Shown here: piece after piece, positions 1 through 64,000 of the stretch
Numbering within the stretch: position 1 is the stretch's first letter
Layout of the letters: the number at the start of each line of letters is the position of its first letter
Assembly: GCA_017935245.1 (NCBI GenBank)
Contig: JAGBHZ010000003.1
Location: forward strand, 6,956 to 70,955
Direction: 5' to 3'
Origin: Alphaproteobacteria bacterium
GTDB taxonomy: Bacteria > Pseudomonadota > Alphaproteobacteria > Rs-D84
Length of the DNA: 64,000 nucleotides
Translations under genes and position numbers: made by a program
The notes under the pieces: generated by a model
What the model was told of the DNA's origin: nothing
Seen by the model: only the letters and a program-made list of their open reading frames with translations
Database searches by the model: none

Positions 1-939
1 AGTCGTGGGGATCGTGCTCGCAAAGAAACACTGTCCCAATATGGTTTTCGTTTGCCGGCATGTGTTGATAACCGACCATTGACGTTTGAAGAGTGGGACA
101 TGCTGCGTCCGCAAACAATTTTTGTGTCGGCAACACCGGCGCAATGGGAACTGGAACAATCGGGGGGAATTGTTTCAGAACAGGTTATTCGGCCCACCGG
201 TTTGTTGGACCCGGTATGTGATGTTCGACCAACCCAGCACCAGGTTGATGATTTATTAGAACAAATTAAATTAACATCGGGACGGGTGTTGGTTACAACA
301 CTGACCAAAAAAATGGCAGAGCAATTAACCGACTATTTGAACGAAAATGGGGTTCGGGCCAAATATCTGCACAGTGATATTGAAACACTGGAACGTATTG
401 AATTGTTGCGTGATTTGCGATTGGGAAAATTTGATGTCTTGGTTGGAATTAATTTATTGCGCGAAGGGCTGGATGTGCCCGAATGCGAATTGGTTGCGAT
501 TATGGATGCAGATAAAGAAGGTTTCTTGCGTTCGACACGTTCACTGATTCAGACAATTGGACGTGCGGCGCGCAATGCAAATGGGCGGGTGATTCTGTAT
601 GCGGATAAAATTACAGATTCTATGAAATTTGCGCTGGATGAAACATCGCGACGTCGCGCAAAGCAGATGGCATATAATGCGGAACATGGTATTGTTCCAA
701 AAACAGTTACCAAGGCCGTATTTGCAGAGGTTGGTGAAAAACAGGAAAAGACAGATAAATCACGCCGTTTTGTTTATGATAAATCAGGCGGGGTTATGGA
801 TGCAGATTCGCTGCGCAAAGAAATTGCAAAGTTAAATAAAAAAATGCGCAGTGCGGCCGAAGACCTGGAATTTGAATTGGCGGCGGAAATTCGCGATGCA
901 ATTCATAAATTAGAAGACGATTTATTATTGGTGGAATAA
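1..939 (+). CDS. uvrB: Excinuclease ABC subunit B, C-terminal part (5' end outside window)
   Basis: Frame open from nt 1 ([32 protein letters not shown]). Helicase motifs [14 protein letters not shown] and [10 protein letters not shown]-terminal UVR motif [12 protein letters not shown]. Confidence 0.95.
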
Positions 940-940
940 G

Positions 941-1339
941 ATGAAAGAGTATTTTTTAAACAATATAGATGAAACACGCGCATGGGCACGAGATTTTGCG
1001 GGGACATTAACTGCGCCGTGTGTGGTTGCATTGCATGGGGATTTAGGTATGGGAAAATCTGAAATCGCACGCACGATAATTCAAACACTGCGCGGGGCGG
1101 ACACCGTTGTCCCCAGTCCCACTTTTACAATCGTGCAATCGTATGATGGAATATCACATTTTGATTTATATCGGGTCGAAGATGCGTCAGAATTAGTGGA
1201 AATCGGATTAGACCATGCAATCGCAAACGATATCACATTAATCGAGTGGCCCGAAATCGCAGAACATATGTTACCAAAAAATACAATTCATATCTTTATA
1301 ACACAACATAATGATGGGCGAAAAATAGTTATTGGGTAA
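941..1339 (+). CDS. tsaE: tRNA t6A37 biosynthesis protein TsaE (YjeE ATPase)
   Basis: 132 aa with P-loop GDLGMGKSEIAR, SPTFTIVQSY and HFDLYR. ATG lies 1 nt after the uvrB stop. Confidence 0.85.
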   Translation: MKEYFLNNIDETRAWARDFAGTLTAPCVVALHGDLGMGKSEIARTIIQTLRGADTVVPSPTFTIVQSYDGISHFDLYRVEDASELVEIGLDHAIANDITLIEWPEIAEHMLPKNTIHIFITQHNDGRKIVIG

Positions 1340-1462
1340 ATGTTATGAATACGTACCTGTGGTGGGGTGGGGCGGTTTAGTGTATTATTTATATGTGGAT
1401 TTCAGTGATTCTGGGCGTGTATGCGCATGGGTTTCTGAGGTTCCGAAACCACATCCCTAAAT

Positions 1463-1490
1463 AAAAATCCCGGCATCGCCGGGATTTTTT
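1463..1490. terminator. Bidirectional intrinsic terminator
   Basis: AAAAATCCCGGCATCGCCGGGATTTTTT: GC hairpin flanked by an A-run and a T-run, between convergent tsaE and the 1489..2151 gene. Confidence 0.7.
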
Positions 1491-2151
1491 ATTTCTGCAT
1501 TTGTTTTATTGGTGGAAAACAATCGCCACCAGATTTTGGACAGCATGCAAATGTTAAATTACCAAGGTCTTTGAATACTTCGTCATTACAGCAGCCGTAT
1601 TTGTTGGGTGCACTGCCATCGGCGCACAGGCCATTGTTTATATTTTCAATGCGTTGTTCATCGGTTAATTCGGGAACCGGTTCAGTATCGGATTCAACCG
1701 AAACCTTAATCGGGGGGAAACAATCGCCACCCGTTTCAGGACAACAATTAAATCCCAGTTCCCCCATGTCCATATAAATTTCGCCCGGACAACATCCGTT
1801 TTCGTCGGGTGTTTCGCATGTGTTGTCCACCGGTTCGGTGTCATTAACAGGATTTTGTTCGGTGGCAGTGTCTGTGTTTTCAGATGTTTTTATCTGTGTA
1901 CGTGATTTTGCAATCGATCGTGATGAACGGACGCCGGCGCGTTTTGTGCAATTTGTGCGTTGCATCTTCTTTAATTCTTCGATTTGTTTAGTTGTGTCAG
2001 CGTCGGGTGATTCAATTGCCGATAATTCCGCAATTTCGGCCGCAATTTCATCACAAGATTTACGTTCAGAAACCGATGCGCCATCGGTCGCAAATGCAGC
2101 GGTTGCAAAACCCGCGACAAGTGAAAAAATAGCCAATTTGTATGTTTTCAT
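1489..2151 (-). CDS. Secreted cysteine-rich protein with a duplicated CC..CCP..GGDCFPPIK module
   Basis: Signal peptide MKTYKLAIFSLVAGFATAAFA. Two about 40-aa modules: GCCPGEIYMDMGELGFNCCPETGGDCFPPIK and GCCNDEVFKDLGNLTFACCPKSGGDCFPPIK. Start abuts the upstream gene's stop. Confidence 0.6.
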   Translation of the reverse strand: MKTYKLAIFSLVAGFATAAFATDGASVSERKSCDEIAAEIAELSAIESPDADTTKQIEELKKMQRTNCTKRAGVRSSRSIAKSRTQIKTSENTDTATEQNPVNDTEPVDNTCETPDENGCCPGEIYMDMGELGFNCCPETGGDCFPPIKVSVESDTEPVPELTDEQRIENINNGLCADGSAPNKYGCCNDEVFKDLGNLTFACCPKSGGDCFPPIKQMQK

Positions 2152-2152
2152 A

Positions 2153-2722
2153 TTACTGCCTGTTTATTATTTTTTTAACCGACAGAATAAAATCAATTGT
2201 CGGATTGGTTAGTTCTTTTGCCATTTCAAAGATTTCTTCGGCGGCGGCCTGCATGTTCAGGCGTTTATAGGTTTCTACAACCTCTATCGTGTCTTGCTGA
2301 TTAAACTCGTCATCCGACAGGGCGCGTGCGATTTCCAATTCTTGCTTTGCCAGGTCATAATATTTTTGATGGTTTTCCGGGCAACCTCGTTCCGACAGAT
2401 TTGCATAAATTTTTGCGCGTTCGATACGGTCATCTTGGGTTGCAAACTTATCACCGTTTGGCAGACGTACCAATAATGATTCTTCGATTATTGTGCATGT
2501 TTGGGTTGTATCTGGTGTTTGTGGTTCCGATTTTGGTGTGCTTGATGCATCGGACGCATGGGCGGGTTTAAAACCGCTGCTTGAATTGCCGCCAATGCCA
2601 ACCCCAACCATTACGCCACATATAAATAGCATGATAAGTGCGAACCATCCCCAAAAACGCTGCTTGCGCGAATATACGACGCGATATTGTTTTTTTGTGG
2701 ACTTGGGATTATTGTTTTTCAT
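2153..2722 (-). CDS. Hypothetical single-pass membrane protein
   Basis: MKNNNPKSTKKQ..., then TM FWGWFALIMLFICGVMVGVGIG, a Ser/Thr/Pro linker and a helical C-domain. ATG at 2722 chosen over 2767 because it avoids overlap with lolD and follows GAGAGAG. Confidence 0.5.
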   Translation of the reverse strand: MKNNNPKSTKKQYRVVYSRKQRFWGWFALIMLFICGVMVGVGIGGNSSSGFKPAHASDASSTPKSEPQTPDTTQTCTIIEESLLVRLPNGDKFATQDDRIERAKIYANLSERGCPENHQKYYDLAKQELEIARALSDDEFNQQDTIEVVETYKRLNMQAAAEEIFEMAKELTNPTIDFILSVKKIINRQ

Positions 2723-2750
2723 TTTTTTCTCTCTCGTTCTCTCGCATTTA

Positions 2751-3461
2751 TTATACCACAATTCCATCGCGAATTGTAATTATTTTATCAGCCCGCTGGG
2801 CCAGGGTCATGTCGTGGGTTACAAATAACATTGCCATTTTGTTTTTGCGTACCAAATCCAGTAACAGATCAAACACAGTCATTGCATGGTTCGGATCCAG
2901 GTTTCCCGTTGGTTCGTCCGCCAATAAAATGTCAGGATTATTTGCCAATGCGCGTGCGACGGCGGTGCGCTGTTGTTCGCCACCCGACATTTGCCCAGGC
3001 AGGTGGCCGGCGCGATGTGCAACATTTGCCGCGCGTAATAATTTTAATGCGCGCGCACGTGCGTCAATTTCGGATACGTCGTTTGCCAGCATTGGTAGCA
3101 TCACATTTTCAAGTGCCGTAAAATCAGACAGTAGGTTGTGCTTCTGGTATACAAAGCCGATTTTTTTGCGACGGATTTGCGTGCGCATATCTTCGTCCAT
3201 TTTCTGGACAGATGCGCCGGATATCATAATGCTGCCTGATGTTGGTCGGTCCAGCAGGCCCACGCATTGCAATAATGTTGATTTGCCAGAACCAGACGCG
3301 CCAACTAATGCGATAATCTCGCCCCGGTGCAGGTCAAATCCGCCACCACGCAAAATGTGCAGGGGCTGACCACCTTCGATAAAAGTTTTTTTAATATCGC
3401 GTACCGACATAACGATGTCGTCGGTTTTTATTTTTGATAAAGAATTTAATATACTGGTCAT
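2751..3461 (-). CDS. lolD: Lipoprotein-releasing system ATP-binding protein LolD
   Basis: Walker A GASGSGKSTLL, ABC signature MSGGEQQRTAVARAL, Walker B ILLADEPTGNLD. Directly follows the LolC/E-type permease. Confidence 0.85.
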   Translation of the reverse strand: MTSILNSLSKIKTDDIVMSVRDIKKTFIEGGQPLHILRGGGFDLHRGEIIALVGASGSGKSTLLQCVGLLDRPTSGSIMISGASVQKMDEDMRTQIRRKKIGFVYQKHNLLSDFTALENVMLPMLANDVSEIDARARALKLLRAANVAHRAGHLPGQMSGGEQQRTAVARALANNPDILLADEPTGNLDPNHAMTVFDLLLDLVRKNKMAMLFVTHDMTLAQRADKIITIRDGIVV

Positions 3462-4715
3462 TTATTCGTTCCTTAAAACCTCTACTGGGTCGGTGTTGGC
3501 GGCTTTCCATGCGGGGTACAGGGTCGCCAAAAATGATAACGTAATCGCCAAAATTGCAATGCCGGCAACACTGGTTAATTCCAGTTTTGATGGTAATTCA
3601 GACAGGTAATATAATTCGGCCGGAAATAAATCACGCCCGGTTAACATCTGAATAAACTGGCGTATGGGTTCGATATAAATCGCAATCAGTACACCAAATA
3701 TCGTGCCGAAAAATGTACCAATCACACCGATTGATGTTCCCGACAGGATAAATATCCGCATCATTGATTTACGCGATACACCAAATGTGCGCAAGACAGC
3801 GATGTCTTTATTTTTATCTTTGACCAACATAACCAGGGACGAGATTATATTAAATGCCGCCACAATCACAATCAGCATCAATATCAAAAACATAACATTA
3901 GATTCAACCTGAAGCGCGCCAACAAATCCGCGATTTAATTCGCGCCAATCACGTACAACAAATCCGTCTGGTAATAATTCTAGCAATGATTGTTGGACGG
4001 CGGTTGTGTCTTCGGGGTCTTTTAAGAATATATCAATATGTGTTACCGCGTTGCCGATATTTAAATACTTTTGTGCGGTTTCCAAAGGCATAAATATATA
4101 TCCAGAATCATATTCATACATTCCCATAAAGAAAGACGACATTACCGGATATGACATAATGCGTGGCATGGAACCAAACGGTGTTGGTGTTGCGGCATTG
4201 GCCGATACCAATGAAATATTGTCCCCCATTGTTACACGCAGGGCCCGTGTCAGGGACGCACCCGCGACCAATTCGCCGTCACGAATCCCATCCAATGGTT
4301 TGCCATAAATGCGTGTGCCGGAATTTGTTTTTTTCTGTAAATCATCCATACGAATACCACGTATCATGGCGCCCGTATTGTTGCCACCGGCGGTGGCCAT
4401 AACCTGGCCTTCGGCGATGGGGACGATTGATGTGGCGTGGGTTGAAACAACCTTGTTTTGTTTCATTTTATCAATCAGGAAATCAAAATCGGATATTGCG
4501 CCATCTTGGTGATACACCACAACGTGGCCGTTCATTCCAATAATGCGCCCCAATAATGTGTCGTGAAACCCACCCATAACCGACATCACAACAATCAATG
4601 TTGCAACGCCCAGCATAATACCAATTAATGAAACCCATGATATCACAGAACCAAAACCGCGACGTTTCGCGCCCAGATATCTAAATGCTATTTTTCGTTC
4701 CAGTTTTGAAAACAT
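3462..4715 (-). CDS. lolC: Lipoprotein-releasing system permease (LolC/LolE family; only one copy present)
   Basis: 417 aa with MacB/FtsX topology: N-terminal TM, large periplasmic domain, three C-terminal TMs. Begins FRYLGAKRR and ends YPAWKAANTDPVEVLRNE. Its stop abuts the lolD start. Confidence 0.85.
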   Translation of the reverse strand: MFSKLERKIAFRYLGAKRRGFGSVISWVSLIGIMLGVATLIVVMSVMGGFHDTLLGRIIGMNGHVVVYHQDGAISDFDFLIDKMKQNKVVSTHATSIVPIAEGQVMATAGGNNTGAMIRGIRMDDLQKKTNSGTRIYGKPLDGIRDGELVAGASLTRALRVTMGDNISLVSANAATPTPFGSMPRIMSYPVMSSFFMGMYEYDSGYIFMPLETAQKYLNIGNAVTHIDIFLKDPEDTTAVQQSLLELLPDGFVVRDWRELNRGFVGALQVESNVMFLILMLIVIVAAFNIISSLVMLVKDKNKDIAVLRTFGVSRKSMMRIFILSGTSIGVIGTFFGTIFGVLIAIYIEPIRQFIQMLTGRDLFPAELYYLSELPSKLELTSVAGIAILAITLSFLATLYPAWKAANTDPVEVLRNE

Positions 4716-4729
4716 TTCTAGTATTACCT

Positions 4730-6073
4730 TTATTCACTTAAAAATGCGCGCAGGGCGTCGCCCGCCAATGGTGTTAATGCGTCGTTTGGTATTTTAGCCG
4801 CGTCCACAATTGATATTAACCGCGGCGACATAAATACAACCAATTCTGCAAATGGGCTGATTAAGGTTTCAGGGGTCGTTACAAAAGAGTGCGTTGGAAT
4901 ACCAACAATTACATAGTTGTCCCCAACGCTGGATGGCACGTCAAACGATGACAGTTCACCATTGCTGGTGCGCAGAACGATTTTTGCGTCGATTTTATCG
5001 CGGCCCGCATAATCGCCATAGGTGGCCGTTGCGCCAATTATCAGGTCTGTTTCCAGGCGTTCTTCTTTGCTGCATTGGCCGATATCAAATCGGGATTGCC
5101 ATCCGTTTGGAATTACAAATTGACCCTGGGATATTAAAACAACGTTTGCCTGTTGCGACAGGAATTCTTGTAATGTTTTTGTGTTTATTTCCGAACTGGT
5201 AACAAGGGTGCGCCCAACAACACCGGGAATTGACATCTTGATATTCTTGTCGCCAAATGCCGGCAACAGGTTCATCCAAATAATTGGATTGTCGGTGCGT
5301 GGATATACACGATATACATCAACGTCCCATCCAATCATATATTTCTTGGATGCAATGTCAGATATGATTTTTGCAACTTCGCGCTCGGTCTGATAGTTGC
5401 CTTCGAATACAACGGTTTTATCATCCCAATTGACAATCAGGTTGCGCATGTTGGCACCATGCATTGCGTCCAGTAATGCCATGATAATACTTTCGTTTTT
5501 TGGCATGTTGATAAGCCATTTTCCACGATGAGTTAGGTGAATTTCACCAACCGCTTCGTCATATGAATAATATGCGTGGCCCATTTTGGCCATCAATTCA
5601 ACCGCATCAGACAGTGCGCCCGATGTTATTGTGCCGGTTATGCGTTCAATCATTTCGCCATCTTCAACAACGGATATGTCGGTCCCGTCAAGTAATTTGT
5701 CCAATGCCTGTTTCACAGTCAGTTTTTTAAATTCATAATCAGAAACCTGTAAATCGGGCAGGGGGTCCCCCGTTTCCAGGCGAATTATTTCAATTTTTTC
5801 TTCGGGAACAATGGAAACAATATTCTGGTTGTTCCAATCGACGCTGCATCGTTTTGGTAAATCAATTGAAAAACGACGGGCCGTGTCGGTGGTTAATGCC
5901 GCCTTCTTAGGAAAAATTGGAACAGAATTTTCGTTGATAACCAATGTGTCAACAACAGTTATATTGTCATACATGGGTTCTGGGGTCTGGTTTTTTGATG
6001 CACATGCCGACACGGCAAACACGGCAATTATTCCCAATATTGTTGGTTTAAAATATCGTGTGATGATGTTCAT
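4730..6073 (-). CDS. Outer-membrane lipoprotein with secretin-like C-terminal signature
   Basis: Lipobox AVSAC|AS. STN/N0-like LTVKQALDKLLDGTDISVV and N-domain-like IVNWDDKTVVFEGNYQTEREVAKIISDI. C-terminal ELVVFMSPRLI resembles the secretin ELxIxxTPxxV end motif. Lies 14 nt upstream of lolC. Confidence 0.5.
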   Translation of the reverse strand: MNIITRYFKPTILGIIAVFAVSACASKNQTPEPMYDNITVVDTLVINENSVPIFPKKAALTTDTARRFSIDLPKRCSVDWNNQNIVSIVPEEKIEIIRLETGDPLPDLQVSDYEFKKLTVKQALDKLLDGTDISVVEDGEMIERITGTITSGALSDAVELMAKMGHAYYSYDEAVGEIHLTHRGKWLINMPKNESIIMALLDAMHGANMRNLIVNWDDKTVVFEGNYQTEREVAKIISDIASKKYMIGWDVDVYRVYPRTDNPIIWMNLLPAFGDKNIKMSIPGVVGRTLVTSSEINTKTLQEFLSQQANVVLISQGQFVIPNGWQSRFDIGQCSKEERLETDLIIGATATYGDYAGRDKIDAKIVLRTSNGELSSFDVPSSVGDNYVIVGIPTHSFVTTPETLISPFAELVVFMSPRLISIVDAAKIPNDALTPLAGDALRAFLSE

Positions 6074-6102
6074 GTGTTTTCTCCCTGGTATAGTATATCT
6101 TA

Positions 6103-6426
6103 CTAAATATTCATTAATTTTTCAAATTCAGATAATGTCATTTCGTGTATTGGTTTCTGGGTTGGGGTGGTTAAATCACGTACATGTTCAAACTGTTTAT
6201 TAAAACGTTCGATTACTGATTTGATTTCAGGTGATAATTGTATCCCAGATTGGGTCAAGCGGCGACCGTATTCAACAACAAATTCTAAAACGTCCGCCGC
6301 ATAGAAACGACCAACATAATTTTCAATGGCGATGCCACCCTTTTGAACACAGATGGCCGACATTAACATAGCGGTTTGATTGTAATAGTTTGCCAGTTTA
6401 ATAAATGTTTGAACAGACAATGCCAT
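6103..6426 (-). CDS. Hypothetical protein (107 aa)
   Basis: ORF only. Same strand as, and 29 nt upstream of, the lipoprotein gene. No recognisable motif. Confidence 0.4.
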   Translation of the reverse strand: MALSVQTFIKLANYYNQTAMLMSAICVQKGGIAIENYVGRFYAADVLEFVVEYGRRLTQSGIQLSPEIKSVIERFNKQFEHVRDLTTPTQKPIHEMTLSEFEKLMNI

Positions 6427-6502
6427 GTATGAATTCCTTTACTGTTTCATGTCTATTATAAAAACTATTGCCCCATAAACGCAAATAAATTATAATAGAA
6501 TC

Positions 6503-6892
6503 ATGAGAATAAAATTCCTGGGGGTTTTTTTTGTGATTTTTATGCTGGGGGGATGTGCGTCGCCAAACCGGGGCAGTATTGATGATGCAACAATACTAAA
6601 CTGGGAAAACGAGGCCGTTACCACAGAACAATTTGTGCGGGATCATAAATCGTGCCTGGGGATTAATAAGCCAGATTATCTGCCGCGGTCAAGAATTGCA
6701 AAACTGTTGTCGCCAAATCAAAGTGGCTTGATGCCGGATTGGGACGGACTGTGGGTTACGTTTCAGTCAAATGAATACAAAGATGTTGGACAGCGCGCAT
6801 TGCTGTCGGTTCCACGTAATCAATCGTCAAAAACCGTTGGGGCCTATCGCAGATGCATGTTTCGGCGGGGATATCTGTTGCGGGCAATGTAA
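6503..6892 (+). CDS. Small lipoprotein (129 aa)
   Basis: Signal plus lipobox FMLGGC|ASP. No recognisable domain. Confidence 0.5.
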   Translation: MRIKFLGVFFVIFMLGGCASPNRGSIDDATILNWENEAVTTEQFVRDHKSCLGINKPDYLPRSRIAKLLSPNQSGLMPDWDGLWVTFQSNEYKDVGQRALLSVPRNQSSKTVGAYRRCMFRRGYLLRAM

Positions 6893-6896
6893 AATC

Positions 6897-6974
6897 AAAG
6901 TTCAAAGTGCAAATAATGCTGTGCGTCATCGGTGCATACAATAATTGAAAATTGAACTCTGAACTTTGAACTTT
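6897..6974. repeat. Inverted repeat in the ftsQ upstream region
   Basis: AAAGTTCAAAGT (6897-6908) and its exact reverse complement ACTTTGAACTTT (6963-6974). The right side also carries GAACT three times. Confidence 0.7.
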
Positions 6975-7001
6975 TGTGTTTTTTATGATATAGTGTCAGT
7001 T

Positions 7002-7679
7002 ATGAAACGTTCAATCTGGTTTTGGTTATGTTTTGTTGTCGCAATCGTGATGGCGATTTATTTCGCAACCCGTATCATAATGGTTGGGATGGGGCGTGGA
7101 AAACTGGCCATGGTTAACAATGTTTCAATCGTTACAGATTCACGGGATGCAGATATGGACGCAATGCGTGCGGCGGTGGGGGGACTGGTCCGTAATAGTT
7201 ACAAGGTTGATTTAGATGCGCTGAACGCGCGAATTGGTGCGGTGCCGGGGGTGAAAAAATCGGCGGTGCGTCGGTTACCAAATGGTAATCTGGCCGTGCG
7301 GGCCGATATGTATCGGGCCGTTGCACAGTGGTCGGATGGCGAGAATTTCTTTCCTTTGTCGGCCGATGGTACGGTCGTGAACAGCCCCAGTGATGTACGT
7401 GATCCGGGTGCGGTTGTATTCGTTGGGACAATCCCAGATGATATATCGGATATAACGGCGGCCGCACGAAATATGGTGGCGGATGTCGCGTATTTACAAT
7501 GGATTGAAAATCGTCGTTGGGATTTGGTAACGGTTGATGGTATAACAATTATGTTGCCGGAACAAAACCCTGTTCAGGCAATTAGTACGTTAATTGCGCT
7601 GGATCGTGCGCATAATTTGCTGGGGAAAAAAATTACGGTGATTGATATGCGTGATGATGCGCGCATATTGGTTAAATAA
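7002..7679 (+). CDS. ftsQ: Cell division protein FtsQ
   Basis: N-terminal TM WFWLCFVVAIVMAIYFATRII, POTRA-like region, C-terminal ITIMLPEQNPVQAISTLIALDRAHNLLGKKITVIDMR. Followed by the ftsA-like gene. ATG 7002 preferred over TTG 6966. Confidence 0.75.
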   Translation: MKRSIWFWLCFVVAIVMAIYFATRIIMVGMGRGKLAMVNNVSIVTDSRDADMDAMRAAVGGLVRNSYKVDLDALNARIGAVPGVKKSAVRRLPNGNLAVRADMYRAVAQWSDGENFFPLSADGTVVNSPSDVRDPGAVVFVGTIPDDISDITAAARNMVADVAYLQWIENRRWDLVTVDGITIMLPEQNPVQAISTLIALDRAHNLLGKKITVIDMRDDARILVK

Positions 7680-7702
7680 TTACGTATGCGGATTTGTAAA
7701 AC

Positions 7703-9478
7703 ATGAATATGTTTGATTCTTGTTTTTTGTGTCTGGATATTGGCACGTCGGGTGTGCGGGGTATTGCGCATCATGTAAAGTCGGGGCACAGGGCAAAATC
7801 TGCGGTGTTTTCTGTGGACAGTTATGATACAATTTTTGCAATTAAATCTGTTATTAATGAATTGGAACATCAAATTGGAAGAAATTTAGATTCTGCGTAT
7901 ATAACTGGAAATTTTGGGCCGTCGGTGTATAAAGCCGTGATGAAAAGTACCACATGGAACGGGGAACATAAAATTGTAAATTCAGATATAAAAAATCTGA
8001 TTTCGCAAATTGTGCCACCCGATGAATTTCAACCAATTCATATCGTGCCATTGGCGTACAGTCGGCCCGGCGCGCGGGATATGCGAAATCCGGTTGGTGC
8101 CGTGGATCGCCAATTGGCGGCGGTGTTTGGTACGATTTTTTATAGGCATGATAGATTAGATAATGTTTATTCTTTGATGCGACATGCATATATTCAGCCA
8201 AATGCGTTCTTTGACCCGCAATATTTACAAAATGCGGTGTTTAGAAAACATAAGCAAAATACAATGTTTATTGATTTTGGGGCGGAATTTACATCGGCGT
8301 CAATTTGGACAGATAGGGGGCCGGTGTGGCATGTGAAAATTCCAATTGGGGGAACAAAAATTACAACCGATATATCAGAAACACTGGGGGTGGATTTTGA
8401 CGCGGCCGAACGTATAAAACGTGCCGTTGCAGATTTAATACCAAAAGAAATGGATAGATTTACGCCGGCAGATACCGCGTATGGTTTTTCGCGTGGTGAT
8501 GTTAATGATATCATATTGCCAATAATGATTGATGTAATTGGACAAATTCGAGATGGTGGAAGTGTCGCAATTGAAAAATATAGGCCCACGCGGATTGTTA
8601 TTACCGGGGGTGGTGCCGAAATGGGCGGTGTGCGCGATTTAATTGAAAATACGTTTGCAGTCCCAACCGAGATGATGCAGGCCGATGCATCGGTACGGGC
8701 ATTGTCTGAATATGTATGGGAATTGTTTGCCGATAAACGTAATGCGTATCGTGCGCGACATGATAAAATCTATGGGATTGTTGATTCTGTAACGGGATTG
8801 TTTCGGCCAAAGAAAAAGAAACAAAAATCAAGATTTGTTCCAATTTTACCAAGTACGCTGTGTTTCAATATGACGCGTCCAGAAACATATTCGATGTTTA
8901 AATCGGGCGGTATTTCGATGATTCATGTCGATATTATGGATGGCTTTTATGTTGATAAAGTATCAGGGGGAATAAAACTAATTAAATTTATTAATTCGCA
9001 TACAGATGCACACTTGCACGTGCATTTAATGACCGAAAGTCCAAATGTATGGGCGGCGGATGCAATTGCCGCCGGGGCCGATACGGTTATTTTATCGACC
9101 AATACATCGGGTGTGCGGGATGCCGTGCGAACGGTGCGGGCGGCGGGAAAACGTGTGGGAATTGCGCTAAATCCAGATTCATCGGTTTCGTTGTTAAAAG
9201 ATATATTGCGCGACCTGGACGAAGTGATGATTATGACCGTTGCGCCCGGTGCGGCGGGCCAAGATTTTAGGCCAGATTGTTTGCATAAAATATCTGTGTT
9301 GGCGGCGACGCGTAAAAAGTACGGATTAAAATTCTTGATATCGGTTGATGGTGGAATAAATGACAAGACGGCCCAGATGTGCTGGGATGCGGGGGCGGAT
9401 TTGTTGGTTAGTGGCTCTTATTTAGCAAACAGTCCCGATTTCCCATTGGCGGTGCAAAGTTTGTTAAAACATGAATAA
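7703..9478 (+). CDS. Fusion protein: divergent FtsA-like actin-fold ATPase (aa 1 to about 370) plus ribulose-phosphate 3-epimerase (aa about 378-591)
   Basis: N-part: CLDIGTSGVRGIA (phosphate-1), IDFGAEFTSASI, IVITGGGAEMGGV, and position after ftsQ. C-part: ILPSTLCFN, HVDIMDG, HVHLM, MTVAPGAAGQ, VDGGIN (Rpe metal and catalytic motifs). Single uninterrupted 591-codon ORF. Confidence 0.8.
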   Translation: MNMFDSCFLCLDIGTSGVRGIAHHVKSGHRAKSAVFSVDSYDTIFAIKSVINELEHQIGRNLDSAYITGNFGPSVYKAVMKSTTWNGEHKIVNSDIKNLISQIVPPDEFQPIHIVPLAYSRPGARDMRNPVGAVDRQLAAVFGTIFYRHDRLDNVYSLMRHAYIQPNAFFDPQYLQNAVFRKHKQNTMFIDFGAEFTSASIWTDRGPVWHVKIPIGGTKITTDISETLGVDFDAAERIKRAVADLIPKEMDRFTPADTAYGFSRGDVNDIILPIMIDVIGQIRDGGSVAIEKYRPTRIVITGGGAEMGGVRDLIENTFAVPTEMMQADASVRALSEYVWELFADKRNAYRARHDKIYGIVDSVTGLFRPKKKKQKSRFVPILPSTLCFNMTRPETYSMFKSGGISMIHVDIMDGFYVDKVSGGIKLIKFINSHTDAHLHVHLMTESPNVWAADAIAAGADTVILSTNTSGVRDAVRTVRAAGKRVGIALNPDSSVSLLKDILRDLDEVMIMTVAPGAAGQDFRPDCLHKISVLAATRKKYGLKFLISVDGGINDKTAQMCWDAGADLLVSGSYLANSPDFPLAVQSLLKHE

Positions 9479-9534
9479 ATAAACACTTGATTTTATGTCT
9501 AGATAATATATAATCGTAAAGCTTTGAATTTGTT

Positions 9535-9609
9535 GCGGGCATAGTACAAAGGCTAGTATGCAAGCCTTCCAAGCTTGAAATGCGGGTTCGATTCCCGCTG
9601 CCCGCACCA
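9535..9609 (+). tRNA. tRNA-Gly (anticodon TCC)
   Basis: Acceptor GCGGGCA/TGCCCGC, anticodon arm CAAGC-CTTCCAA-GCTTG, T-arm GCGGG-TTCGATT-CCCGC, encoded CCA. Confidence 0.9.
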
Positions 9610-9640
9610 AAAAACATTTTATATGTTTTTTGGACAGATT

Positions 9641-9727
9641 GGGCGTGCGCCGGAGTTGGAGAGCCGGGGCAGACTGTAAATCTGTTGGCTTAAGCCTGAG
9701 CTGGTTCGAATCCAGCCACTCCCACCA
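9641..9727 (+). tRNA. tRNA-Tyr (anticodon GTA), long variable arm
   Basis: Anticodon arm GCAGA-CTGTAAA-TCTGT, variable arm TGGCTTAAGCCTGA, T-arm GCTGG-TTCGAAT-CCAGC, encoded CCA. Atypical C4:U69 mismatch and C8. Confidence 0.78.
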
Positions 9728-9732
9728 GAAAT

Positions 9733-9765
9733 AAAATCACCCCATTCGGGGTGGTTTTATTTTTG
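9733..9765 (+). terminator. Intrinsic terminator after tRNA-Tyr
   Basis: CACCCC-ATTC-GGGGTG followed by GTTTTATTTTT. Confidence 0.7.
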
Positions 9766-9769
9766 GTGA

Positions 9770-9908
9770 ATGTGGTTCATGGATTTAAACCACGCAATCA
9801 TAAGATTGCCGGTTCGACAATGAGTAAGCGAGAACAAGCAGTGCGCAGTTCGAGTGCTAACGAATGCCCCGCAGGACATTTGTCCGAGGGAATCAGCCAC
9901 TCCCACCA
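9770..9908 (+). ncRNA. Candidate structured small RNA or tRNA-Tyr 3'-end remnant
   Basis: Hairpins GTGGTT..AACCAC, GCAATC-ATAA-GATTGC and GGAC-ATTT-GTCC. Ends in AGCCACTCCCACCA, identical to the last 14 nt of tRNA-Tyr, and is followed by its own terminator. Confidence 0.3.
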
Positions 9909-9910
9909 TT

Positions 9911-9938
9911 AAAATACCCCACATTGTGTGGGTTTTTT
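9911..9938. terminator. Bidirectional intrinsic terminator
   Basis: AAAATACCCCACATTGTGTGGGTTTTTT, placed between the RNA region and the stop of the minus-strand OMP gene at 9940. Confidence 0.7.
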
Positions 9939-9939
9939 G

Positions 9940-11088
9940 TTAAAACATACGTACGATTTCAAGCATTGCCTGGTGCATGTGGTGGGTGTATGTCGGGATG
10001 TTGGAATCTTGGTATGCGTATGTGTAACTGAATGCGGGAATAAAGTTATAAAGGTTTATATAACTGTTATAAATTCGGGTGTAAATTTGGTATGTGTTGT
10101 CGCGTCTGGTGGCGTGATGAAATGTGTTGTCCAGGATAAATGTGCCAGATGTATGGTATGTGTTATGTGAATACATGGCGTTTATATAGAAATTAAATCC
10201 ATATGGAATCTTGTAAAAATATCCAATCGCAATGCGGCCTGTGTCAAACCCCAGGGCGGAAAGGCTTGTGTCATTATGTGATATGGCGGCGGTAAATGAA
10301 ATAAAACTGTGATTGGTCAGGTAATATTTTGGGTGCACATAGAATGTCCAATCAAATCCAGACAGAATATCGTTTATTTTTTCGCTATGATAATGGTTCC
10401 TTTGAATATCCAGGGCGATGTTTGTAAATAATCTGGATGGAAATTGCAGTGTGCCACCAATGCGCGCGCCATACGTTGTATTGTAAAGGTGATTGTTATA
10501 AAAGCGGGTGCCAAAAGATGGCTGGATATAAACATCACCGTGGGAAAATATATATCGTGGGCCGATGGCAAATCGGGCGGAATAATCCGTCGGAATATCG
10601 TTTGATGTGTTTAAAATTGCGCCACCAAATGTTGTGCGTAAGCCAAAGTTTTTATATATATTTGTGTAATAATTTACTGCGCCATTTATGTTTAGGCCAA
10701 ATCCAGATAAATCTGGTTCTAGTTCGGAACAAGCGGGCCCAGATGGGGTTTGTATACATTCATGGCGATTGGATGGGGCGAAATTAATACTGCTGTCGGG
10801 GATGGTGCCGATGCCAAATTCAATATCCCATTTTTTTAATCGACGAATATCTGACAGGTATTTATTTATATCGTTGGGTGCGTCGCATTGTGCGGTGGCA
10901 AATTCAAAATTGTATTGCGCGGCGGAATATTGATTTGTGTCGAAATATAGTTTTGCTAATTCATATCGTGCATCCAAATTGGATGGATTTTTGCGAACGG
11001 TATCAATATATGATGTGAGACTATCGGATGCACAAACATTGTGTGAAAAAATTGCAAAAATACAAAAAATCAAACATATGTTTCGCAT
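9940..11088 (-). CDS. Outer-membrane beta-barrel protein, Slam-like (DUF560-type: short TPR plus barrel)
   Basis: Signal peptide ending VCA|SD. TPR-like NLDARYELAKLYFDTNQYSAAQYNFEFA. Tyr/Asn/Thr-rich alternating strands. C-terminus RRDNTYQIY...FIPAFSYTYAYQDSN...LEIVRMF ends in an aromatic residue. Confidence 0.55.
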   Translation of the reverse strand: MRNICLIFCIFAIFSHNVCASDSLTSYIDTVRKNPSNLDARYELAKLYFDTNQYSAAQYNFEFATAQCDAPNDINKYLSDIRRLKKWDIEFGIGTIPDSSINFAPSNRHECIQTPSGPACSELEPDLSGFGLNINGAVNYYTNIYKNFGLRTTFGGAILNTSNDIPTDYSARFAIGPRYIFSHGDVYIQPSFGTRFYNNHLYNTTYGARIGGTLQFPSRLFTNIALDIQRNHYHSEKINDILSGFDWTFYVHPKYYLTNHSFISFTAAISHNDTSLSALGFDTGRIAIGYFYKIPYGFNFYINAMYSHNTYHTSGTFILDNTFHHATRRDNTYQIYTRIYNSYINLYNFIPAFSYTYAYQDSNIPTYTHHMHQAMLEIVRMF

Positions 11089-11133
11089 ATCTTGCCCATT
11101 GTATCGGGGGACAAGATATATCGCAAAAGGATG

Positions 11134-12735
11134 TTATTCTTCGATTTCTATTTCATCGATGTATGAACGGTTAACAGATTCCAATTTTATCGGTGTGAAT
11201 TCAGATACGGTTATGGGGTCGCGGTCATCTTCGGGTAAAATTGTTATCGCGTCGGTGCGGGATACTGGGGCGGTGTGCGTGATATTGGCACCATATGTTT
11301 TTGATTTATATTTTTCCAAAAATCGTTCAGGAATACGGATATAGTTATTAGGATTAATACCAGTTGATTCAATATCCATTGATGGGGCGGGGACAATGTG
11401 TCGCTGTTCAATATTATATACGGGTTTTATAAAGTTTATTGGGGCCGAACGAACATCAGATGTTGTGCCATCGCCATTGATTTTTACAATACGCAATCCG
11501 CGTTCATTGTCGCCGGTTGGCTTTAATCTGAACAGGCCGTCTGTACCGACATAACCACTGGGGTCCAGCAGGTATGATGCATCAGATTTATCGGAATAAA
11601 TCATGCCGATTGCCATGTTTGTGGCGTCATATCCAATTGTTGCCAGGCGATTTGGTGTCGCGCCAGATATTGTTTCATATAAAATGGCAAAATTGTCATC
11701 AATTGCCGGTAATACCGCGTATTTTGCCCCAGTCATTGTTATGTCAGATGTGATGTCTGTGCCATCCCACATGGCGGTGCCATAATATGATGCATCACGT
11801 GAATTTACGCCAAAGTATCTTAGAAATGATGCCAGTTTTTTTGTGTCGTCTGCGTTCCCCAGGAATAATATCGCATTGTATGGCAGTTTGCCCAGGGTGT
11901 CGGTGCGGGAAATCTTTTCAAGTTGGGCGTTAAGATTAGAATATTCCAAAGCCGTCAGGCGTTCATTTGTTAATATGTCCCCCAATATTTCACGGGCACG
12001 GTTGTTTGCCGCGGTGCGTGATGCGTTTAATGATGCCTTTTGTGATGTGTCTTTGATAGAATTGGCATCGCCGGCGGTGTAATAAAATATACCGCGCAGG
12101 CTAACGTTATTTATTGAGGCCGCATTTTTTGCCGTGCCCGCCATAAGGTGGCCAGACTGATTATCAGGGGCCAAAATGATAAAGCCGTTCACATTATCGT
12201 CGCGCATTTGTTTTACGATTGTTTCAACACTGTTTGTGGGCATTAATGCCATGGTTATAACGCCATTGCCGACCGCCGTTGCGTCGGATGTAAATGTTAA
12301 TGCGGGGGTGTTTGTTGGTTTCGTATCACGTAAAATTCGTGCGTTGTCTGCAAATAATGGGCCAATGATTATTTCGGGATTTGTGGATAATGCACCAGTG
12401 ATTGCGTCGGTTGGATTTGTGGCGGTGTCATAAAACGATACATACAGGTTTGGGCGATTTTGTTGTAACACGGCGGTTTCAACCGATGTGCGAATCGTTT
12501 TGCCAATTTCACCATTTGGCCCAGATGTTGGCAGTAATACCGCCATACGCCGTATGTCATTTTCATCGTATTGGTGTGTGCCATATTCATCGGCGGGGCG
12601 ACCATACTGCATCGCGGTTGGTGTGCCGACCGTTGTGGCATCATAACCATCAAACCAATCAATCGTGTCAGATGTCGTTGGTGCACACCCAGACAGTATG
12701 GCAATCAATCCGAAAATCTTAAAAAATGTATTCAT
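11134..12735 (-). CDS. LpoA-like (LppC/PBP-activator family) lipoprotein with about 120-aa C-terminal extension
   Basis: Lipobox ILSGC|A. VAVLLPTSGPNGEIGKTIRTSVETA...VSFYDT...IIIGPLFADNARIL matches the periplasmic-binding-fold LpoA core. Divergent from rsmI, as in E. coli yraL/yraM. Confidence 0.65.
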   Translation of the reverse strand: MNTFFKIFGLIAILSGCAPTTSDTIDWFDGYDATTVGTPTAMQYGRPADEYGTHQYDENDIRRMAVLLPTSGPNGEIGKTIRTSVETAVLQQNRPNLYVSFYDTATNPTDAITGALSTNPEIIIGPLFADNARILRDTKPTNTPALTFTSDATAVGNGVITMALMPTNSVETIVKQMRDDNVNGFIILAPDNQSGHLMAGTAKNAASINNVSLRGIFYYTAGDANSIKDTSQKASLNASRTAANNRAREILGDILTNERLTALEYSNLNAQLEKISRTDTLGKLPYNAILFLGNADDTKKLASFLRYFGVNSRDASYYGTAMWDGTDITSDITMTGAKYAVLPAIDDNFAILYETISGATPNRLATIGYDATNMAIGMIYSDKSDASYLLDPSGYVGTDGLFRLKPTGDNERGLRIVKINGDGTTSDVRSAPINFIKPVYNIEQRHIVPAPSMDIESTGINPNNYIRIPERFLEKYKSKTYGANITHTAPVSRTDAITILPEDDRDPITVSEFTPIKLESVNRSYIDEIEIEE

Positions 12736-12789
12736 ATGCATTGAAATATCCATTTATTTTTGTATTATTTTACTATAAAAGGATTTCTA

Positions 12790-13590
12790 ATGCAATCAGG
12801 GCTTTATATTGTTGGCACACCAATCGGAAATTTATCAGATATGTCGCCACGTGCAATCGATGTTTTGCGCAGTGTGGATTTAATCGCGGCCGAAGATACA
12901 CGGGTGTTTGGGAAACTGGCCATGCATTTTGATATAAAAACACCACGTGTGTCATGTCATGAATATAATGAACGTGATGTTGTTGATGGATTGATTCAAA
13001 AAATTCAGGGTGGACAATCGATTGCAGTTGTATCTGATGCGGGAATGCCGGGGATAAGTGATCCGGGATTTCGTATTGTGCGTGCGGCACGCGCGGCGGG
13101 TGTGGATGTGTTTGTTGTGCCGGGGGCAACCGCGGTAATTAGTGCACTGGTATTATCTGGGTTCCCAACAGACAGATTTACGTTCTGTGGTTTCGTGGAC
13201 GAAAAGAAATTACGTGATGATAATAAAATACGTCATACAATTGTGTACTATGAAAGTCCAAATCGTATCATGAAAACAATTGCAGAATTTGCGCGTGTTA
13301 TGCCCGAACGACAAATTGCAATTGTGCGTGAAATTACCAAGATTCATGAACAGGTCATAATTGGATATCCCGCAGATTTAATGCGTATAGAGCCGCCACG
13401 TGGGGAAATTGTTATTGTGGTGGCGCCGGCGCCAGATAAAAAAATGTCTGATGATGAAATTTCTGAAATTGTAAATGATATTGTTGGGGGGCGTACAAAA
13501 AGTGCCGCCGCAGAACTGGCCGCGCGCAGTGGTATTTCAAAAAAAGAAGCGTACAAGCGTTTATTGGAACAAGGGGGGGCAAATGATTAA
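12790..13590 (+). CDS. rsmI: 16S rRNA (cytidine1402-2'-O)-methyltransferase RsmI
   Basis: LYIVGTPIGNLSDMSPRAIDVLRSVDLIAAEDTR, VSDAGMPGISDPG, VVPGATA, YESPNR. Confidence 0.9.
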   Translation: MQSGLYIVGTPIGNLSDMSPRAIDVLRSVDLIAAEDTRVFGKLAMHFDIKTPRVSCHEYNERDVVDGLIQKIQGGQSIAVVSDAGMPGISDPGFRIVRAARAAGVDVFVVPGATAVISALVLSGFPTDRFTFCGFVDEKKLRDDNKIRHTIVYYESPNRIMKTIAEFARVMPERQIAIVREITKIHEQVIIGYPADLMRIEPPRGEIVIVVAPAPDKKMSDDEISEIVNDIVGGRTKSAAAELAARSGISKKEAYKRLLEQGGAND

Positions 13591-14137
13591 ATTTGTTGGC
13601 AGTTTTGAAACCGTTAAATCTTTGCCACGGACGCAATTTGCAGAATATGCATTTATCGGGCGCAGTAATGTTGGTAAATCGTCCCTGATTAATGCGGTTG
13701 TTGGGACGCCAATTGCACGTACGTCAAATACGCCCGGACGTACACAAAGTATTAACATGTTTAATCTTGATGATCGGGTTATGATTGTTGATTTGCCGGG
13801 ATATGGTTATGCACGTGTGTCACGTGCGGATGCGATGCGGTGGCTGCAACGATTAGAAGAATATTTGTTAACACGTCGGCAATTAAAGCGGTTGTTTATT
13901 TTAATCGATTCGCGAATTGGTGTGCGGGATTCTGATTTGGATTTAATGGATTTCTGTGATGCAAATGCAATCAGTTATCAGATTGTTTATACAAAAAAAG
14001 ATAAAAAAGTGCGTGAAGCAAATCAATTGGAAATAAAGCACACAGATCATGGGGCAATGGTGCCAGAAATCCTGGAAACATCGGCCGAAAAAAAATCTGG
14101 GTTGGAACCAATAAGGGCGATAATTGGTATCAAATAA
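13583..14137 (+). CDS. engB: Ribosome biogenesis GTPase EngB/YihA
   Basis: G1 GRSNVGKSSLINA, G2 PGRTQ, G3 DLPGYG, G4 TKKDK. ATG overlaps the rsmI stop. Confidence 0.85.
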   Translation: MIKFVGSFETVKSLPRTQFAEYAFIGRSNVGKSSLINAVVGTPIARTSNTPGRTQSINMFNLDDRVMIVDLPGYGYARVSRADAMRWLQRLEEYLLTRRQLKRLFILIDSRIGVRDSDLDLMDFCDANAISYQIVYTKKDKKVREANQLEIKHTDHGAMVPEILETSAEKKSGLEPIRAIIGIK

Positions 14138-16652
14138 AAATGTTTTTTGTGCGACAAATCCGGCAAAGATGATTGATGCACTGTTTCAGATTTTGGATGC
14201 ATCAGGGGTGGATTTGCGCTATATGTTGATTTTCCTGCCCAGTCGTCGTGCAGTGCGAACCGTTGAAATGGCGTTGGTAAAACGGTTGGGGCGGGCGGTT
14301 TTGTTGCCGCATTTGGTGGCCCTGGGCGAAGGGGTGGATGACCCAGAATTTATCGATGATGTTGATGGGGTGGATGTTATTACAAATCTGGAACGGGTGG
14401 CGGTTATTGCGCGGTTGCTCGCCGCGGATGCGGATATAAAAAACCTGGGGATGGCATTGCCAATCGCGCGCGATTTGGTGCGTATGCAGGATTATATGGA
14501 AAACGAAGGGGTTAATGCCAGTGATATAGACTGGGGGGCATTGGTGGATGATAAATATGCAAATCATTTCCAGGCCAAGGCAAAAATGCTAAATATAATG
14601 TCGCGGGTGATGGATGAATTTGGCGCGGGACGCGTAACCCAGACACAAAAAAGAAATGATGATATTCGGGCGTGGTGTGGGGTGCTGGATAAATATAAAT
14701 TGGTTATTGTGTGTGGTTCCACCGCCAGTGTGCCTGCAACCGCAGATTTAATGGTGGCGGTCGCACAACGGGCGTATGGACGAATTATTTTGTCGGGTAA
14801 AATAGATGGAAGAAAAGAAGATTTTGAACTGAATACAAATCCGTATAATGCAGAACAAAAATTCTTGGCGCGGATTGGATGTGATGTGGCGGATGTTGTT
14901 CCAATTGATGTTGGGGGGTCGGTAATTGATTTCCTGAATTTTTGTTTTGGTAATAATCCAGATGATTATGCGGGGGATAAAAATTTATCACACTGTCATT
15001 TAATAGACGCACCAAGCGAGGCCGCCGAAGCCGCCGCCGTCGCAGAAATTGCCGCACGTGGCATTGCACAGAACAAGTCTGTGTTGGTTATAACACCCGA
15101 TGCCGCCGCAAACCAACGAATTGGTGCCGCACTGGGGGCGCGAAATATCACAGCAGATTTTTCAGGGGGCATATCGGCAACAATGACATGTGTGGGGCGG
15201 GCAATACTGAATTTACTTGATGCATGGATAGAAGGTGCCACAGATGTTTTTGATAAAATATATGTAAAAAATAATAAAAACCTGTTTGCGACAATCACAG
15301 AAATTGTAAAGGTTTACTATCCAGATTTTGCACCGCAATTTGTTATTGATGATGATGTGTCTGTTATGGTGTGGGGCGCAATTCGTAATTTGTCAGACGC
15401 ATGTAATGCGGCGGGAATTGAATTGTCGGTGCATGATGCACGGGCATTTATCGCAGATGTTTTGTCCGGTGTGTCGGTGCGAAATACACCAAATGCAGAT
15501 GCGTGTGTGTCGGTAATTGGTACAATTGAATCACGTATGCAAACCGCAGATATTGTAATCTTAACAGGATTGAACGAAGGGATGTTTCCCGCACGGGGAT
15601 ATGAAAATGCGTGGCTGCCACGGCGAATTGCGGAACAAATTGGTTTGCCATCGGCCGACAGAAAGGTGTCATTACAGGCACTGGATTTTATGAATTTGTC
15701 ATGTGGTCCCCAGGTCTATTGGACGCGCAGTCGTGTGTCGGGTGGTGTTCAAACAATGCAATCGCGATTTTTGTCCCGCTTAAATGCGCGACGTGCTATA
15801 TTTGATACGGCGGTTGGTGTGGATGTTTTGAATTGTGTAAATATGCGTGATGCGCCCGTGGCGGATGGGTTGGATTATTCGCCGCCGGTTGCGCCGGCCG
15901 ATTGGTCAGATGTCTATGTAACAGAATTAGAACATTTGATACATAATCCGTATTCTTTCTATGTTCGGCATATTTTAAAGTTGCGTGTGTTAGACGATTG
16001 GTGGATGGGGGTTGATGCACGGGCGTTTGGAAACCTGGTCCATGATGTGATAAAAGACGCAAATGATTTAAATCCAAATAGATTAATTGCAGAAATGGAT
16101 ATGCGGGCGCGCGGATTGTTGGGGACGGGTGGGGTGTTGTATCATTTTTGGTACAAGCGTTTTGTGGAAATTGCACCGATAATTTCAGATGTGTTATCAA
16201 AAATTCCAAATCAATATCGCGAAATTGGGGGACATGTAAAAATACCTGTTGGTAAATCGTATCGTACGGTGCGGGCGCGGGCAGATATGGTTTGGAATGA
16301 TGGGGTTATGGATTTTAAGACCGGTACACCACCGAATCGATCCCAACTGATGGCGGGTAATATGCCCCAGTTGCCAATCGAAGCATTGATTTTACAATCG
16401 GGGGGATTTGATTTGCCGTATGGGGTACGCGTAACAAAAACACCGGTAATGTCTTTTTTACAGTTAAAAAATGGTGATGTAAAGCATATTGAATATGATG
16501 CAGATACCACCCAGAAAATGATAGATGCCGCCGTTGCCAAGGTAACAGAACTGTTTAATATATATACCGTGGGTGGCGCACCGTATGAATATCGTGAAAC
16601 CGGTGATGATAAATACAAGGCCTATGATGATTTGGCACGCATTAGGGACTAG
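14124..16652 (+). CDS. addB: Double-strand break repair protein AddB (alphaproteobacterial type, PD-(D/E)XK C-domain)
   Basis: IFLPSRRAVRTVEMAL, IVILTGLNEGMFPA, SRFLSRL, VTELEHLIHNPYSFYVRHILKL, GNLVHDVI, RADMVWNDGVMDFKTG. TTG start overlaps the engB end. Confidence 0.7.
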   Translation: MVSNKNVFCATNPAKMIDALFQILDASGVDLRYMLIFLPSRRAVRTVEMALVKRLGRAVLLPHLVALGEGVDDPEFIDDVDGVDVITNLERVAVIARLLAADADIKNLGMALPIARDLVRMQDYMENEGVNASDIDWGALVDDKYANHFQAKAKMLNIMSRVMDEFGAGRVTQTQKRNDDIRAWCGVLDKYKLVIVCGSTASVPATADLMVAVAQRAYGRIILSGKIDGRKEDFELNTNPYNAEQKFLARIGCDVADVVPIDVGGSVIDFLNFCFGNNPDDYAGDKNLSHCHLIDAPSEAAEAAAVAEIAARGIAQNKSVLVITPDAAANQRIGAALGARNITADFSGGISATMTCVGRAILNLLDAWIEGATDVFDKIYVKNNKNLFATITEIVKVYYPDFAPQFVIDDDVSVMVWGAIRNLSDACNAAGIELSVHDARAFIADVLSGVSVRNTPNADACVSVIGTIESRMQTADIVILTGLNEGMFPARGYENAWLPRRIAEQIGLPSADRKVSLQALDFMNLSCGPQVYWTRSRVSGGVQTMQSRFLSRLNARRAIFDTAVGVDVLNCVNMRDAPVADGLDYSPPVAPADWSDVYVTELEHLIHNPYSFYVRHILKLRVLDDWWMGVDARAFGNLVHDVIKDANDLNPNRLIAEMDMRARGLLGTGGVLYHFWYKRFVEIAPIISDVLSKIPNQYREIGGHVKIPVGKSYRTVRARADMVWNDGVMDFKTGTPPNRSQLMAGNMPQLPIEALILQSGGFDLPYGVRVTKTPVMSFLQLKNGDVKHIEYDADTTQKMIDAAVAKVTELFNIYTVGGAPYEYRETGDDKYKAYDDLARIRD

Positions 16653-16664
16653 TGTCTTATAATC

Positions 16665-17966
16665 TTATTTCCCCAGGCATAATTGACCAAACGTCATATC
16701 CAATATTTCGTTTGCGGTAATTGTTCCCAATATCTTGCCAATGGCGTCGGATGCACGACGTGTGTGTTCGGCAAAAATGTCATAGTTGTCGCCCGCACGG
16801 ATTGCGTTTTCTAATTCGTTATATGCCGTTTCCAGTAATGATTTTGTGCGTGCGTTTATTGATAAATCTGATTCACGTCCGTCAAACATTTTGTGAATCT
16901 TGGTGCGTAACATATCCATCAATGTATTCATACCGTCGCCTGTATGCGCCGAAGTGTATATGGCGTTTTTGCAAGAACGCTTTTTGGCAGTATCTGATTT
17001 GTTTATAACAATGATTTCATTCGGTTTGCAATTGCTGTCAGGTATATTTTCCGGCGTATAGACCCGAACAACAATGTCTGCGTTTTCTATTTCGGTTTTT
17101 GTGCGTTCGATACCAATTGATTCAATTTCGTCAGATGTTTCGCGAATGCCGGCGGTGTCTGATAAATTTACCATATATCCATCAATATCGATTGTTGCGG
17201 ATACAACGTCACGCGTGGTGCCGGCAATATCCGATACAATTGCACGATTTGAACCGACCAAGTGATTAAATATTGAAGATTTTCCAACATTGGTTTCACC
17301 AACCAGTGCGACATTTATCCCACCACGAATTGCGCGCGATGTGCGATATCCACGCAGGGCCGCACCAATTTCATCGTATAATTTCTGGGTCCGATTTTGA
17401 ATTGTGTCCCCAATGTTTGGTGGCAGGTCGTCGGGACTGTAATCCAGCATGGCCGCCGCATACGCCGATATTTCAACCATCTGGGTGCGCCATGTGTTGT
17501 AAATTTCACTGTCCCGGCCCAGCATAGATTGCAGGGCGTGTTTACGCTGGATATCGGTTTGGGCATCCAGCAGCGCCGCCAATCCGTCAACGTCCGCCAA
17601 ATCCATTTTGTTGTTATAGAACGCGCGTCGTGAAAATTCACCGGGGGTTGCCATACGCATCCCCAATGTGCCCAGGTATTCAAATACCGCGCTGATTACC
17701 GCCGGTGCGCCGTGGGTGTGTAATTCGATTACGTCTTCGCCGGTAAAACTGTGTGGGGCGGGAAAATAAATTGCCAGGCACTGGTCAATCAGTTCACCCG
17801 CGTTATCGCGCAGGTTTGTAAAATATGCGCGGCGTGGTTTAATGTCCGTTTTATTTACAAATCGTGCGAATATATCACCCAGGTTTTCGCCCGATATGCG
17901 TACAACCGCAACGCCGGACTTTCCATGCCCACTGGATAATGCAAAGATTGTATCGTTGTTATTCAT
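16665..17966 (-). CDS. mnmE: tRNA modification GTPase MnmE (TrmE)
   Basis: IFALSSGHGKSGVAVVRISG, G-domain GETNVGKSSIFN, DTAGIR, NKSD, C-terminal FCLGK-type motif (QLCLGK). Confidence 0.92.
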   Translation of the reverse strand: MNNNDTIFALSSGHGKSGVAVVRISGENLGDIFARFVNKTDIKPRRAYFTNLRDNAGELIDQCLAIYFPAPHSFTGEDVIELHTHGAPAVISAVFEYLGTLGMRMATPGEFSRRAFYNNKMDLADVDGLAALLDAQTDIQRKHALQSMLGRDSEIYNTWRTQMVEISAYAAAMLDYSPDDLPPNIGDTIQNRTQKLYDEIGAALRGYRTSRAIRGGINVALVGETNVGKSSIFNHLVGSNRAIVSDIAGTTRDVVSATIDIDGYMVNLSDTAGIRETSDEIESIGIERTKTEIENADIVVRVYTPENIPDSNCKPNEIIVINKSDTAKKRSCKNAIYTSAHTGDGMNTLMDMLRTKIHKMFDGRESDLSINARTKSLLETAYNELENAIRAGDNYDIFAEHTRRASDAIGKILGTITANEILDMTFGQLCLGK

Positions 17967-17969
17967 CTA

Positions 17970-18560
17970 TTATTTCCCTTTGCTAATTTCTTTTAATGCC
18001 ATTGGGACCAGGGTTGATACATCGGCGGTTGGATTTTGATTAACCAGTTTTTGGGCCATTTCCAAGATATCCAAACGACGATAGCCCAATGATTCCAGTG
18101 CCATCAATAAATCGGGCAGGGCGGACGACGCGCCCGTGGCGCCTGTGTCCGGTGCAAACAGTGTGGCCGATGCCCCACCAACCTTGTTCTTTAGTTCAAC
18201 GATGATTTTTTCGGCGACCTTTTTTCCAACGCCGGGGGCGGTCGCAATTGTTTTTGCGTCCCCCGTTGCAATGGCCGACATTAACATATCGGCGCTGATT
18301 GTCCCCAGGATTGCCATTGCAACCTTGGGGCCCACACCCGACACACCCGTCAACATATTAAACAGATTCTGGGCGGCCAATGTTGTAAATCCGAACAGGC
18401 GTATTGAATCTTCGCGTACAACGGTTTCAATCCACAATTCAACCGTACTTTTATGGGTCAGGTATTCGGTTGTGTGTACCTTGTACCCGACGCCGTGGGT
18501 TAATAAAATTATAAAACCATCACCGATATAGTCAACTATGCCTTGCAATTTGCCAATCAT
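17970..18560 (-). CDS. ruvA: Holliday junction branch migration complex subunit RuvA
   Basis: MIGKLQGIVDYIGDGFIILLTHGVGYKV, HhH pair GVSGVGPKVAMAIL and APGVGKKVAEKII. Confidence 0.9.
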   Translation of the reverse strand: MIGKLQGIVDYIGDGFIILLTHGVGYKVHTTEYLTHKSTVELWIETVVREDSIRLFGFTTLAAQNLFNMLTGVSGVGPKVAMAILGTISADMLMSAIATGDAKTIATAPGVGKKVAEKIIVELKNKVGGASATLFAPDTGATGASSALPDLLMALESLGYRRLDILEMAQKLVNQNPTADVSTLVPMALKEISKGK

Positions 18561-18610
18561 CTGTTATCCTTTTGGGGTAATTTTAATCCAAATAAATAAA
18601 AAGGTCAAAT

Positions 18611-19327
18611 ATGAGTGGACACAGTAAATGGCATAATATTCAGCATAAAAAGGGCGCAGCCGACGCCGCACGCAGTGGGCTGTTCACAAAACTGGCACGT
18701 GAAATTACAATGGCGGCCAAGTTGGGCGATAAAAACCCAGATAATAACCCACGTTTGCGTCTGGCTATTTTAACGGCACGCAAAAATTCTATGCCGAACG
18801 ACAATATCAAACGCGCAATTGAAAAGGCATCGGGTGCAAATACAGAAAGTTACGAAGCCGTTCGTTACGAAGGCTATGGTCCCGGTGCGGTGCCCGTTAT
18901 TGTAGAGGCCCTGACCGACAATCCACGTCGTACCGTTCCAGAAATCCGCAATATCTTTGCCAAAAATGGTGGCAATATGGGCGAAGAAGGGTCGGTTGTA
19001 TTTATGTTCACACGCGCGGGGCAAATTATGTATCCGGCATCAATCGGCAAAACCGAAGATGAAATGATGGAAATCATTATGGATGCAAATGCCGACAATC
19101 TGGAAACATCCGAAGAAGGCTTTATCATCACAACCAAACCCGAAGACTTTATCAATGCCCAGAAATTCTTGGCCGATAAACTTGGTGAACCGGAACAGGC
19201 CGAATTAACCTGGATTCCAAACATGCCAATGGACCTGGACGATGAAGCGTATGCAAAACTTGAAAAGTTGGTTGATGCGCTGGATGCGAATGATGATGTG
19301 CAGAAAGTCTTCACCGCCGCAGCATAA
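18611..19327 (+). CDS. YebC/PmpR family DNA-binding transcriptional regulator
   Basis: MSGHSKWHNIQHKKGAADAARSGLFTKLAREI..., 238 aa, family-typical throughout. Confidence 0.9.
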   Translation: MSGHSKWHNIQHKKGAADAARSGLFTKLAREITMAAKLGDKNPDNNPRLRLAILTARKNSMPNDNIKRAIEKASGANTESYEAVRYEGYGPGAVPVIVEALTDNPRRTVPEIRNIFAKNGGNMGEEGSVVFMFTRAGQIMYPASIGKTEDEMMEIIMDANADNLETSEEGFIITTKPEDFINAQKFLADKLGEPEQAELTWIPNMPMDLDDEAYAKLEKLVDALDANDDVQKVFTAAA

Positions 19328-19673
19328 AAATTAAATATAATAATTCATCTAAAAGCAAATCGGGCATCTTATGTAGCATTTGTACACTGCGATGCCCGAT
19401 TTGCTTTTATCTAAATCATTCTATTTAATTTTATCCAGTGCAAGGAGTTGGGTGTTTTTTTAATCTTGTGTAGCGTTTGTACACTACGCCATCGGTTTTG
19501 TTCTTATCTAAATCATTTTTTGTTTATTCTGCTTCAAGTGCAAGGGGTTGGGTGGTTTCGGGCATCTTATGTAGCGTTTGTACGCTTCGCCATCGGGTTT
19601 GCTTTTATCTAAATCATTCTATTTAATTTTATCCAGTGCAAGGGGTTGGGTGTTCCCGGGAATCCCATGTGCG
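19325..19673 (+). repeat. Tandem array (about 3.3 units) of a roughly 100-nt palindromic intergenic element
   Basis: Unit: long hairpin AAAAGCAAATCGGGCATC-[TTATGTAGCATTTGTACACTGC]-GATGCCCGATTTGCTTTT plus ATCTAAATCATTCTATTTAATTTTATCCAGTGCAAGGGGTTGGGTG. Units at about 19327-19454, 19455-19554 and 19555-19652, with a truncated fourth up to the xthA stop. Confidence 0.85.
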
Positions 19674-20444
19674 TTATTTTAATTCCAGCATTAATCCGCA
19701 ATGGTCGGTGGGTTTGTCCGCCAATCTTGGTTCCATATCAATTTCACAATTTTTTACCATTTTCATTGCCGCGTTATTACACAAGAAGTAATCCAGACGC
19801 AAACCCTGTTTGTTGCCAACTGTATCACGGCCACGATATCCGTACCATGTATAATCAATTTCATCCGGGTGCAGGGTGCGCCATGCATCAACCCAGCCCA
19901 TGCGCAACCATTTTGTCATAATTTCACGGGCCGCCGGTGCCGCAATTGCAATGCCTTCGTAATTTTTAGGTTTCCAGATATCCCGGTCTTCGATTGCAAC
20001 GTTAAAATCACCACCAATAATTACGGATTCTGGGGAATTGGTGTATTGCGAAATATAGTCTGTAAATGCGTTCATCCATTGTAATTTATATGGGAATTTT
20101 GGTGAATCAACCGTATCGCCATTTGGCATATATACATTAATTATACGTATGTGCCCATCGATTACGCATTCGATAAATCGGGCACTGGGGTCGGCATAGT
20201 TTGGCATGCCACAAATGACGTCTTCGATAGAATATTTTGAAAATATCGCAACGCCGTTCCAAGATTTTTGACCAAAAACCTTTACATTATATCCATATTC
20301 ATCAAACAGGTTGTGCGGGAACATGGCGTTTTCAACCTTTATCTCTTGGACCATGATTACGTCATATTCATTTTTACGCAAAATGTCCAAGAAACTTTGC
20401 GCATGCGCGCGAATGCTGTTGATATTTAAAGTAAGTATTTTCAT
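19674..20444 (-). CDS. xthA: Exodeoxyribonuclease III
   Basis: MKILTLNINSIRAH..., VMVQEIK, GVAIFSK, GGDFNV, RLDYFL, DHCGLMLEL. True ATG at 20444; the 5' extension of the ORF track to 20798 is non-coding. Confidence 0.9.
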   Translation of the reverse strand: MKILTLNINSIRAHAQSFLDILRKNEYDVIMVQEIKVENAMFPHNLFDEYGYNVKVFGQKSWNGVAIFSKYSIEDVICGMPNYADPSARFIECVIDGHIRIINVYMPNGDTVDSPKFPYKLQWMNAFTDYISQYTNSPESVIIGGDFNVAIEDRDIWKPKNYEGIAIAAPAAREIMTKWLRMGWVDAWRTLHPDEIDYTWYGYRGRDTVGNKQGLRLDYFLCNNAAMKMVKNCEIDMEPRLADKPTDHCGLMLELK

Positions 20445-20514
20445 GTTTGATTTCCTGTGATTCTTAGGTATAATAGCGTCAGTCCAATATAAAAACAACA
20501 AGGAAATTTTTGAA

Positions 20515-22095
20515 ATGAATATGTACAAATTACTGGAACAGACCACGGCAAAATATCCAGATAATTTATATCTGGTGCGTGAAAATGTTACGTATGCACA
20601 ATTTATCGAATTGGTTAAGGCACGTGCGGCGTCCCTGGACAAAGCCGGTGTCGTTAAAGGGGATATTATTGGTATTCTATCCCATAATATTCCAGAATTC
20701 CCAATTACTATGTTTGCTTTATGGTATCTGGGGGCGACGGTGTTGTTGTTGGATACAAACCTGACGCCGTTTGAATATGACAATATGGCAGAAATCACAA
20801 AATGTAAAATGGTTTGTGCGGAAAAGTCTTTTGTTTATAAAACAGATAAATTTAAATTCTATGATATAACCAAAAAAGATGGCAAGCCGAACCCAGATTT
20901 AAAGCCAGCGGCGGTTGAAGCATTGGATGTGGCAACAATGTCGTTTACATCGGGATCAACTGGCACGCCAAAGGTTGTACCATTAACACACTTTAATTTG
21001 ACCGAGTGTGCAAATTCGCTGGAAGATATGGCCGAATGGTTTAAACCGGGCTATTATTTGTACGGATTCTTGCCAATGTATCATGTGTTTGGGTTTGCCG
21101 TTGAAATATTGGCAACGTTACATTTTGGTGCCGGCGTTATATTGCAACCAACGGTTAATCCAAAGGAAATTATGGCGGACTTTAAAAAGTTTCGTCCCCA
21201 GGTTATTCCAGCCGTTCCCAGATTGTGGGAGGTTTTTCGTAACAAAATCATTGATAATGTAAAGGCCCAGAAAAAATGGTGGCTGGTATCATTTATTTTG
21301 AAATACGGTAAAACACTGGAAAAAATTGGATTGGGCGCATTGGTGCGCAAGGTGCAAAAACCAATCCTGGATGTGTTTGGTGGACGGGCACGCCTGTTGG
21401 TGGCGGGTGGGGCCGCAACCAAGCCAGAAGTTGAAACATTCTATGAACGTTTGGGCCTAACATTTATCCAAGGATATGGTTTGACAGAAACGGTTGGACC
21501 AATCTGTATTTCAAAACCAACGAAAAAACGTTTCCCATTTGCATTTGGTGGCCCAACATCAAATAACGAATGTGAAATTCGTGATAAAAACGAAGAAGGT
21601 GTTGGGGTTCTGTGGCTGCGTGGACACCAGGTGTTTGGTGGTTACATGAATAACCCAGGTGTTAATGCCGAAGTGTTTGATGAACGTGGGTTCTTTAATA
21701 CTGGGGACATGGTATCCATGGATAAAAATGGTGAATTGCACTTTGCGGGGCGCAAAAAACAAGTAATTGTTTTGGACAGTGGTAAAAACGTTTATCCAGA
21801 CGAGTTGGAAGGACTGTTTATCACAATCCCAGGTGTTAAAAATGTTGCGGTATTTGAACACAAGGTTAAAGATAAAACCGTTACTTATGGTGTGTTCAGC
21901 GTCGATAAAGATATGACAATGGAAAAATTGTCGGCGGCGATTGCGGCGGCAAATAAAAAAGTAGCCAGTTATAAATGGGTTACGCATTATGCCATGACCA
22001 CCGAAGATTTGCCATTGACCAGTACGCAAAAGGTTAAACACCACATTGTGCGTCAGAATCTGATTGATGGTAAATATCCAGATCGCCACGAATAA
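20515..22095 (+). CDS. AMP-dependent (long-chain) acyl-CoA synthetase/ligase
   Basis: AMP-binding motif SFTSGSTGTPKVV, GYGLTET, TGDMVSMDKNGELHFAGRKKQ, NVYPDELE. Confidence 0.85.
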   Translation: MNMYKLLEQTTAKYPDNLYLVRENVTYAQFIELVKARAASLDKAGVVKGDIIGILSHNIPEFPITMFALWYLGATVLLLDTNLTPFEYDNMAEITKCKMVCAEKSFVYKTDKFKFYDITKKDGKPNPDLKPAAVEALDVATMSFTSGSTGTPKVVPLTHFNLTECANSLEDMAEWFKPGYYLYGFLPMYHVFGFAVEILATLHFGAGVILQPTVNPKEIMADFKKFRPQVIPAVPRLWEVFRNKIIDNVKAQKKWWLVSFILKYGKTLEKIGLGALVRKVQKPILDVFGGRARLLVAGGAATKPEVETFYERLGLTFIQGYGLTETVGPICISKPTKKRFPFAFGGPTSNNECEIRDKNEEGVGVLWLRGHQVFGGYMNNPGVNAEVFDERGFFNTGDMVSMDKNGELHFAGRKKQVIVLDSGKNVYPDELEGLFITIPGVKNVAVFEHKVKDKTVTYGVFSVDKDMTMEKLSAAIAAANKKVASYKWVTHYAMTTEDLPLTSTQKVKHHIVRQNLIDGKYPDRHE

Positions 22096-22300
22096 AAATT
22101 AAATATAATAAATTATCTAAAAAGAATTCGGGAATCTCATGTAGCGTCTGTACACTACGATTCCCGAATTCTTTTTATCTAAATCATTCTATTTAATTTT
22201 ATCCAGTGCAAGAGGTTGGGTTGTTTCGGGAATCTCACGTAGCGTTTGTACACTGCGATGCCCGATTTGCTTTTATCTAAATCATTTATTTATCTTAGCA
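22093..22300 (+). repeat. Second array (2 units) of the same palindromic element
   Basis: Starts at the fadD-like stop with TAAAAATTAAATATAATAA, as after yebC. Stem is AAAGAATTCGGGAATC/GATTCCCGAATTCTTT with the loop TCATGTAGCGTCTGTACACTAC conserved. The second unit has chimeric arms. Confidence 0.85.
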
Positions 22301-22331
22301 AGTTTTCTGGTTCTATGATATAATTAGCCGT

Positions 22332-23522
22332 ATGGCAAAAGATAGATATATTTCAGTTAATAATAAAGTTAGTGGTTTTTCGTTCGCAAATCTGGGGCTG
22401 TTCACGGGATTTGCAGACGGTATTTATAATGCGGTGTATTCACTGGTTATATTAGATATTTTTCGTTCGTCGGCAATTGTTGGTGTGTATGTGGCGCTGT
22501 ATTCGGCGTTCTGTTTAATTGTTGGATTATTTGCAAACGAAATTTTTAGACGCTTTTCCAAGGTGCGGGTGTTTTATTTCGTTATGCTGATGTTGGCGGC
22601 GTGCTATGTGATGATGAGTTTTTCAATATTACCACGTACGTTTATTATTCTGGATTATACCAGTGGTATTGCCGCGACGTTGGTTGGGATGCTGATACCA
22701 TTGTTTATGTCGGATTTTTCACGAAATATTGGTATGGCGCGATTAAATGCACGATATCACTTATGGCTAAATATCGGGGCGTTGTTTGCACCAATGGTGG
22801 CGGTTGCAATTGCGGACTATTTCGGAACAAATCGTTCGGCGTTTTTTGCATCGGCAATTATTTATCTTGCAGGGTGGGGGGTGTTTAAATACTTTGCCAT
22901 TGTGCAAGAAGATAAAAAGATAAAGCCTGTGAATCCACGACGTACGTTTCGGGCATTGTGGAAAAATACGCTTGCGTTTTTCAAGGCGCCTGGGATGACG
23001 CGTGCATATTTGGTGAATTTTGGATACTATTCATTGCGGGCGCTGCGTGTGTTATATGTGCCAATTATGGTGATAGAGGCCGGATTTACCAAAGATACAC
23101 TGGGGTGGGTTTTGACGCTGGGGATTGTGCCGTATTTACTGCTTAGTGAAACGATGGGAAAATTGGCAAAAAATTATGGAAATAAATTGTGGCTAACGCT
23201 GGGGTTTTTATCTTTTGCAGGATTGGCCGCAATTGCAACCGTTGCAACGGGATATCCACTGTTGGCGATATTTGTTTTGTGGCAGATATCGGGGGCGTTG
23301 ATGGAATCGGTGCATGATTTGTTGTTCTTTGATGGGGTCAAAAAATCACAACAGACGAAATTCTATGGCGTGTTTAGAACAAGCGTAAATTTGCCCAGTG
23401 TTATCGTACCGGCATTGGCCGCAGGGGTGATTTCGGTGTTTGGTGCAACGGCCGCAGTATGGGGAATAAGTGCCGCCGTCGGGGTGCTGGCAACAATTGT
23501 TTTGTTGGCCGAAAAAAGATAA
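22332..23522 (+). CDS. MFS transporter
   Basis: 396 aa, about 12 hydrophobic segments, two-halves organisation with a central loop (VQEDKKIKPVNPRRTFRAL). Confidence 0.7.
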   Translation: MAKDRYISVNNKVSGFSFANLGLFTGFADGIYNAVYSLVILDIFRSSAIVGVYVALYSAFCLIVGLFANEIFRRFSKVRVFYFVMLMLAACYVMMSFSILPRTFIILDYTSGIAATLVGMLIPLFMSDFSRNIGMARLNARYHLWLNIGALFAPMVAVAIADYFGTNRSAFFASAIIYLAGWGVFKYFAIVQEDKKIKPVNPRRTFRALWKNTLAFFKAPGMTRAYLVNFGYYSLRALRVLYVPIMVIEAGFTKDTLGWVLTLGIVPYLLLSETMGKLAKNYGNKLWLTLGFLSFAGLAAIATVATGYPLLAIFVLWQISGALMESVHDLLFFDGVKKSQQTKFYGVFRTSVNLPSVIVPALAAGVISVFGATAAVWGISAAVGVLATIVLLAEKR

Positions 23523-23586
23523 GAATCCCTTGATTTTTTTGGATATCCCCGCTATGATTTTATTAAGAAAATAAAGGGGAAATATT

Positions 23587-24663
23587 ATGGCGAAAAAAGA
23601 TGTTGTAAAAGATGCGGCGCCCGCTAAAAATCCAGCGTTGGAATCAGCATTGGCACAAATTCAAAAGCAGTTCGGAAAAGAAGCAATTATGAAAATGGGC
23701 GATGGGTCCCAGCAAAATATTGAAGCGATTTCATCGGGGTCATTGGGACTGGATATTGCGTTGGGAATTGGTGGTTATCCCAAGGGACGTATTGTTGAAA
23801 TTTATGGTCCAGAAAGTTCGGGTAAAACAACACTGGCATTGCATGCGGTTGCAGAATCCCAGAAAAAAGGCGGTACATGTGCATATATTGATGCGGAAAA
23901 TGCACTGGACCCAAGTTATGCGAAAAAGTTAGGTGTTGATGTTGCAAATTTAATTATTTCACAGCCCGATTCCGGTGAACAGGCGTTGGAAATTGCAGAT
24001 ACCCTGATTAAATCGGGTGCGGTTGATGTTGTTGTTATCGATTCGGTCGCAGCATTAGTGCCCAAGGCAGAATTAGAAGGAAATATTGGGGATTCGTTTG
24101 TTGGTACAACCGCACGTTTAATGAGTCAATCGTTAAAAAAACTGGCGGGGTCGGTTTCGCGCAGTAATACATTGCTTATCTTTATTAATCAAATTCGTGT
24201 GAAGATTGGTGTTATGTTCGGTAATCCAGAAACAACGTCGGGTGGTAATGCGCTGAAATTCTATGCGTCGGTGCGTCTGGATATTCGTCGCACAGGTCAA
24301 ATCAAAGATAAAGAAAATATTATCGGTAACGAAACCCGGGTCAAGGTTGTAAAGAACAAGGTTGCACCACCGTTCCGTACGGTTGATTTCAAAATTATGT
24401 ATGGCGAAGGGATTAGTCGCATCAGTGAAATCTTGGATATGGGTGTGAAATATGATTTAATTGAGAAAGCAGGCAGTTTCTATTCATACAACAGTGAACG
24501 TATGGGCCAGGGCGAAGCAAATGCCCGCGCGTGGCTGAAAGACCATGAAGATGTACAAAAAGAACTGTTGGATAAAATTATGGCACGTGCATCCGGTATT
24601 GCCGAAGAAATGACAACCGGCCCAATTGATGAAGATGATGATATGAAAGATTTAGAAGAATAA
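23587..24663 (+). CDS. recA: Recombinase RecA
   Basis: [46 protein letters not shown], acidic C-tail. Confidence 0.97.
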
Positions 24664-24853
24664 ATCCAAAGGAGTCTGAATATGAAAAACGATATGGATG
24701 GCTGAGCAAAAGGAGTGGATGATGCGTGAAACAGAATATATTTATCGAAAAGTAAAAAAAGAATCAGATGAGTGGTAGTGATTTAATCCCCAGTTGGCGA
24801 TTGCGTTGCTGGGGGTTATTTGTCAGATAACAATAAAAACAAAGGGGTGTTTT

Positions 24854-25750
24854 ATGAATATTTCGCGTATGTGGGCAATGACTAAAATCGCAGTTTTTGG
24901 GCATATACTAAATTGGCCATGGCGTTCGCGTGAACATCGCCGCGCCGTCAGAAGTGATGTTATTTCGCGTATTATTCCGCAATATTTTAAACGTTATTTG
25001 CCAGCGGCGGCCGCGGTTGTTGAACGTAAAGTTGAAAAAAATGATAAAAATGACAAGATTTTCACACTGTGGTTACAGGGCGAGGACAAAGCGCCACCAT
25101 TGGTAAAGGCCTGTTTCAGAAATATCAGAAAAAATTGTAAACAGGAATTGATTGTCTTGGATATGGATTCTGTGTTTGACTATATCACATTGCCCCAGGT
25201 AATTGTTGACAAGTACAAGGCCGGTAAAATTGGACATGCGCATTTTGCCGATATTTGTCGTGTGGAATTGTTGTATAATCATGGTGGGTACTGGCTGGAT
25301 TCAACCGGTTTTGCAACCGCGCCAATTCCAAAGTGGATTGCGGACCAAGACTTCTTTGTTTATATGGCGGGGCAAAAGGTTGGTAGTCCGTATAGTTTTA
25401 TGCAAAACTGTTTCATCCGTTCGCGCAAGGGGGCATATTTGCTGGATGCGTGGCGTGCGATGATATTAGATTACTGGATGCATGAAAATTCAAACTTTGA
25501 CTATTTTATGCATCAATTGCTGTTCAAGACAATGGTTGAAAATGATCCGCGGGCAAAAAAATATTTTGCCCAAATGCCACATGTTGACCAAGATCCAACG
25601 CATGCACTGTGGTGGGATTATCATGATAAACCGTTTGATAAAAAGACGTTTGATGAAGTTACCAGTGGGGCCTTCTTTCAGAAAACAACATATCACCAGG
25701 CGAAAAATCCAATTCCAGGTTCGTTTGCCGATGAAATGATTAAAATGTAA
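24854..25750 (+). CDS. Glycosyltransferase, capsular-polysaccharide-synthesis (Caps_synth/GT32-like) family
   Basis: IFTLWLQGEDKAPPLVKACF and HFADICRVELLYNHGGYWLDSTGF, typical of this family. ATG 24854 follows AAAGGGG. Confidence 0.55.
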   Translation: MNISRMWAMTKIAVFGHILNWPWRSREHRRAVRSDVISRIIPQYFKRYLPAAAAVVERKVEKNDKNDKIFTLWLQGEDKAPPLVKACFRNIRKNCKQELIVLDMDSVFDYITLPQVIVDKYKAGKIGHAHFADICRVELLYNHGGYWLDSTGFATAPIPKWIADQDFFVYMAGQKVGSPYSFMQNCFIRSRKGAYLLDAWRAMILDYWMHENSNFDYFMHQLLFKTMVENDPRAKKYFAQMPHVDQDPTHALWWDYHDKPFDKKTFDEVTSGAFFQKTTYHQAKNPIPGSFADEMIKM

Positions 25751-25759
25751 GGATTTATT

Positions 25760-26776
25760 ATGCCAGCAATTTCCGTAATTATCCCAGTGTATAATGTTGA
25801 AAAATATCTGCGCAGATGTCTGGACAGTGTGCTGAATCAAACATTTCAAGACTGGCAGGCGATTTGTGTAAATGACGGCAGTCCAGATAACAGTGCCGAA
25901 ATCTTGGACGAATATGCAAAACGTGATTCGCGCTTTGTTGTTGTTACCAAGAAAAATGGTGGGTTGTCGGATGCACGTAATGCGGGGATGAAAAAGGCAA
26001 CCGGTGATTATATTATGTATCTGGACAGTGATGATTTTATTCATCCCCAGACAATGGAAATTGCCTATTCGTTGGCGATACGCGATGGGTCAGATATTGT
26101 ATCGTTTACGTATGACAGAATTTATCGTCCGCAATTAATGGTGCGTCATGTGTTAAAAATGGATACGGATAATGTTGTGCCAATGCGGATGCATAAAAAA
26201 TACAATCTGGACAAGATTAAAACGCGTGTAACAGATGATGTGTTTGAATATGCAACCGAACGTACGCATAATAAATTTAATCCGAAACGCAAATGGCTGA
26301 TTAAACATTGCCAGGTGTGGAAGAATTTGTATAAGCGCGAATTAATTGAAGATATTTTGTTTATTAAGGGTATCTTGTTCGAAGATTTCCCATGGTGGAG
26401 CAGGGTTATGTTACGCAATCCGCGTGTTACAATTGCGCCATTGCCACTGTATTTCTATATCCCAAATTTTGGTGGTATTGTGTTAAGTGCAAAGCAATTA
26501 CGTATTATGCAAAGTCTGTGTACCGGTATCGCGGATGCATATGTGGCGTATGAAAAAAATGCAACCGATTATCAAATGCAACGATGGAATGCGGAATTCA
26601 AGTGGTACTTTATCAGGTGGGCGTTTCGCAAGATTAAATACTTGTCAACGGACGAAGATATGGCGGCGGCACGGAAATGCTTTGTTGATTTGGAAAAAAT
26701 TGGGGCACTGTCAAATCCGCCGTATAAATGGGCCGTTCAGACACGTGATGATATTTTGAAGTTTATAGGAAAGTAA
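25760..26776 (+). CDS. Family 2 glycosyltransferase
   Basis: ISVIIPVYNVEKYLRRCLDSVLNQTFQDWQAICVNDGSPDNS, YIMYLDSDD (DxD). Confidence 0.85.
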   Translation: MPAISVIIPVYNVEKYLRRCLDSVLNQTFQDWQAICVNDGSPDNSAEILDEYAKRDSRFVVVTKKNGGLSDARNAGMKKATGDYIMYLDSDDFIHPQTMEIAYSLAIRDGSDIVSFTYDRIYRPQLMVRHVLKMDTDNVVPMRMHKKYNLDKIKTRVTDDVFEYATERTHNKFNPKRKWLIKHCQVWKNLYKRELIEDILFIKGILFEDFPWWSRVMLRNPRVTIAPLPLYFYIPNFGGIVLSAKQLRIMQSLCTGIADAYVAYEKNATDYQMQRWNAEFKWYFIRWAFRKIKYLSTDEDMAAARKCFVDLEKIGALSNPPYKWAVQTRDDILKFIGK

Positions 26777-26780
26777 TAAA

Positions 26781-27944
26781 ATGTCGCGAAAAAGTAAGGT
26801 AAGGGTCGCATTTTGTCTGCGTGATATGCAATTGGGGGGTGTGGAATCGGTGATGATTCGAACACTGGAACAATTGGTAAAGCGCGATGATATGGAAATT
26901 TCATTTGTGTCATATGTGAAAATTACAGAACCGGTATATGTTGACTGGTTCAATGTACATCCAGAAATAAAGCGATATGTTCTTTATCCGTGTCCGTGGT
27001 TGGGAACAAAACTGAGACATTTCTTTTTATTACGTTTTGTTCAGCATGTCATGCGTGATGTATATCGGTGGGCGCGGCGTGTGTTTCTGCGTCATAAAAT
27101 TTTGGCAAATGTTGATGTGGTGGTTGATTACTATGATTTTGGATTTCGCAAGGAATTAAGACGTGTGAGTGCAAAAAAAATTGCATGGTGGCATTCGTCA
27201 ATTAATAAATTTTTAGCCCGGGCCAGTTATATAAACTATGTTAAATATTATGATTTGTTTGTAACGCTGACCGATGGGTTTGTTGATGAATTTAAAACGC
27301 GTTGGCCACAATATAAAAAGAAAATTGTGCGTATGTATAATCCAATGGACATAGATGCAATTCGCGCACGTGCAAATAGTGCGCCAAGTGTTGGGGCGGA
27401 TAACTATTTCGTATGTGTGTCCCGATTGGCGGGGGATAAAGATATTGAAACCGTGCTGCGTGGATTTGATAAATTTGTTAATGAAAATAACAATCCAGAT
27501 GTTCGTATGGTGTTTGTTGGTGGGGGCGATGTGGATAAATATCGTGCAATTGCAAATAAACTAAGTGCGCATGAAAAAATTGAATTTGTTGGGGCCCAGA
27601 AAAATCCAATGGGTTTTATGCGGGGCGCAATGGCAAATATTTTGTCCAGTTATAGCGAAGGATTACCAACCGTTCTGTTAGAGGCAATGGCCGTCGGAAC
27701 CGTAAATATTTCATCAGATTGTAAAAATGGACCACGCGAAATTTTATTAGATGGGGATGCGGGTTTATTATTTGCGCCGGGAAATGCAGATGAACTGGCC
27801 CAGCATATGGATAAAATCTGGAACAATAAGATTGCGGTGGAAAAATTAAAAAATACCGCAACAAAATCGTTGGCACGTTTTGATGCGGTACAGATTGCAA
27901 CCGATGTTGCAGGACGTATTAAAACTAAACGTCGGATTTCTTGA
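26781..27944 (+). CDS. Family 4 (GT-B) glycosyltransferase
   Basis: GGVESVMIRT near the N-terminus. C-terminal EGLPTVLLEAMAVGTVNISSDCKNGPREIL (E-x7-E region). Confidence 0.8.
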   Translation: MSRKSKVRVAFCLRDMQLGGVESVMIRTLEQLVKRDDMEISFVSYVKITEPVYVDWFNVHPEIKRYVLYPCPWLGTKLRHFFLLRFVQHVMRDVYRWARRVFLRHKILANVDVVVDYYDFGFRKELRRVSAKKIAWWHSSINKFLARASYINYVKYYDLFVTLTDGFVDEFKTRWPQYKKKIVRMYNPMDIDAIRARANSAPSVGADNYFVCVSRLAGDKDIETVLRGFDKFVNENNNPDVRMVFVGGGDVDKYRAIANKLSAHEKIEFVGAQKNPMGFMRGAMANILSSYSEGLPTVLLEAMAVGTVNISSDCKNGPREILLDGDAGLLFAPGNADELAQHMDKIWNNKIAVEKLKNTATKSLARFDAVQIATDVAGRIKTKRRIS

Positions 27945-28767
27945 ACCGTTCTGGTATTTTTACAACAATTTTTATTCCCAACATGTTCGGTTTGTTCCAT
28001 GCGTATGGCGCACGAATAAAGCGCTGAATCATGCGGGCGATTTTTATCCATCTTTCGCCACGGGCCGGACGATTGGTTACATCGTTTATTGTTCCATTGC
28101 CACGACGTTTAAGATGGTTGACCCAATCTTCGCCGCGTTTGGCCGCCTTGGCCAATAACATATCCATATCAACCGCACCAAAGTGCAGCAGGTATAAATT
28201 TTTATCAATATGAAAATTGTGATTCTTGACCCGGTGAAAGCCCGAACCCCAATCGGCCGGTTTGTTTAATACAACCGGTTTGGTATATCGGGTGGAAATA
28301 AATGCAAATCCGCGCTGGGATAAAAATGACTTTGTGGTGTCCAGTGGTTTTTCGTGTTCCATATGCTGGCCCACGTCCAGCCCCAGACCAGATAATGTGG
28401 TATCGATTTTTTTATTCGATAAATATTCGGCCAGTCCCATATTGCAATTTGGATCAACAATTAAAAATTCATCCGCATCACAACCAATAACAATGTCGTA
28501 TTCGGTTAATAACTTTTTAGCCAACTTGGACATTAATCCAATTCTGTATTTATCGCCGGCGGCACGCGACATGTCGGTATGTGGTAATTTTGTTACGGTT
28601 GCGGCACCGATGTTTTCAGGTATCGTCTGGTCGGTGCCGTCCAAGTATATATACAAATTTTCAGTGCCAATCGCGTCGCCATAGTATTTTATCCAACGTG
28701 ATAAAAAGAATTCATCATTGCGGGCCATTGTTATGGCGGCGATTCGTTTTAATGGTTTTTGTTTCAT
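27925..28767 (-). CDS. Glycosyltransferase family 2-like (Glyco_tranf_2_4 type)
   Basis: AAITMARNDEFFLSRWIKYYGDAIG..LYIYLDGTDQ, GCDADEFLIV. 3' end overlaps the convergent GT4 gene by 20 nt. Confidence 0.5.
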   Translation of the reverse strand: MKQKPLKRIAAITMARNDEFFLSRWIKYYGDAIGTENLYIYLDGTDQTIPENIGAATVTKLPHTDMSRAAGDKYRIGLMSKLAKKLLTEYDIVIGCDADEFLIVDPNCNMGLAEYLSNKKIDTTLSGLGLDVGQHMEHEKPLDTTKSFLSQRGFAFISTRYTKPVVLNKPADWGSGFHRVKNHNFHIDKNLYLLHFGAVDMDMLLAKAAKRGEDWVNHLKRRGNGTINDVTNRPARGERWIKIARMIQRFIRAPYAWNKPNMLGIKIVVKIPERFKKSDV

Positions 28768-29609
28768 ATGCCATCATTCCTTAGTTTATGAATTGTATAT
28801 GTTATATTGCGCCACATGATTTTAAATGGGTTTTTGGTCAGCATTTTTGATATGTATTCTTGGCCATATATACGGTTGGCGTTTTCCATGATTGCATTAC
28901 GTGTCGCGGGTGAAACGTGGTCCAAAATATATGATAGTTGCCGCCCCAGTGCACCGTTATGACGCGAAAAGGCAAGTTTCTTTATAAATGGCATCTTGTG
29001 CGTGTAAAAATATTTTACGCGGTTATATATTGATCGGCCCGGCGCAGAATAAAGCGCATCCCACGATAATTTGTTTTCAATTAAATGCTTGGTAAATCCG
29101 TGTTCATAAAGGACGGTAATGCTGCCCTTGTCATCATGATGGCGGACGGATTGTAACAGTTTTTTGAACCATTTAGATGTAAATACAGATGCCCGCATCC
29201 CGATAAACCAGGACTGAATATGTGGGGATGTTTTATGTGGATTTTTTACCATCCCAAATGCGTCAAGGTTACGTGATTCAATATCGCTAAAATATGGCGC
29301 CAAATCAAACAGGGGACCATACATAGAATCGTTCACCATATAAATAAAATCATATTTGTTTATATCCAGATTTTCGCATGCCCAATTATATGCCCGCTTG
29401 TAAGAACCAAAATCATATTCGCCGTGTCGTGTGGCCATGGCATGCAATGTTATTTTTGTTAGTTTCTTTAATTCAGAATCAGCGCAATCAGAATCCATGC
29501 ATAAAACAACGTCGCCATGTTTTGATAATGCGTTCACGTACATAAGTAATGAAGCGTCAATAATACCGTGTTTATCATATCCTGCGAATAAAAACAGGCG
29601 TTTAGTCAT
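28764..29609 (-). CDS. Rhamnan-synthesis-F (RgpF)-like glycosyltransferase
   Basis: LFLFAGYDKHGIIDASLLMYVNALSKHGDVVLCMDSD resembles the RgpF N-terminal signature. ATG 29609 preferred. Confidence 0.45.
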   Translation of the reverse strand: MTKRLFLFAGYDKHGIIDASLLMYVNALSKHGDVVLCMDSDCADSELKKLTKITLHAMATRHGEYDFGSYKRAYNWACENLDINKYDFIYMVNDSMYGPLFDLAPYFSDIESRNLDAFGMVKNPHKTSPHIQSWFIGMRASVFTSKWFKKLLQSVRHHDDKGSITVLYEHGFTKHLIENKLSWDALYSAPGRSIYNRVKYFYTHKMPFIKKLAFSRHNGALGRQLSYILDHVSPATRNAIMENANRIYGQEYISKMLTKNPFKIMWRNITYTIHKLRNDGI

Positions 29610-29680
29610 AGATTTTTTATCCTTTATACTATATAATTTACATGTTTTATTGTCATTTTGCAAGGTTTTAGGGGTTTAAT

Positions 29681-30883
29681 ATGAAATTTGTAAAATATAT
29701 TGATGATGTGTATGAAAAGCACCTGGGGGATGAATTAAAAAAGTTAACGCGTCGCGATGCGCATATTGATGTGGTTGAAAATGCAACAATTGTTGTTAAT
29801 ACAAAAACGCACGCGTATGGTATTTTTGATGAAAATAAAAAAGTTGTAAAGTCGGGCCTGCAATATCGTGGTAAAAATCATCAGTTTATACCATCGTTTG
29901 TGTCGGGGGATGAATATATTGATTGTGATGTAATGTTCTTGGGAAATGCATATCCGCATTTTGGACATTTCTTGATGGAACATTTGAACCGGGCATGGGG
30001 TGTCGTGCGGGCTGGGAAACCCGGCATGAAATATGTTTTTATTGATAATACAGGTGTGGGGGCGAAATCGTGGCTGTTTGATTTTACAAAGATGTTGGGA
30101 ATAAAAAAATCTGACGTGATTATTTTGAATAAAACGATTCGTTTTAAGCGTGTGTTTGTTCCATGGCAAACAATGAATATATCTGGGAATTGGTATGCGC
30201 CAGAATTTATTTTGCCGTTTGGGGCAATGCGTGATAATGTGCCGGTGGAAAATGTTTATGAACGGGTGTATGTGTCGCGGGCAAAACTGCCGGGGCGTTT
30301 GCGTGTCTATAACGAAGAAAAAATTCAAAAGATTTTTGAAAAAAATGGTTTTCATGTTATCTATCCGGAAACATTGTCATTGGCGCAACAGGCGGCAATT
30401 GTCGGAAATGCAAAGGTGTTGGCGGGATGTGCCGGCAGTGCACTGCATTTATCAGTATTTATGCGGCCGGGTGGGCGTGTTATACAGTTGCGCAGAACAT
30501 ATGATGTTTGGGACAGTGGCGCGGTTCAATATCGTCTGTGCATGATAGGGGATTTAGATTTTGATGTTATTAACGCATCAATAGAAGAGGTGCGTTCCAC
30601 CCATGGTGGTGATCATGCGCCGCAAATTATTGGTGTAACGCAATATCTGAAAAAATTCTTGGACAAAAATAAATTTAAATATTCACAGGATGACCAAGAT
30701 GTTGATGATGCCGTGATGGCGGAATACAGAAAAGATGTTTGTGATTTTAATGCAACCCATGGCGGCAGTACGAAATTAAAAATCAAAAAGAAGATTGTTA
30801 AAATTACAGCATGCTTTATACCGGGGCGCATATGGCGTGGTCGATATCGTACATATATGAACAAGCACTTTGTTAATAAATAA
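29681..30883 (+). CDS. DUF563/GT61-family glycosyltransferase
   Basis: GHFLMEHLNRAWG and YVSRAKLPGRLRVYNEEKIQKIFEKNGFHVIYPETLSLAQQAAIVGNAKVLAGCAGSALH. Confidence 0.6.
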   Translation: MKFVKYIDDVYEKHLGDELKKLTRRDAHIDVVENATIVVNTKTHAYGIFDENKKVVKSGLQYRGKNHQFIPSFVSGDEYIDCDVMFLGNAYPHFGHFLMEHLNRAWGVVRAGKPGMKYVFIDNTGVGAKSWLFDFTKMLGIKKSDVIILNKTIRFKRVFVPWQTMNISGNWYAPEFILPFGAMRDNVPVENVYERVYVSRAKLPGRLRVYNEEKIQKIFEKNGFHVIYPETLSLAQQAAIVGNAKVLAGCAGSALHLSVFMRPGGRVIQLRRTYDVWDSGAVQYRLCMIGDLDFDVINASIEEVRSTHGGDHAPQIIGVTQYLKKFLDKNKFKYSQDDQDVDDAVMAEYRKDVCDFNATHGGSTKLKIKKKIVKITACFIPGRIWRGRYRTYMNKHFVNK

Positions 30884-30910
30884 AAAATCCCCCGGATGGG
30901 GGATTTTTTT
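30882..30910 (+). terminator. Intrinsic terminator (copy 1 of an identical 27-nt repeat)
   Basis: AAAAAATCCCCCGGATGGGGGATTTTTTT immediately after the TAA stop. Confidence 0.75.
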
Positions 30911-31162
30911 ATCAAAGTTCAAAGTGCAATTGTGGAACACACTAATACCCCGCTAAAAAAAACATGCCGAAATTAAAGGTTAAAATATATGTAATTTCAA
31001 TGAATTAATTCAAAAAAATACCGTCGAATTAAAACGGTCCTTTTTTTTTCTTACCTTGCTGTCCCTTATTTTATCTTAAAAACCGCCCCGCGTCAATGTG
31101 ATTTTGTGTCGAAAAAAAAGGACCGTTTTCCTAAGGTAGCGGCTTCAGACAGGAGTAGAAAA

Positions 31163-31609
31163 ATGAAAAAACTTTTAACCTTAACCGCAGTTGTTGCGAT
31201 GCTGGCCGCACCCGCAACGGCCGTCCAAAAATGCGTGGCATTAACCCCAGAAAACCTTTCGTGTTCTATCGATGAAAGTTTTGTAGACGTGGGTATGGAA
31301 TCAGATTGGCGGGTTAACTGTACCAACAACGGAAAGACGATTGTTGTCCATGGTGTAACTATGTGTAGTAATGGTTGGCTAGGTGAAAATCGTGTGACAA
31401 ATGGTCAACTCTACGTATCCCCTGGAACAGGATGCTTTTGCCGTATAATTTCACCCGCGGTATCCAAGTGGGTCTCTGCATTCAAATTTTCAGTAACAGA
31501 TTCAGAAATGGAGGATGCATGGCGCTGCACAGACAGTTGTGCGTATCAATGTGCGTATGAGTTTGTAAACGACCAAACTTTTAGACAGGCCATGCTTTCT
31601 AGCTTGTGA
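31163..31609 (+). CDS. Secreted Cys-rich protein, type A (A1)
   Basis: AGGAG SD 8 nt upstream. Signal peptide MKKLLTLTAVVAMLAAPATA|VQKCVAL. 9 Cys in the mature part. Paralogous to 38822..39259 (shared AVQKCVAL, CxC, PAVS.WV, SC.Y.CA.YF). Confidence 0.65.
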   Translation: MKKLLTLTAVVAMLAAPATAVQKCVALTPENLSCSIDESFVDVGMESDWRVNCTNNGKTIVVHGVTMCSNGWLGENRVTNGQLYVSPGTGCFCRIISPAVSKWVSAFKFSVTDSEMEDAWRCTDSCAYQCAYEFVNDQTFRQAMLSSL

Positions 31610-31648
31610 TGCAGTATATTCGTTCACCACAGTTTAAAGGTTATCAAT

Positions 31649-31921
31649 ATGAAAAAACTCAATTTTATCTTTTATATACTTATGTGTCCAGCATTTGCAA
31701 CCACACCCAGCACCATTTGCCCATCGGGATATATCGCGATTGATGAAGAATATTTAACAATTGCGACATCTTGCCCGTCGGGTACGGTATCTGTTGGTAC
31801 GGCGGAATCGTGCCTGGTATCCAGCCCATCGGGGGATTGTATAATGTATGCGCCGGCGGGGGTATCGTATACCGATGACAGTGGCACATACGAATTTACA
31901 GACGCGTGTCCAATGTCGTAA
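31649..31921 (+). CDS. Secreted Cys-rich protein, type B (B1)
   Basis: Signal peptide; CPSGYIAID...ATSCPSGTVSVGTAESCLVS...CIMYAP..SYTDDSGTYEFTDACPMS. About 70 percent identical to 39266..39544. Confidence 0.7.
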   Translation: MKKLNFIFYILMCPAFATTPSTICPSGYIAIDEEYLTIATSCPSGTVSVGTAESCLVSSPSGDCIMYAPAGVSYTDDSGTYEFTDACPMS

Positions 31922-31948
31922 AAAATCCCCCGGATGGGGGATTTTATT
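31920..31948. terminator. Bidirectional intrinsic terminator (copy 2 of the 27-nt repeat)
   Basis: AAAAAATCCCCCGGATGGGGGATTTT. Overlaps the B1 stop (31919-21) and the typA stop (31944-46). Confidence 0.75.
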
Positions 31949-33776
31949 CTTCAATGTGCTTTTTTAATTTTTTGCGTGTGTTGCTGTCCAGTTCTTTTTT
32001 GCGCAGACGAATTGTGGCGGGTGTAACCTCTACCAATTCATCATCCAGGATGTATGACAGCGCTTCTTCCAGTGAAATGCGGCGTGGCGGGGCCAAGAAT
32101 AATTTTTCATCCGCCGTTACCGAACGCATGTTGGTTAATTCTTTGCCCTTAATCGGATTGACCTCTAAATCATTTTCTTTGCTGTGTTCGCCGATAATCA
32201 TACCGGAATAAACCTCGGTCTGGGGTTCTATGAACAATGTTCCGCGTGGTTGCAGGTTAAACAGCGCATATGTCGCGGCCGAACCTTTTTCCATAGATAC
32301 AAGAACGCCCGGACGATACTGTTGAATTGGGCCACGGTATTCGCCGTATTCGGCAAATACACGGTTCATAATGCCGGTGCCACGTGTGTCGGTGCGGAAT
32401 TCAGACAGATATCCAATCAGGCCACGTGATGGTGCCGAAAATACAATGCGGGTTTTGCCGTTGCCGGATGCCTTCATTTCGGTGATTGTGGCCTTGCGTT
32501 TTGTCATTTTTTCAATAACAACACCGCTGAATTCGTCATCAACGTCAATTACAACGTCTTCGATTGGTTCCAGTTTTTCCCCATTTGGACCGGTGTGCAT
32601 TACAACGCGTGGACGAGATACAGACAATTCAAAGCCTTCGCGGCGCATTGTTTCAATCAAAATCCCCAGTTGTAATTCGCCACGACCGGAAACTTCGAAT
32701 GCTTCGTTGTTTTCACTTTGTTCAACACGCAGGGCGATGTTGGTTTCGGCTTCTTTGAACAGGCGTTCGCCAATCATACGGGATGTTAATTTTTTACCAC
32801 TTTTCCCCGCCAATGGTGATGTGTTCACAAAGAACGTCATGGTCAAGGTCGGTGGATCAATTGGCATTGCCGGAATTGGTTCGGTAACCGATGGATCGCA
32901 CAGGGTGTCGGATACGGTTGCCTTGGAAAAACCTGCCACAACGACAATGTCGCCGGCGGACGCGGTATCGCGTGAAATCTTTTCAACGCCACGGTGTTCA
33001 ATGATTTTTGTAATCTTGGCGTTTTCGATAAATTCGCCGTTCATATTAATTGCCTTGACCGATTGGCCAACGCGGACGGTGCCGGATTCAATTTTCCCGG
33101 TCAAAATGCGGCCAACGTATGGGTCGGCTTCCAGGGTTGTGGCCAACATTGTAAACGGTGCATCCAATTGACAACGTGTGCCATTGCAATCGGGGGCCGG
33201 CACATGGTCAACAATTAACTGGAACAGGGGGGTTAAATCTTTGCGTTCGTCATTTAAATCGCGCACCGCCCAACCATCACGGCCAACCGAATACAGATAT
33301 GGGAAATCCAATTGAGAATCCGTTGCACCCAATTTATCAAACAGGTCAAATGTTTCGGATAATACTTCGTCTGGGCGGGCGTCGGAACGGTCAATCTTGT
33401 TTATGCAAACAATTGGACGCAGTCCCAGTTTTAATGCCTTGGATAATACAAATTTGGTCTGGGGCAGGGGACCTTCGGAACTGTCCACCAACAGGACGAC
33501 CCCATCAACCATAGATAAAATACGTTCTACTTCGCCGCCAAAGTCTGCGTGGCCCGGTGTGTCCACAATGTTAATTTTGTATTCGCCCCATTGAATAGAT
33601 GTGGGTTTTGCCGAAATCGTAATCCCGCGTTCGCGTTCGATATCACCACTGTCCATGACGCGGTCGTCAATGTGTTCGTTTTCGCGGAATGTGCCCGCCT
33701 GTTTCAGCATATTGTCAACCAATGTGGTCTTGCCATGGTCAACGTGTGCAATAATTGCAATGTTGCGAATTTTCAT
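31944..33776 (-). CDS. typA: Translational GTPase TypA/BipA
   Basis: IRNIAIIAHVDHGKTTLVD, DTPGHADFGGEV, NKIDR. EF-G-like domains, C-terminal LRKKELD. ATG at 33776. Confidence 0.93.
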   Translation of the reverse strand: MKIRNIAIIAHVDHGKTTLVDNMLKQAGTFRENEHIDDRVMDSGDIERERGITISAKPTSIQWGEYKINIVDTPGHADFGGEVERILSMVDGVVLLVDSSEGPLPQTKFVLSKALKLGLRPIVCINKIDRSDARPDEVLSETFDLFDKLGATDSQLDFPYLYSVGRDGWAVRDLNDERKDLTPLFQLIVDHVPAPDCNGTRCQLDAPFTMLATTLEADPYVGRILTGKIESGTVRVGQSVKAINMNGEFIENAKITKIIEHRGVEKISRDTASAGDIVVVAGFSKATVSDTLCDPSVTEPIPAMPIDPPTLTMTFFVNTSPLAGKSGKKLTSRMIGERLFKEAETNIALRVEQSENNEAFEVSGRGELQLGILIETMRREGFELSVSRPRVVMHTGPNGEKLEPIEDVVIDVDDEFSGVVIEKMTKRKATITEMKASGNGKTRIVFSAPSRGLIGYLSEFRTDTRGTGIMNRVFAEYGEYRGPIQQYRPGVLVSMEKGSAATYALFNLQPRGTLFIEPQTEVYSGMIIGEHSKENDLEVNPIKGKELTNMRSVTADEKLFLAPPRRISLEEALSYILDDELVEVTPATIRLRKKELDSNTRKKLKKHIEE

Positions 33777-33924
33777 TTGTATTATCCCTTGAATTTTTGT
33801 GTCGGGTGATAATTTTATATGAAAAAATCCAAAATTCAAGAATTTATATCAAAAATATTGACTTTTGTAAGTTTTTGTCTATATTTATGGGTGTGAGTTT
33901 GATTGAAACCAAAGGAGTTTGGCA

Positions 33925-34377
33925 ATGAAGAAAACAATGATTACGGATTATAAGGCGACGTTACAGGAATTCTTTATGGAAGTTATTAAATTCCTGGATA
34001 ATCGTGTGGCGTTTGCAAAAGATGAAATTGAATATCAAAAAATCTGCAAGGCGCGTGAAGATATAAAACAAATTGCGGCAAATCCATCAAAATATGCGGG
34101 TTATGCGGCGCGTGTGGCGGATGGTATCGAACCCCAGGTAGATGCATTTATGCCAAATGCGCACGATAACAGTGCATATTTAATTTTGTCCAAGGTCTTG
34201 TATCATATGGGTAATTTGGATAGTGAATATGAATGGTATCGCAAAGAGGCACAAACCGCGTTATTAAACGCGCGTCGTGCAATCGCATACAGAAATTCCA
34301 AGAATTTGTTCAAGGATATACAATTTTTGTTTAAATCTGCGGAAAAGTTCGCGGTTAAAAAGGAAATAGGACGTTAA
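33925..34377 (+). CDS. Hypothetical protein (150 aa, helical)
   Basis: AAAGGAG SD followed by ATG 33925. No recognisable motif. Confidence 0.45.
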   Translation: MKKTMITDYKATLQEFFMEVIKFLDNRVAFAKDEIEYQKICKAREDIKQIAANPSKYAGYAARVADGIEPQVDAFMPNAHDNSAYLILSKVLYHMGNLDSEYEWYRKEAQTALLNARRAIAYRNSKNLFKDIQFLFKSAEKFAVKKEIGR

Positions 34378-34405
34378 AAAAATCCCGGTATTGCCGGGAT
34401 TTTTA
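34378..34405. terminator. Bidirectional intrinsic terminator
   Basis: AAAAAAATCCCGGTATTGCCGGGATTTTT between convergent genes. Confidence 0.7.
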
Positions 34406-34408
34406 TTA

Positions 34409-35686
34409 TTAATGTTTGCCACCGATTTTTGTGCGGCCACCCATTAATGGTTGCAGGGCCCGTGGAATATTTACCGAACCATCGGGATTCTGGTGGTTTT
34501 CAATTACTGGTACAATCGCACGTGGCAGGGCAATCCCCGTATTATTCAATGTCGCACAGAATTGCAGCGAACCGTCCGCCGCGCGGTAACGTGTGTTGGT
34601 GCGACGCGCCTGGAATTGGCCAATCGAAGAACATGACCCCAGTTCACGGTATGCATTCTCGCTTGGGAACCAGGCTTCGACATCGTGCATTTTAACCTTG
34701 TTAAAGCCCATGTCGCCGGTGCATGCCGCAATCACGCGATATGGTAATTCAAGGTCTGCCATAACCTCGCACAGGTTGTTTAGCAAATGTTCATGCATTT
34801 CGTCCGATTGTTCGGGGGTGCAATAGATATATTGTTCAACCTTGTTAAATTGGTGTATACGCACGATTCCGCGGGTGTCGCGACCGGCGGCACCGGCCTC
34901 TTTACGGAAACATGGGGAAAATCCTGCGTATTTAATTGGCAGATCTTTTTCGTTTAAAACTTCGTCCCCGTGCAGGGAATTTAAGATAATTTCCGCCGTC
35001 CCGGCCAGGCATCGGTCGGTATCAGTTAACATAAATACGTCGTTTGCCATAACCGCTGGGTCAGAACCCATAAAGTGGCCCGCGTTAAAGATTGTTTGTG
35101 GCTTGGTAATCGATGGACAGTTCACAAATGTGAAGCCTTTGGCCATTAATTTTTGCAAAACGTATGTCTGGATGGCCAGTTCCAGTTCGGCCGCTTCGCC
35201 AAATAATGCATATGTGCGTGTGCCACAAATGGATGCGATTTTTTCAGGTTTCCACCAACCGTTCATTTCCAGTAATTCCCACTGGGGGCGTGGTGTAAAG
35301 TCAAATTCGCGTGGTGTGCCAACGCGTTTGATTTCTACGTTTTCTGTGTCATCGCGACCGATTGGGGCGTCTGCACTTGGGATTTGTGGAACGCGGTGCA
35401 ATAGATCATCCAATGCGGCCTCTTTATCCGCCAATTCCGCCATATCAGCTGCGATTTCGTTGGCAATTTCCTTGGAACGCGCAATTAATGGCGCACGGTC
35501 AGTGGCGGTCGGAATTTCGCGTGTGATTTTATTTTTTTGGGCCGTTTTGGTTTGTGTAATTGTTTTTAGTTCACGTACACGTGCGTCCAGTGCCAGGATT
35601 TCATCGGTTCTGTCTTCGATTCCCTTTAATTCGCATGCACGTTTTACGGCATCTGGGTTTTCACGAATAAATTTAATATCCAACAT
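34409..35686 (-). CDS. serS: Seryl-tRNA synthetase
   Basis: MLDIKFIRENPD, coiled-coil arm, class II motifs FRKEAGAAGRDTRGIVRIHQFNKVE and GTALA-type region (NNTGIALPRAIVPVIENHQ). Confidence 0.95.
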   Translation of the reverse strand: MLDIKFIRENPDAVKRACELKGIEDRTDEILALDARVRELKTITQTKTAQKNKITREIPTATDRAPLIARSKEIANEIAADMAELADKEAALDDLLHRVPQIPSADAPIGRDDTENVEIKRVGTPREFDFTPRPQWELLEMNGWWKPEKIASICGTRTYALFGEAAELELAIQTYVLQKLMAKGFTFVNCPSITKPQTIFNAGHFMGSDPAVMANDVFMLTDTDRCLAGTAEIILNSLHGDEVLNEKDLPIKYAGFSPCFRKEAGAAGRDTRGIVRIHQFNKVEQYIYCTPEQSDEMHEHLLNNLCEVMADLELPYRVIAACTGDMGFNKVKMHDVEAWFPSENAYRELGSCSSIGQFQARRTNTRYRAADGSLQFCATLNNTGIALPRAIVPVIENHQNPDGSVNIPRALQPLMGGRTKIGGKH

Positions 35687-35937
35687 GTTTTATCCCCCTT
35701 GTGGATTAAGATTAATTGTTTGTTATTGTATGCAAAATTATGAAAAAGTACACAGATAAATTATTCCCCCAGGGGGGATGATGATGAACTAAAAAAAGTA
35801 AAACGGGTTTTCATATCGGTTGTATTATAAGCCTTTTGTTTATCAATTGCAATAAAATCGTGGGCGCGAATTTGTTTGCATAAGGGGATTTAATTGTGTA
35901 TGCTGGGGCCGAAGTTTAACAAGGAAAGGTTTTTATT

Positions 35938-36855
35938 ATGTCTGAATCATTTGATATGTATGATGTGATTATTTTGGGGTCGGGGCCGGCGGGGCTGACG
36001 GCGGCGCTGTATGCGGGACGCGCAAATAAAAAGACAATTGTTTTGGGTGGCGACCGATTGGGCGGTCAAATGGCGGGAATTGCAACACTGGAAAATTATC
36101 CGGGGTGGCGCGGTTCTGGGATGGAATTGGCCGAATTTATGAAGACCCAGGCCGAATCTTTTGGTGCCCAGGTTGTTTTTGTGTCCGCAAAAAGTATCGA
36201 TGGTGATGCAGAATCAGGATTTAATATTTTGGCCGATAATGGCAAACACTATGTTGGAAAAACGGTTATTATTGCCACCGGTGCATCGCCACGCAAATTG
36301 GAAATTGATGGCGCGCGCGAATTAATGGGGCGGGGCGTTTCATATTGTGCAACGTGTGATGGATTCTTTTATAGTTACAAAGATGTTATCGTTATGGGTG
36401 GCGGTAACAGTGCGCTGAACGATGCGCTGTATCTGGCGGATTTGGCCAAGTCTGTGAAAATCGTTTATCGCAAGGGGGCATTTACCCGGGCCGAGGCCGT
36501 TCTGCGTGAACGCGTGGCACAGCGCGAAAATATTGAATGCCTGTTCAATACAGATTTGGCAAAAATCGAAGAAAAACCGGGGGATGCAGATGGTCGCTTA
36601 ATCATTACAACAACCGATGGTGCACAGATTGAAACAGATGGACTGTTCGTCGCAATTGGACACGAAGCGAACACAGATTTTTTGAGTGAAGATGTCGCGC
36701 GTGATGGTATGGGACGCCTTAGCCCATGTCAAATGCCGGCGGGTATTTTTGTTGCAGGTGATGTGCATTCAGATTTAAAGATGCAGATTGCAACGGCGGT
36801 TGGGACGGGGTGCAGTGCCGCCATGGATGCAATCGCATATTTAAATCAATTATAA
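35938..36855 (+). CDS. trxB: Thioredoxin-disulfide reductase
   Basis: YDVIILGSGPAGLTAALYAGRA, redox-active CATCDG, GGGNSALNDALYL, FVAGDV. Confidence 0.93.
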   Translation: MSESFDMYDVIILGSGPAGLTAALYAGRANKKTIVLGGDRLGGQMAGIATLENYPGWRGSGMELAEFMKTQAESFGAQVVFVSAKSIDGDAESGFNILADNGKHYVGKTVIIATGASPRKLEIDGARELMGRGVSYCATCDGFFYSYKDVIVMGGGNSALNDALYLADLAKSVKIVYRKGAFTRAEAVLRERVAQRENIECLFNTDLAKIEEKPGDADGRLIITTTDGAQIETDGLFVAIGHEANTDFLSEDVARDGMGRLSPCQMPAGIFVAGDVHSDLKMQIATAVGTGCSAAMDAIAYLNQL

Positions 36856-37026
36856 TAATTCATCTATATACAAAACCGTTGGCTTGTGTGGCGACTGGTG
36901 CACTGGGGCAACGGTTTTTTGTACCAGTTCTTTTTCTTGTTTTATCTTTATCCCAAAATTTTTACGGTTTTGTTCCATCGTATTTTTATGATATAATAAG
37001 TTGTACTGTGTAGTGGGGATTTTATT

Positions 37027-38433
37027 ATGAAACATATTTTATATGTGTTGTTTTTGTCATGTTTTGTTTCGGGCGCATTTGCAGATGGTACAGATACAAA
37101 TGCAAAATGCCGTGGTTTTAGTTTTGATTACAAATCAGGCCAGGTTGGTTCGGTTGCCTGTGATGGTATGGTGGGAATTGATGCGACAAATACTGCATCA
37201 TGTTCATGTACGTGTAACTCGGGAAACTGGGAAAAATGTACGGTATCATCATGCAAACCGGGGTATAATTTTAATGCAAATTATACGGGCTGTGTCCCCA
37301 GTTACAGTGGCGCCGTGGTTGATAAAAGTGGGACGCCATTGGCATTTGTTACAATTTTATCCAGTCAAGATCGTACAAATTCTTCGTATTTTTATGAAAC
37401 AGATGTTAATGGAAAATTTACAATTCCAACCGATCAATTCCCAGATGATGGTATGGCACTGTTTTCGATAGTTGGGTGCAAGGACAAGACATTGAAATTA
37501 ACATCCGGGATGCGTGTGGTGTTGGATTGTAGTAATGAACTGGATGGGGCAACATTGGTTGAGTGTGGGGCGGATACACTAAAAAAATTAAAGGCCAGTG
37601 CCGCAAAATTTAATCCAGAAACAGATAAGTGCGAAGCGACAACATGTATTGCCGGTGCATATTTTGTGTACAGTAAAGATAATGCGTTCATGGGATATTG
37701 CGAAGATAACTCTTATTGTGGGGCGGGTAAGAAGTTGGTAACAGACGGGTATAAGACATCGCTGGAATGTGTGCCAGATGTTAAATTGCCGGTCTTGGAT
37801 GAAGATATCGAAATAATTGATGAAGAAGTCGAAATAGATGATGATTTGTTCCGTGATTTAAAGGAAGATGATTTTGTGGTAAATAAATTGCCACTTATTC
37901 CGGTTTTGGATGATGATATAGAAATAATCGATGAAGAAGTCGAAATAGATGATGATTTGTTCAAGAATCTGGAAGATTCAAAACTGGATATAAAAATTAT
38001 GAATCCAGATCAGCCAAAAATTGATGCATGTAATAAAAAATATGGTGCACGCTGGAATTCTGTAACACGTACATGTGAATGCATAGACAGGCAAAATACA
38101 GATTGGAATTCTGATAAAACGGCGTGTGTAGAAACCCAAGATGCAAAAATACGCCGTCGTGAATCGGCGATTACAGGTGCGGTTTCAACATTGGATGTAG
38201 CGTTGTCTGATTTAGCCGTCAGCAAATGGAAAACCGCGGATGGTAAATTTAATACGGCGCGTTTGGCATCGGATACGATTGCGGGTGTTGTATTGGGTAC
38301 GGCGGGTGGATTAATAACCAGTCATGTTGTAAAAAAGCACCAGGTAGAAGAAGGTTTTGAAGATATAAAGTGTGTGATTGGTGGCCAAAGCGTTGCCGGA
38401 TGGGGCGATGAATTTAATGTTGGTGTTCATTAA
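37027..38433 (+). CDS. Secreted, C-terminally anchored Cys-rich protein with acidic tandem repeat
   Basis: Signal peptide ...VSGAFA|DG. Cys-rich N-region, CarboxypepD_reg-like GAVVDKSGTPLAFVTILS...TDVNGKFTIP. Two copies of P(V/I)LD(E/D)DIEIIDEEVEIDDDLF. C-terminal TM IAGVVLGTAGGLITSHVV. Confidence 0.6.
   Translation: MKHILYVLFLSCFVSGAFADGTDTNAKCRGFSFDYKSGQVGSVACDGMVGIDATNTASCSCTCNSGNWEKCTVSSCKPGYNFNANYTGCVPSYSGAVVDKSGTPLAFVTILSSQDRTNSSYFYETDVNGKFTIPTDQFPDDGMALFSIVGCKDKTLKLTSGMRVVLDCSNELDGATLVECGADTLKKLKASAAKFNPETDKCEATTCIAGAYFVYSKDNAFMGYCEDNSYCGAGKKLVTDGYKTSLECVPDVKLPVLDEDIEIIDEEVEIDDDLFRDLKEDDFVVNKLPLIPVLDDDIEIIDEEVEIDDDLFKNLEDSKLDIKIMNPDQPKIDACNKKYGARWNSVTRTCECIDRQNTDWNSDKTACVETQDAKIRRRESAITGAVSTLDVALSDLAVSKWKTADGKFNTARLASDTIAGVVLGTAGGLITSHVVKKHQVEEGFEDIKCVIGGQSVAGWGDEFNVGVH
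37789..37962 (+). repeat. 111-nt-period tandem duplication inside the 468-aa gene
   Basis: CCGGTCTTGGATGAAGATATCGAAATAATTGATGAAGAAGTCGAAATAGATGATGATTTGTTC (37789-37851) versus a near-identical copy at 37900-37962. Confidence 0.85.
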
Positions 38434-38461
38434 AAAATTCCCCGCAGTTGCGGGGATTTTT
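38434..38461 (+). terminator. Intrinsic terminator
   Basis: AAAAATTCCCCGCAGTTGCGGGGATTTTT. Near-identical hairpin to the one at 55129. Confidence 0.75.
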
Positions 38462-38521
38462 ATCAATGTGCAATTAATGATTAATATTAATACTGCGATA
38501 AACTTTTATTTATCAAAGCAT

Positions 38522-38550
38522 TTGCCTAATCTAAAATATTCAGTTATAAT
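38522..38550 (+). promoter_or_regulatory. Sigma70-like promoter of cassette 2
   Basis: TTGCCT (38522-27), 17 nt spacer, TATAAT (38545-50). Confidence 0.55.
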
Positions 38551-38556
38551 ATGTGT

Positions 38557-38796
38557 GTTATGGTGTTTTGCCATAATGGGGTGTAGTAACCCGATATAAG
38601 GCGTCTGGATGAAAATAACGAAATATCCTGAATTTCGGGCGCGCCATGTGGCGTGTTTTTTCGTATAGGGTCCAAGCGATAAAAAAACTCCTGATGTATT
38701 ACGTGTCAGGAGGGTTGCGAATATATTGAATAAGCACACAATTCCTTATAATTGTTACTAACCTCCTGACCACTCGAATTTATTCGGTGGTTTTTT
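38557..38796 (+). promoter_or_regulatory. Structured 5' leader / attenuator RNA (copy 1 of a conserved leader)
   Basis: P1 TTATGG-7nt-CCATAA (38558-76). CTCCTGA (38688-94) / TCAGGAGGGTT (38706-16) / AACCTCCTGA (38760-69) alternative pairings. Terminator CCACTCGAA-TTTA-TTCGGTGG plus T6 (38770-96), 25 nt before the ATG. Confidence 0.55.
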
Positions 38797-38821
38797 AATA
38801 ATACAAAATAGGGGGAAAACA

Positions 38822-39259
38822 ATGAAAAAAATTTTAACAATAACAGCGTTGTGTGGGATTTTTGCGGTACCCGCGGGCGCAGTTCAAAAATGCGTGGCGT
38901 TGAACGACGGACCAGATACAGATATGAATTGGTGTTACAATGGTGGAACTAATTTTGGTGATGTTGATTGGAGTAATGCGTGTGATGTATTCACCGGTGC
39001 AACTATAGGTGTATCTGGTGTTTCGGCCTGTTCTGATCGACCCGGTGGTGAACCAATTGGGGCCTTAACTGTATCAGATAATGCGACAGATAACATATAT
39101 TGTTGGTGTATGATGACTGTACCTGCGGTATCGTGGTGGGTGTTTGCTGGTGAGAATACTACAAACTGCCTACACAGTTGCGGGTACACCTGTGCGGAAT
39201 ATTTTGCGGATACGGATTCAGGATTACGATCTGTGATATTGTCAAACCTGGTTAATTAA
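38822..39259 (+). CDS. Secreted Cys-rich protein, type A (A2)
   Basis: GGGGGA SD. Signal peptide ...AVPAGA|VQKCVAL. 9 Cys in the mature part. Paralogue of A1. Confidence 0.65.
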   Translation: MKKILTITALCGIFAVPAGAVQKCVALNDGPDTDMNWCYNGGTNFGDVDWSNACDVFTGATIGVSGVSACSDRPGGEPIGALTVSDNATDNIYCWCMMTVPAVSWWVFAGENTTNCLHSCGYTCAEYFADTDSGLRSVILSNLVN

Positions 39260-39265
39260 AGGGTA

Positions 39266-39544
39266 ATGCGAATGAAACGAATTATATTTTTTCTTATGTG
39301 TGTGCCGATTTTGGCGCACGCCGCCGCACCAAGTGTCAGTTGTCCATCGGGTTATATCGCAATTGACATGCCGGATATAATAATTGCAACATCATGCCCC
39401 AGTGGCTATGTTTCCGTTGGTACGGCGGAATCGTGCCTGGTATCCAATCCCGCGGGAACATGCATAATGTATGCGCCGGTGGGGATGTCATATACAGACG
39501 ATACTGGTACATACGAATTTACAGATGCGTGCCCAATGTCATAG
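39266..39544 (+). CDS. Secreted Cys-rich protein, type B (B2)
   Basis: Signal peptide; SCPSGYIAID...ATSCPSGYVSVGTAESCLVSNPAGTCIMYAPVGMSYTDDTGTYEFTDACPMS. Starts 6 nt after A2. Confidence 0.7.
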   Translation: MRMKRIIFFLMCVPILAHAAAPSVSCPSGYIAIDMPDIIIATSCPSGYVSVGTAESCLVSNPAGTCIMYAPVGMSYTDDTGTYEFTDACPMS

Positions 39545-39545
39545 T

Positions 39546-39580
39546 AAAAATCCCCCAGTTTTTTTGCTGGGGGTGTTTTT
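39546..39580. terminator. Bidirectional intrinsic terminator
   Basis: AAAAATCCCCCAG-TTTTTTTG-CTGGGGGTGTTTTT between convergent B2 and the J-domain gene. Confidence 0.7.
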
Positions 39581-40082
39581 ACTTTTTTCCAAAATGTTTC
39601 TTTAATATTTCGTATGCGGCGGATATGCGCGCAAATTCGGTCGCGGCATTTTTCTTGTCATCTGCGGTGTCGGGGTGGTATTTTTTCGCCAATGCACGGT
39701 ATTTTACACCGACATCACGCCATGTGGCAGATATGCCCAAATCAAATACTTTTAATGATGATACAACATTGGTTGGTAATTTACTTTTTGCAGGAATGCG
39801 GTCAAACTTGGAACGGCCCGTTATAAAATCATTGATGAAGTTTGCGTAATTGTCGGCGTCGGTGTTGGCGCTGGCTTTGTCCTTTAATGGGGCGCCAAAT
39901 GTTTCGCGTTCCCAATCTGCTTCGATTTCGTCGGGTGTCATGTCGGCGTAATAATTCCAATTCTTGTTATATTCGGCGGCATGTTCGGTGCAAAAAAACC
40001 AGTATTCGCGTAAATCGCGTGATTTTGGGGCACGGCATGTGCCGGCCTTGGTGCAACCGGGTTTATCGCATTTTTTTATCAT
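39579..40082 (-). CDS. J-domain (DnaJ-like) protein
   Basis: C-terminal J domain with YRALAKKYHPD (HPD motif) and FARISAAYEILKK. N-terminal Cys cluster CDKPGCTKAGTCRAP..FFCTEH. ATG 40082 avoids overlap with xerD. Confidence 0.75.
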   Translation of the reverse strand: MIKKCDKPGCTKAGTCRAPKSRDLREYWFFCTEHAAEYNKNWNYYADMTPDEIEADWERETFGAPLKDKASANTDADNYANFINDFITGRSKFDRIPAKSKLPTNVVSSLKVFDLGISATWRDVGVKYRALAKKYHPDTADDKKNAATEFARISAAYEILKKHFGKK

Positions 40083-40084
40083 GT

Positions 40085-40945
40085 TTATATATCCTTGGGC
40101 TTTGATAATGGATGACAATTTTCAATGGTTTCGCGTAATTGTTCAGGCATTACATGTGTGTAAATCTGGGTTGTGGAAATGTCTTCGTGGCCCAGCATTG
40201 TTTGAATCACGCGCAGGTTCGCACCACCCGCCAGTAGGTGCGATGCAAACGAATGTCGCAGTACATGCGGGGATACACGATTTGGGGCAATCCCAGAAAG
40301 TACAGCGCACTTTTTTAATAATTTAAAAAATGCATCACGTGTTATATGGCCAGATGCACCATGTGATGGAAATACGTATTTTGAAGCGTCGTCGCCACGT
40401 ACATTTAACCATCGGTTTAATGCGTCAATCGCGCCACTGTGCATGGGGACAATGCGTTCTTTGGCGCCTTTGCCGTGAATTAATAATTTGTCGCCTAAAA
40501 TTGCCGTCATTGGTAATTCGCACAGTTCTGATACGCGCAGGCCAGATGCATACAGCAATTCAATCATTGCACGCAGGCGTGTGGATGTTTTTATGTCGCC
40601 CGCCGATGATATTAGTAAATCGATTTCATCCATACTAAGAAACTTTGGCAGGGGGCGTTCGCGTTTCGGTAATTCCAGGTTGGCCGCCGGATTTGTAGAT
40701 ATGATTTTTTCAAGCATTAAAAATTTATAAAATCCACGCAGGGCAGATGCCTTGCGGGCGATGGATGTCGGCTTGTCCGGTAAAGACGACAAATATTCCT
40801 GGATTGTGTTTGGGGTTGCCCCCATAAGGCCATGTGGAATATTTTTGTCGGCATGGGTCAGGTCTGATTCATATGCCATTAATGTTTTCTGGCTGCGACC
40901 ACGTTCGGCAGATAGGGCCTCTAAAAAAATGTCTATGTAATTCAC
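40085..40945 (-). CDS. xerD: Site-specific tyrosine recombinase XerD (XerC/D family)
   Basis: FLEALSAERGRSQKTLMAYESDL, ASGLRVSEL, HVLRHSFASHLLAGGANLRVIQTMLGHEDISTTQIYTHV (R..HxxR..Y). Start uncertain: GTG 40945 preferred over ATG 41032. Confidence 0.75.
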   Translation of the reverse strand: MNYIDIFLEALSAERGRSQKTLMAYESDLTHADKNIPHGLMGATPNTIQEYLSSLPDKPTSIARKASALRGFYKFLMLEKIISTNPAANLELPKRERPLPKFLSMDEIDLLISSAGDIKTSTRLRAMIELLYASGLRVSELCELPMTAILGDKLLIHGKGAKERIVPMHSGAIDALNRWLNVRGDDASKYVFPSHGASGHITRDAFFKLLKKCAVLSGIAPNRVSPHVLRHSFASHLLAGGANLRVIQTMLGHEDISTTQIYTHVMPEQLRETIENCHPLSKPKDI

Positions 40946-41092
40946 GATGGATACACCACAATTTCGTTTATATGTTGAACCGGGGCAAATGATATTATCA
41001 TTAATATGATTATCGCAATTATCGTGGCCCATATCAGTATGTTGCGCAGGGTTGGATTCTTTTTCTTTTTTAATGGCATTATATCCCCCGTG

Positions 41093-42151
41093 TTATATTG
41101 TATCAAAACTGGTAATAAATATACCGGCACCGGCAATAATGATTAGCGGTGGTGCAATTATTGCCAACAGTGGTGGTAACACACCCGTCGCCCCCAGTGC
41201 ATTAAACATATTTGTTATAAAATACATTGCAAAACATGTGATGATACCAATGCTGAATTTTATACCAAAACTGTAATTACGGCGCTGCTTGGTCTGGGAA
41301 AACGCAACACCCAATGTGGCCATGGCAATCATCGTTAATGGCAGAAACAGCAGTGTCCACAACTGAACCAAATGACCGCGTACGGGGGCGCCAATCTTGG
41401 ACATCTTTTCGATGAATTTTGGTAATTGCCAAAATGAAATCTGGTCGGGTTGTAAATATCTGTCCAGGACCGTTTGTGGATTTAGTAATGTTTCCATATG
41501 CCAATCAGATTTTCGCATGTTGCCATCGTTATCCCATATGGTTGCCGCCGTTGCGTTTAATCCATCATCCGACAGGCGCATTGTTTTTGCATCAATGCGT
41601 TCGATTAATTTAAATGATGGGTTTTGGAAAAATATAGTTGCGTTTTCAAATATTAATATATTGCCAGATTTATGCATGGCATCTGCGTTCATGGTAATAA
41701 AACCGGCCGGTGATGATTCGCGTAACCATATCTGATTGTCGATTAGTTGCAGGTGATCAGGGGTTATGTTTTTGGCACTGATACTGACCGAATATGGATT
41801 TATGATTGTTGTGGCAATAATGCCGATAATTGCGGCACCGATTAAAAATGGGCGGGCGGCCTGGAACGGGGATTGGCCCGCGCTGGAAACAATGATGCTT
41901 TCGCTGGATTTTGTAAGATTATATGATGCCAATAATGTGCCCATAAATACCGCCAATGGTAAAAACAGTGGTACGTATTCCAATAGGCGTACCCATGATT
42001 CATAAAGGGCACTGATTGCATCTGGATTTGATGGCAGGCGTTCCACAAACGTTACCGCCAGAATAATCCCACATACAACAAGCATTACCAACAGGAAGCC
42101 TGAAAAAAATCGGCGCATTAAAAATCTGGTTAAGATATTAATTCTGAACAT
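41093..42151 (-). CDS. LPS export ABC transporter permease, LptF/LptG (YjgP/YjgQ) family
   Basis: MFRINILTRFLMRRFFSGFLLVM..., three N-terminal TMs, periplasmic beta-jellyroll-like segment, three C-terminal TMs. Confidence 0.7.
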   Translation of the reverse strand: MFRINILTRFLMRRFFSGFLLVMLVVCGIILAVTFVERLPSNPDAISALYESWVRLLEYVPLFLPLAVFMGTLLASYNLTKSSESIIVSSAGQSPFQAARPFLIGAAIIGIIATTIINPYSVSISAKNITPDHLQLIDNQIWLRESSPAGFITMNADAMHKSGNILIFENATIFFQNPSFKLIERIDAKTMRLSDDGLNATAATIWDNDGNMRKSDWHMETLLNPQTVLDRYLQPDQISFWQLPKFIEKMSKIGAPVRGHLVQLWTLLFLPLTMIAMATLGVAFSQTKQRRNYSFGIKFSIGIITCFAMYFITNMFNALGATGVLPPLLAIIAPPLIIIAGAGIFITSFDTI

Positions 42152-42236
42152 GGGTAAAATTATAGACCGAAGATTTCCTAATTGCAAAATTAAAATGAAT
42201 TCTTATAATCCATACATTAACAATAGGGATTTTATT

Positions 42237-42707
42237 ATGGAAAAAAAGCCAATATCACGCGCAGGATTTGATAATTTAATCAAAGAATTAAAAGATTTAA
42301 AGGAGGTTCAGCGCCCTGAAATCTTGAAAACGGTACAATGGGCGCGGTCGCTGGGGGATTTGTCTGAAAACGCAGATTACAGCGCGGCAAAGGAAAAACA
42401 ACGCCAAATCGATAAGCGTATTCAGTTTATAGAGGGGGTTATTGAAAACGCCACTATTATCGATGTGGACAGTTTGTCGGGAAATCGCGTCGTGTTTGGT
42501 GCACGGGTTACCGCCGAAGACGAAGATGGTAATGTAATGCAATGTCGCATTTTATCAGATATTGAATCAGATGGACGTATGGTTATTTCATGTACATCAC
42601 CGGTGGGACGTGCAATGATTGGACGATGTGTTGGGGATACATGCATTGTTAAATTGCCCAGCGGGGAAAAAGAATATGAAATCTTGGATGTAAAATTTAA
42701 AGACTAA
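42237..42707 (+). CDS. greA: Transcription elongation factor GreA
   Basis: ISRAGFDNLIKELKDL...ARSLGDLSENADYSAAKEKQ..., C-terminal SPVGRAMIG...G...L. Confidence 0.9.
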   Translation: MEKKPISRAGFDNLIKELKDLKEVQRPEILKTVQWARSLGDLSENADYSAAKEKQRQIDKRIQFIEGVIENATIIDVDSLSGNRVVFGARVTAEDEDGNVMQCRILSDIESDGRMVISCTSPVGRAMIGRCVGDTCIVKLPSGEKEYEILDVKFKD

Positions 42708-42714
42708 AAAAATA

Positions 42715-44472
42715 ATGGCGATACGTGTTTTGCCCGATTTTCTGATTAACCAAATTGCCGCCGGCGAGGTTGTCGAACGTCCCGCAAGTGTGGTCAAAGA
42801 ATTGGTGGAAAATGCACTGGACGCGGGGGCGGATCAGATTGTTATTGATGTCGTTGATGGGGGACGTACATTAATTAGTGTTATTGATAATGGCGCGGGT
42901 ATGAATCGCGAAGATTTGGCAACCGCCGTTATGCGACATGCAACATCAAAATTACCGACCGACGATTTATTAAATATTAACTTTATGGGGTTCCGTGGCG
43001 AAGCGTTGCCATCAATTGCGTCGGTATCAGATATGGAAATTGATACATGCAATGGAACGGATTCAAATGGATGGCATCTGGATTGTAATACAATGGAAAT
43101 AAGCCCCAGTTCATGGGATGCCGGAACGCGCATACGTGTGAAAAACCTGTTTGGACGGACGCCGGCGCGTCTGAAATTCCTGCGGGGGGATAGGGCAGAA
43201 TTGATGAGTGTTCTGGATGTTGTAAAGCGTTTGGCAATGTCGCGGGTGGATGTTGGTTTTACACTGAATAATAAATGGCGTTTCCCGAAAAATCAGGAAT
43301 TAATTGAACGTATTGCGGCCGTTATGGGTGATGACGTGCGTGGACGTATGTTGGATATAGATGCGGTGTCGGTATCAAATTCGGGGTTAAAATTATCTGG
43401 ATTTATTTCTGAACCAACATTGCGGCGCGCGTCCAGTGTGGATCAATATCTGTTTGTAAATGGGCGCCCGGTCAAGGACAAGGTATTGGTCGGTGCATTG
43501 CGTGCGGCGTATATGGATGTTATGCATGCACGGGAATTTCCGCTGTGTGCACTGTATTTAAGTCTGAATCCGCAATCGGTTGATGTTAATGTGTCGCCGT
43601 CCAAGACCGATGTGCATTTTTTAGAGCCGTCGCATGTACGCGGTTTTATAATCAAGAATTTACGGGACAGATTGGCACAAACAATGGTTTCGCAAGCGCC
43701 GGTTGTGCCACGCGCAAAGAGTAATGAGCAAAGTGCAAATGTGTCCGCTAATACTTTTTTTAGATCAAGTGTGGCACAGCCAGCACGATTTGATTTTGGC
43801 ATAACACCGGGGGCATTTATCGTTGCATCGCGTGAGTATGAAAAACCGTCAATACCCACGGAACCATGCGTAGAGCCCGAATTGGATAAAGATATAAAGG
43901 TGCCTGAAACCGGTCTGTTGGGACGCGTGGTGGGTCAGGTTGGAAACAAGTATATAATTGCACAGACGGCGGACGCAATGATTGTTGTGGACCAACATGC
44001 CGCCCATGAACGCATAACATATGAAAAACTGCGCACGCATGCAATAAAGACACAACCATTATTGACACCGATTGTAATCAATATGCGCGAAGAAGATGTG
44101 GCGGCGGTATTGACAATTGCCGATGAAATGCGCGCGTCGGGGTTGCATATTGATGCGTTTGGGGATGATGCAATTGCAATTTTTGAAAAGCCCGCCGATT
44201 GGGATTTAGATTGGGCAACCGTATTCAAATCAATCGCAGACGAGGTACGCGTTAACGGTCATTCATCGGGGTTAAATGAAAAACTGCATTTGAAATTGGC
44301 GAACTATGCGTGTCATCATTCGGTGCGGGCGGGGCAAAAATTGGACATAAATCAAATGGATGCATTGTTGCGTGATATTGACAATACCGAACGGGCGGGG
44401 CAATGTAATCATGGGCGCCCGGTCTATAAGATATTCCCAATTGATGAAATTGATAATTGGTTTGAAAGATAG
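42715..44472 (+). CDS. mutL: DNA mismatch repair endonuclease MutL
   Basis: IRVLPDFLINQIAAGEVVERPASVVKELVENALDAGA, DNGAGM, GFRGEALPSI. C-terminal DQHAAHERI and CNHGRP motifs. Confidence 0.93.
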   Translation: MAIRVLPDFLINQIAAGEVVERPASVVKELVENALDAGADQIVIDVVDGGRTLISVIDNGAGMNREDLATAVMRHATSKLPTDDLLNINFMGFRGEALPSIASVSDMEIDTCNGTDSNGWHLDCNTMEISPSSWDAGTRIRVKNLFGRTPARLKFLRGDRAELMSVLDVVKRLAMSRVDVGFTLNNKWRFPKNQELIERIAAVMGDDVRGRMLDIDAVSVSNSGLKLSGFISEPTLRRASSVDQYLFVNGRPVKDKVLVGALRAAYMDVMHAREFPLCALYLSLNPQSVDVNVSPSKTDVHFLEPSHVRGFIIKNLRDRLAQTMVSQAPVVPRAKSNEQSANVSANTFFRSSVAQPARFDFGITPGAFIVASREYEKPSIPTEPCVEPELDKDIKVPETGLLGRVVGQVGNKYIIAQTADAMIVVDQHAAHERITYEKLRTHAIKTQPLLTPIVINMREEDVAAVLTIADEMRASGLHIDAFGDDAIAIFEKPADWDLDWATVFKSIADEVRVNGHSSGLNEKLHLKLANYACHHSVRAGQKLDINQMDALLRDIDNTERAGQCNHGRPVYKIFPIDEIDNWFER

Positions 44473-44538
44473 TGATTTTTCCTTTACTTTTCTAGGTTTT
44501 TTTACTACTGTGCCAGTATTAAAGCAAGGAGAAATCGT

Positions 44539-44856
44539 ATGGATCAAGCAGCAGTTGTTGTCGATAATGCGGTGCAAACCGCACCGGCCGCCGCCCCCCA
44601 GGGGGATGTGTGGGGTATGTTATTATACCTGGTCATTGTGTTTGGGATTGTATATTTGATGATTATGCGCCCAAACAAAAAACGTATGGCAGAATATCAA
44701 AAAATGCTGGATGCGTTACAGGTGGGTAATCGCGTTATGGCCGCGGGTATCTATGGTACAATCAAAAAAATTAACGAAAAAACAATTGAAATGGAAGTTG
44801 CCAAGGGTGTTGTTATCGAAGTTAACAAAAATGCCGTGGCGGCGGTTGAACAATAA
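44539..44856 (+). CDS. yajC: Preprotein translocase subunit YajC
   Basis: Single TM followed by MRPNKKRMAEYQKMLDALQVGNRVMAAGIYGTI. Precedes secDF. Confidence 0.85.
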   Translation: MDQAAVVVDNAVQTAPAAAPQGDVWGMLLYLVIVFGIVYLMIMRPNKKRMAEYQKMLDALQVGNRVMAAGIYGTIKKINEKTIEMEVAKGVVIEVNKNAVAAVEQ

Positions 44857-44862
44857 AAGGGT

Positions 44863-46422
44863 ATGGGTATGTTTAAAAAACTGGCTATTATTTTCACAGC
44901 AGTGTTTTGTGTTCTGTTGGCGGTGCCAACAATGTCGCCGAATTTGGCACCGTATTTCCCGTCTTGGATTGGGCCGGTTCCGTTGGGGCTGGATTTAAAG
45001 GGTGGGGCGCAATTGTTGCTAGAGGTGGATACAGACACCATGTTCCAAGAAAAGGCAGAACAATTGTACGAAGAAACGCGAAGTGCATTGATTAATCGCG
45101 ACAAGGGGGTTATTCGTTTTTCAAATCTGCGTAATCATGATGGTGTGGTGTCATTGGTTGTGCGTGATGAAGACCAGGTTGCCGATGCCAAGGGGCGCTT
45201 GAAAAGTACATTTGGAAATACGGTTGATATCACGTCCAGTGGAAAAACAATTACACTGGCGTATAGCGATGTGCAAAAGGCAGAAATGACCAAAGATGCA
45301 CTGGCGCGCAGTATTGAAATTGTTCGTCGTCGTATTGACGCGCTGGGGACCAAGGAACCATCTATTCAAAGTCAGGGTGGTAAATATATTATGGTGCAAT
45401 TGCCCGGGGTTGATAATCCAGAACATATTAAAAATCTGATTGGACAGACAGCAAAAATGACGTTCCATTTGGTAAATGAAAATGTGTCGCCGGATCAGAT
45501 TGCGTCGGGACGTGCACCAAATGGTACAGAATTTTTGCCATATATGGATATGCCAGGCCAGGTTGTCCCGGTATATTCCAGGGTAGAAGTGTCGGGTGAA
45601 TCACTGAAAGATTCCCAGGCAGATTATGACCAAAATAATATGCCGGTTGTAACAACCGTGTTTGATGCAACGGGTGCACGTAAATTTGCACGTCTGACAA
45701 CCGAACATGTTAACGAACGATTTGCAATTGTATTGGATGGACGTGTATTATCGGCGCCAACGATTCGTGAACCAATTCCGGGTGGACGTGGCCAGATTTC
45801 TGGTGGCTTTTCATTACAGGGCGCAAAAGATTTGGCCGTACTGTTGCGTTCGGGTGCTTTGCCGGCGCCACTGACCGTTATCGAAGAACGTACCGTCGGT
45901 GCGGGATTGGGTGCGGACACAATCGAACGTGGTAAAATTGGTGCCGTGGCCGGTGTTATCTTTATATTTATATTCCTTATCTTTACATATCGTATGTTTG
46001 GTGTATTGGCCAGTGCAACATTGCTGGTGAACCTGGGGATGATTGTGGGGATAACGGCGCTGTTTGGGGCGACGCTGACGTTGCCGGGTATTGCGGGTAT
46101 CGTGTTAACCTTGGGTATGGCGGTGGACGCAAACATCTTGCCGTTTGAACGAATCAGGGACGAGGTTAAAGCCGGTGTTCCAACACTGCGTGCGGTAAAT
46201 ATGGGATTTGATCGCTCGTTAAAGACGGTTTTGGACGGAAACCTGACCACGCTTATCTGTGGGTTGGTGTTGTTCCAGTTTGGTGCCGGTCCAATCCGTG
46301 GATTTGCGGTTACATTGTCGATTGGTATTTTGACAACATTGTTCACATGCGTATGGTTTGCCAAGGTGCTGATTGACTGGTACATGAACGGCAAAAATAA
46401 AAAGATTGGTTTTGTTAAATAA
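44863..46422 (+). CDS. secD: Protein translocase subunit SecD
   Basis: LGLDLKGGAQLLLEVD, large periplasmic domain, C-terminal 5-TM block with GIAGIVLTLGMAVDANIL. Confidence 0.92.
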   Translation: MGMFKKLAIIFTAVFCVLLAVPTMSPNLAPYFPSWIGPVPLGLDLKGGAQLLLEVDTDTMFQEKAEQLYEETRSALINRDKGVIRFSNLRNHDGVVSLVVRDEDQVADAKGRLKSTFGNTVDITSSGKTITLAYSDVQKAEMTKDALARSIEIVRRRIDALGTKEPSIQSQGGKYIMVQLPGVDNPEHIKNLIGQTAKMTFHLVNENVSPDQIASGRAPNGTEFLPYMDMPGQVVPVYSRVEVSGESLKDSQADYDQNNMPVVTTVFDATGARKFARLTTEHVNERFAIVLDGRVLSAPTIREPIPGGRGQISGGFSLQGAKDLAVLLRSGALPAPLTVIEERTVGAGLGADTIERGKIGAVAGVIFIFIFLIFTYRMFGVLASATLLVNLGMIVGITALFGATLTLPGIAGIVLTLGMAVDANILPFERIRDEVKAGVPTLRAVNMGFDRSLKTVLDGNLTTLICGLVLFQFGAGPIRGFAVTLSIGILTTLFTCVWFAKVLIDWYMNGKNKKIGFVK

Positions 46423-46425
46423 TAA

Positions 46426-47307
46426 ATGCAAAGGGGAAATGTTATGAAACTGCATTTTATGAAATATCGAAAATTATCGTATATTATTTCAGGGGCGCTG
46501 TTGCTGATATCGGTGCTGTCGATTCTGATACGTGGGTTCAATTATGGTATTGACTTTTCGGGTGGTATATCGATGGAGGTTACACCCGTTGCCGAAACAA
46601 TGACCATTGACAAGATGCGTTCGGAATTGTCTGAATTTAATCCAGAATTGCAACAGATTGATGGCAACGCGATTCTGATTCGTGTTGGTTTGCCCAAAGG
46701 CGTAACAGACGCCCAGCAAAATGAACGTGTCGCAGAAATTAAAAATATTTTGGGTGATAATGTTCAATATGCCCAGGTCCAAATCGTTGGACCGAAAATT
46801 GGTGGCGAACTGATTCGTGGCGGTATTTTGGCGATTCTATTTGCGTTCTTGATGATGGCGGTTTATGTTTGGGTGCGCTATCGCGGGGGGTATGCCGTTG
46901 GGGCGCTGGTGTCGTTATTCTTGGACTTTGTGTTGATGTTTGGTTTCTTTTCAATCACGGGGCTGGAATTTAATCAGACGGCGATTGCAGTTATCTTGAC
47001 GGGGATTGGGTATTCGATTAATGACAAGGTTGTGAACTATGACCGAATCGAAGAAAATGTTAAAAAATATCACAAAATGCCAATGCCAGAATTAATCGAC
47101 CTGTCTATTAACGAAATGTTCCGCCGTACAATGATGACCAGTATTTCAACGTTGTTGGCAATGGTTGGATTGTTCTTGTTCAGTGGTGAAGTTTTGCGTG
47201 AATTTGCAATCGCAATGACGTTCAGTATCATTATGGGTACGTTCACAAGTATTTATATTTCAAACGTGGTACTGTTGAACTTTGATTTGCGTGGCGAAGG
47301 TAAATAA
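46426..47307 (+). CDS. secF: Protein translocase subunit SecF
   Basis: GIDFSGGISMEV, GPKIGGEL, GYSINDKVVNYDRIEEN. The start could instead be ATG 46444. Confidence 0.92.
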   Translation: MQRGNVMKLHFMKYRKLSYIISGALLLISVLSILIRGFNYGIDFSGGISMEVTPVAETMTIDKMRSELSEFNPELQQIDGNAILIRVGLPKGVTDAQQNERVAEIKNILGDNVQYAQVQIVGPKIGGELIRGGILAILFAFLMMAVYVWVRYRGGYAVGALVSLFLDFVLMFGFFSITGLEFNQTAIAVILTGIGYSINDKVVNYDRIEENVKKYHKMPMPELIDLSINEMFRRTMMTSISTLLAMVGLFLFSGEVLREFAIAMTFSIIMGTFTSIYISNVVLLNFDLRGEGK

Positions 47308-47356
47308 TAAAAAAAACTGTGGCGTGGCGCGCCAAAATCGGCCAAGGGGGATTTTG

Positions 47357-48865
47357 ATGAGAATGCTGAAAATATTTATTGGGATGGTGATTTCAATATG
47401 CTTGGTCGGTGGCGCGCGCGCAGATGGTTTGTTTTTCGAAGACGAATCCATCCAAGATGGGATTCATGTGTTTGATGTGTCAAAAAACTTTGCGGAAATT
47501 TATCAGAAATTGGACGGTATTAATTGGGCCGGAAAAAATATTAATGTTGCAATTGAAAGCCTGGAAAAATTAAATTCACGTGCGCATATTGCGGCAACGG
47601 ATGAACGGGTGGTTTTGGTTTGGGGGGATGATATCATTGCAAATTATCCGCGGCCCGCGGCCCGCGATTGGAACGGGTTTGGTGAAATTACAACCGCACT
47701 AATTTTAAAAATGCGTGGCGTTGATGCAAATTTACGTAATTTGTCCGAAAGTGCAATTTATCAGGCCGTTGTAGGCAGCCTGATGCAGGGTATCGATGAA
47801 CAGGGACGGTATATATATTCCAGAAAAGCACAAATTAATGAAGATGGACGATTGCTGACCAGTGTTGGTATGGAAGGGGGGCGCGACGAACGCGGTAATT
47901 TCCGTGTCGCAGGAATTTTTAAAGGGGCACCCGCCGATATTGCTGGAATTAAATCAGGGGATTTGATTTCTGAGATAAATGGTGTGCCGGTTGCAAAAAT
48001 GTCTGATGGGCAATTGGGGGCGGCGTTGTCGGGATTCAATTCGGGAACCGCCAAGGTGCGTGTTATAAGCCCGGCGGGACCACGGGATGTTGTCTTGCGG
48101 CGCGCAACAATTGTGGTCGCAGATGCAGATATTATTCATCGTGCATCACCAGATTCGGGTGGATTGCTGGAAATTGTTGTGCATCGGGTGTCTGATAATG
48201 CGGTCGCAATTGTGAACGAAGCATTGGCGAAATATCCAGATGTGGATGGAATTATTTTTGACCTGCGGGCGGCAACGGGTGATGATGAACGGGCGGCGGC
48301 AAAATTGGCGGGATTATTTATCGGTGAAAAACCAGTAATGAGAATTGTTGAAACCGCAATGGACGAAGTAGAGGTTGTCCCCGGTGGCAGTGCAATAACA
48401 GATGTACCAATGGTTGTTTTGATGTCTAATATGACGCGTGGCACATCCGAAGCATTGGTCAGCGCAATCTATGAAAATGGTCGTGGGGTTTTGGTTGGAA
48501 CACCAACGGCCGGTGATGCACGTATTGCAACACAGATACCATTAAGTAATGGGGGGGCGTTGGAATTATTAAATAAATCAATAAAAACAGGAAGTGGACA
48601 TGTGTTAGACGGGCGGGGTGTTTTCCCAATTGTGTGTTTATCAAATATTCGTTCATCACAACAACAAAATGCATTTTTCTTGAACGTGTTAAACAATGAT
48701 TTTCGTGCCCAGGATTTTAATAAAGATACGTCAATTGACCCAGATGTTATTCGCCGTGGATGTCCAGTTATCATAAATGGCGCGGATGAAGATGCGTTGT
48801 CGGCGGCGGTTGCATCAAAAATTTTAACAGATAAAAAAGTTTATAATCGATTAATTGCAGAATAG
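47357..48865 (+). CDS. S41 (C-terminal processing peptidase)-like protein with PDZ domain
   Basis: Signal peptide. PDZ GIFKGAPADIAGIKSGDLISEINGVPV. S41 core IIFDLRAATGDD and VVLMSNMTRGTSEALVSA. The expected TFGKG Lys box reads TAGDA. Confidence 0.6.
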   Translation: MRMLKIFIGMVISICLVGGARADGLFFEDESIQDGIHVFDVSKNFAEIYQKLDGINWAGKNINVAIESLEKLNSRAHIAATDERVVLVWGDDIIANYPRPAARDWNGFGEITTALILKMRGVDANLRNLSESAIYQAVVGSLMQGIDEQGRYIYSRKAQINEDGRLLTSVGMEGGRDERGNFRVAGIFKGAPADIAGIKSGDLISEINGVPVAKMSDGQLGAALSGFNSGTAKVRVISPAGPRDVVLRRATIVVADADIIHRASPDSGGLLEIVVHRVSDNAVAIVNEALAKYPDVDGIIFDLRAATGDDERAAAKLAGLFIGEKPVMRIVETAMDEVEVVPGGSAITDVPMVVLMSNMTRGTSEALVSAIYENGRGVLVGTPTAGDARIATQIPLSNGGALELLNKSIKTGSGHVLDGRGVFPIVCLSNIRSSQQQNAFFLNVLNNDFRAQDFNKDTSIDPDVIRRGCPVIINGADEDALSAAVASKILTDKKVYNRLIAE

Positions 48866-48885
48866 GGAATATTTAGGGGTGTAAT

Positions 48886-49563
48886 ATGTTTTTAACCGCA
48901 GATAATGAAATAAAATGGAAACGTATGGCGTGGGGTGCGCTGGGGACGGGTTTGTTTGTAATGTTGGGTATGATATTTATTGATGTACCAATGTATATTG
49001 CGACCCGTGGAATTAGTGATTGGGCAATTTGGTCGATTCTAGGACGCGTTTTTGATGCCAAGGTTTGGATTGTTGTATCGGCAATTGTCTTTGCGGTTTA
49101 TGGTATAAAAATATTTATAAAAACAATTCAATCAATTCAAAACCGAGAACTGAGATTTCATATCATAGATATTTTAAAAGAAACGTGGAACAAAACCCGG
49201 ACCAGTAATGCGTTCTTGATTTTATCAAGTGTTTTTTGTGCCAGTATTACGGTGTGGATGTTAAAAGTTTTGATTGCACGTCTGCGGCCGGTGTTCGTAA
49301 TGTCGGGAATTATTCCAGATTTTGACAGATTTACATGGGCGTGGCATTCAATGCCGTCGGGGCATACAACGGTTACGTTTGCAGGATTGGTTATGATTGG
49401 TATGCTGGCGCCAAAATATAAACCGTTGACATGGACATTGGCGGTTATTGTTGGTGCATCGCGTGTTTTTGTTGGTGCGCATTGGTTCAGTGATGTTGTG
49501 CTGGGGGCGTTTATTGGTATGGTTGTTGCCGATATCGTAAAATGGAGATTGATGAAGAAATAA
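48886..49563 (+). CDS. PAP2-family membrane phosphatase
   Basis: KVLIARLRP, PSGH, SRVFVGAHWFSDV (three PAP2 motifs); multiple TMs. Confidence 0.75.
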   Translation: MFLTADNEIKWKRMAWGALGTGLFVMLGMIFIDVPMYIATRGISDWAIWSILGRVFDAKVWIVVSAIVFAVYGIKIFIKTIQSIQNRELRFHIIDILKETWNKTRTSNAFLILSSVFCASITVWMLKVLIARLRPVFVMSGIIPDFDRFTWAWHSMPSGHTTVTFAGLVMIGMLAPKYKPLTWTLAVIVGASRVFVGAHWFSDVVLGAFIGMVVADIVKWRLMKK

Positions 49564-49593
49564 AAAATTCCGCCAGAATTGGCGGGATTTTTT
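49562..49593 (+). terminator. Intrinsic terminator
   Basis: AAAAAATTCCGCCAGAATTGGCGGGATTTTTT. Confidence 0.7.
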
Positions 49594-49672
49594 ATTAGTG
49601 GCTAGTGTAAGTGATTAGTGGTAATTGGCGATACACACAAATACCACGATAAATAAATGTTAATATAAGTAT

Positions 49673-49701
49673 TTGCGTAAATAGAAACATTTGGTTATAA
49701 T
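49673..49701 (+). promoter_or_regulatory. Sigma70-like promoter
   Basis: TTGCGT (49673-78), 17 nt spacer, TATAAT (49696-701). Confidence 0.55.
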
Positions 49702-49707
49702 TTTATT

Positions 49708-49906
49708 GTTATGGTGGTTTTGCCATAATGGGGTGTCATAGCCCGTGATTTCGGCGCCATGTATTAATTATGTGGTGATAAATATTCGTTCTCCAATCGT
49801 TTGGTTGGAGGGTTGTGAATAATACGTGTTTATCACGTAAAATAAGCACACTATACCGAATTATAGCTATGAACCTCCAACCGCTTGAATTTCTAAGCGG
49901 TTTTTT
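49708..49906 (+). promoter_or_regulatory. Structured 5' leader / attenuator RNA (copy 2 of the conserved leader)
   Basis: P1 TTATGG-8nt-CCATAA (49709-28), GGGGTGT..CCCG, CGCCATGT. CTCCAA (49791-96) / TTGGAGGGTT (49805-14) / AACCTCCAA (49872-80). Terminator AACCGCTT-GAATTTCT-AAGCGGTT plus T6 (49879-906). Confidence 0.55.
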
Positions 49907-49935
49907 CATTCGTGAAAATCAAAGGAGGTCAAAGA

Positions 49936-50547
49936 ATGAATAAATTTAAAATCTTTATAATTTCTGGAATACTGTATGGGGCTGCTTTTGGCGATTCTTG
50001 GGCAGAAGTGCGACCAATAAATTTGACTATAGAGGGCAGTGCTTATAGATGTTACGTAAATAGTGATGGGGACATTTTTTGTAATCAAAATGAAGATAGT
50101 CCGGCAATGATGGGAACACAGGTTTGCAGTAAGTATATAGAATATGAATATGTTGACTGTGACCCAACTGTTGAAAATTGTAAAATAATTTCTTTAGAAG
50201 GACGTACATACTGTATTGGAATAGGGGATTGTACCCCTGGGAATAGCACGTGTTACAATGGAACGCGTCCATTTAAGCTATGCAGTGAATGGTCTTTTAC
50301 CTGTGAAGAGATAGTAGATGGCCCAATGGAAAATATAGATTATGTAAATGACACTTTTACCTGTATTCAGGGGTATTATAGGGATAAGATGGAATGTAAG
50401 CTTTGTCCGTCGTCGGGTGAGGTGTATGGAACGACAAAATCCAGTGGCGCAACCAGTATTACAGAATGCTATATCCCATCTGGTACAGAATTTTCAGATT
50501 CTTCTGGAACGTGGGAATATGGCCAGAACTGTTATTACAGTGAATAA
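49936..50547 (+). CDS. Secreted Cys-rich protein with ephrin-receptor/TNFR-like (GCC2/GCC3-type) Cys spacing
   Basis: AGGAGG SD. Signal peptide MNKFKIFIISGILYGAAFG. C-terminal CIQGYYRDKMECKLCPSSGEVYGTTKSSGATSITECYIPSG. Confidence 0.55.
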   Translation: MNKFKIFIISGILYGAAFGDSWAEVRPINLTIEGSAYRCYVNSDGDIFCNQNEDSPAMMGTQVCSKYIEYEYVDCDPTVENCKIISLEGRTYCIGIGDCTPGNSTCYNGTRPFKLCSEWSFTCEEIVDGPMENIDYVNDTFTCIQGYYRDKMECKLCPSSGEVYGTTKSSGATSITECYIPSGTEFSDSSGTWEYGQNCYYSE

Positions 50548-50756
50548 AACAGGGCGATAAATTTATCGCCCTGTTTTTTACAAATTTTGTGATAATATGC
50601 GCATTATGAAAAAGTAATCAAAGATTTTGTCCGACTGTATGTCGGGGGCGTTAATATGCTTGGCTGACAGGTGTTTTTATGAAAATATCCATAAATACAT
50701 TTATCTTTGTTTTTTGGGGATGTTTATGCTATACTTTTTTCAAAAGGAGTATATTT

Positions 50757-52001
50757 ATGACAAAGAAATTATCTTGTTTTGCGTTGCTGGGCGCGATGTT
50801 GGCTGTAAATCCGGCCGTGGCGGCAACAAACTGGGGCGTGCGTGCGGGATCCAGTGCCGATTTAACCGGGGCGCCCGCCACACGTACACGTGAAAATGTG
50901 AACTATCAAAAGTATCAGACGCGTACCACAACGCGTACGTACAAGGCATCAGATGGTGGGGATTTATACTATGCCACACCGACCAAGCGCAGCGATTTGT
51001 ACAAGCAATATGATGCTGCGACATCATCTTCTGCACGTGCAACAAAGAACACAGTTCGTACCAGTCGCGCTGAAAAAATTATTACAAAGTTGAACCGTAA
51101 ATATTATCTGGCGCATCCGTTCTTTCAACCATTGGCGGGTAATTTTGGTTCAATAACGGATTTTTCGTATAACCAGAATTCTTTTGATTTTGATATGCCA
51201 TTGACGTTGGTAAGTACGTTGGATCCGGCAATTCAGATGTCGTTTGCAGGTGGAAAATGGGAATCTGAAACATTTTCAATCAAAGAAGATTTTAGTTATG
51301 GTATTACCGATCGTGTCGCATTGGTTGCAATGGCCAAGTATGACATGGCAGACTATAAATTCAAATATGATTTTAGTAATGGGGATGCCGCAGAATCAAA
51401 AATGGATGACAGCAGTGTAAATGTTTTTGGTATTGGTGCACAGTGGCGCATGGTTGATAATGAAAAATGGATTGCAACCGCGTCGGCGTATTATCAGCAT
51501 CAAAAGGATTTTTCAAATAATCTGGTTCTGGATTTAAAGGCCGGGTACAAGGTTGCACGTTCAACAATCTATGGTTTGGCGCGCGGATGGTACTTGGATT
51601 TTGATGAAAATTCATATGGTGCGGTTGTCGATAATTCCGAAGAAGTGTTCTATGTTGCATATGATTCAGATGTTGACAGTGCGTTCTATTTCGAAGGCGG
51701 AGTTGGTGTGTTCAGTGTGCTAAGCGAAGACTGGACATTAAATGTCGAAGGTATCTTTGGCGCATATGATTGGCATAACCAGGCATCGGTAAAAGCGGCC
51801 CTGGGGTGGCAGCCAAATGATTGGTTTGCATTGAATTTGTATGCAAAATCATCAATCTATGACAGTGCCGATAACAAAGATTTAAATGTATATTTGCAAC
51901 AGGCAAATATGGGATTGGATTCTTTGACCCAGATTGGTACAGCAAAGGTTGATAATGCAAATGAAATGTCCCTGGGGGTTCAGGCGATATTCCATTTCTA
52001 A
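50757..52001 (+). CDS. Outer-membrane beta-barrel protein with Arg/Thr-rich N-terminal extension
   Basis: Signal peptide ...NPAVA|AT. TRTRENVNYQKYQTRTTTRTYK region, alternating barrel strands, C-terminal LGVQAIFHF. The barrel is paralogous to the next gene (FSYGITDRVAL versus LSYGLNDRLTV). Confidence 0.6.
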   Translation: MTKKLSCFALLGAMLAVNPAVAATNWGVRAGSSADLTGAPATRTRENVNYQKYQTRTTTRTYKASDGGDLYYATPTKRSDLYKQYDAATSSSARATKNTVRTSRAEKIITKLNRKYYLAHPFFQPLAGNFGSITDFSYNQNSFDFDMPLTLVSTLDPAIQMSFAGGKWESETFSIKEDFSYGITDRVALVAMAKYDMADYKFKYDFSNGDAAESKMDDSSVNVFGIGAQWRMVDNEKWIATASAYYQHQKDFSNNLVLDLKAGYKVARSTIYGLARGWYLDFDENSYGAVVDNSEEVFYVAYDSDVDSAFYFEGGVGVFSVLSEDWTLNVEGIFGAYDWHNQASVKAALGWQPNDWFALNLYAKSSIYDSADNKDLNVYLQQANMGLDSLTQIGTAKVDNANEMSLGVQAIFHF

Positions 52002-52072
52002 GAATATAATATGTAACCGTCCCCGTTAATGGGGGCGGTGTTTCTTGTTAGACCGGAGAGAGGATTTTAATC

Positions 52073-52774
52073 ATGTGGAAATTTTTATCAGTCGTTTTAT
52101 TTGGGGCAACATTGGCGTGTTCGGCAAATGCAAATGTGGTGGAATTCGATACGTCGGATCCATTATATATGCTGAAAACAGAAGATATTTTGTCAGAATC
52201 AACCGTTTCATATGGGCGTGATGTTCTGCGTTTTGGTGAAACGTTGTCATATGGTTTGAACGACAGGTTGACAGTGTCGGCAAATGTTAATTATCAAATA
52301 GATTTTGTTGATACAAACGATGGTTTTACCAGTACGGATTTAGGCTTTGTATATCGTGCGGGGGCATCGGATACATTTATATCAGACGTCTTGGCGGGAT
52401 TTAAATTTGGGGGCAGTCGCCAGGTTCGTACCCCATGGTATGCCGATTCAACATATTATGTTGGGTGGCGTTTCGGTCGTCAATGGGCCGGGGTAACATT
52501 GGCCGGAACAATTCAGTCAAACTGGATTTTTGATGATGCACGCGGTATGGCGTATATCGACTTTGTGCCCGAGGCTTATTTTAGATTTGACCCAGAGTGG
52601 CGTTTGGGACTAAACGCAACCCTGCGCAAGGCAACAACACCATCGTTTAACGAAGAGTGGATTGGGGCAAAACTGGTGCGTCAATTTGGTCGTACGCAAT
52701 ATATTGGGCATATTGACTATGAATTTGAACATGATGATGTGCATATTGGTGCGCGTGTAAATGTCTTGTTTTAA
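52073..52774 (+). CDS. Small outer-membrane beta-barrel protein
   Basis: Signal peptide ...CSANA|NV. 233 aa with alternating amphipathic strands. C-terminal IGARVNVLF. Confidence 0.6.
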   Translation: MWKFLSVVLFGATLACSANANVVEFDTSDPLYMLKTEDILSESTVSYGRDVLRFGETLSYGLNDRLTVSANVNYQIDFVDTNDGFTSTDLGFVYRAGASDTFISDVLAGFKFGGSRQVRTPWYADSTYYVGWRFGRQWAGVTLAGTIQSNWIFDDARGMAYIDFVPEAYFRFDPEWRLGLNATLRKATTPSFNEEWIGAKLVRQFGRTQYIGHIDYEFEHDDVHIGARVNVLF

Positions 52775-52980
52775 ATAATGTTGTATGTGTATTAATGTGG
52801 TTTAGTGGTGAATTATATACATTGTACATGATGTAGTTTGTGCATAAATGTGGTTGTATTGTGTGTGTTATTTGTGCTTTACAACACTGCATTAAAAATA
52901 CTATAATTTATAACAAAGGAAGTACTTTATACACGCATATGCGTAGAAATCTGGACTGTTTTAGTCGCGGGGGGATACAT

Positions 52981-55128
52981 ATGAAACGTCGTAATTTTTT
53001 AGTTTGTTGTAAAAATGCAGTCGGCACGATATTTTTACTGGGGGGGGCATTTTTAACATGTTCGACATTAATGTCGATGCGTTCTGCATTTGCAGACCCA
53101 ATTGCGCCGGTAAATTCTGGCACGTTATCGCCAATGGCAACACGTGCGGGAAATGCTGTTCGTTCCGGCCGGGCCAGTCCACGTAACACATCTGCCAAAA
53201 CAACGGTGTCCCGTGGCACGTCATCGGCGGTGCAATCGCGTGGTGTTGCGGCACGTACAACCACGCGTCCGACAACCGCGTCGGTAACAACTGGGGCGCC
53301 ATCACGTGCGGTTGCAAATCGTAACGTTGTGTCGCGTACGGCAACAACGGCGGCAACCCGCACAACGGCAAATCGTTCGGGGCGCACGGTTCGTGCGCGT
53401 AATGCGGACACGTCGCGTGTATCTTTGCAGGGGGCTGCAATTCGCGGGTCCAAGGCATCAACATCAAATTACACATATTTAACCAATAAATTATACACGG
53501 GTAATTATTCAAACATTATTGATTCCAGTACCGGTTTAATTTCGGCCGAAGCGTTCAATAACTGTATGGAATCATATTACACATGTATGGACGAAATTTG
53601 TACCGCACGTAACGCGGCCCAGCGTCGCTGTGCATGCGCCGGCCGTGTCAAAGCATTTGCAGAGGCCGAAGCCCAACTGGAAACCGCAAACGAAGAATTG
53701 ATAAAGGTGTCGGGCGAATTGGCATTGCTAATCGCGAACAAGGGCAAGGATGTATCCGATGCGTTTAAATTAACCGACGCTGAAAAGGTTATGAACTGTG
53801 TTTCATGGCGCGAAGCCAGCAATAATGGCACAATTGATGCCAAAGATTTTGGTAACTGGTGTGCGGAACATGGAATCTTTGACGGTTCGTGCAGTGAAAA
53901 AAGCGCCCCGGCATATTGTTCAACAACGGGCAATGGCGGCAATACATTTGGATTTGATATTTCTGAATTGGATGGGTCGGGTTCGGACATTCTGGCGTCG
54001 TTAAAGGCATGGGCCGCGGCCAAGGATGAAACAATCACAATCCTAAAAGATGATACAGAAAATCTGATGACGGGCCTGGGGATAATCAGCAGTACGGTTA
54101 ACAGTATGGCCGGTATCAGTGGGGCAATCGCAAATTCAGATGATTTAAAAGATTCCCTGGCGGAAACATGGGGTTATGAATTGTTTGAATATGCGCACAA
54201 CAATGTATGTTCACGCGTTTTGGATTCATGCTTTAACGGTATTTACGAGGCATGTGGTACACCAGGTGAAAATGCCAATAAGTGTGGTAATGGCGCAACC
54301 CAGTGTCCATATAATTACAACAGTAAGATTTCAGTAGATACATCAAGTGGTGAATATAATCTAAAATTCATAACGGCCAATACTGATTACACGGCATCTA
54401 ATTCTGCAAGATGCTTTGGTTATACATCTGCATCGGGTGATCCGTATGCGTCATTGCGTGGTCCGGTTGCCGATGCCCGCCGCAGCATTATGCAAAAATA
54501 TGCATTGGATGCAAATGCGGATTGTGATGCATATGGCGAACAATTGCGCACCACCGCCCAAAATATTGGGTATCAAAAGGTTGCCGCCCAACAGGCCCTG
54601 CAACAAAAGCGTCTGGAATTTGCAACCGAAGAACGCGAATCAATTCTGGCATCGGCCCAGACGGCGTCTGCAAACTTTAACGAATGTTTAAGTGAGATAT
54701 ATGAATGCTATGTCGAAACCGAACAAAGTGAAAAGAATTGGACATCTTCACGTATTAAAACATACTGTGCCCAGATTGCCAATATACCGCATTGTTACGA
54801 AGAAATGATTTGTACACCATCGGGCGCACAATTCAGTGCGGTTATCGACGAAGAAGACGCAACCGACTGTGCCAATACCCAAGATTACACAACAAATACA
54901 TGTCGTAACGTTGTAACATTAAATGAAATCTTGAACGGGGCATATACCGGTTCTATGGCGGGCTTTACCCCCCAATGGGGCGCCGGCGCAACCCAGGATT
55001 CAACCCAGTTGCGTGAATATTGTCTGCGCAATGCAATGGGAATACCATTGGATGGTGATGTAAAAGGCAAGGGCGAAGATACATGGAATATCCGCAGTTG
55101 GAAAAAGGATACAGGTTCCGAAGATTAA
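52981..55128 (+). CDS. Large secreted protein: Arg/Ser/Thr-rich low-complexity region plus Cys-rich helical C-region
   Basis: GGGGGG SD then ATG 52981. Signal/anchor AVGTIFLLGGAFLTCSTLMSMRSAFA. About 110 aa of R/T/S/A repeats. More than 30 Cys, including CMESYYTCMDEICTARNAAQRRCACAGR. Confidence 0.6.
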   Translation: MKRRNFLVCCKNAVGTIFLLGGAFLTCSTLMSMRSAFADPIAPVNSGTLSPMATRAGNAVRSGRASPRNTSAKTTVSRGTSSAVQSRGVAARTTTRPTTASVTTGAPSRAVANRNVVSRTATTAATRTTANRSGRTVRARNADTSRVSLQGAAIRGSKASTSNYTYLTNKLYTGNYSNIIDSSTGLISAEAFNNCMESYYTCMDEICTARNAAQRRCACAGRVKAFAEAEAQLETANEELIKVSGELALLIANKGKDVSDAFKLTDAEKVMNCVSWREASNNGTIDAKDFGNWCAEHGIFDGSCSEKSAPAYCSTTGNGGNTFGFDISELDGSGSDILASLKAWAAAKDETITILKDDTENLMTGLGIISSTVNSMAGISGAIANSDDLKDSLAETWGYELFEYAHNNVCSRVLDSCFNGIYEACGTPGENANKCGNGATQCPYNYNSKISVDTSSGEYNLKFITANTDYTASNSARCFGYTSASGDPYASLRGPVADARRSIMQKYALDANADCDAYGEQLRTTAQNIGYQKVAAQQALQQKRLEFATEERESILASAQTASANFNECLSEIYECYVETEQSEKNWTSSRIKTYCAQIANIPHCYEEMICTPSGAQFSAVIDEEDATDCANTQDYTTNTCRNVVTLNEILNGAYTGSMAGFTPQWGAGATQDSTQLREYCLRNAMGIPLDGDVKGKGEDTWNIRSWKKDTGSED

Positions 55129-55157
55129 AAAATCCCCGCAGTTGCGGGGATTTTTTT
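55129..55157 (+). terminator. Intrinsic terminator
   Basis: AAAAATCCCCGCAGTTGCGGGGATTTTTTT. Same hairpin as at 38434. Confidence 0.75.
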
Positions 55158-55213
55158 AAATTTCAAAGTGCAATTAATAATTAATATTAATGCTGCGATA
55201 TATAATAAGTATC

Positions 55214-55242
55214 TTGTATTTTGGTGAAAAATGGTTTATAAT
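55214..55242 (+). promoter_or_regulatory. Sigma70-like promoter of cassette 3
   Basis: TTGTAT (55214-19), 17 nt spacer, TATAAT (55237-42). TTATAATATGTGT is shared with the cassette 2 promoter. Confidence 0.5.
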
Positions 55243-55248
55243 ATGTGT

Positions 55249-55527
55249 TGAGTTCACAGGGATGTGGATTCGGGGTCGTCAAAAAGCCCATCAGCAATCG
55301 GTGCAAGAAAATTTGTACCGTATCCGCACATGAAAATTGGCGCGGAATGCGTCTTTTTTTGTGTTTATAACCCGATGTATTCGTGCGATGGTCGCACGGA
55401 CCACTTTCGTACGTCGGGGTGCCGTCGGTTATACAACAGGGCGCATTGCGCCCGAAAACCGGCGGGGTCAAAATTGCTGTTGATTTTTTGAACACCCCGA
55501 CCGCCATATTCCCGTGGCGGTGTTTTT
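55249..55527 (+). promoter_or_regulatory. Structured 5' leader with internal and terminal terminator hairpins
   Basis: GGCGC-GGAAT-GCGTC plus T7 (55339-60). GTCGGGGTG (55413-21) is complementary to CACCCCGAC (55493-501), which abuts the terminator ACCGCCA-TATTCCCG-TGGCGGT plus T5 (55500-27). Confidence 0.45.
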
Positions 55528-55541
55528 ATTGCGTGGGGGAA

Positions 55542-55970
55542 ATGATGCGGAAGATTTTATTGCTGTTTATGCTAATTACTGTATCGGCAAATGCGGCAAC
55601 AATGTGCGTGCCGGATTTTTCACAGATGTCTGATAAATGCACAGTTGTTAGTTATACAAAAAATACGTGGACAGTGAACTGTAATGGGGTTGAGGTTTCT
55701 GGAATAGCAATCCCAGGACAAAAAACATCTGCGGGTTTTGCTTATGATATAGAAGAGATTGTTTACTTTACGGCGTACTGCAATTGTTTAATGCAGCATC
55801 CGGTTGTGGGACAGTATTTATTGCCATTACCTGAACCCAATGTGTGTAGTGAGTGGGCCGGAATGTCTTGTGGTCAGTTTTGTGCACATGTTTTTGTGCC
55901 AAGATGTGGGTTTTCTAAGTGTAATCCGTATGCTGACCTGGGGATAAGTTGCACACAAGGATCGGGGTAA
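55542..55970 (+). CDS. Secreted Cys-rich protein, divergent type A (A3)
   Basis: Signal peptide MMRKILLLFMLITVSANA. Shares W.VNC, V.G, YCNC and C..FCA..F spacing with A1/A2. Confidence 0.55.
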   Translation: MMRKILLLFMLITVSANAATMCVPDFSQMSDKCTVVSYTKNTWTVNCNGVEVSGIAIPGQKTSAGFAYDIEEIVYFTAYCNCLMQHPVVGQYLLPLPEPNVCSEWAGMSCGQFCAHVFVPRCGFSKCNPYADLGISCTQGSG

Positions 55971-55975
55971 AATTC

Positions 55976-56374
55976 ATGAAAAAAATATTTATTGTTTATG
56001 CCGGTATTATGCCTGTGATTGCGAATGCTGTGGCGTGTCCAAGTGGTATGATGGCGGTGTCGTATGATGATTTTGCCCCAGTGGTATTTGGGGTATGCCC
56101 CGCGGGCTATGTTGCACATGATTTGCAGAATGTTTGTGCAAATGATTCATCGGGGGTGTGTTGGCTGGTGCGATTGGCGTGCGGGGCGGGGATAACACAA
56201 ATGAAAACATCGGCTGGGGTTGATTTTCCGATTTATGCAACGCGGCAAACAAATCCGTCGCTAAGTGTTAGGTATAATAATACAACATGTTATATGGATT
56301 TAGAGCAAGGCAAACAATCCGGTACAATTAATCTAAATTATAACGGTGTTGTTTATCATATGATTCCGAACTAG
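55976..56374 (+). CDS. Secreted Cys-rich protein, divergent type B (B3)
   Basis: Signal peptide. ACPSGMMAVSYDD and VCPAGYVAHD echo the CPSGY repeats of B1/B2, with an extra about 60-aa C-terminal tail. Confidence 0.55.
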   Translation: MKKIFIVYAGIMPVIANAVACPSGMMAVSYDDFAPVVFGVCPAGYVAHDLQNVCANDSSGVCWLVRLACGAGITQMKTSAGVDFPIYATRQTNPSLSVRYNNTTCYMDLEQGKQSGTINLNYNGVVYHMIPN

Positions 56375-56484
56375 TCATCTGAATTTATTTTCTGGCGCAG
56401 GGATTCCCAATAATCCAGGCGCTTTTTTATTTCGCGTTCAAAACCGCGTTCAACGGGATAATAAAATTTTTGCCGTCCCAATGT
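56371..56484 (-). pseudogene. rarA: In-frame continuation of rarA beyond the TAA (conserved C-terminal 37 codons)
   Basis: Same frame as rarA. Reads TLGRQKFYYPVERGFEREIKKRLDYWESLRQKINSDD*, which matches the RarA tail (YY.P..RG.E..I..RL). Confidence 0.7.
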
Positions 56485-57642
56485 TTATGGGAAACAATTT
56501 TGGCCACTGAAACCATTGGCGGTATCGGGGTCATAGATGTATCCCGCGTTATAGCCCAGATTCTTCATCATTTTTGTTGGTGCGTTCAAAATATTTTTTG
56601 GTGGCATTAATGAACCTGTTTCGCGGGCCACGGCATATGCCGCCTTTTGTGCTTTGTAATTGCCAATACTTTTTGGGGCGGTGCCCAGGTAAATCACCAA
56701 TTGCGTCAGGGCCAGGTCCCCTTCGGGACTGCCCAATCTTTCATAAGCCTGCCATGCGGCAATTGCCATTTGCAATGCGTTTGGATCGGCCAGGCCCACA
56801 TCTTCGACCGCAAAGCGGGTCAGGCGCCGGAATATGTACATTGGATCTTGGCCGGATGTCATCATGCGCGCCGTCCAATACAATGCGGCGTCCGTATCAC
56901 TGGCCCGCAGGGATTTATGCACCGCCGATATTAGGTTGTAATGTTCGTCGCCACTTTTGTCAGACAGTGGTGCGCGCTTTTGTACCGCGCTGTCCAATTC
57001 ATCGGGGGTTAAATCGTGTTTGAAATTCGCATGGATTAAATATTCAACCGTGTTTAATAAAAAGCGTGCATCGCCGTCCGCCATCTGGGCCAGGTGTGTG
57101 CGTGCATTTTCATCCAGTGGTAATTTTTTTTCTAAAAATTCTTCGGCGCGTTTTATTAATGTCAATAAATCTTCGGTGTCCAATGGTTGCAAGACCCCAA
57201 CGTGGCATCGCGATAATAATGCGTTGTTCAAATTAAAACTGGGGTTTTCGGTGGTTGCGCCCATAAATACAACCGTGCCATCTTCGAGATATGGCAACAG
57301 GGTGTCTTGTTGTGTCTTATTAAAGCGATGAATTTCATCAATAAACAGCAATGTGTTGCGGCCAATGTCGCGATTCATACGTGCGGCATCCATTGCCTTT
57401 TTTATGTCCGCCGTGCCAGAAAATACCGCAGACATTGGAACAAAATCCATATCGACCGAATTTGCCAATGCACGTGCGATTGTTGTTTTTCCGCATCCGG
57501 GTGGCCCCCATAAAATTAAATTAGATAACTTTTTATTATCAACCATACGACGAACCAGACCGTTTTCACCCAACAGTGTTTTTTGCCCGACAACATCCGC
57601 GATTGTGTTGGGACGCATTAAATCGGCAAGGGGTCGTGTCAT
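56485..57642 (-). CDS. rarA: Replication-associated recombination protein A (RarA/MgsA), ORF ending at a premature TAA
   Basis: LRPNTIADVVGQ, Walker A GPPGCGKTT, LLFIDEIHRFNK, GATTENP, MgsA C-domain ISAVHKSLRASDTDAALYW. Confidence 0.9.
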   Translation of the reverse strand: MTRPLADLMRPNTIADVVGQKTLLGENGLVRRMVDNKKLSNLILWGPPGCGKTTIARALANSVDMDFVPMSAVFSGTADIKKAMDAARMNRDIGRNTLLFIDEIHRFNKTQQDTLLPYLEDGTVVFMGATTENPSFNLNNALLSRCHVGVLQPLDTEDLLTLIKRAEEFLEKKLPLDENARTHLAQMADGDARFLLNTVEYLIHANFKHDLTPDELDSAVQKRAPLSDKSGDEHYNLISAVHKSLRASDTDAALYWTARMMTSGQDPMYIFRRLTRFAVEDVGLADPNALQMAIAAWQAYERLGSPEGDLALTQLVIYLGTAPKSIGNYKAQKAAYAVARETGSLMPPKNILNAPTKMMKNLGYNAGYIYDPDTANGFSGQNCFP

Positions 57643-57714
57643 GGTTTTACTTCGCTTTTATTTAGTGTTTATTTATGGTATAATTATTTTATTAAAAAAA
57701 CATGGGGTTGGCAA

Positions 57715-58077
57715 TTGGTAAATATAAATAAAAGTTCTGAATTTGCGTTGGCGGTGGCAAACCTGGCGGCGGCGGCAATGGCGGCAAATCCAGCGTTGGA
57801 TATGGAAACCGCGGTAAAAAATGCACGCGAAATTTTACGCGGTGCGTCTGTTACACCGCAACAAATCGAAGATTCAATTCAGCCAGATAAAATTCAATGT
57901 CTGGAAGATGGGACGTGGCATGTAATGCTGCGTCGATATATTAAGCGTCGGTTTAATATGACGCCTGAACAATATCGGGCGAAATGGGGTCTGCCGGTGG
58001 ATTATCCGTTTGTGGCACCCGCATATGCGCGCAAGCGTTCACGTATTGCAAAGAAAACAGGATTGGGGAAAAAGTAA
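57715..58077 (+). CDS. Ros/MucR family transcriptional regulator
   Basis: IQCLEDGTWHVMLRRYIKRRFNMTPEQYRAKWGLPVDYPFVAPAYARKRSRIAKKTGLG. TTG start. Confidence 0.8.
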   Translation: MVNINKSSEFALAVANLAAAAMAANPALDMETAVKNAREILRGASVTPQQIEDSIQPDKIQCLEDGTWHVMLRRYIKRRFNMTPEQYRAKWGLPVDYPFVAPAYARKRSRIAKKTGLGKK

Positions 58078-58078
58078 T

Positions 58079-59572
58079 ATGTCAAAAAAATTCGAAAAAA
58101 TTGTAAATGCGCCACACAAAGTCTTTGGGCGGGCCAAAGATAAATTATTGAGATGGAAGATAGAAGGCGAAAATCCAAAAATTAAAATAGAAACCAAGGA
58201 CAAAACAGTAACGATACCTGTACCCGAAAAGGAATTTAAAAAAGGGATCAGGGCGACCGGAATTTCCGTTACAGGGTTGGGACAGTTTTTATTTTGGGCG
58301 GCAAAATACTTAACATTGGATAATCATTTAACGCGTCAACTGGAAAAATTATTTACGAATAAAAAGGGCAGTAAAAAGAAAATCAAGCATCCCAATCTGG
58401 TTGGGCATTTAGTGTATTATGTGTTGGTGGCGATGGTTTCTGGGGCAACATGGCTGGGGGTGCGCGCATATGATAATGATAAACAAGATGATGAAGTTAA
58501 AGATAAAATTGAAAATGTCGAAGTAACAGGCAGTGATGATAAACCCGGTGTATTACGTAACGCGCGCGATTGGTTGCGAAACTTGTTCGGGGCATCAGAA
58601 AAAACAGAAGAGATTCGTGTTATACCGGGGACATATGGTGAATATCGGGCGCGTATGCAACCCGTGGTACCAATGATTGTGGCAGAAATTGTCGCAATGG
58701 AAGGCGCAGTTATGAGAAATGGTATGCATGTCGTATATGATGATGCGACAATGAAGCCGCTGAGACCGGGCCAAAACCCAAGGGGCAAGGCAACCCAGGG
58801 ATATGGTAATACGGTTAGAAAAGATAAAAAAGAATTAGACAGTAATTCGCCACCAATCACATCAGAAGAAGCACTGGAATGGGTGCGCTGGCATCTGGAA
58901 GATAAAGAGACTTTCTTGCTGATGTATTGTTATGAGGTGGCGTGCAAGGATGCAAATGTTAATTCTGTGCCAGAAGCCATGGCAATAGCGTCGATGATGT
59001 ATAATGGTGGAATATTGGTGCTGGAAAAAGATGGTCCGAATGTAAGAAATCGTTTTGAAGAAATTAGAAAATTGCACAAAGAACGTGGCGACGCGTTGAG
59101 CGAAGATGAAATCAAGGCGATTTTTAAAAAATATCCAATCAAAGATATGGCACATGTTGGAAAACATTGGTTGACCGGGGGCAGTGTCAAAGATGCCGCA
59201 GATGGTGCAGGGTGGTATATAAACGTAGACAAGGATGGTGATGGAATTAGGTGGCGTCGATGGTTAGAGGCATGTATTATGACGGGTGATATTACGGTCG
59301 AAGAGATATTAAATATCCCCGTGAATTATATGTCGGATTTCTTTGATTTGGTTGGTCGAGATAGAAAAAACTGGTTCATAGTAAAAAATGAAAGAAAAGC
59401 CAACGAAACAAGAACTGTGAACAGGGAAACCGTTGTCAGGTTTAGGGAGTGGGTGAAAAACCCAGTGGCAAAAGATGGAAGGACTTCGTTGGCACAAAAA
59501 CAACGGGTTCGTGATGTTATGCCAAAAGATGCGGTGCAAATGTGTATGGCGGATAATGTAAAAACTGGATAA
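58079..59572 (+). CDS. Membrane-anchored protein with C-terminal GH24 (phage-type) lysozyme-like domain
   Basis: Two TMs (GISVTGLGQFLFWAAKYL and LVYYVLVAMVSGATWLGV). MEGAVMRNGMHVVYDDATMKP...ATQGYGNT (E..D..T pattern) and ITSEEALEWVRWHLED...AIASMMYNGG. Confidence 0.5.
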   Translation: MSKKFEKIVNAPHKVFGRAKDKLLRWKIEGENPKIKIETKDKTVTIPVPEKEFKKGIRATGISVTGLGQFLFWAAKYLTLDNHLTRQLEKLFTNKKGSKKKIKHPNLVGHLVYYVLVAMVSGATWLGVRAYDNDKQDDEVKDKIENVEVTGSDDKPGVLRNARDWLRNLFGASEKTEEIRVIPGTYGEYRARMQPVVPMIVAEIVAMEGAVMRNGMHVVYDDATMKPLRPGQNPRGKATQGYGNTVRKDKKELDSNSPPITSEEALEWVRWHLEDKETFLLMYCYEVACKDANVNSVPEAMAIASMMYNGGILVLEKDGPNVRNRFEEIRKLHKERGDALSEDEIKAIFKKYPIKDMAHVGKHWLTGGSVKDAADGAGWYINVDKDGDGIRWRRWLEACIMTGDITVEEILNIPVNYMSDFFDLVGRDRKNWFIVKNERKANETRTVNRETVVRFREWVKNPVAKDGRTSLAQKQRVRDVMPKDAVQMCMADNVKTG

Positions 59573-60119
59573 AAAAGTTAAAAAGTATAAAAAGACAAAA
59601 AAACAAAAAATTGTCGAAAAAGAAACCTATGTAATTGGATATGAACAAGAATATGCGGCGGCACTGGAAGCGTATCAGAAAGAAAACTTTGAAGATGCGG
59701 CAAGACAGTACGAAGCCTTGGTTTTAAAATATCCAGATAATGCATTGTTGCGCAATGATTTGGCGGCAACTTATAATCATCTGGAACGATATGAAGATGC
59801 AATTGCACAGGTGCGTGAAATTGTGTGGCGTATTGGTGATAAAACACGATATGGGGCGGCACAATATAATGCAGGATTTGCGTATGAACAAATGGGTGAT
59901 TTGGAAAAAGCATGTGAAAATTACAGACTGGCTGTGGCAAATGGAAACCAAAATGCCGAAGATGACTTGAAACGTGTAATGCGGGCAATAAAAAATAAGA
60001 CGAAAACAAAAAAAGTTGCATTTAATGATGCCGCAGGACGTGTGGAATCATATGGACAAACGGCGGATTTCCTGTCGTATCTGGAAGAGGTGCAACGTAG
60101 AAATAATGATAATGCATAG
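59562..60119 (+). CDS. TPR-repeat protein; translation start unresolved
   Basis: TPR helices YAAALEAYQKENFEDAARQYEALVLKYPDNALLRNDLAATYNHLERYEDAI and AQYNAGFAYEQMGDLEKACENYRLAV. Frame is open from 59562 with no ATG/GTG/TTG before TTG 59718, which lies inside a TPR helix. Confidence 0.55.
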   Translation, partial: KLDKKVKKYKKTKKQKIVEKETYVIGYEQEYAAALEAYQKENFEDAARQYEALVLKYPDNALLRNDLAATYNHLERYEDAIAQVREIVWRIGDKTRYGAAQYNAGFAYEQMGDLEKACENYRLAVANGNQNAEDDLKRVMRAIKNKTKTKKVAFNDAAGRVESYGQTADFLSYLEEVQRRNNDNA

Positions 60120-60146
60120 TTTGAATTTTTGGAGGTAATATATAAC

Positions 60147-62174
60147 ATGAAGGTCTTTGTTGATGTGCATGATAAGCGGTGGAAAAAATATAAAATCGAT
60201 TTTGAAAAAATCGTAAATGAAATTGATTTGCCAAAATACAAAAATGCAGAAGTGTCGATTGTATTGGTCGATGATGCGGAAATTCATGCACTTAATCGTG
60301 AATACCGTGGCAAAGACGCACCAACAAATGTTTTATCATTTGAACTGGGGGATGATGTGCTGATGGGGGATATTTATATATCATTAGACACCGTCCGACG
60401 CGAGGCGGCCCAGCAAAATAAAACCGTCCCAGAACATACCGCACATATGGTTGTGCATGGTGTATTACACCTGGGGGGGTATGACCATTTAGATGATATT
60501 CAGGCCAAGAAAATGGAAAGCAAAGAAATTAAAATTTTATCAAAAATGGGAATAAAAAATCCATATCTGGACGATGATGGTGATTTTGTGTGTTGTGATG
60601 CGTCGTGCTGTCCGGGGGCGGGGGTGTTTGCGTTTCTGGATAAACTAAAAATACGCGAAGATTCATTTTGGCAATATGCGCTGTACGCAGTGTTTGGGGC
60701 GTTTGCCGCGTTTGGGTTTGCACCGTTTAATATGTGGTGGCTGACAATTTTATGTTTTATGGGGGCGTATTGGTTGACGGTGCGCGCAACGAAAAAAATA
60801 GGTTTATGGGGGGCGTTTTTGCGCACAATGCCATTTGGTGCAATGTATGGCGTTTCAATGTTTTGGTGGGTGCTGAATTCAATTTATGTTGTGCCGGAAT
60901 TAACGCAACAATATGCAATATGGACCGTCCCAGGAATTGTCGGATTGGCATTGGCGGGGGCAATAATATTTGGTGTGCCGTTTGCAATATTACGCGCTAT
61001 GCGCATGAAATCTGCGGCGCGTCCGTTTTTCTTTGCAGCTGTTTGGGTAATAGTGTTGTGGTTGCGTGAATGGTTGTTCACGGGTTTCCCATGGAATCCA
61101 ATTGCAAATATTGCAATGCCATTTCCAATTTTGGCAAATTCTATGTCGTTATGGGGGGCGTTGGGATTAACGTTTGTTATTGTTGGTTTTATGGCGTCGA
61201 TTGTTGAGTTTTTACGCGAATACAAAAATCGTACGGTGATTGAAACAATGATTGTGTTTGTTGTTTTATTGCTGGTTGGATGTGTTGCGGGCCATGAAAA
61301 CATGCGTATAGCCGATAATGGTGCCGATTTAAATCCCCAGTTAATTCGTGTGGTGCAACCGGCGTTTTCACAATCGCAAAAGGCAACACATAATCGCGCG
61401 ATGGCAATAAAAAATGCAGAAGAAAATCTGGGTAAATTATTGTTTTTGGGGGTGGGGGACACAACACCAGATTTGATTGTATATCCAGAAACAACGTATC
61501 CGTGTGTTGTTGTTGATGGGGATGAAATGCCGTTGGGGGTGGCGTTGGGGACAAATGTAATTGTTGGTGCAACAACATACAATCCATCGGTTGGATTACA
61601 GAATTCATTAATTGTGTCTGATGAAAATAGCCAGATTTTGGGCGTGTACAGCAAATCGCACCTGGTGCCGTTTGGGGAATATAGGCCATTGGGGATATTG
61701 CCGGCACCGGCAAATTTAGCGCCCGGTAATGGCCCAGAATTAATCAGTTTGAATATCGCAGGACGTGATTTTGTTTTCGCGCCGGCGGTATGCTATGAAA
61801 TTATTTTCTCGGATTCACTGATACCAAATGGGGCGGGATTAAATCCAGATGCAATTATAAATATTACAAATGATAACTGGTTCGGGAAAACGCCGGGAAC
61901 ATATCAACATCTGGATATGGTGCGCCGTTATGCGATTGAATCAGGTTTGCCGGTTATTCGCGCGAACTATTCAGGTATCAGCGCGTTTGTCGGTGCAGAT
62001 GGCGTGATAATAGAAAGTATGCCAATTGGTGCGTCGGGACATATTGATGGTTTTGTGTGGGGGGCGCATATGACGCCATATCGGGCAATTGGTATGAATT
62101 GGTGGTTTATTATCATATTGGCGTTTGCGTCGATTTCATCACTGGCGATGTGTGTGATTGATAAGGATAATTAA
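60147..62174 (+). CDS. Fusion protein: endoribonuclease YbeY (aa 1 to about 140) plus apolipoprotein N-acyltransferase Lnt (aa about 175-675)
   Basis: YbeY: NVLSF, HMVVHGVLHLGGYDH. Linker: DDDGDFVCCDASCCPGAG. Lnt: multi-TM N-domain plus CN-hydrolase VVQPAFSQSQK, YSKSHLVPFGEY, FAPAVCYEIIF. GGAGG SD before ATG 60147. Confidence 0.85.
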   Translation: MKVFVDVHDKRWKKYKIDFEKIVNEIDLPKYKNAEVSIVLVDDAEIHALNREYRGKDAPTNVLSFELGDDVLMGDIYISLDTVRREAAQQNKTVPEHTAHMVVHGVLHLGGYDHLDDIQAKKMESKEIKILSKMGIKNPYLDDDGDFVCCDASCCPGAGVFAFLDKLKIREDSFWQYALYAVFGAFAAFGFAPFNMWWLTILCFMGAYWLTVRATKKIGLWGAFLRTMPFGAMYGVSMFWWVLNSIYVVPELTQQYAIWTVPGIVGLALAGAIIFGVPFAILRAMRMKSAARPFFFAAVWVIVLWLREWLFTGFPWNPIANIAMPFPILANSMSLWGALGLTFVIVGFMASIVEFLREYKNRTVIETMIVFVVLLLVGCVAGHENMRIADNGADLNPQLIRVVQPAFSQSQKATHNRAMAIKNAEENLGKLLFLGVGDTTPDLIVYPETTYPCVVVDGDEMPLGVALGTNVIVGATTYNPSVGLQNSLIVSDENSQILGVYSKSHLVPFGEYRPLGILPAPANLAPGNGPELISLNIAGRDFVFAPAVCYEIIFSDSLIPNGAGLNPDAIINITNDNWFGKTPGTYQHLDMVRRYAIESGLPVIRANYSGISAFVGADGVIIESMPIGASGHIDGFVWGAHMTPYRAIGMNWWFIIILAFASISSLAMCVIDKDN

Positions 62175-62377
62175 CCATTTATAACCTGGTTCAAAATCCA
62201 AACGCGGATGGCGGATGATAAATTTGTGTCTGGCGCGCGGCTGTTATCAATTTCACAAATTATCGATGCGACCGATACACCGCGTGCGGCGGCGATTCGT
62301 TTTAGTACATCAATAAATTCTGGTTCCAGGGTAATACTGGTTTGATGGCCCGACAAAGATACAGATATTTTTTTCAT
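62171..62377 (-). CDS. Ribbon-helix-helix (RHH_4-type) protein
   Basis: KKISVSLSGHQTSITLEPEFIDVLKRIAAARGVSVASIICEIDNSR...NLSSAIRVWIL. Its stop overlaps the lnt stop. Confidence 0.65.
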   Translation of the reverse strand: MKKISVSLSGHQTSITLEPEFIDVLKRIAAARGVSVASIICEIDNSRAPDTNLSSAIRVWILNQVING

Positions 62378-62379
62378 AC

Positions 62380-62814
62380 TTAAAATTTCCCGGCAATTAA
62401 ACAATCGGTTAATGCGCGATATGGATCGTCGTATTTACGCAATATGCGCAATGTTAAATTATCCAACATATAGCATGTGCCAAACGCATCAAATGCAAAC
62501 CAAAACAAATCGTTGCGACCAAATATGGTCTTGCCGGTCGTTCCGGGTAATCCAGATATATCACGATTAATTTCAACCAGACCAGGGACCGGTGTGCGTG
62601 GACCGTTGGTAAATTCGTTTGGGCCAAATATATATCCACTGTCCATTGCGATGCCGCCGGCGTGCGAATACAGTTCAATCATAAACATTGGTAATATCGC
62701 CGCACGGATGTGTTGTAACACGGAATTTGTTTGAATAATTTCATGTTGGGGGGCCGGTGGGGCAATTGTTGCACCACGTGATTGCATTGATGATATAAAT
62801 TCATGACATGTCAT
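62380..62814 (-). CDS. SMI1/KNR4 (SUKH)-like protein, possible immunity protein
   Basis: PPAPQHEIIQTNSVLQHIRAAILPMFMIELYSHAGG...GYIFGPNE...LFWFAFDAFGTCYMLD pattern is compatible with SUKH-1. Confidence 0.4.
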   Translation of the reverse strand: MTCHEFISSMQSRGATIAPPAPQHEIIQTNSVLQHIRAAILPMFMIELYSHAGGIAMDSGYIFGPNEFTNGPRTPVPGLVEINRDISGLPGTTGKTIFGRNDLFWFAFDAFGTCYMLDNLTLRILRKYDDPYRALTDCLIAGKF

Positions 62815-62831
62815 CGCCTGTGTTTCCCCCG

Positions 62832-63335
62832 TTATTCCCGGCCGGCCGCCAATTGCGCCGCCATTTGGGCCAATCTGTCTTCGGTTGCGTTCCCACCATC
62901 ACCACCGCCGGTGGTATGGGCGGGAATATAAATTTTTTTCGCAGGATTGGGCAGCCATATGCTTTCCGCGCCAGATTGGGATATTATAAATCGGTCAAGT
63001 TTTTGGGCGTGCGGAAATGTCCAGCACATAAACATATTGTCGATTTCCATTTTCCCACCCCATGTTAATGGAATACGAAAGCGAAATGACATGTTCTTTG
63101 GAATGCTTTGGCCCATAAGCAGGGACATAAATTCATCCTGGTCCAGATTCATAAATGCCAGTTCTTGGACGGAATCAGTTAAACTGGTAACAAAATTATG
63201 ACACAATTCTTTGTATTTCTTGAACCAATCGGGGGATAATGCGGTCGGGGTCGGCACGATTTCCATTATTGGCATGTCGTTCATACCCATATCAGCCAAT
63301 ATTTTTTCGGCGGTTGCCTGGTTCAATTGCATCAC
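62832..63335 (-). CDS. Hypothetical protein with weak HNH/colicin-DNase-like core
   Basis: FRIPLTWGGKMEIDNMFMCWTFPHAQKLD compared with colicin-type HH.KPISQNGGVYDMDNI.VVTPKRHIDIH. The first His pair is absent. ATG overlaps the upstream gene's stop (ATGA). Confidence 0.3.
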   Translation of the reverse strand: MMQLNQATAEKILADMGMNDMPIMEIVPTPTALSPDWFKKYKELCHNFVTSLTDSVQELAFMNLDQDEFMSLLMGQSIPKNMSFRFRIPLTWGGKMEIDNMFMCWTFPHAQKLDRFIISQSGAESIWLPNPAKKIYIPAHTTGGGDGGNATEDRLAQMAAQLAAGRE

Positions 63336-64000
63336 AGTTTCCCTATGTATTCAATAACCGTTGATATGTAATCAGAATACGCATCAAAGTTTCCATCATC
63401 ATCGGCCGGTAATGGCGGATTTGGATGTTCACGCATATATTGGCCCAGGTTTTCAATACTGTCAAATGTTAAAATGTCGGGTGCAGACGGTGATGCGCCG
63501 TCGGTTGGATTAATGACAAATGCGGTAATGTATATATCAACCCCGTCAAGTGTGTCAGAAAATATGTGGGCCAATTTATTCGCGCATGATTGCATGTCAG
63601 ATGTAGATATATTGGATGCGCCAAGATATAAAACTTCGCCGGTGCCAATGGCAAGAATGTCCATGCGTTTGCCATTGATAAATGGTTCGCGTTTAAGGAC
63701 ATAATGGGCCGATGAAAATATTTCACGCAATTCTGATAAATCAATGGCGGCGGTTGGTGCGGGGGCGTTTGTCGTGTTGGTAATGGCCGGTGTGGGTGTG
63801 GCCGGTGTTGCAACGACCGGTGTTTGTGGCGCCGCGGCAAATGTGTTTGATGGCGCAATGTTTAGGCGCGGTGGCCGTGATAAAATTGGGGCCGATGTTG
63901 TTGGTGCGCCCAGTGGGGCCGGCGTCGTATCCGGTGTTTTATTTTGTGTTGGGGATGGCGCCGGATGGGGTGTTAAATTTATCCTGCGCTTACGTGGACG
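63332..64000 (-). CDS. C-terminal part of a larger protein: Pro/Thr/Ala-rich linker plus about 130-aa globular domain (5' end outside window)
   Basis: Frame is open to nt 64000 (RPRKRRINLTPHPAPSPTQNKTPDTTPAPLGAPTTSAP...PATPTPAITNTTNAPAPTAAAIDLSELREIF...). The tracked TTG start at 63730 is therefore probably internal. Confidence 0.5.
   Translation of the reverse strand, partial: RPRKRRINLTPHPAPSPTQNKTPDTTPAPLGAPTTSAPILSRPPRLNIAPSNTFAAAPQTPVVATPATPTPAITNTTNAPAPTAAIDLSELREIFSSAHYVLKREPFINGKRMDILAIGTGEVLYLGASNISTSDMQSCANKLAHIFSDTLDGVDIYITAFVINPTDGASPSAPDILTFDSIENLGQYMREHPNPPLPADDDGNFDAYSDYISTVIEYIGKL

Follow-up and report, generated by a model that had tools for sequence, protein, structure and literature searches.

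What kind of RNA precedes the small secreted-protein genes of an uncultured alphaproteobacterium, and does it control them? The question is raised by a 64,000-nucleotide stretch of a metagenome assembly of the order Rs-D84 (hereafter the window), in which a preliminary description had placed two leaders with common sequence blocks at 38557-38796 and 49708-49906. Both copies lie exactly there: the 19-mer TTTTGCCATAATGGGGTGT occurs exactly twice in the window (0.08 occurrences expected by chance, and two matches in 0/100 shuffles), and blastn aligns copy 1 with copy 2 over a 5' block (E 2.8e-12) and a 3' block (E 3.9e-4). The parts of copy 1 are the following.

38522..38550, +, promoter: -35 TTGCCT (38522-38527), 17-nt spacer, -10 TATAAT (38545-38550); 10/12 matches by scan
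38557..38577, +, P1, the 5'-terminal hairpin of the MFE fold: GUUAUGGU / GCCAUAAU, loop GUUUU
38578..38601, +, closing stack, 5' strand (fold and covariation): G1 GGGGU (38578-82), then a bulged G; P2a 5' UAGUAAC (38584-90); conserved CCG (38591-93); P2b 5' UAUAAGG (38595-601)
38602..38687, +, P3, variable arm and A-rich linker
38688..38713, +, P4: segment A CUCCUGA (38688-94), loop, segment B UCAGGAG (38706-12)
38705-38713, +, B-ext, GUCAGGAGG
38714..38743, +, P5 (G.UGC / GCAC) with a near-invariant purine-rich loop, GAAUAUAUUGAAUAAG, then the junction ACAAUU
38744..38770, +, closing stack, 3' strand (MFE fold, covariation): P2b 3' CCUUAUA (38744-50); AUU; P2a 3' GUUACUA (38754-60); ACCUC (38761-65)
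38762-38770, +, C-ext, CCUCCUGAC, fully complementary to B-ext
38770..38796, +, intrinsic terminator, read directly from the sequence: CCACUCGAAU-UU-AUUCGGUGG, then U6; hairpin -7.3 kcal/mol
38811..39544, +, cargo, including the SD GGGGG (38811-15)
38822-39259, +, A-family gene, 145 aa, signal peptide, Cys-rich
39266-39544, +, B-family gene, 92 aa, signal peptide, Cys-rich

Copy 2 is built from the same elements.

49673..49701, +, promoter, read from the sequence: TTGCGT (49673-78), 17-nt spacer, TATAAT (49696-49701)
49708-29, +, P1, from the fold
49730-34, +, G1 GGGGU, followed by P2a 5' UCAUAGC (49736-42), CCG (49743-45) and P2b 5' AUUUCGG (49748-54)
49792-99, +, segment A CUCCAA(UC)
49803-11, +, B-ext, GGUUGGAGG
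49792..49849, +, the region from A to P5, with a hairpin, P5a (49824-39), inserted in P5
49856-61, +, P2b 3' CCGAAU, followed by UAUA, P2a 3' GCUAUGA (49866-72) and ACCUC (49873-77)
49874-82, +, C-ext, CCUCCAACC
49881-49900, +, terminator CCGCUU..AAGCGG, then U6 (49901-06), called by scan
49936..50547, +, cargo: one monocistronic gene, whose 203-aa product is secreted, Cys-rich, GCC2/GCC3-like and related to the B family
50550-50578, strong terminator behind the cargo gene

Both copies had been set behind TTGC(C/G)T-17-TATAAT promoters. The scan bears this out for copy 1; the copy 2 promoter escaped the scanner because its -35, TTGCGT, fits only 3/6 consensus bases, yet it occupies the position homologous to the family promoter. 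Related copies carry the same TTGCnn-17-TATAAT arrangement with a conserved A/T-rich block, AAACTTTTATTTATC, upstream.

The preliminary description had suggested a covariance-model search and an Rfam scan. The former yields 25 distinct leader copies of about 200-240 bases (CM scores of 38-99 bits), all derived from metagenome assemblies, which come from Candidatus Enterousia-like gut Alphaproteobacteria, with several copies per genome, and from some prophage-like contigs; four are viral-contig copies, and a metagenome scan gave just one real copy. The latter finds no known family that explains the leader: Rfam 15 at the gathering threshold recognizes only two tRNAs in the whole window, nothing relevant appears for copy 1 at E up to 10 or for copy 2 at E up to 1, and 0/25 copies reach any Rfam threshold. 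Weak Leu_leader and rimP matches in the copy 1 search were discarded, as they fall on the terminator of the upstream gene (38432-38543), outside the leader; so was a viral scan with the P5-loop 19-mer, in which 22 of 24 matches belonged to one phage lineage sharing a 24-nt chance match. The leader is conserved, structured and non-coding, and has no Rfam family. On comparative evidence we take it to be a genuine new family of cis-regulatory RNA, whose mechanism we infer.

The dominant fold, which is absent from the preliminary description, consists of a 5' hairpin (P1) and then a long-range closing helix of 18-20 bp (P2, formed by GGGGU and ACCUC, with P2a and P2b) around the variable arm, P4 and P5. 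P2a and P2b are hypervariable in sequence and complementary in every case. Across the CM alignment of the 25 copies, 95.8% of the predicted pairs are kept and 26/42 pairs show double changes, a result matched by 0/500 shuffles; a core alignment built by hand has 97.8% of its cells paired and double changes at 16 pairs (again reached by 0/500 shuffles), against 38-55% paired in slid controls. RNAalifold independently recovers P1, P2, P2a, P2b and the terminator, and the MFE shuffle z-scores of the two window copies are -3.8 and -6.2. P1 is represented by at least six different complementary sequences in the family, with double changes at 7/8 pairs, and P5 pairs covary as well (C-G, U-A, U-G), as do the terminator hairpins. 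P3 varies in length between 0 and about 95 nt and is able to form a hairpin in each copy; in copy 1 it holds a terminator-like hairpin and U6 called by the terminator scan at 38637-38661. The motif TTTCGG..GCGCCATGT does recur in both copies, as had been noted, but it is not structurally equivalent, being the P2b 5' strand and P3 in copy 2 and lying inside P3 in copy 1. About 25 unpaired nucleotides are near-invariant (the P5 loop, conserved in at least 20 copies, CCG, AUU, ACAAUU and the bulged G). The closed fold with its terminator is the MFE structure in essentially all copies, by 2-20 and typically 10-16 kcal/mol. Three further interactions were dropped for want of consistent complementarity or covariation: a pseudoknot of the P1 loop (UUUUG) with the A-rich linker, pairing of that linker with the terminator U-run, and mimicry of the terminator 3' arm by the P1 5' arm.

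Within this domain the G-rich segment B is complementary both to segment A upstream and to segment C downstream. From copy 1 to copy 2 the three segments change from CTCCTGA / TCAGGAGG / CCTCCTGA to CTCCAA / TTGGAGG / CCTCCAA with complementarity kept, and the early observation that they change together, leaving the middle segment able to pair either way, extends to the whole family: B-ext and C-ext match perfectly over 9 nt in 21/21 scored copies and, by reading, in the four viral-contig copies (25/25). The last base of the P4 loop is an invariant G that pairs with C-ext in all copies and is unpaired with A in 8/21. The alternative fold combines B:C with P5 and a local hairpin and is 99.3% paired, and the mean energy of the B:C duplex is -15.6 kcal/mol, versus -10.5 for P4.

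The window also contains a third leader, whose sequence is unrelated to copies 1 and 2 and whose design is the same.

55214..55527, +, third leader, including its promoter (55214-42); RNA part 55243-55527
55250-71, +, P1
55272-76, +, G1 GGGGU, paired with ACCCC (55494-98)
55279-85, +, P2a, paired with 55485-91
55370-79, +, segment A
55413-21, +, B-ext, GUCGGGGUG
55493-501, +, C-ext, CACCCCGAC
55501-20, +, terminator, then UGUUUUU
55542-55970 and 55976-56374, +, the third A/B cassette

Its B:C helix is a perfect 9-nt Watson-Crick match, of a kind present in 37/20000 shuffles, with three compensated pairs; among five haplotypes that include this leader, compensatory changes occur at 5/9 B:C pairs, a figure reached by 1/500 shuffles. 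Since compensated B:C pairs are found even in a leader of unrelated sequence, the comparative analysis indicates selection on each of two mutually exclusive folds, as is characteristic of an attenuator or a riboswitch. The switch helices are kept in the third leader and the conserved P5 loop motif is missing from it, so a common ligand pocket is not evident.

The terminator (hairpin and U-run) is present in 24/25 copies, the exception being L070, which has no U-run. In every copy the U-run lies only 25-40 nt from the downstream ATG, leaving no room for a second promoter, so that expression requires read-through. In the window, 25 nt separate the end of the T-run from the ATG in copy 1 and 29 nt in copy 2, and the distance to the SD is about 15-17 nt; the spacing of 25-30 nt to the SD given previously does not hold. 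Segment C does overlap the 5' arm of the terminator, as had been proposed, but the overlap is a single nucleotide in copy 1 and two in copy 2. The terminator hairpins average -7.1 kcal/mol, and -4.7 once the overlapped nucleotides are removed; in type 2/3 copies the hairpin then drops to between -1 and -4 kcal/mol. The suggested anti-antiterminator, antiterminator and terminator logic therefore keeps its three-way complementarity and has to be amended in one respect, as C doubles as the 3' strand of the long-range closing helix. As just 1-2 nt of the terminator stem are invaded, we regard an antiterminator role for B:C as no more than plausible.

We hypothesize, with a probability of roughly 55%, that the leader is a cis-acting two-state RNA, a transcription attenuator of riboswitch-like complexity that gates the genes behind it; that termination is the regulated step, and which fold is "on", we infer. 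Transcription would start about 7 nt past the conserved TATAAT, at the G of GUUAUGG, and the nascent RNA would form P1, the variable arm P3, P4 (A with B) and P5. The 3' strand would then zip to the 5' strand through P2b, P2a and P2 (GGGGU:ACCUC), giving a closed five-helix domain in which the adjoining hairpin and U-run would meet no competitor; RNA polymerase would terminate, freeing a leader RNA of about 180-240 nt and leaving the downstream genes off. On the alternative path segment B would quit A and pair with C, opening the closing helix and leaving a three-way junction in which B:C and P5 are joined by a small local hairpin. The stem of the terminator is marginal to begin with; B:C would capture its first 1-2 nt and shift it off the U-run, and polymerase should read into the secreted-protein genes. 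P4 would form before C is made, so B:C should need strand displacement or a helper. Because the 18-20 bp stack looks too stable for its formation to depend on a small ligand, it is more likely that the signal opens or pre-empts the closed state, the most likely trigger being a trans-acting factor, or a ligand that recognizes the invariant purine-rich P5 loop and junction nucleotides. With an overlap of 1-2 nt, B:C might also stack on the terminator instead of blocking it, and the cargo offers no metabolite hint; both points speak against the attenuator reading, as do the energetic preference for the closed fold, the missing U-run of L070 and the missing P5 loop motif of the third leader.

The arrangement resembles the trp/his (1:2 / 2:3 / 3:4), PyrR and T-box attenuators in having an anti-antiterminator (A:B), an antiterminator (B:C) and a terminator. 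It differs in lacking a leader peptide and any T-box or PyrR signature (neither the window nor either copy matches RF00230, and no T-box motif was seen on reading) and in a fourth player, the 5' GGGGU with P2a/P2b, which competes for C. Leader RNAs that serve dedicated antitermination factors include the Bacteroides UpxY 5' UTRs, LoaP/EAR leaders and phage put/nut sites. These too are long conserved 5' UTRs common to paralogous loci for surface or secreted products, prophage contexts included; unlike them, the leader has no gene for a NusG-like or N-like factor associated with it in the loci examined, and such elements are not known to rely on a conserved exclusive-fold pair.

The attenuator reading includes, as a special case with the input specified, a classical small-molecule riboswitch: the closed five-helix domain would be an aptamer, and its ligand would stabilize it so that the terminator forms (an OFF switch). 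A multi-helix junction with some 25 near-invariant unpaired nucleotides and the conservation of two exclusive folds would both suit an aptamer. c-di-GMP-I (GEMM) riboswitches occur in many copies per genome and control pili and secreted proteins, and the leader is likewise multi-copy, upstream of extracellular proteins and abutting a terminator, with a covarying multi-helix domain whose closing-helix 3' strand has an alternative partner. It departs from terminator riboswitches in having no Rfam match, in an alternative partner (B) that lies inside the domain and not downstream, and in an overlap with the terminator of only 1-2 nt. The closing stack, moreover, is far longer than usual and stable without ligand, unlike the short ligand-dependent P1 of known riboswitches; no metabolic or transport gene is associated, as the genes downstream of the leader (A/B proteins, an XRE-like HTH protein, prophage-adjacent genes) include none for ligand metabolism or transport; and the third leader retains the switch helices and not the candidate pocket motifs. 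A host genome below 1 Mb (PMC12306168), with probably few protein regulators, would favour control by RNA. We consider such a riboswitch possible and rather doubtful, and use the word as a candidate label only.

It is improbable that the leader is a constitutive structured 5' UTR that stabilizes or processes the mRNA, with a leaky terminator and no signal-dependent switching; examples would be a shielding hairpin at the 5' end or a closing stack that serves as a substrate of RNase III. The position of P1 at the extreme 5' end, the overwhelming preference for the closed fold and a cargo that is probably an abundant secreted protein made from a strong promoter would all accord with such a UTR, which nevertheless leaves unexplained why B:C is perfect in 25/25 copies, including the invariant loop G and the terminator nucleotides, why its pairs are compensated in an unrelated leader, and why a terminator is kept between promoter and gene in 24/25 copies.

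An independent sRNA gene raises the comparison with sRNA-Xcc1 (RF02221), an 88-nt RNA of Xanthomonas integron cassettes that also occurs in Xylella genomic islands and APSE phages, with symE and ORF6N genes as neighbours (bioRxiv 10.1101/2025.06.18.660453; 10.1101/2020.03.17.996009). In its alternative fold the 3' half of the leader is, like sRNA-Xcc1, a three-way junction enclosing two hairpins and followed by U's; the junction is closed by a 9-bp helix with an SD-like G-rich strand and a CCUCC-like strand, and B and C fall where the RF02221 closing helix has its conserved G and C residues. Both RNAs are multi-copy and have a small gene immediately behind them, on DNA that is variable or mobile. 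The inner hairpins differ, and the leader has in addition a 5' domain of 100-150 nt (P1, GGGGU, P2a, P2b, P3 and A), which forms a competing fold with strong covariation, and a separate terminator hairpin; sRNA-Xcc1, for its part, is described as a trans-acting sRNA and not as a switch.

By analogy, the terminated RNA of 180-240 nt, or its 3' B-to-C domain, might act in trans, its C-rich anti-SD-like segments targeting other mRNAs while the downstream genes are mere passengers. The leader has its own promoter and terminator, its B:C-closed 3' domain has the topology of sRNA-Xcc1, and sRNA-Xcc1 is itself multi-copy, on mobile elements and detected as transcripts of about 88 nt (PMC2996969, PMC12189769). 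The best-scoring member of the family, a divergent copy (L035:877-949), reaches 31.1 bits against RF02221 (E 5e-4), below the gathering score of 53, versus 67.4 bits for the positive control L067; the latter is a true sRNA-Xcc1 with the same closing-helix sequence as B:C, an identity that does not count as independent evidence, the search pattern having demanded that sequence. Against a free-standing sRNA, the window copies have no RF02221 match (copy 1 at E up to 10, copy 2 up to 1), and in the favoured fold none of the C-rich segments is left unpaired. The downstream gene, furthermore, lacks its own promoter and begins 25-40 nt past the U-run in every copy, so leader and gene form one transcription unit. 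We judge this explanation very unlikely, and note that cis and trans roles of the RNA are not mutually exclusive. A tentative reading that takes the likeness in another direction is that the leader is a new class of signal-responsive switch built around an sRNA-Xcc1-like three-way junction, which the 5' domain would hold open, with the leader closed and its terminator active, until a cue arrives; candidate cues that would release the junction are a host- or partner-derived ligand and a dedicated RNA-binding factor.

That the conserved features act not as RNA but as DNA of a mobile or duplicated cassette (recombination sites, operators), or as antisense or leader-peptide coding, is effectively refuted, for although cassettes occupy varied housekeeping loci and close relatives have none at the syntenic position, prophage-like contigs carry some copies and many copies show long stop-free antisense stretches, only RNA pairing explains compensatory double substitutions at 26 pairs, the spacing of conserved anchors takes all values modulo 3 (11/6/4 over 21 copies), and the AUG in AUGGGG has no SD and opens peptides of unrelated length. 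A leader peptide, listed among the possible inputs in the preliminary description, is excluded by the same 21 copies, as no frame is conserved across the anchors and the AUGGGG ORF runs from 6 to more than 60 codons; an antisense ORF was likewise rejected, the anchor spacing not being a multiple of 3 and 1-nt indels falling inside conserved blocks.

What the putative attenuator would control is more uniform than it had seemed. The cargo had been thought to differ between the two copies, and the 203-aa protein behind copy 2 proves to be a B-family member, like the product of the second gene behind copy 1; the idea of a regulatory module common to exoprotein genes, by contrast, is upheld, since the leader heads a family of secreted-protein cassettes and nearly all members of the two-protein secreted Cys-rich A/B family. 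Other cargo comprises the XRE-like HTH protein (76 aa, L035:603-833, behind one leader copy) and prophage-adjacent genes, and a divergent 254-aa A-like homologue (L039) has no leader. The A/B proteins have no Pfam match above the curated cut-off and none in NCBIfam, and an AlphaFold model of the A protein (pLDDT 83) gave a best PDB match at E 0.86, with no functional clue. The housekeeping loci that carry a cassette differ from case to case, and in close relatives the corresponding site is empty; a synteny search with XerD found relatives at 74-86% XerD identity entirely without it, and added no leader sequences. The cassette at the XerD site is therefore an insertion.

Candidatus Enterousia, of the order Rs-D84, are uncultured gut Alphaproteobacteria with genomes of less than 1 Mb and no respiration (PMC12306168), and given this genome size they probably encode few protein regulators. 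Because the leader is multi-copy and heads nearly all members of the A/B family, it is probably the main control point of the extracellular repertoire of these bacteria, for which almost nothing has so far been known of gene regulation or of interaction with hosts and partners. The leader offers a well-supported case of two exclusive folds under selection, seen in 25 copies and in an unrelated leader of the same design, and a first link between a switch-like leader and the sRNA-Xcc1 family, whose RNAs occur in integrons, phages and islands and are poorly understood. If the reading as a switch built around an sRNA-Xcc1-like junction is true, the sRNA-Xcc1 RNAs of mobile elements would be cis-acting expression platforms rather than trans-acting sRNAs, and a genome of less than 1 Mb would coordinate its whole secreted A/B repertoire, together with some prophage cargo, through one RNA module.

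The leaders ahead of two secreted-protein cassettes in the window belong to a real, previously uncatalogued family of cis-regulatory RNAs. Both are present as the preliminary description had them, copy 1 at 38557-38796 and copy 2 at 49708-49906: the 19-mer TTTTGCCATAATGGGGTGT has exact matches in the window at 38566 and 49718 only (0.08 expected by chance), and the copies align by blastn with E values of 2.8e-12 (5' block) and 3.9e-4 (3' block), the same program finding no third copy in the window. The promoter read for copy 1 (TTGCCT-17-TATAAT) has 10 of 12 matches in a promoter scan; that read for copy 2 (TTGCGT-17-TATAAT) fails the scanner's -35 rule, although its position is conserved across the family. 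A hairpin followed by U6 terminates each leader, 25 nt (copy 1) or 29 nt (copy 2) from the ATG. The proposed novelty also stands, as Rfam 15 at its gathering threshold reports two tRNAs only in the whole window, and at relaxed thresholds nothing relevant on either copy. Two neighbouring tRNA genes lie at 9535-9606 and 9641-9724, the latter scoring low in Rfam (39 bits) and having a variable arm that is long.

Several repeats occur upstream of the leaders. A 38-nt GTGCAATTAATGATTAATATTAATACTGCGAT-like element with many ATTAAT palindromes, found at 38463-38500 and 55163-55200 (92% identity), lies upstream of the cassette 1 and cassette 3 promoters, just past the preceding gene's terminator in each, and may represent an operator or the scar of an insertion. 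Heptamer arrays (TTAGTGG / CACTAAC-like; 3-4 units, spacing ~7 nt) occur at 49595-49622 and in the fetched loci L006, L010, L011, L020 and L034; many leader promoters have one 60-110 nt upstream, in one or the other orientation, and the arrays could be transcription-factor sites or mobile-element remnants. Palindromic repeats (GTCATTCCGGxGCTTGACxCCGGAAxCCAGG ... GGGATGACAAAATTTTTTT) upstream of several cassettes outside the window (L034:9560-9720, L035:4150-4300, L037:9570-9730) resemble those of Rickettsia and other Alphaproteobacteria.

The attenuator logic first proposed, in which segment B pairs with either upstream A or downstream C, was partly right and incomplete: a long-range closed fold, which is the minimum free energy (MFE) structure of both window copies (z-scores -3.8 and -6.2), had gone unnoticed.

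Elements of the closed fold (copy 1 coordinates)
38557-77: P1, 5' hairpin
38578-82: G1 GGGGU, pairing with ACCUC at 38761-65
38584-90 with 38754-60: P2a, preceded by a bulged G
Internal loop: conserved CCG facing AUU
38595-601 with 38744-50: P2b
P3: variable arm, length 0-95 nt across the family
38688-94 with 38706-12: P4, after an A-rich linker; A (CUCCUGA) with B (UCAGGAG)
P5: near-invariant loop GAAUAUAUUGAAUAAG
Junction: ACAAUU
38770-96: terminator, separated from the closing helix by UGA

Copy 2 and other type 2 copies have an extra hairpin that interrupts P5. Within P3 of copy 1 (38637-38661) lies another terminator-like hairpin, GCGCCAUGUGGCGUG with UUUUUU after it; kept in five copies (also at L006, L015 and L020), it may be an early checkpoint for pausing or termination. 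Outside the window, a conserved GUUUUUUCGCGAAUAAAACAAAGAAAGGAG follows the terminator U-run and precedes the SD at L001, L002, L005, L011, L014, L015, L034, L035 and L037, and at the same loci the U-run can pair with a downstream A-run around the palindrome UUCGCGAA.

Scanning GTDB with the 19-mer gave eight real loci, all in MAGs of gut Alphaproteobacteria (Candidatus Enterousia spp. among them), and a metagenome scan one further copy; more came from contigs with homologues of the downstream protein, looked up with that protein and with an alignment of its family, and gapped patterns run against IMG/VR found four additional copies on virus-like contigs. Leader copies on IMG/VR contigs of this kind are those of L052 (7800-13200), L058, L066, L069 and L070. 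A covariance model built from the curated core alignment yields 25 distinct copies (38-99 bits) and none beyond these in the fetched sequence (~600 kb, the window included).

This search for homologues, suggested in the preliminary description, revealed compensated pairs that confirm and extend the covariation seen there between two copies. P2a pairs perfectly in 16 of the first 17 copies, with 9 different sequences; P2b has 13, every one complementary, and its position moves by just 0-2 nt. Pairing in the curated alignment reaches 97.8% of cells, with double changes at 16 pairs (matched by 0/500 shuffles; slid controls, 38-55% paired), and in the model-derived alignment of 25 copies 95.8%, with double changes at 26 of 42 pairs and 141 compensated cells (0/500 shuffles). 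RNAalifold, unaided, recovers P1, P2, P2a, P2b and the terminator. The spacing of conserved anchors takes all values modulo 3, therefore neither strand can be coding, and a coding reading was rejected on this ground despite long stop-free antisense stretches.

The three-way complementarity likewise holds: B-ext and C-ext (extended versions of B and C, located by anchoring on GGAGG and CCUCC) pair perfectly over 9 nt in all 21 scored copies and in the four viral-contig copies. B-ext is GUCAGGAGG, or GGUUGGAGG in type 2/3 leaders, and its perfect complement C-ext is CCUCCUGAC, or CCUCCAACC in type 2/3; the terminator stem contributes its opening 1 nt (type 1) or 2 nt (type 2/3) to C-ext. B-ext starts in the P4 loop with an invariant G, even though in 8 of 21 copies this base has no partner in A, a sign of selection on B:C rather than on A:B; at the viral locus L069 an A:B mismatch is tolerated, whereas a B:C mismatch is never seen. 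Inside the main family, B:C variation amounts to about one event (type 1 versus type 2/3).

A third, GC-richer leader of ~285 nt (55214-55527 with its own promoter and terminator) precedes the third A/B cassette (55542-56374). Past the promoter and start region its sequence shows no similarity to the family's, and none of the fetched loci contains a homologue; it is an independent instance of the same switch design.

Elements of the third leader
P1: hairpin
55272-76 with 55494-98: G1, GGGGU with ACCCC, continued by UCAAAAA/UUUUUGA
55370-79 with 55410-20: A:B hairpin
55413-21: B-ext GUCGGGGUG, exact Watson-Crick complement of C-ext CACCCCGAC at 55493-501

Its terminator stem begins with the last C of C-ext, such a B-ext/C-ext match arises in 37 of 20000 shuffles, and both sides are changed at three B:C pairs relative to the main family. 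Pooled, five B:C haplotypes show 100% pairing with 5 of 9 pairs compensated, as reached by 1 of 500 shuffles. Selection thus acts on the closed fold and on the B:C fold alike, and the two are mutually exclusive, C having G1 as its partner in the former and B in the latter.

Twenty copies lie ahead of a signal-peptide Cys-rich protein pair or a B-like fusion (for example, the 203-aa protein after copy 2). B proteins (~90-130 aa) are GCC2/GCC3-like; A proteins (~140-180 aa) carry a YCWC motif, have 76 relatives, every one in Alphaproteobacteria MAGs, and match no family in Pfam or NCBIfam. The A protein at 38822-39259, modelled confidently by AlphaFold (pLDDT 83, pTM 0.75) as a beta-sheet core with two C-terminal helices, may have a new fold, because its model has no structural neighbour in the PDB at E <0.8. 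The cassette is absent from the syntenic TrxB-DnaJ-XerD site in close relatives (74-86% XerD identity) and is thus an insertion of patchy distribution; genomes of the host clade are <1 Mb (PMC12306168).

Other copies precede different genes. A minimal copy without P3 and with a GNRA-capped P1 (L035:603-1050, - strand) is followed not by a secreted protein but by a gene for a 76-aa XRE-like HTH protein, which is thereby a candidate for regulating the regulon. At L052, phage tail, endolysin, PLD-like and DNA-methylase genes come before the copy, which itself precedes a gene for a 316-aa secreted protein; of two other copies on viral contigs, one lies ahead of a non-secreted protein and the other (L070, lacking a U-run) ahead of a membrane protein. 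Prophage or moron genes thus use the leader module as well.

The closest known family is sRNA-Xcc1 (RF02221), multi-copy RNAs of ~88 nt carried by integron cassettes, islands and phages and located upstream of symE or ORF6N genes. The minimal copy matches it below threshold (31 bits versus a gathering score of 53; E 5e-4), with B:C aligned on the family's closing helix and P5 plus a local hairpin on its two inner hairpins. Topology, genomic habit and the positions of conserved G and C residues in the closing helix are alike in the leader and sRNA-Xcc1; however, the window copies fall outside RF02221, and nothing in the family description corresponds to the leader's 5' domain and the competing fold that it forms. 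A genuine sRNA-Xcc1 (67 bits) on a GC-rich viral contig (L067:6468-6552) has the same closing-helix sequence, which is not independent evidence because the search pattern demanded it. It lies directly upstream of an ORF6N/Rha-like gene, a position that fits the idea of this "sRNA" family often being a 5' leader.

Energetically, the closed fold with terminator is the MFE structure in essentially all copies, and forcing B:C costs 2-20 kcal/mol (typically 10-16), which argues for termination as the default. Local stability is -15.6 kcal/mol for B:C versus -10.5 for P4, and the terminator hairpins are weak, with a mean of -7.1 kcal/mol that becomes -4.7 without the overlapped nucleotides (as little as -1.1 in type 2). 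B:C could plausibly cripple so marginal a terminator, but its formation would need help; an input by which the closed state is opened or pre-empted is therefore favoured over a mere stabiliser. From architecture, covariation and energetics, we hypothesize that the choice between termination and read-through would be decided as segment C switches partner between G1 and B.

Follow-up and report, generated by a model that had tools for sequence, protein, structure and literature searches.

Paired cysteine-rich exported proteins behind a structured RNA leader: a diversifying two-gene module of Candidatus Enterousia (order Rs-D84)

The window analysed in this work, meaning the whole stretch of 64,000 nucleotides, is DNA of Candidatus Enterousia of the order Rs-D84, whose genomes are smaller than 1 Mb. 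Three pairs of adjacent genes for Cys-rich proteins, designated type A and type B, had been claimed in an earlier note on this DNA, and all six open reading frames are present on the + strand, with the following features.

31163..31609, + strand: A1, 148 aa with 9 mature Cys, paralogue of A2, without a canonical leader upstream
31649..31921, + strand: B1, 90 aa with 5 mature Cys, paralogue of B2
31926..31940, + strand: terminator-like hairpin 3' of B1, stem-loop TCCCCCGGATGGGGG
38822..39259, + strand: A2, putative variable subunit of 145 aa with signal peptide 1-20 and 9 mature Cys
39266..39544, + strand: B2, putative conserved subunit, 92 aa, signal peptide approximately 1-19, 5 mature Cys
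39552..39573, + strand: intrinsic terminator-like hairpin closing module 2, bidirectional
55542..55970, + strand: A3, distant member of the A family, 142 aa, 11 Cys
55976..56374, + strand: B3, 132 aa, 6 Cys, B-like in its N-terminal two-thirds (two CP.G motifs)

The intergenic gaps between A and B amount to 39 nt in module 1, 6 nt in module 2 and 5 nt in module 3, and gene callers place the start of B2 at M3, giving a protein of 90 aa. The stem-loop TCCCCCGGATGGGGG that follows B1 has an identical copy at 30888-30902, upstream of module 1, and no terminator-like hairpin was found 3' of B3. The proposed paralogy of A1 with A2 (39% identity, BLAST E 6e-21) and of B1 with B2 (68.5% identity, E 3e-45) is borne out. 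The third pair had been flagged as divergent, and B3 indeed shares 33% identity with B2 in the N-terminal 67 aa only, its C-terminal half being unrelated to B, while the relationship of A2 to A3 is weak by BLAST. Nevertheless, A3 reaches 26 bits with the HMM of the A family and B3 reaches 23 bits with the B HMM, confined to HMM positions 1-66, and this identifies A3/B3 as a genuine though divergent relative. By direct reading of the sequences, all six proteins carry signal peptides with K/R in the n-region, a hydrophobic core and an A-x-A site, and the mature Cys counts are as had been reported (9 in A1 and A2, 5 in B1 and B2, 11 in A3 and 6 in B3). Neighbours of the window modules and of sampled loci elsewhere are unrelated housekeeping genes. 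Upstream of A1, an 18-nt perfect inverted repeat (31031-31048 and 31112-31129) was observed, which is absent from all other loci inspected and lies in a region that does not fold significantly (z = -0.5).

Neither type could be assigned to a known family, in agreement with the earlier note. None of the six window proteins matched Pfam-A 2025 or NCBIfam r20 at the curated cutoff, and when A members (n=74) were compared with curated families no match passed a cutoff, the best being to spurious viral families (E > 0.002). Among B members (n=79), the best Pfam match was cEGF with 16.8 bits as compared to a gathering score of 26.6, so that no member passes, and the recurring sub-threshold matches were cEGF in 30, CC in 21 and Furin-like in 11 of them. 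Searches of PDB sequences with the A and B profiles using hmmsearch gave a signal-peptide match only. The notion that A and B are distant paralogues of each other was rejected, since hhalign aligns only the start of their signal peptides. The earlier note had named membership in a characterised family, absence of conserved A-B adjacency and absence of a secretion signal as outcomes contrary to its proposal, and none of the three was found.

The A-B pair constitutes a multigene family in Candidatus Enterousia, with 4 to at least 15 modules per sampled MAG, these counts being lower bounds. By our own estimate, the family takes up approximately 1-2% of such a genome of less than 1 Mb. In nearly all cases A is located 0-23 nt upstream of B. 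A crude heuristic recovered this adjacency at 58 of 68 B loci, and after inspection it extends to essentially all evaluable loci, with failures of the heuristic explained by contig ends, pseudogenes and heuristic misses and with one true exception; a further 14 A-B pairs were found behind leaders. Pseudogenes of A-B are only occasional. An exhaustive profile search identified natural fusions in both orders, A-B in P0239, P0302 and P0344, and B-A in P0327, P0354 and P0286. In each of the six, both HMM domains are present and the second moiety lacks a signal peptide, beginning exactly at the predicted mature N-terminus. The fusion clusters, of 8 and 12 members, are spread over many contigs, and split modules are present in the same genomes; A and B hence show the Rosetta-stone pattern of being fused in some genomes and adjacent in others, reproducibly across assemblies. 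The first long database matches taken for fusions were rejected, as they represent over-extended ORF calls only; it was the extensions of such calls that first exposed the conserved leader described below. The partnership of A and B suggested earlier is thus supported by adjacency conserved in approximately 15 MAGs, fusions in both orders and a family-wide odd Cys parity.

The AlphaFold model of A2 has a pLDDT of 88.4. Mature A (approximately 125 aa) is predicted to form a five-stranded sheet packed against two C-terminal helices with four internal disulfides, preceded by 14-20 conserved first residues that are modelled as coil (pLDDT 61-76). Comparison of this model by Foldseek yielded no match in the PDB (best E 0.73, TM 0.27) and none in BFVD (best E 0.34), and the predicted fold is apparently new with respect to these two collections. 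Sequence-wise, a hypervariable centre is flanked by conserved N- and C-termini, with CxC and C-x3-C-x3-C motifs. The mature Cys count of A is odd in 169 of 185 proteins (9 in 140 and 7 in 26), and C38 and C54 are lost together in 40 sequences. The probable disulfides of A are C38-C54, C70-C116, C94-C120 and C96-C124, where the assignment of C70, C94 and C96 to the three helix Cys is tentative.

Mature B (approximately 70 aa) would be the conserved subunit, with two CPSGY hairpin motifs. All five canonical Cys, again an odd count, are retained in 309 of 332 B proteins, C57 and C66 are lost as a pair, and the putative internal disulfides are C26-C89 and C57-C66. Modelled alone, B reaches a pLDDT of only 52, which may be a mere effect of its shallow alignment (60-85% identity). 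B does not qualify as an EGF-like or Ephrin_rec_like domain, having five conserved Cys and no Ephrin_rec_like match; in P0355 it is only the fusion partner that passes the Ephrin_rec_like gathering score. The B domain is found fused to Ephrin_rec_like (56.5 bits) and colipase-like (44.9 bits) partners. A 203-aa exported protein encoded in the window resembles the C-terminal half of B in its own C-terminus (15 bits with the B HMM, positions 40-88) and scores 20.7 bits with Ephrin_rec_like, for which the cutoff is 23.1.

The patterns of Cys co-loss leave A-C24 and B-C44 without a partner. Because both are left-over cysteines, the most likely inter-subunit bond, as far as can be judged from sequence, would connect A-C24, located in the invariant N-terminal strand VQKC, to B-C44. 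Such a bond is not obligatory, since the total Cys count is odd in three of the six fusions, B-C44 is absent from 13 B proteins and from the fusion P0327, which keeps A-C24, and at the locus L061 an A without C24 is paired with a B containing five Cys.

The two genes evolve at markedly different rates. Median identity is 42% for A as compared to 67% for B, and in 99% of 1653 module pairs it is B that shows the higher conservation; the dN/dS values are 0.83 (A), 0.22 (B) and 0.02-0.13 (flanking genes). Signs of recombination are also present, as the module is surrounded by a tract that is mosaic or was exchanged recently. A diversifies quickly while B stays constant, in a family that has expanded to between 4 and at least 15 modules per sampled MAG. 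Having no relatives of known function and evolving faster than its surroundings, the A-B family is the most obvious candidate for an interaction interface.

A private promoter, a long leader and a terminator had also been attributed to the module. All three were found for module 2, with a 5' UTR of approximately 265 nt; module 3 has a divergent version of the promoter and leader, and A1 does not show the combination, its leader being absent altogether. The corresponding features are as follows.

38522..38550, + strand: σ70-type promoter of module 2, TTGCCT-N17-TATAAT, 10/12 matches
38557..38592, + strand: 5' end of the leader, where hairpin H0 (38557-38577) precedes the conserved GGGGUGUAGUAACCC (38578-38592)
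38637..38664, + strand: variable leader spacer, in the module 2 copy a terminator-like hairpin with a T-run
38672..38814, + strand: leader core, 131 bits with CM R1, helices supported by RNAalifold and covariation counts
38688-38694, 38705-38713 and 38762-38770, + strand: boxes X1, X2 and X3 of the leader core
approximately 38716-38736, + strand: hairpin P2 of the leader core, with the conserved loop AAUAUAUUGAAUAA
approximately 38738-38755, + strand: hairpin P3 of the leader core
38768-38792, + strand: terminator-like hairpin P4, with a U-run to 38796
38811-38815, + strand: GGGGG Shine-Dalgarno (SD) of A2, 3' of P4
49776..49924, + strand: second canonical leader, box type GGUUGGAGG/CCUCCAACC, 72.6 bits with CM R1, E 1.6e-17
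49936..50547, + strand: exported Cys-rich protein of 203 aa with 15 Cys, under the second canonical leader
55214..55541, + strand: divergent promoter and leader of module 3, TTGTAT-N17-TATAAT (55214-55242), H0-like hairpin and GGGGUCGUCAAAAAGCCC
55413-55421 and 55493-55501, + strand: box pair of module 3, GUCGGGGUG and CACCCCGAC
55500-55521, + strand: terminator-like hairpin of module 3, 3' of the box pair, then a GGGGG Shine-Dalgarno

Transcription of module 2 probably starts at about 38556-38558, and in leaders from other genomes TTGCnn-N17-TATAAT occurs at a fixed distance from H0 in 67 of 70 cases. Leaders are 200-265 nt long, with five co-varying helices, an internal terminator and a spacer that ranges from 18 to 95 nt. 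Among 44 sequences, compensatory double changes were observed in 8 of the 9 pairs of H0, and the GGG/CCC of H1 is invariant. For P1-P4, pairing is maintained at 97.6%, with 77 compensatory double-change cells as compared to 22±3.4 in shuffled alignments (0/500) and 3-9 in slid controls. Single-sequence folding gave z = -4.3 for the leader of module 2, -6.0 for the second canonical leader, in which X3 is paired to the Shine-Dalgarno, and -6.5 for the leader of module 3, which CM R1 does not match. The pairings X1:X2 (median 8 bp) and X2:X3 (9-11 bp) are possible in all 73 leaders analysed. Three co-varying box types coexist within one genome, complementarity between X3 and the flanks of the SD is type-specific, and X3 overlaps the base of the terminator by 1-3 nt; the 5' UTR thus combines covariation-supported structure with mutually exclusive pairings that touch the terminator and/or the SD. 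Rfam 15 identified only two tRNAs over the whole window, and in a permissive scan of 38560-38860 the best match was SAM-III with 15.8 bits as compared to a gathering score of 45. The leader is a previously undescribed structured RNA. Nearly all of the 84 matches to CM R1 are followed directly by A or by another Cys-rich exported protein, and the leader is also present 5' of small XRE regulators; its sharing among these genes defines a regulon.

Other readings of this region were discarded. An invertible promoter or DNA operator formed by the X boxes is contradicted by the length of the X2-X3 segment (only approximately 48 nt), the coexistence of box types in one genome and the compensated variation of the P2 and P3 stems. 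A promoter within the conserved P2 loop region was rejected, since its putative -35 co-varies as a helix arm and a near-consensus promoter is located upstream of H0. An AT-rich palindromic box located 5' of the promoters of A2 and A3 turned out to be strain-specific rather than a general feature.

The arrangement of these elements suggests how the leader may act. Transcription would start at the strong σ70 promoter and pass through the 200-265 nt leader with its intrinsic terminator, in which four mutually complementary boxes, the anti-SD-like X1, the SD-like X2, the anti-SD-like X3 and the true SD, could adopt two exclusive states, either X1:X2 together with X3:SD, or X2:X3. Formation of X2:X3 would also strip 1-3 bp from the base of the terminator, so that a trigger could gate read-through and/or translation. 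The proposed switch logic is a reading of these complementarities, and the SD could still be masked by one anti-SD-like box in either configuration.

Physiologically, the module has to be viewed in the context of the bacteria that carry it. Bacteria of Rs-D84/Enterousia are widespread in the gut, uncultured and contain genomes of less than 1 Mb (PMC12306168). They are fermentative anaerobes that are unable to synthesise amino acids, nucleotides and lipids, and their genomes are devoid of the standard transporters for sugars, amino acids and peptides and of most biosynthesis (PMC12306168). The putative A-B complex is restricted to this genome-reduced gut alphaproteobacterial order. On balance, it is probable that the module is an operon for a two-subunit, Sec-exported and disulfide-stabilised complex, gated by the RNA leader, which serves as a ligand for a host or partner and carries its variability in A. 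Such regulated and diversifying heterodimers would make up a set of extracellular or surface ligands for interaction with host or partner cells, in which A lends variable specificity. Most copies lie under the leader, so that A-B is probably a toolkit for dealing with host or partner cells. A more elaborate version, which we regard as speculative and unlikely, portrays the A-B complexes as interchangeable disulfide-locked 'warheads' by which an obligately dependent bacterium docks to its host or partner. Their own modules would have been taken over from extracellular domains of animals, of the EGF-like, ephrin-receptor-like and colipase/Dickkopf-like kinds, or would have converged on these, and the leader would be a new class of riboregulator, responsive to a specific signal or to an RNA-binding factor, by which expression of 10-15 modules would be co-ordinated or mutually exclusive. 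If the 'warhead' reading were true, it would amount to antigenic or specificity variation at the RNA level.

Several other functions were weighed against that of a host- or partner-binding ligand. A, B and other exported proteins with odd Cys counts might be structural components that intermolecular disulfides join into a supramolecular layer of the envelope or surface, a functional counterpart of the chlamydial cysteine-rich outer-membrane complex. In line with such a lattice, odd counts recur in the 203-aa protein (15), a 468-aa protein (21 once its signal peptide is removed), the 266-aa protein of locus L007 (19) and the pair of locus L062 (11 and 5), all of which fall in the same leader regulon, and the investment is large for a genome of less than 1 Mb. 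However, 10-15 fast-diverging A paralogues with dN/dS of approximately 0.8 are not expected of a structural lattice, 1:1 fusions in both orders point to a defined heterodimer, and inspection of the sequences revealed no lipobox (L-x-[GA]-C) or β-barrel signals, the signal peptides of A and B ending in A-x-A; we consider the lattice quite unlikely. The combination of a variable with a conserved partner, the many divergent copies of small secreted disulfide-rich proteins and the mosaic or recently exchanged surroundings of the module could also be reconciled with antagonism. In that case A would act as a polymorphic toxin or bacteriocin-like effector that the cell secretes, with B as its carrier, its chaperone or a protective partner. 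The probability of this is small, since both A and B are exported by Sec signal peptides and occur in fused form, B is far more conserved than A and does not co-diversify as immunity proteins do, and no toxin domain or catalytic motif is found in Pfam or NCBIfam.

An equally small probability is given to scavenging, where A-B would act as periplasmic or surface binding proteins for metabolites of the partner, with paralogues differing in ligand specificity. Many paralogues with variable loops on a constant scaffold would fit such a role, and it would offset the lack of standard transporters and of most biosynthesis in Rs-D84 (PMC12306168); against it, no transporter gene adjoins the three window modules or the sampled loci, no likeness to any solute-binding fold is seen and the near-neutral dN/dS is unusual for metabolite-binding proteins. 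The least probable alternative, to which we attach hardly any weight, is that the Cys residues are ligands of Zn, Fe-S or Cu or redox thiols, and that A and B are co-expressed without a covalent complex. The CxC and C-x3-C-x3-C motifs of A are in its favour, as are the anaerobic fermentative lifestyle and the lack of a Dsb-type oxidase gene in the 64-kb window, where a CxxC search gave cytoplasmic TrxB only, although such a sample is uninformative for the whole genome. The loss of Cys in specific pairs (C38 with C54 of A, C57 with C66 of B) is typical of disulfides and speaks against metal or redox chemistry, as do the fusion of B to obligately disulfide-bonded extracellular domains (Ephrin_rec_like and colipase-like) and the presence of signal peptides on all the proteins.

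Under the favoured reading as a secreted host- or partner-binding complex, the module would bear on how Rs-D84/Enterousia adhere to a host or partner and exploit it (PMC12306168). The analysis adds two new protein families, one of them with an apparently new fold, and offers the predicted A-C24 to B-C44 bond as a testable entry. A further addition is a new RNA motif, strongly supported by covariation, which is a marker of the whole regulon, and the leader model can be used to find its remaining members in metagenomes.

Among known systems, the chlamydial OmcA/OmcB proteins provide a precedent, as intermolecular disulfides are proposed or known between such partners. Like OmcA/OmcB, A and B are two exported Cys-rich proteins of unequal size that are encoded side by side in an obligately host-dependent bacterium. 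They differ in sharing no sequence similarity or Pfam match at cutoff (Chlamydia OMP3/OMP6), in lacking a lipobox, in size (145 and 90 aa as compared to approximately 9 and 60 kDa), in the presence of 10-15 diverging copies instead of one operon and in the new predicted fold of A. With Msp2/P44 of Anaplasma, OMP-1 of Ehrlichia and Vlp/Vsa of Mycoplasma, the A-B modules share the nature of a multigene family that is lineage-specific and housed in a small genome, with a hypervariable centre in A, elevated dN/dS and signs of recombination. Unlike these, and at odds with cassette-based antigenic variation of the msp2/vls type, A-B copies are full-length, individually equipped with promoter, leader and terminator, and encode two subunits; they have neither an expression site fed by pseudogene cassettes nor a β-barrel or lipoprotein anchor, and control is, as far as visible, exerted by an RNA leader instead of DNA rearrangement. 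B resembles EGF-like, ephrin-receptor-like (GCC2_GCC3) and colipase/Dickkopf modules in repeating SCPSGY...C twice, but contains five Cys, not six or eight, and never reaches a gathering score. With transcription attenuators and SD-sequestering riboregulators (trp-type 1:2/2:3/3:4 leaders, the SAM-III/SMK box and RNA thermometers) the leader shares a long 5' UTR, helices that exclude one another, an intrinsic terminator of its own and an anti-SD box that can pair with the true SD. In contrast to these systems, it has no leader peptide and belongs to no Rfam family, its set of two anti-SD-like and two SD-like boxes is unusual, and it serves approximately 10-15 operons per genome that encode one protein class.

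Three gene pairs, each with a type A gene followed by a type B gene, lie on the forward strand of the window, and all six reading frames proposed in the earlier note are present:

31163-31609 (+), A1, 148 aa; 31649-31921 (+), B1, 90 aa; module 1, A-B gap 39 nt
38822-39259 (+), A2, 145 aa; 39266-39544 (+), B2, 92 aa; module 2, A-B gap 6 nt
55542-55970 (+), A3, 142 aa; 55976-56374 (+), B3, 132 aa; module 3, A-B gap 5 nt

The paralogy read there between modules 1 and 2 is borne out, with 39% identity between A1 and A2 (E 6e-21) and 68.5% between B1 and B2 (E 3e-45). The third pair, described as divergent, is indeed so: B3 resembles B at 33% identity over the N-terminal two-thirds only (23 bits, B family-HMM positions 1-66), and A3 scores 26 bits against the A family HMM. 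By profile comparison the A and B families are mutually unrelated, with hhalign pairing only the starts of their signal peptides. Read by eye, all six proteins start with a signal peptide that has a basic n-region, hydrophobic core and A-x-A cleavage motif, and the mature cysteine counts put forward for A/B (9/5, 9/5 and 11/6 in modules 1, 2 and 3) proved correct.

A search with B2 returned at least 200 relatives, all unnamed or "hypothetical" and from metagenome-assembled genomes (MAGs) of uncultured Alphaproteobacteria, and a scan of species-representative genomes assigned B relatives to Candidatus Enterousia and its close relatives from the gut of sheep, deer, chickens and humans. [quoted passage not shown] Within single MAGs the family is expanded, since among the best 80 of 114 matches at least 15 loci fall in SIG48, at least 12 in RGIG5353 and at least 4-9 in each of the other six multi-locus MAGs. 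The B family is nevertheless narrow, as an exhaustive profile search recovered just 170 clusters among 1.84 billion cluster representatives. Judged by such searches, A is much more divergent than B, with four relatives found by single-sequence search and 106, all unnamed, by a profile derived from 46 locus-derived sequences.

The adjacency of A and B, whose loss in related genomes would have spoken against the pairing, is kept. By a crude heuristic applied to 79 loci, an A-like ORF (136-173 aa, with signal peptide) ends -1 to 23 nt before 58 of 68 B genes; the ten failures comprise contig ends, cases missed by the heuristic, three pseudogenised or truncated A genes, three inserted ORFs and one genuine exception, and 14 additional pairs were found behind copies of the RNA leader described below. 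Further assemblies of the strain from which the window comes have an unchanged gene order. The neighbours of the modules are unrelated housekeeping genes (GT61, TypA, SerRS, TrxB-like, DnaJ-domain protein, XerD, PAP2, RarA, LptF/G), and hence each module constitutes an isolated unit. In three loci (L028, L029 and L072), an additional ORF of about 100 aa, reading ...LDEILNREIIVTD(Y/F)RITKSKKRDGTDCL(Q/R)LQF...IVKIDRYYSFS, lies between A and B, and the C-terminus of A is altered.

The heterodimer proposed in the earlier note gains support from natural fusions, cysteine parity, cysteine co-loss and structure prediction. Six fusion proteins match both family HMMs, three in the order A-B (P0239, P0302, P0344) and three in the order B-A (P0327, P0354, P0286), and their second moiety lacks a signal peptide and starts at the predicted mature N-terminus, as in ...CPLDP|VTKC.... 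Fusion clusters hold 8 and 12 members from many independent contigs, some of the genomes also having split modules. An odd number of cysteines is found in 169 of 185 A proteins (nine in 140, seven in 26), and all five canonical cysteines are kept in 309 of 332 B proteins. Within A, C38 and C54 vanish jointly in 40 sequences, C70 goes with C116 or C124 and C96 with C124, C94 and C120 are never lost, and C24 has no co-loss partner, yet is kept in 184 of 185 sequences. Within B, C57 and C66 are lost jointly, and C44 is the most frequent solitary loss (13 times). These patterns would define a putative disulfide map. The A2 model is confident (pLDDT 88.4, pTM 0.82) and shows five strands and two C-terminal helices; as an exception, its first 14-20 residues carry the most conserved motif (VQKCVAL), yet are predicted as coil at pLDDT 61-76. 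B2 modelled alone, from a shallow alignment, reaches pLDDT 52. Taken together, these data support an A-B heterodimer in which the N-terminal strand and C24 of A touch B, possibly through a C24-C44 disulfide. Such a covalent link, if real, is not universal, since the cysteine total is odd in three of six fusions and certain natural variants lack C44 or C24.

The lack of characterised relatives anticipated for both families holds. In Pfam and NCBIfam, no cutoff is reached by any window protein or by 79 B and 74 A family members, and the recurring sub-threshold cEGF, CC and Furin-like matches of B are caused by its short SCPSGY motif. PDB sequences searched by profile gave no match, Foldseek with the A2 model gave best matches at E 0.73 in the PDB (TM 0.27) and E 0.34 in BFVD, and no account of such a family was found in the literature searched on Rs-D84.

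Animal-type extracellular cysteine-rich domains are present here in a bacterial symbiont. In long variants of B, a colipase-like domain (Pfam Colipase, 44.9 bits; cutoff 27) forms the N-terminus; such variants are encoded by the gene after A in L038, L044, L046, L053 and L058 and found also in P0256, P0097 and P0108. Two Ephrin_rec_like repeats (56.5 bits) are joined to a B domain in P0355; one member of the P0355 cluster lies on a contig from JAZQCG01, the sister genome. Colipase-like and Ephrin_rec_like domains are typically found in animals, as extracellular modules with disulfide bonds. Such partners point to an extracellular role and favour disulfides over metal binding. A-B may be located beyond the periplasm and may serve interaction with a host or partner. 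Less well supported than this role are an envelope lattice cross-linked by disulfides, an antagonistic toxin pair, scavenging binding proteins and metal or redox proteins.

The two partners evolve at unequal rates. Pairwise identity among 58 modules has a median of 42% for A as against 67% for B, and in 99% of 1653 module pairs B is better conserved than A. Compared with the orthologous locus of a sister genome (L001), dN/dS is 0.83 for A2, 0.22 for B2 and 0.02-0.13 for five flanking genes, while dS is 0.07-0.14 in the module and 0.5-1.4 in the flanks. Nucleotide identity to this locus is 93-97% over 38880-39780, a tract that takes in A2-B2 and the 3' portion of the gene for the DnaJ-domain protein, about 78% beyond 40100 and 67% in a trough at the A2 signal-peptide codons. 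The pattern is suggestive of recent recombination or gene conversion that had a breakpoint within A2, and in this one pairwise comparison module 2 looks to lie within a mosaic tract recently exchanged or converted.

Over-extended database ORF calls exposed conserved sequence 5' of the A genes, which in front of A2 has the following parts:

38522-38550, promoter TTGCnn-N17-TATAAT, found in 67 of 70 leaders
38557-38577, hairpin H0, about 6 nt past the -10, with compensatory double changes in 8 of 9 pairs
38578-38592, conserved GGGGUGUAGUAACCC (H1), with GGG/CCC invariant
variable spacer of 18-95 nt, differing in length among leaders
38672-38814, core of about 140 nt with P1 (X1:X2), P2, P3, box X3 and terminator-like P4 with a U-run

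The loop of P2 reads AAUAUAUUGAAUAA and is invariant. In the P1-P4 consensus 97.6% of cells are paired, and 77 cells show double changes as compared to 22±3.4 after shuffling (0 of 500 shuffles reach 77) and 3-9 with partners slid. The Shine-Dalgarno (SD)-like box X2 can pair with X1 (median 8 bp) or X3 (9-11 bp), both anti-SD-like, in 73 of 73 distinct leaders. Three co-varying box types occur (GUCAGGAGG/CCUCCUGAC, GGUUGGAGG/CCUCCAACC and GGUUGGAGU/ACUCCAACC), and a single genome can hold different ones. A DNA operator or invertible element was considered for these boxes; coexistence of the types and the free compensation within stems P2 and P3 argue against it and favour RNA pairing. X3 is complementary to the true SD and its flanks in a type-specific manner and overlaps the terminator at its base by 1-3 nt. 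Single-sequence folds are significantly stable (z = -4.3 and -6.0), with the SD paired to X1 or X3. The leader would accordingly act as an attenuator combined with a translational toggle, with a presumed ON/OFF logic. A scan at Rfam gathering thresholds returned two tRNAs only, and the best permissive match reached 15.8 bits against a cutoff of 45.

The private promoter and long leader claimed earlier thus stand for A2 (38522-38814) and, in divergent form, for A3, where like logic employs other boxes (GUCGGGGUG/CACCCCGAC; fold z -6.5), and fail for A1, which has no leader of this type by covariance model and fold test. The A1 upstream region, whose overall fold is not significant, instead holds a perfect 18-nt inverted repeat (AAAACGGTCCTTTTTTTT/AAAAAAAAGGACCGTTTT, 31031-31048/31112-31129, arms 63 nt apart) that was found in none of the other loci. 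Two copies of a bidirectional terminator, AAAAAATCCCCCGGATGGGGGATTTT (30882-30909 and 31921-31945), flank module 1 on both sides; they could mark the borders of an inserted or duplicated unit, or may simply represent a terminator type that is frequent in this genome.

A covariance model detects 84 leader copies in the window and the 79 loci, strong matches lying nearly all immediately 5' of A genes. The window contains a second copy (49776-49924, 72.6 bits) in front of the gene for an exported protein of 203 aa, which has 15 cysteines, a B-like C-terminus and a score just short of the Ephrin_rec_like cutoff. In L007 the leader stands before a Cys-rich protein of 266 aa, and in L062 before a Cys-rich pair of 133 and 72 aa. 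Standing before A genes and other Cys-rich exported proteins, the leader marks a regulon. Copies also precede small HTH_3/XRE proteins, strongly in L039 (6218-6357, 82.9 bits) and more weakly in L040 (1229-1363 (-), 46.1 bits), which are candidate regulators within, or controlling, this regulon.

Further exported proteins surround the modules. Immediately upstream of module 2, 37027-38433 (+) encodes a 468-aa exported protein with 21 mature cysteines, a weak CarboxypepD_reg-like segment, a C-terminal hydrophobic segment and two copies of an internal acidic direct repeat, P(V)LD(E/D)DIEIIDEEVEIDDDLF; its gene is strain-variable, being absent from L001 and from L081, which has an identical A2 allele, and present in L080. 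Immediately upstream of module 3, 52840-55128 (+) encodes an exported Cys-rich protein of up to 762 aa, with a long N-terminal region rich in Ser/Thr/Arg/Ala and no family match in Pfam or NCBIfam. The 3' flanks of both large genes (38432-38502 and 55125-55204) carry a near-identical terminator and AT-rich palindromic stretch, GTGCAATTAAT.ATTAATATTAAT.CTGCGATA, just before the A2 and A3 promoters; this combination is confined to this strain's loci and was not found in the 79 loci from other genomes. Between the 203-aa and 762-aa genes, 50679-52001 (+) and 52073-52774 (+) encode two exported proteins without Pfam match, whose C-terminal alternating aromatic/hydrophilic pattern and last residue F are suggestive of outer-membrane β-barrels. 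Odd mature cysteine numbers recur in the 203-aa (15), 468-aa (21) and L007 266-aa (19) proteins and the L062 pair (11+5), which, in small numbers and with cleavage sites placed by eye, hints at a wider intermolecular disulfide network.

What is new here is the identity of the molecules, namely two protein families, an apparently new fold and an RNA motif without detectable relatives. Precedents exist for the general theme of a variable family of exported proteins that has expanded in the reduced genome of a host-dependent organism.
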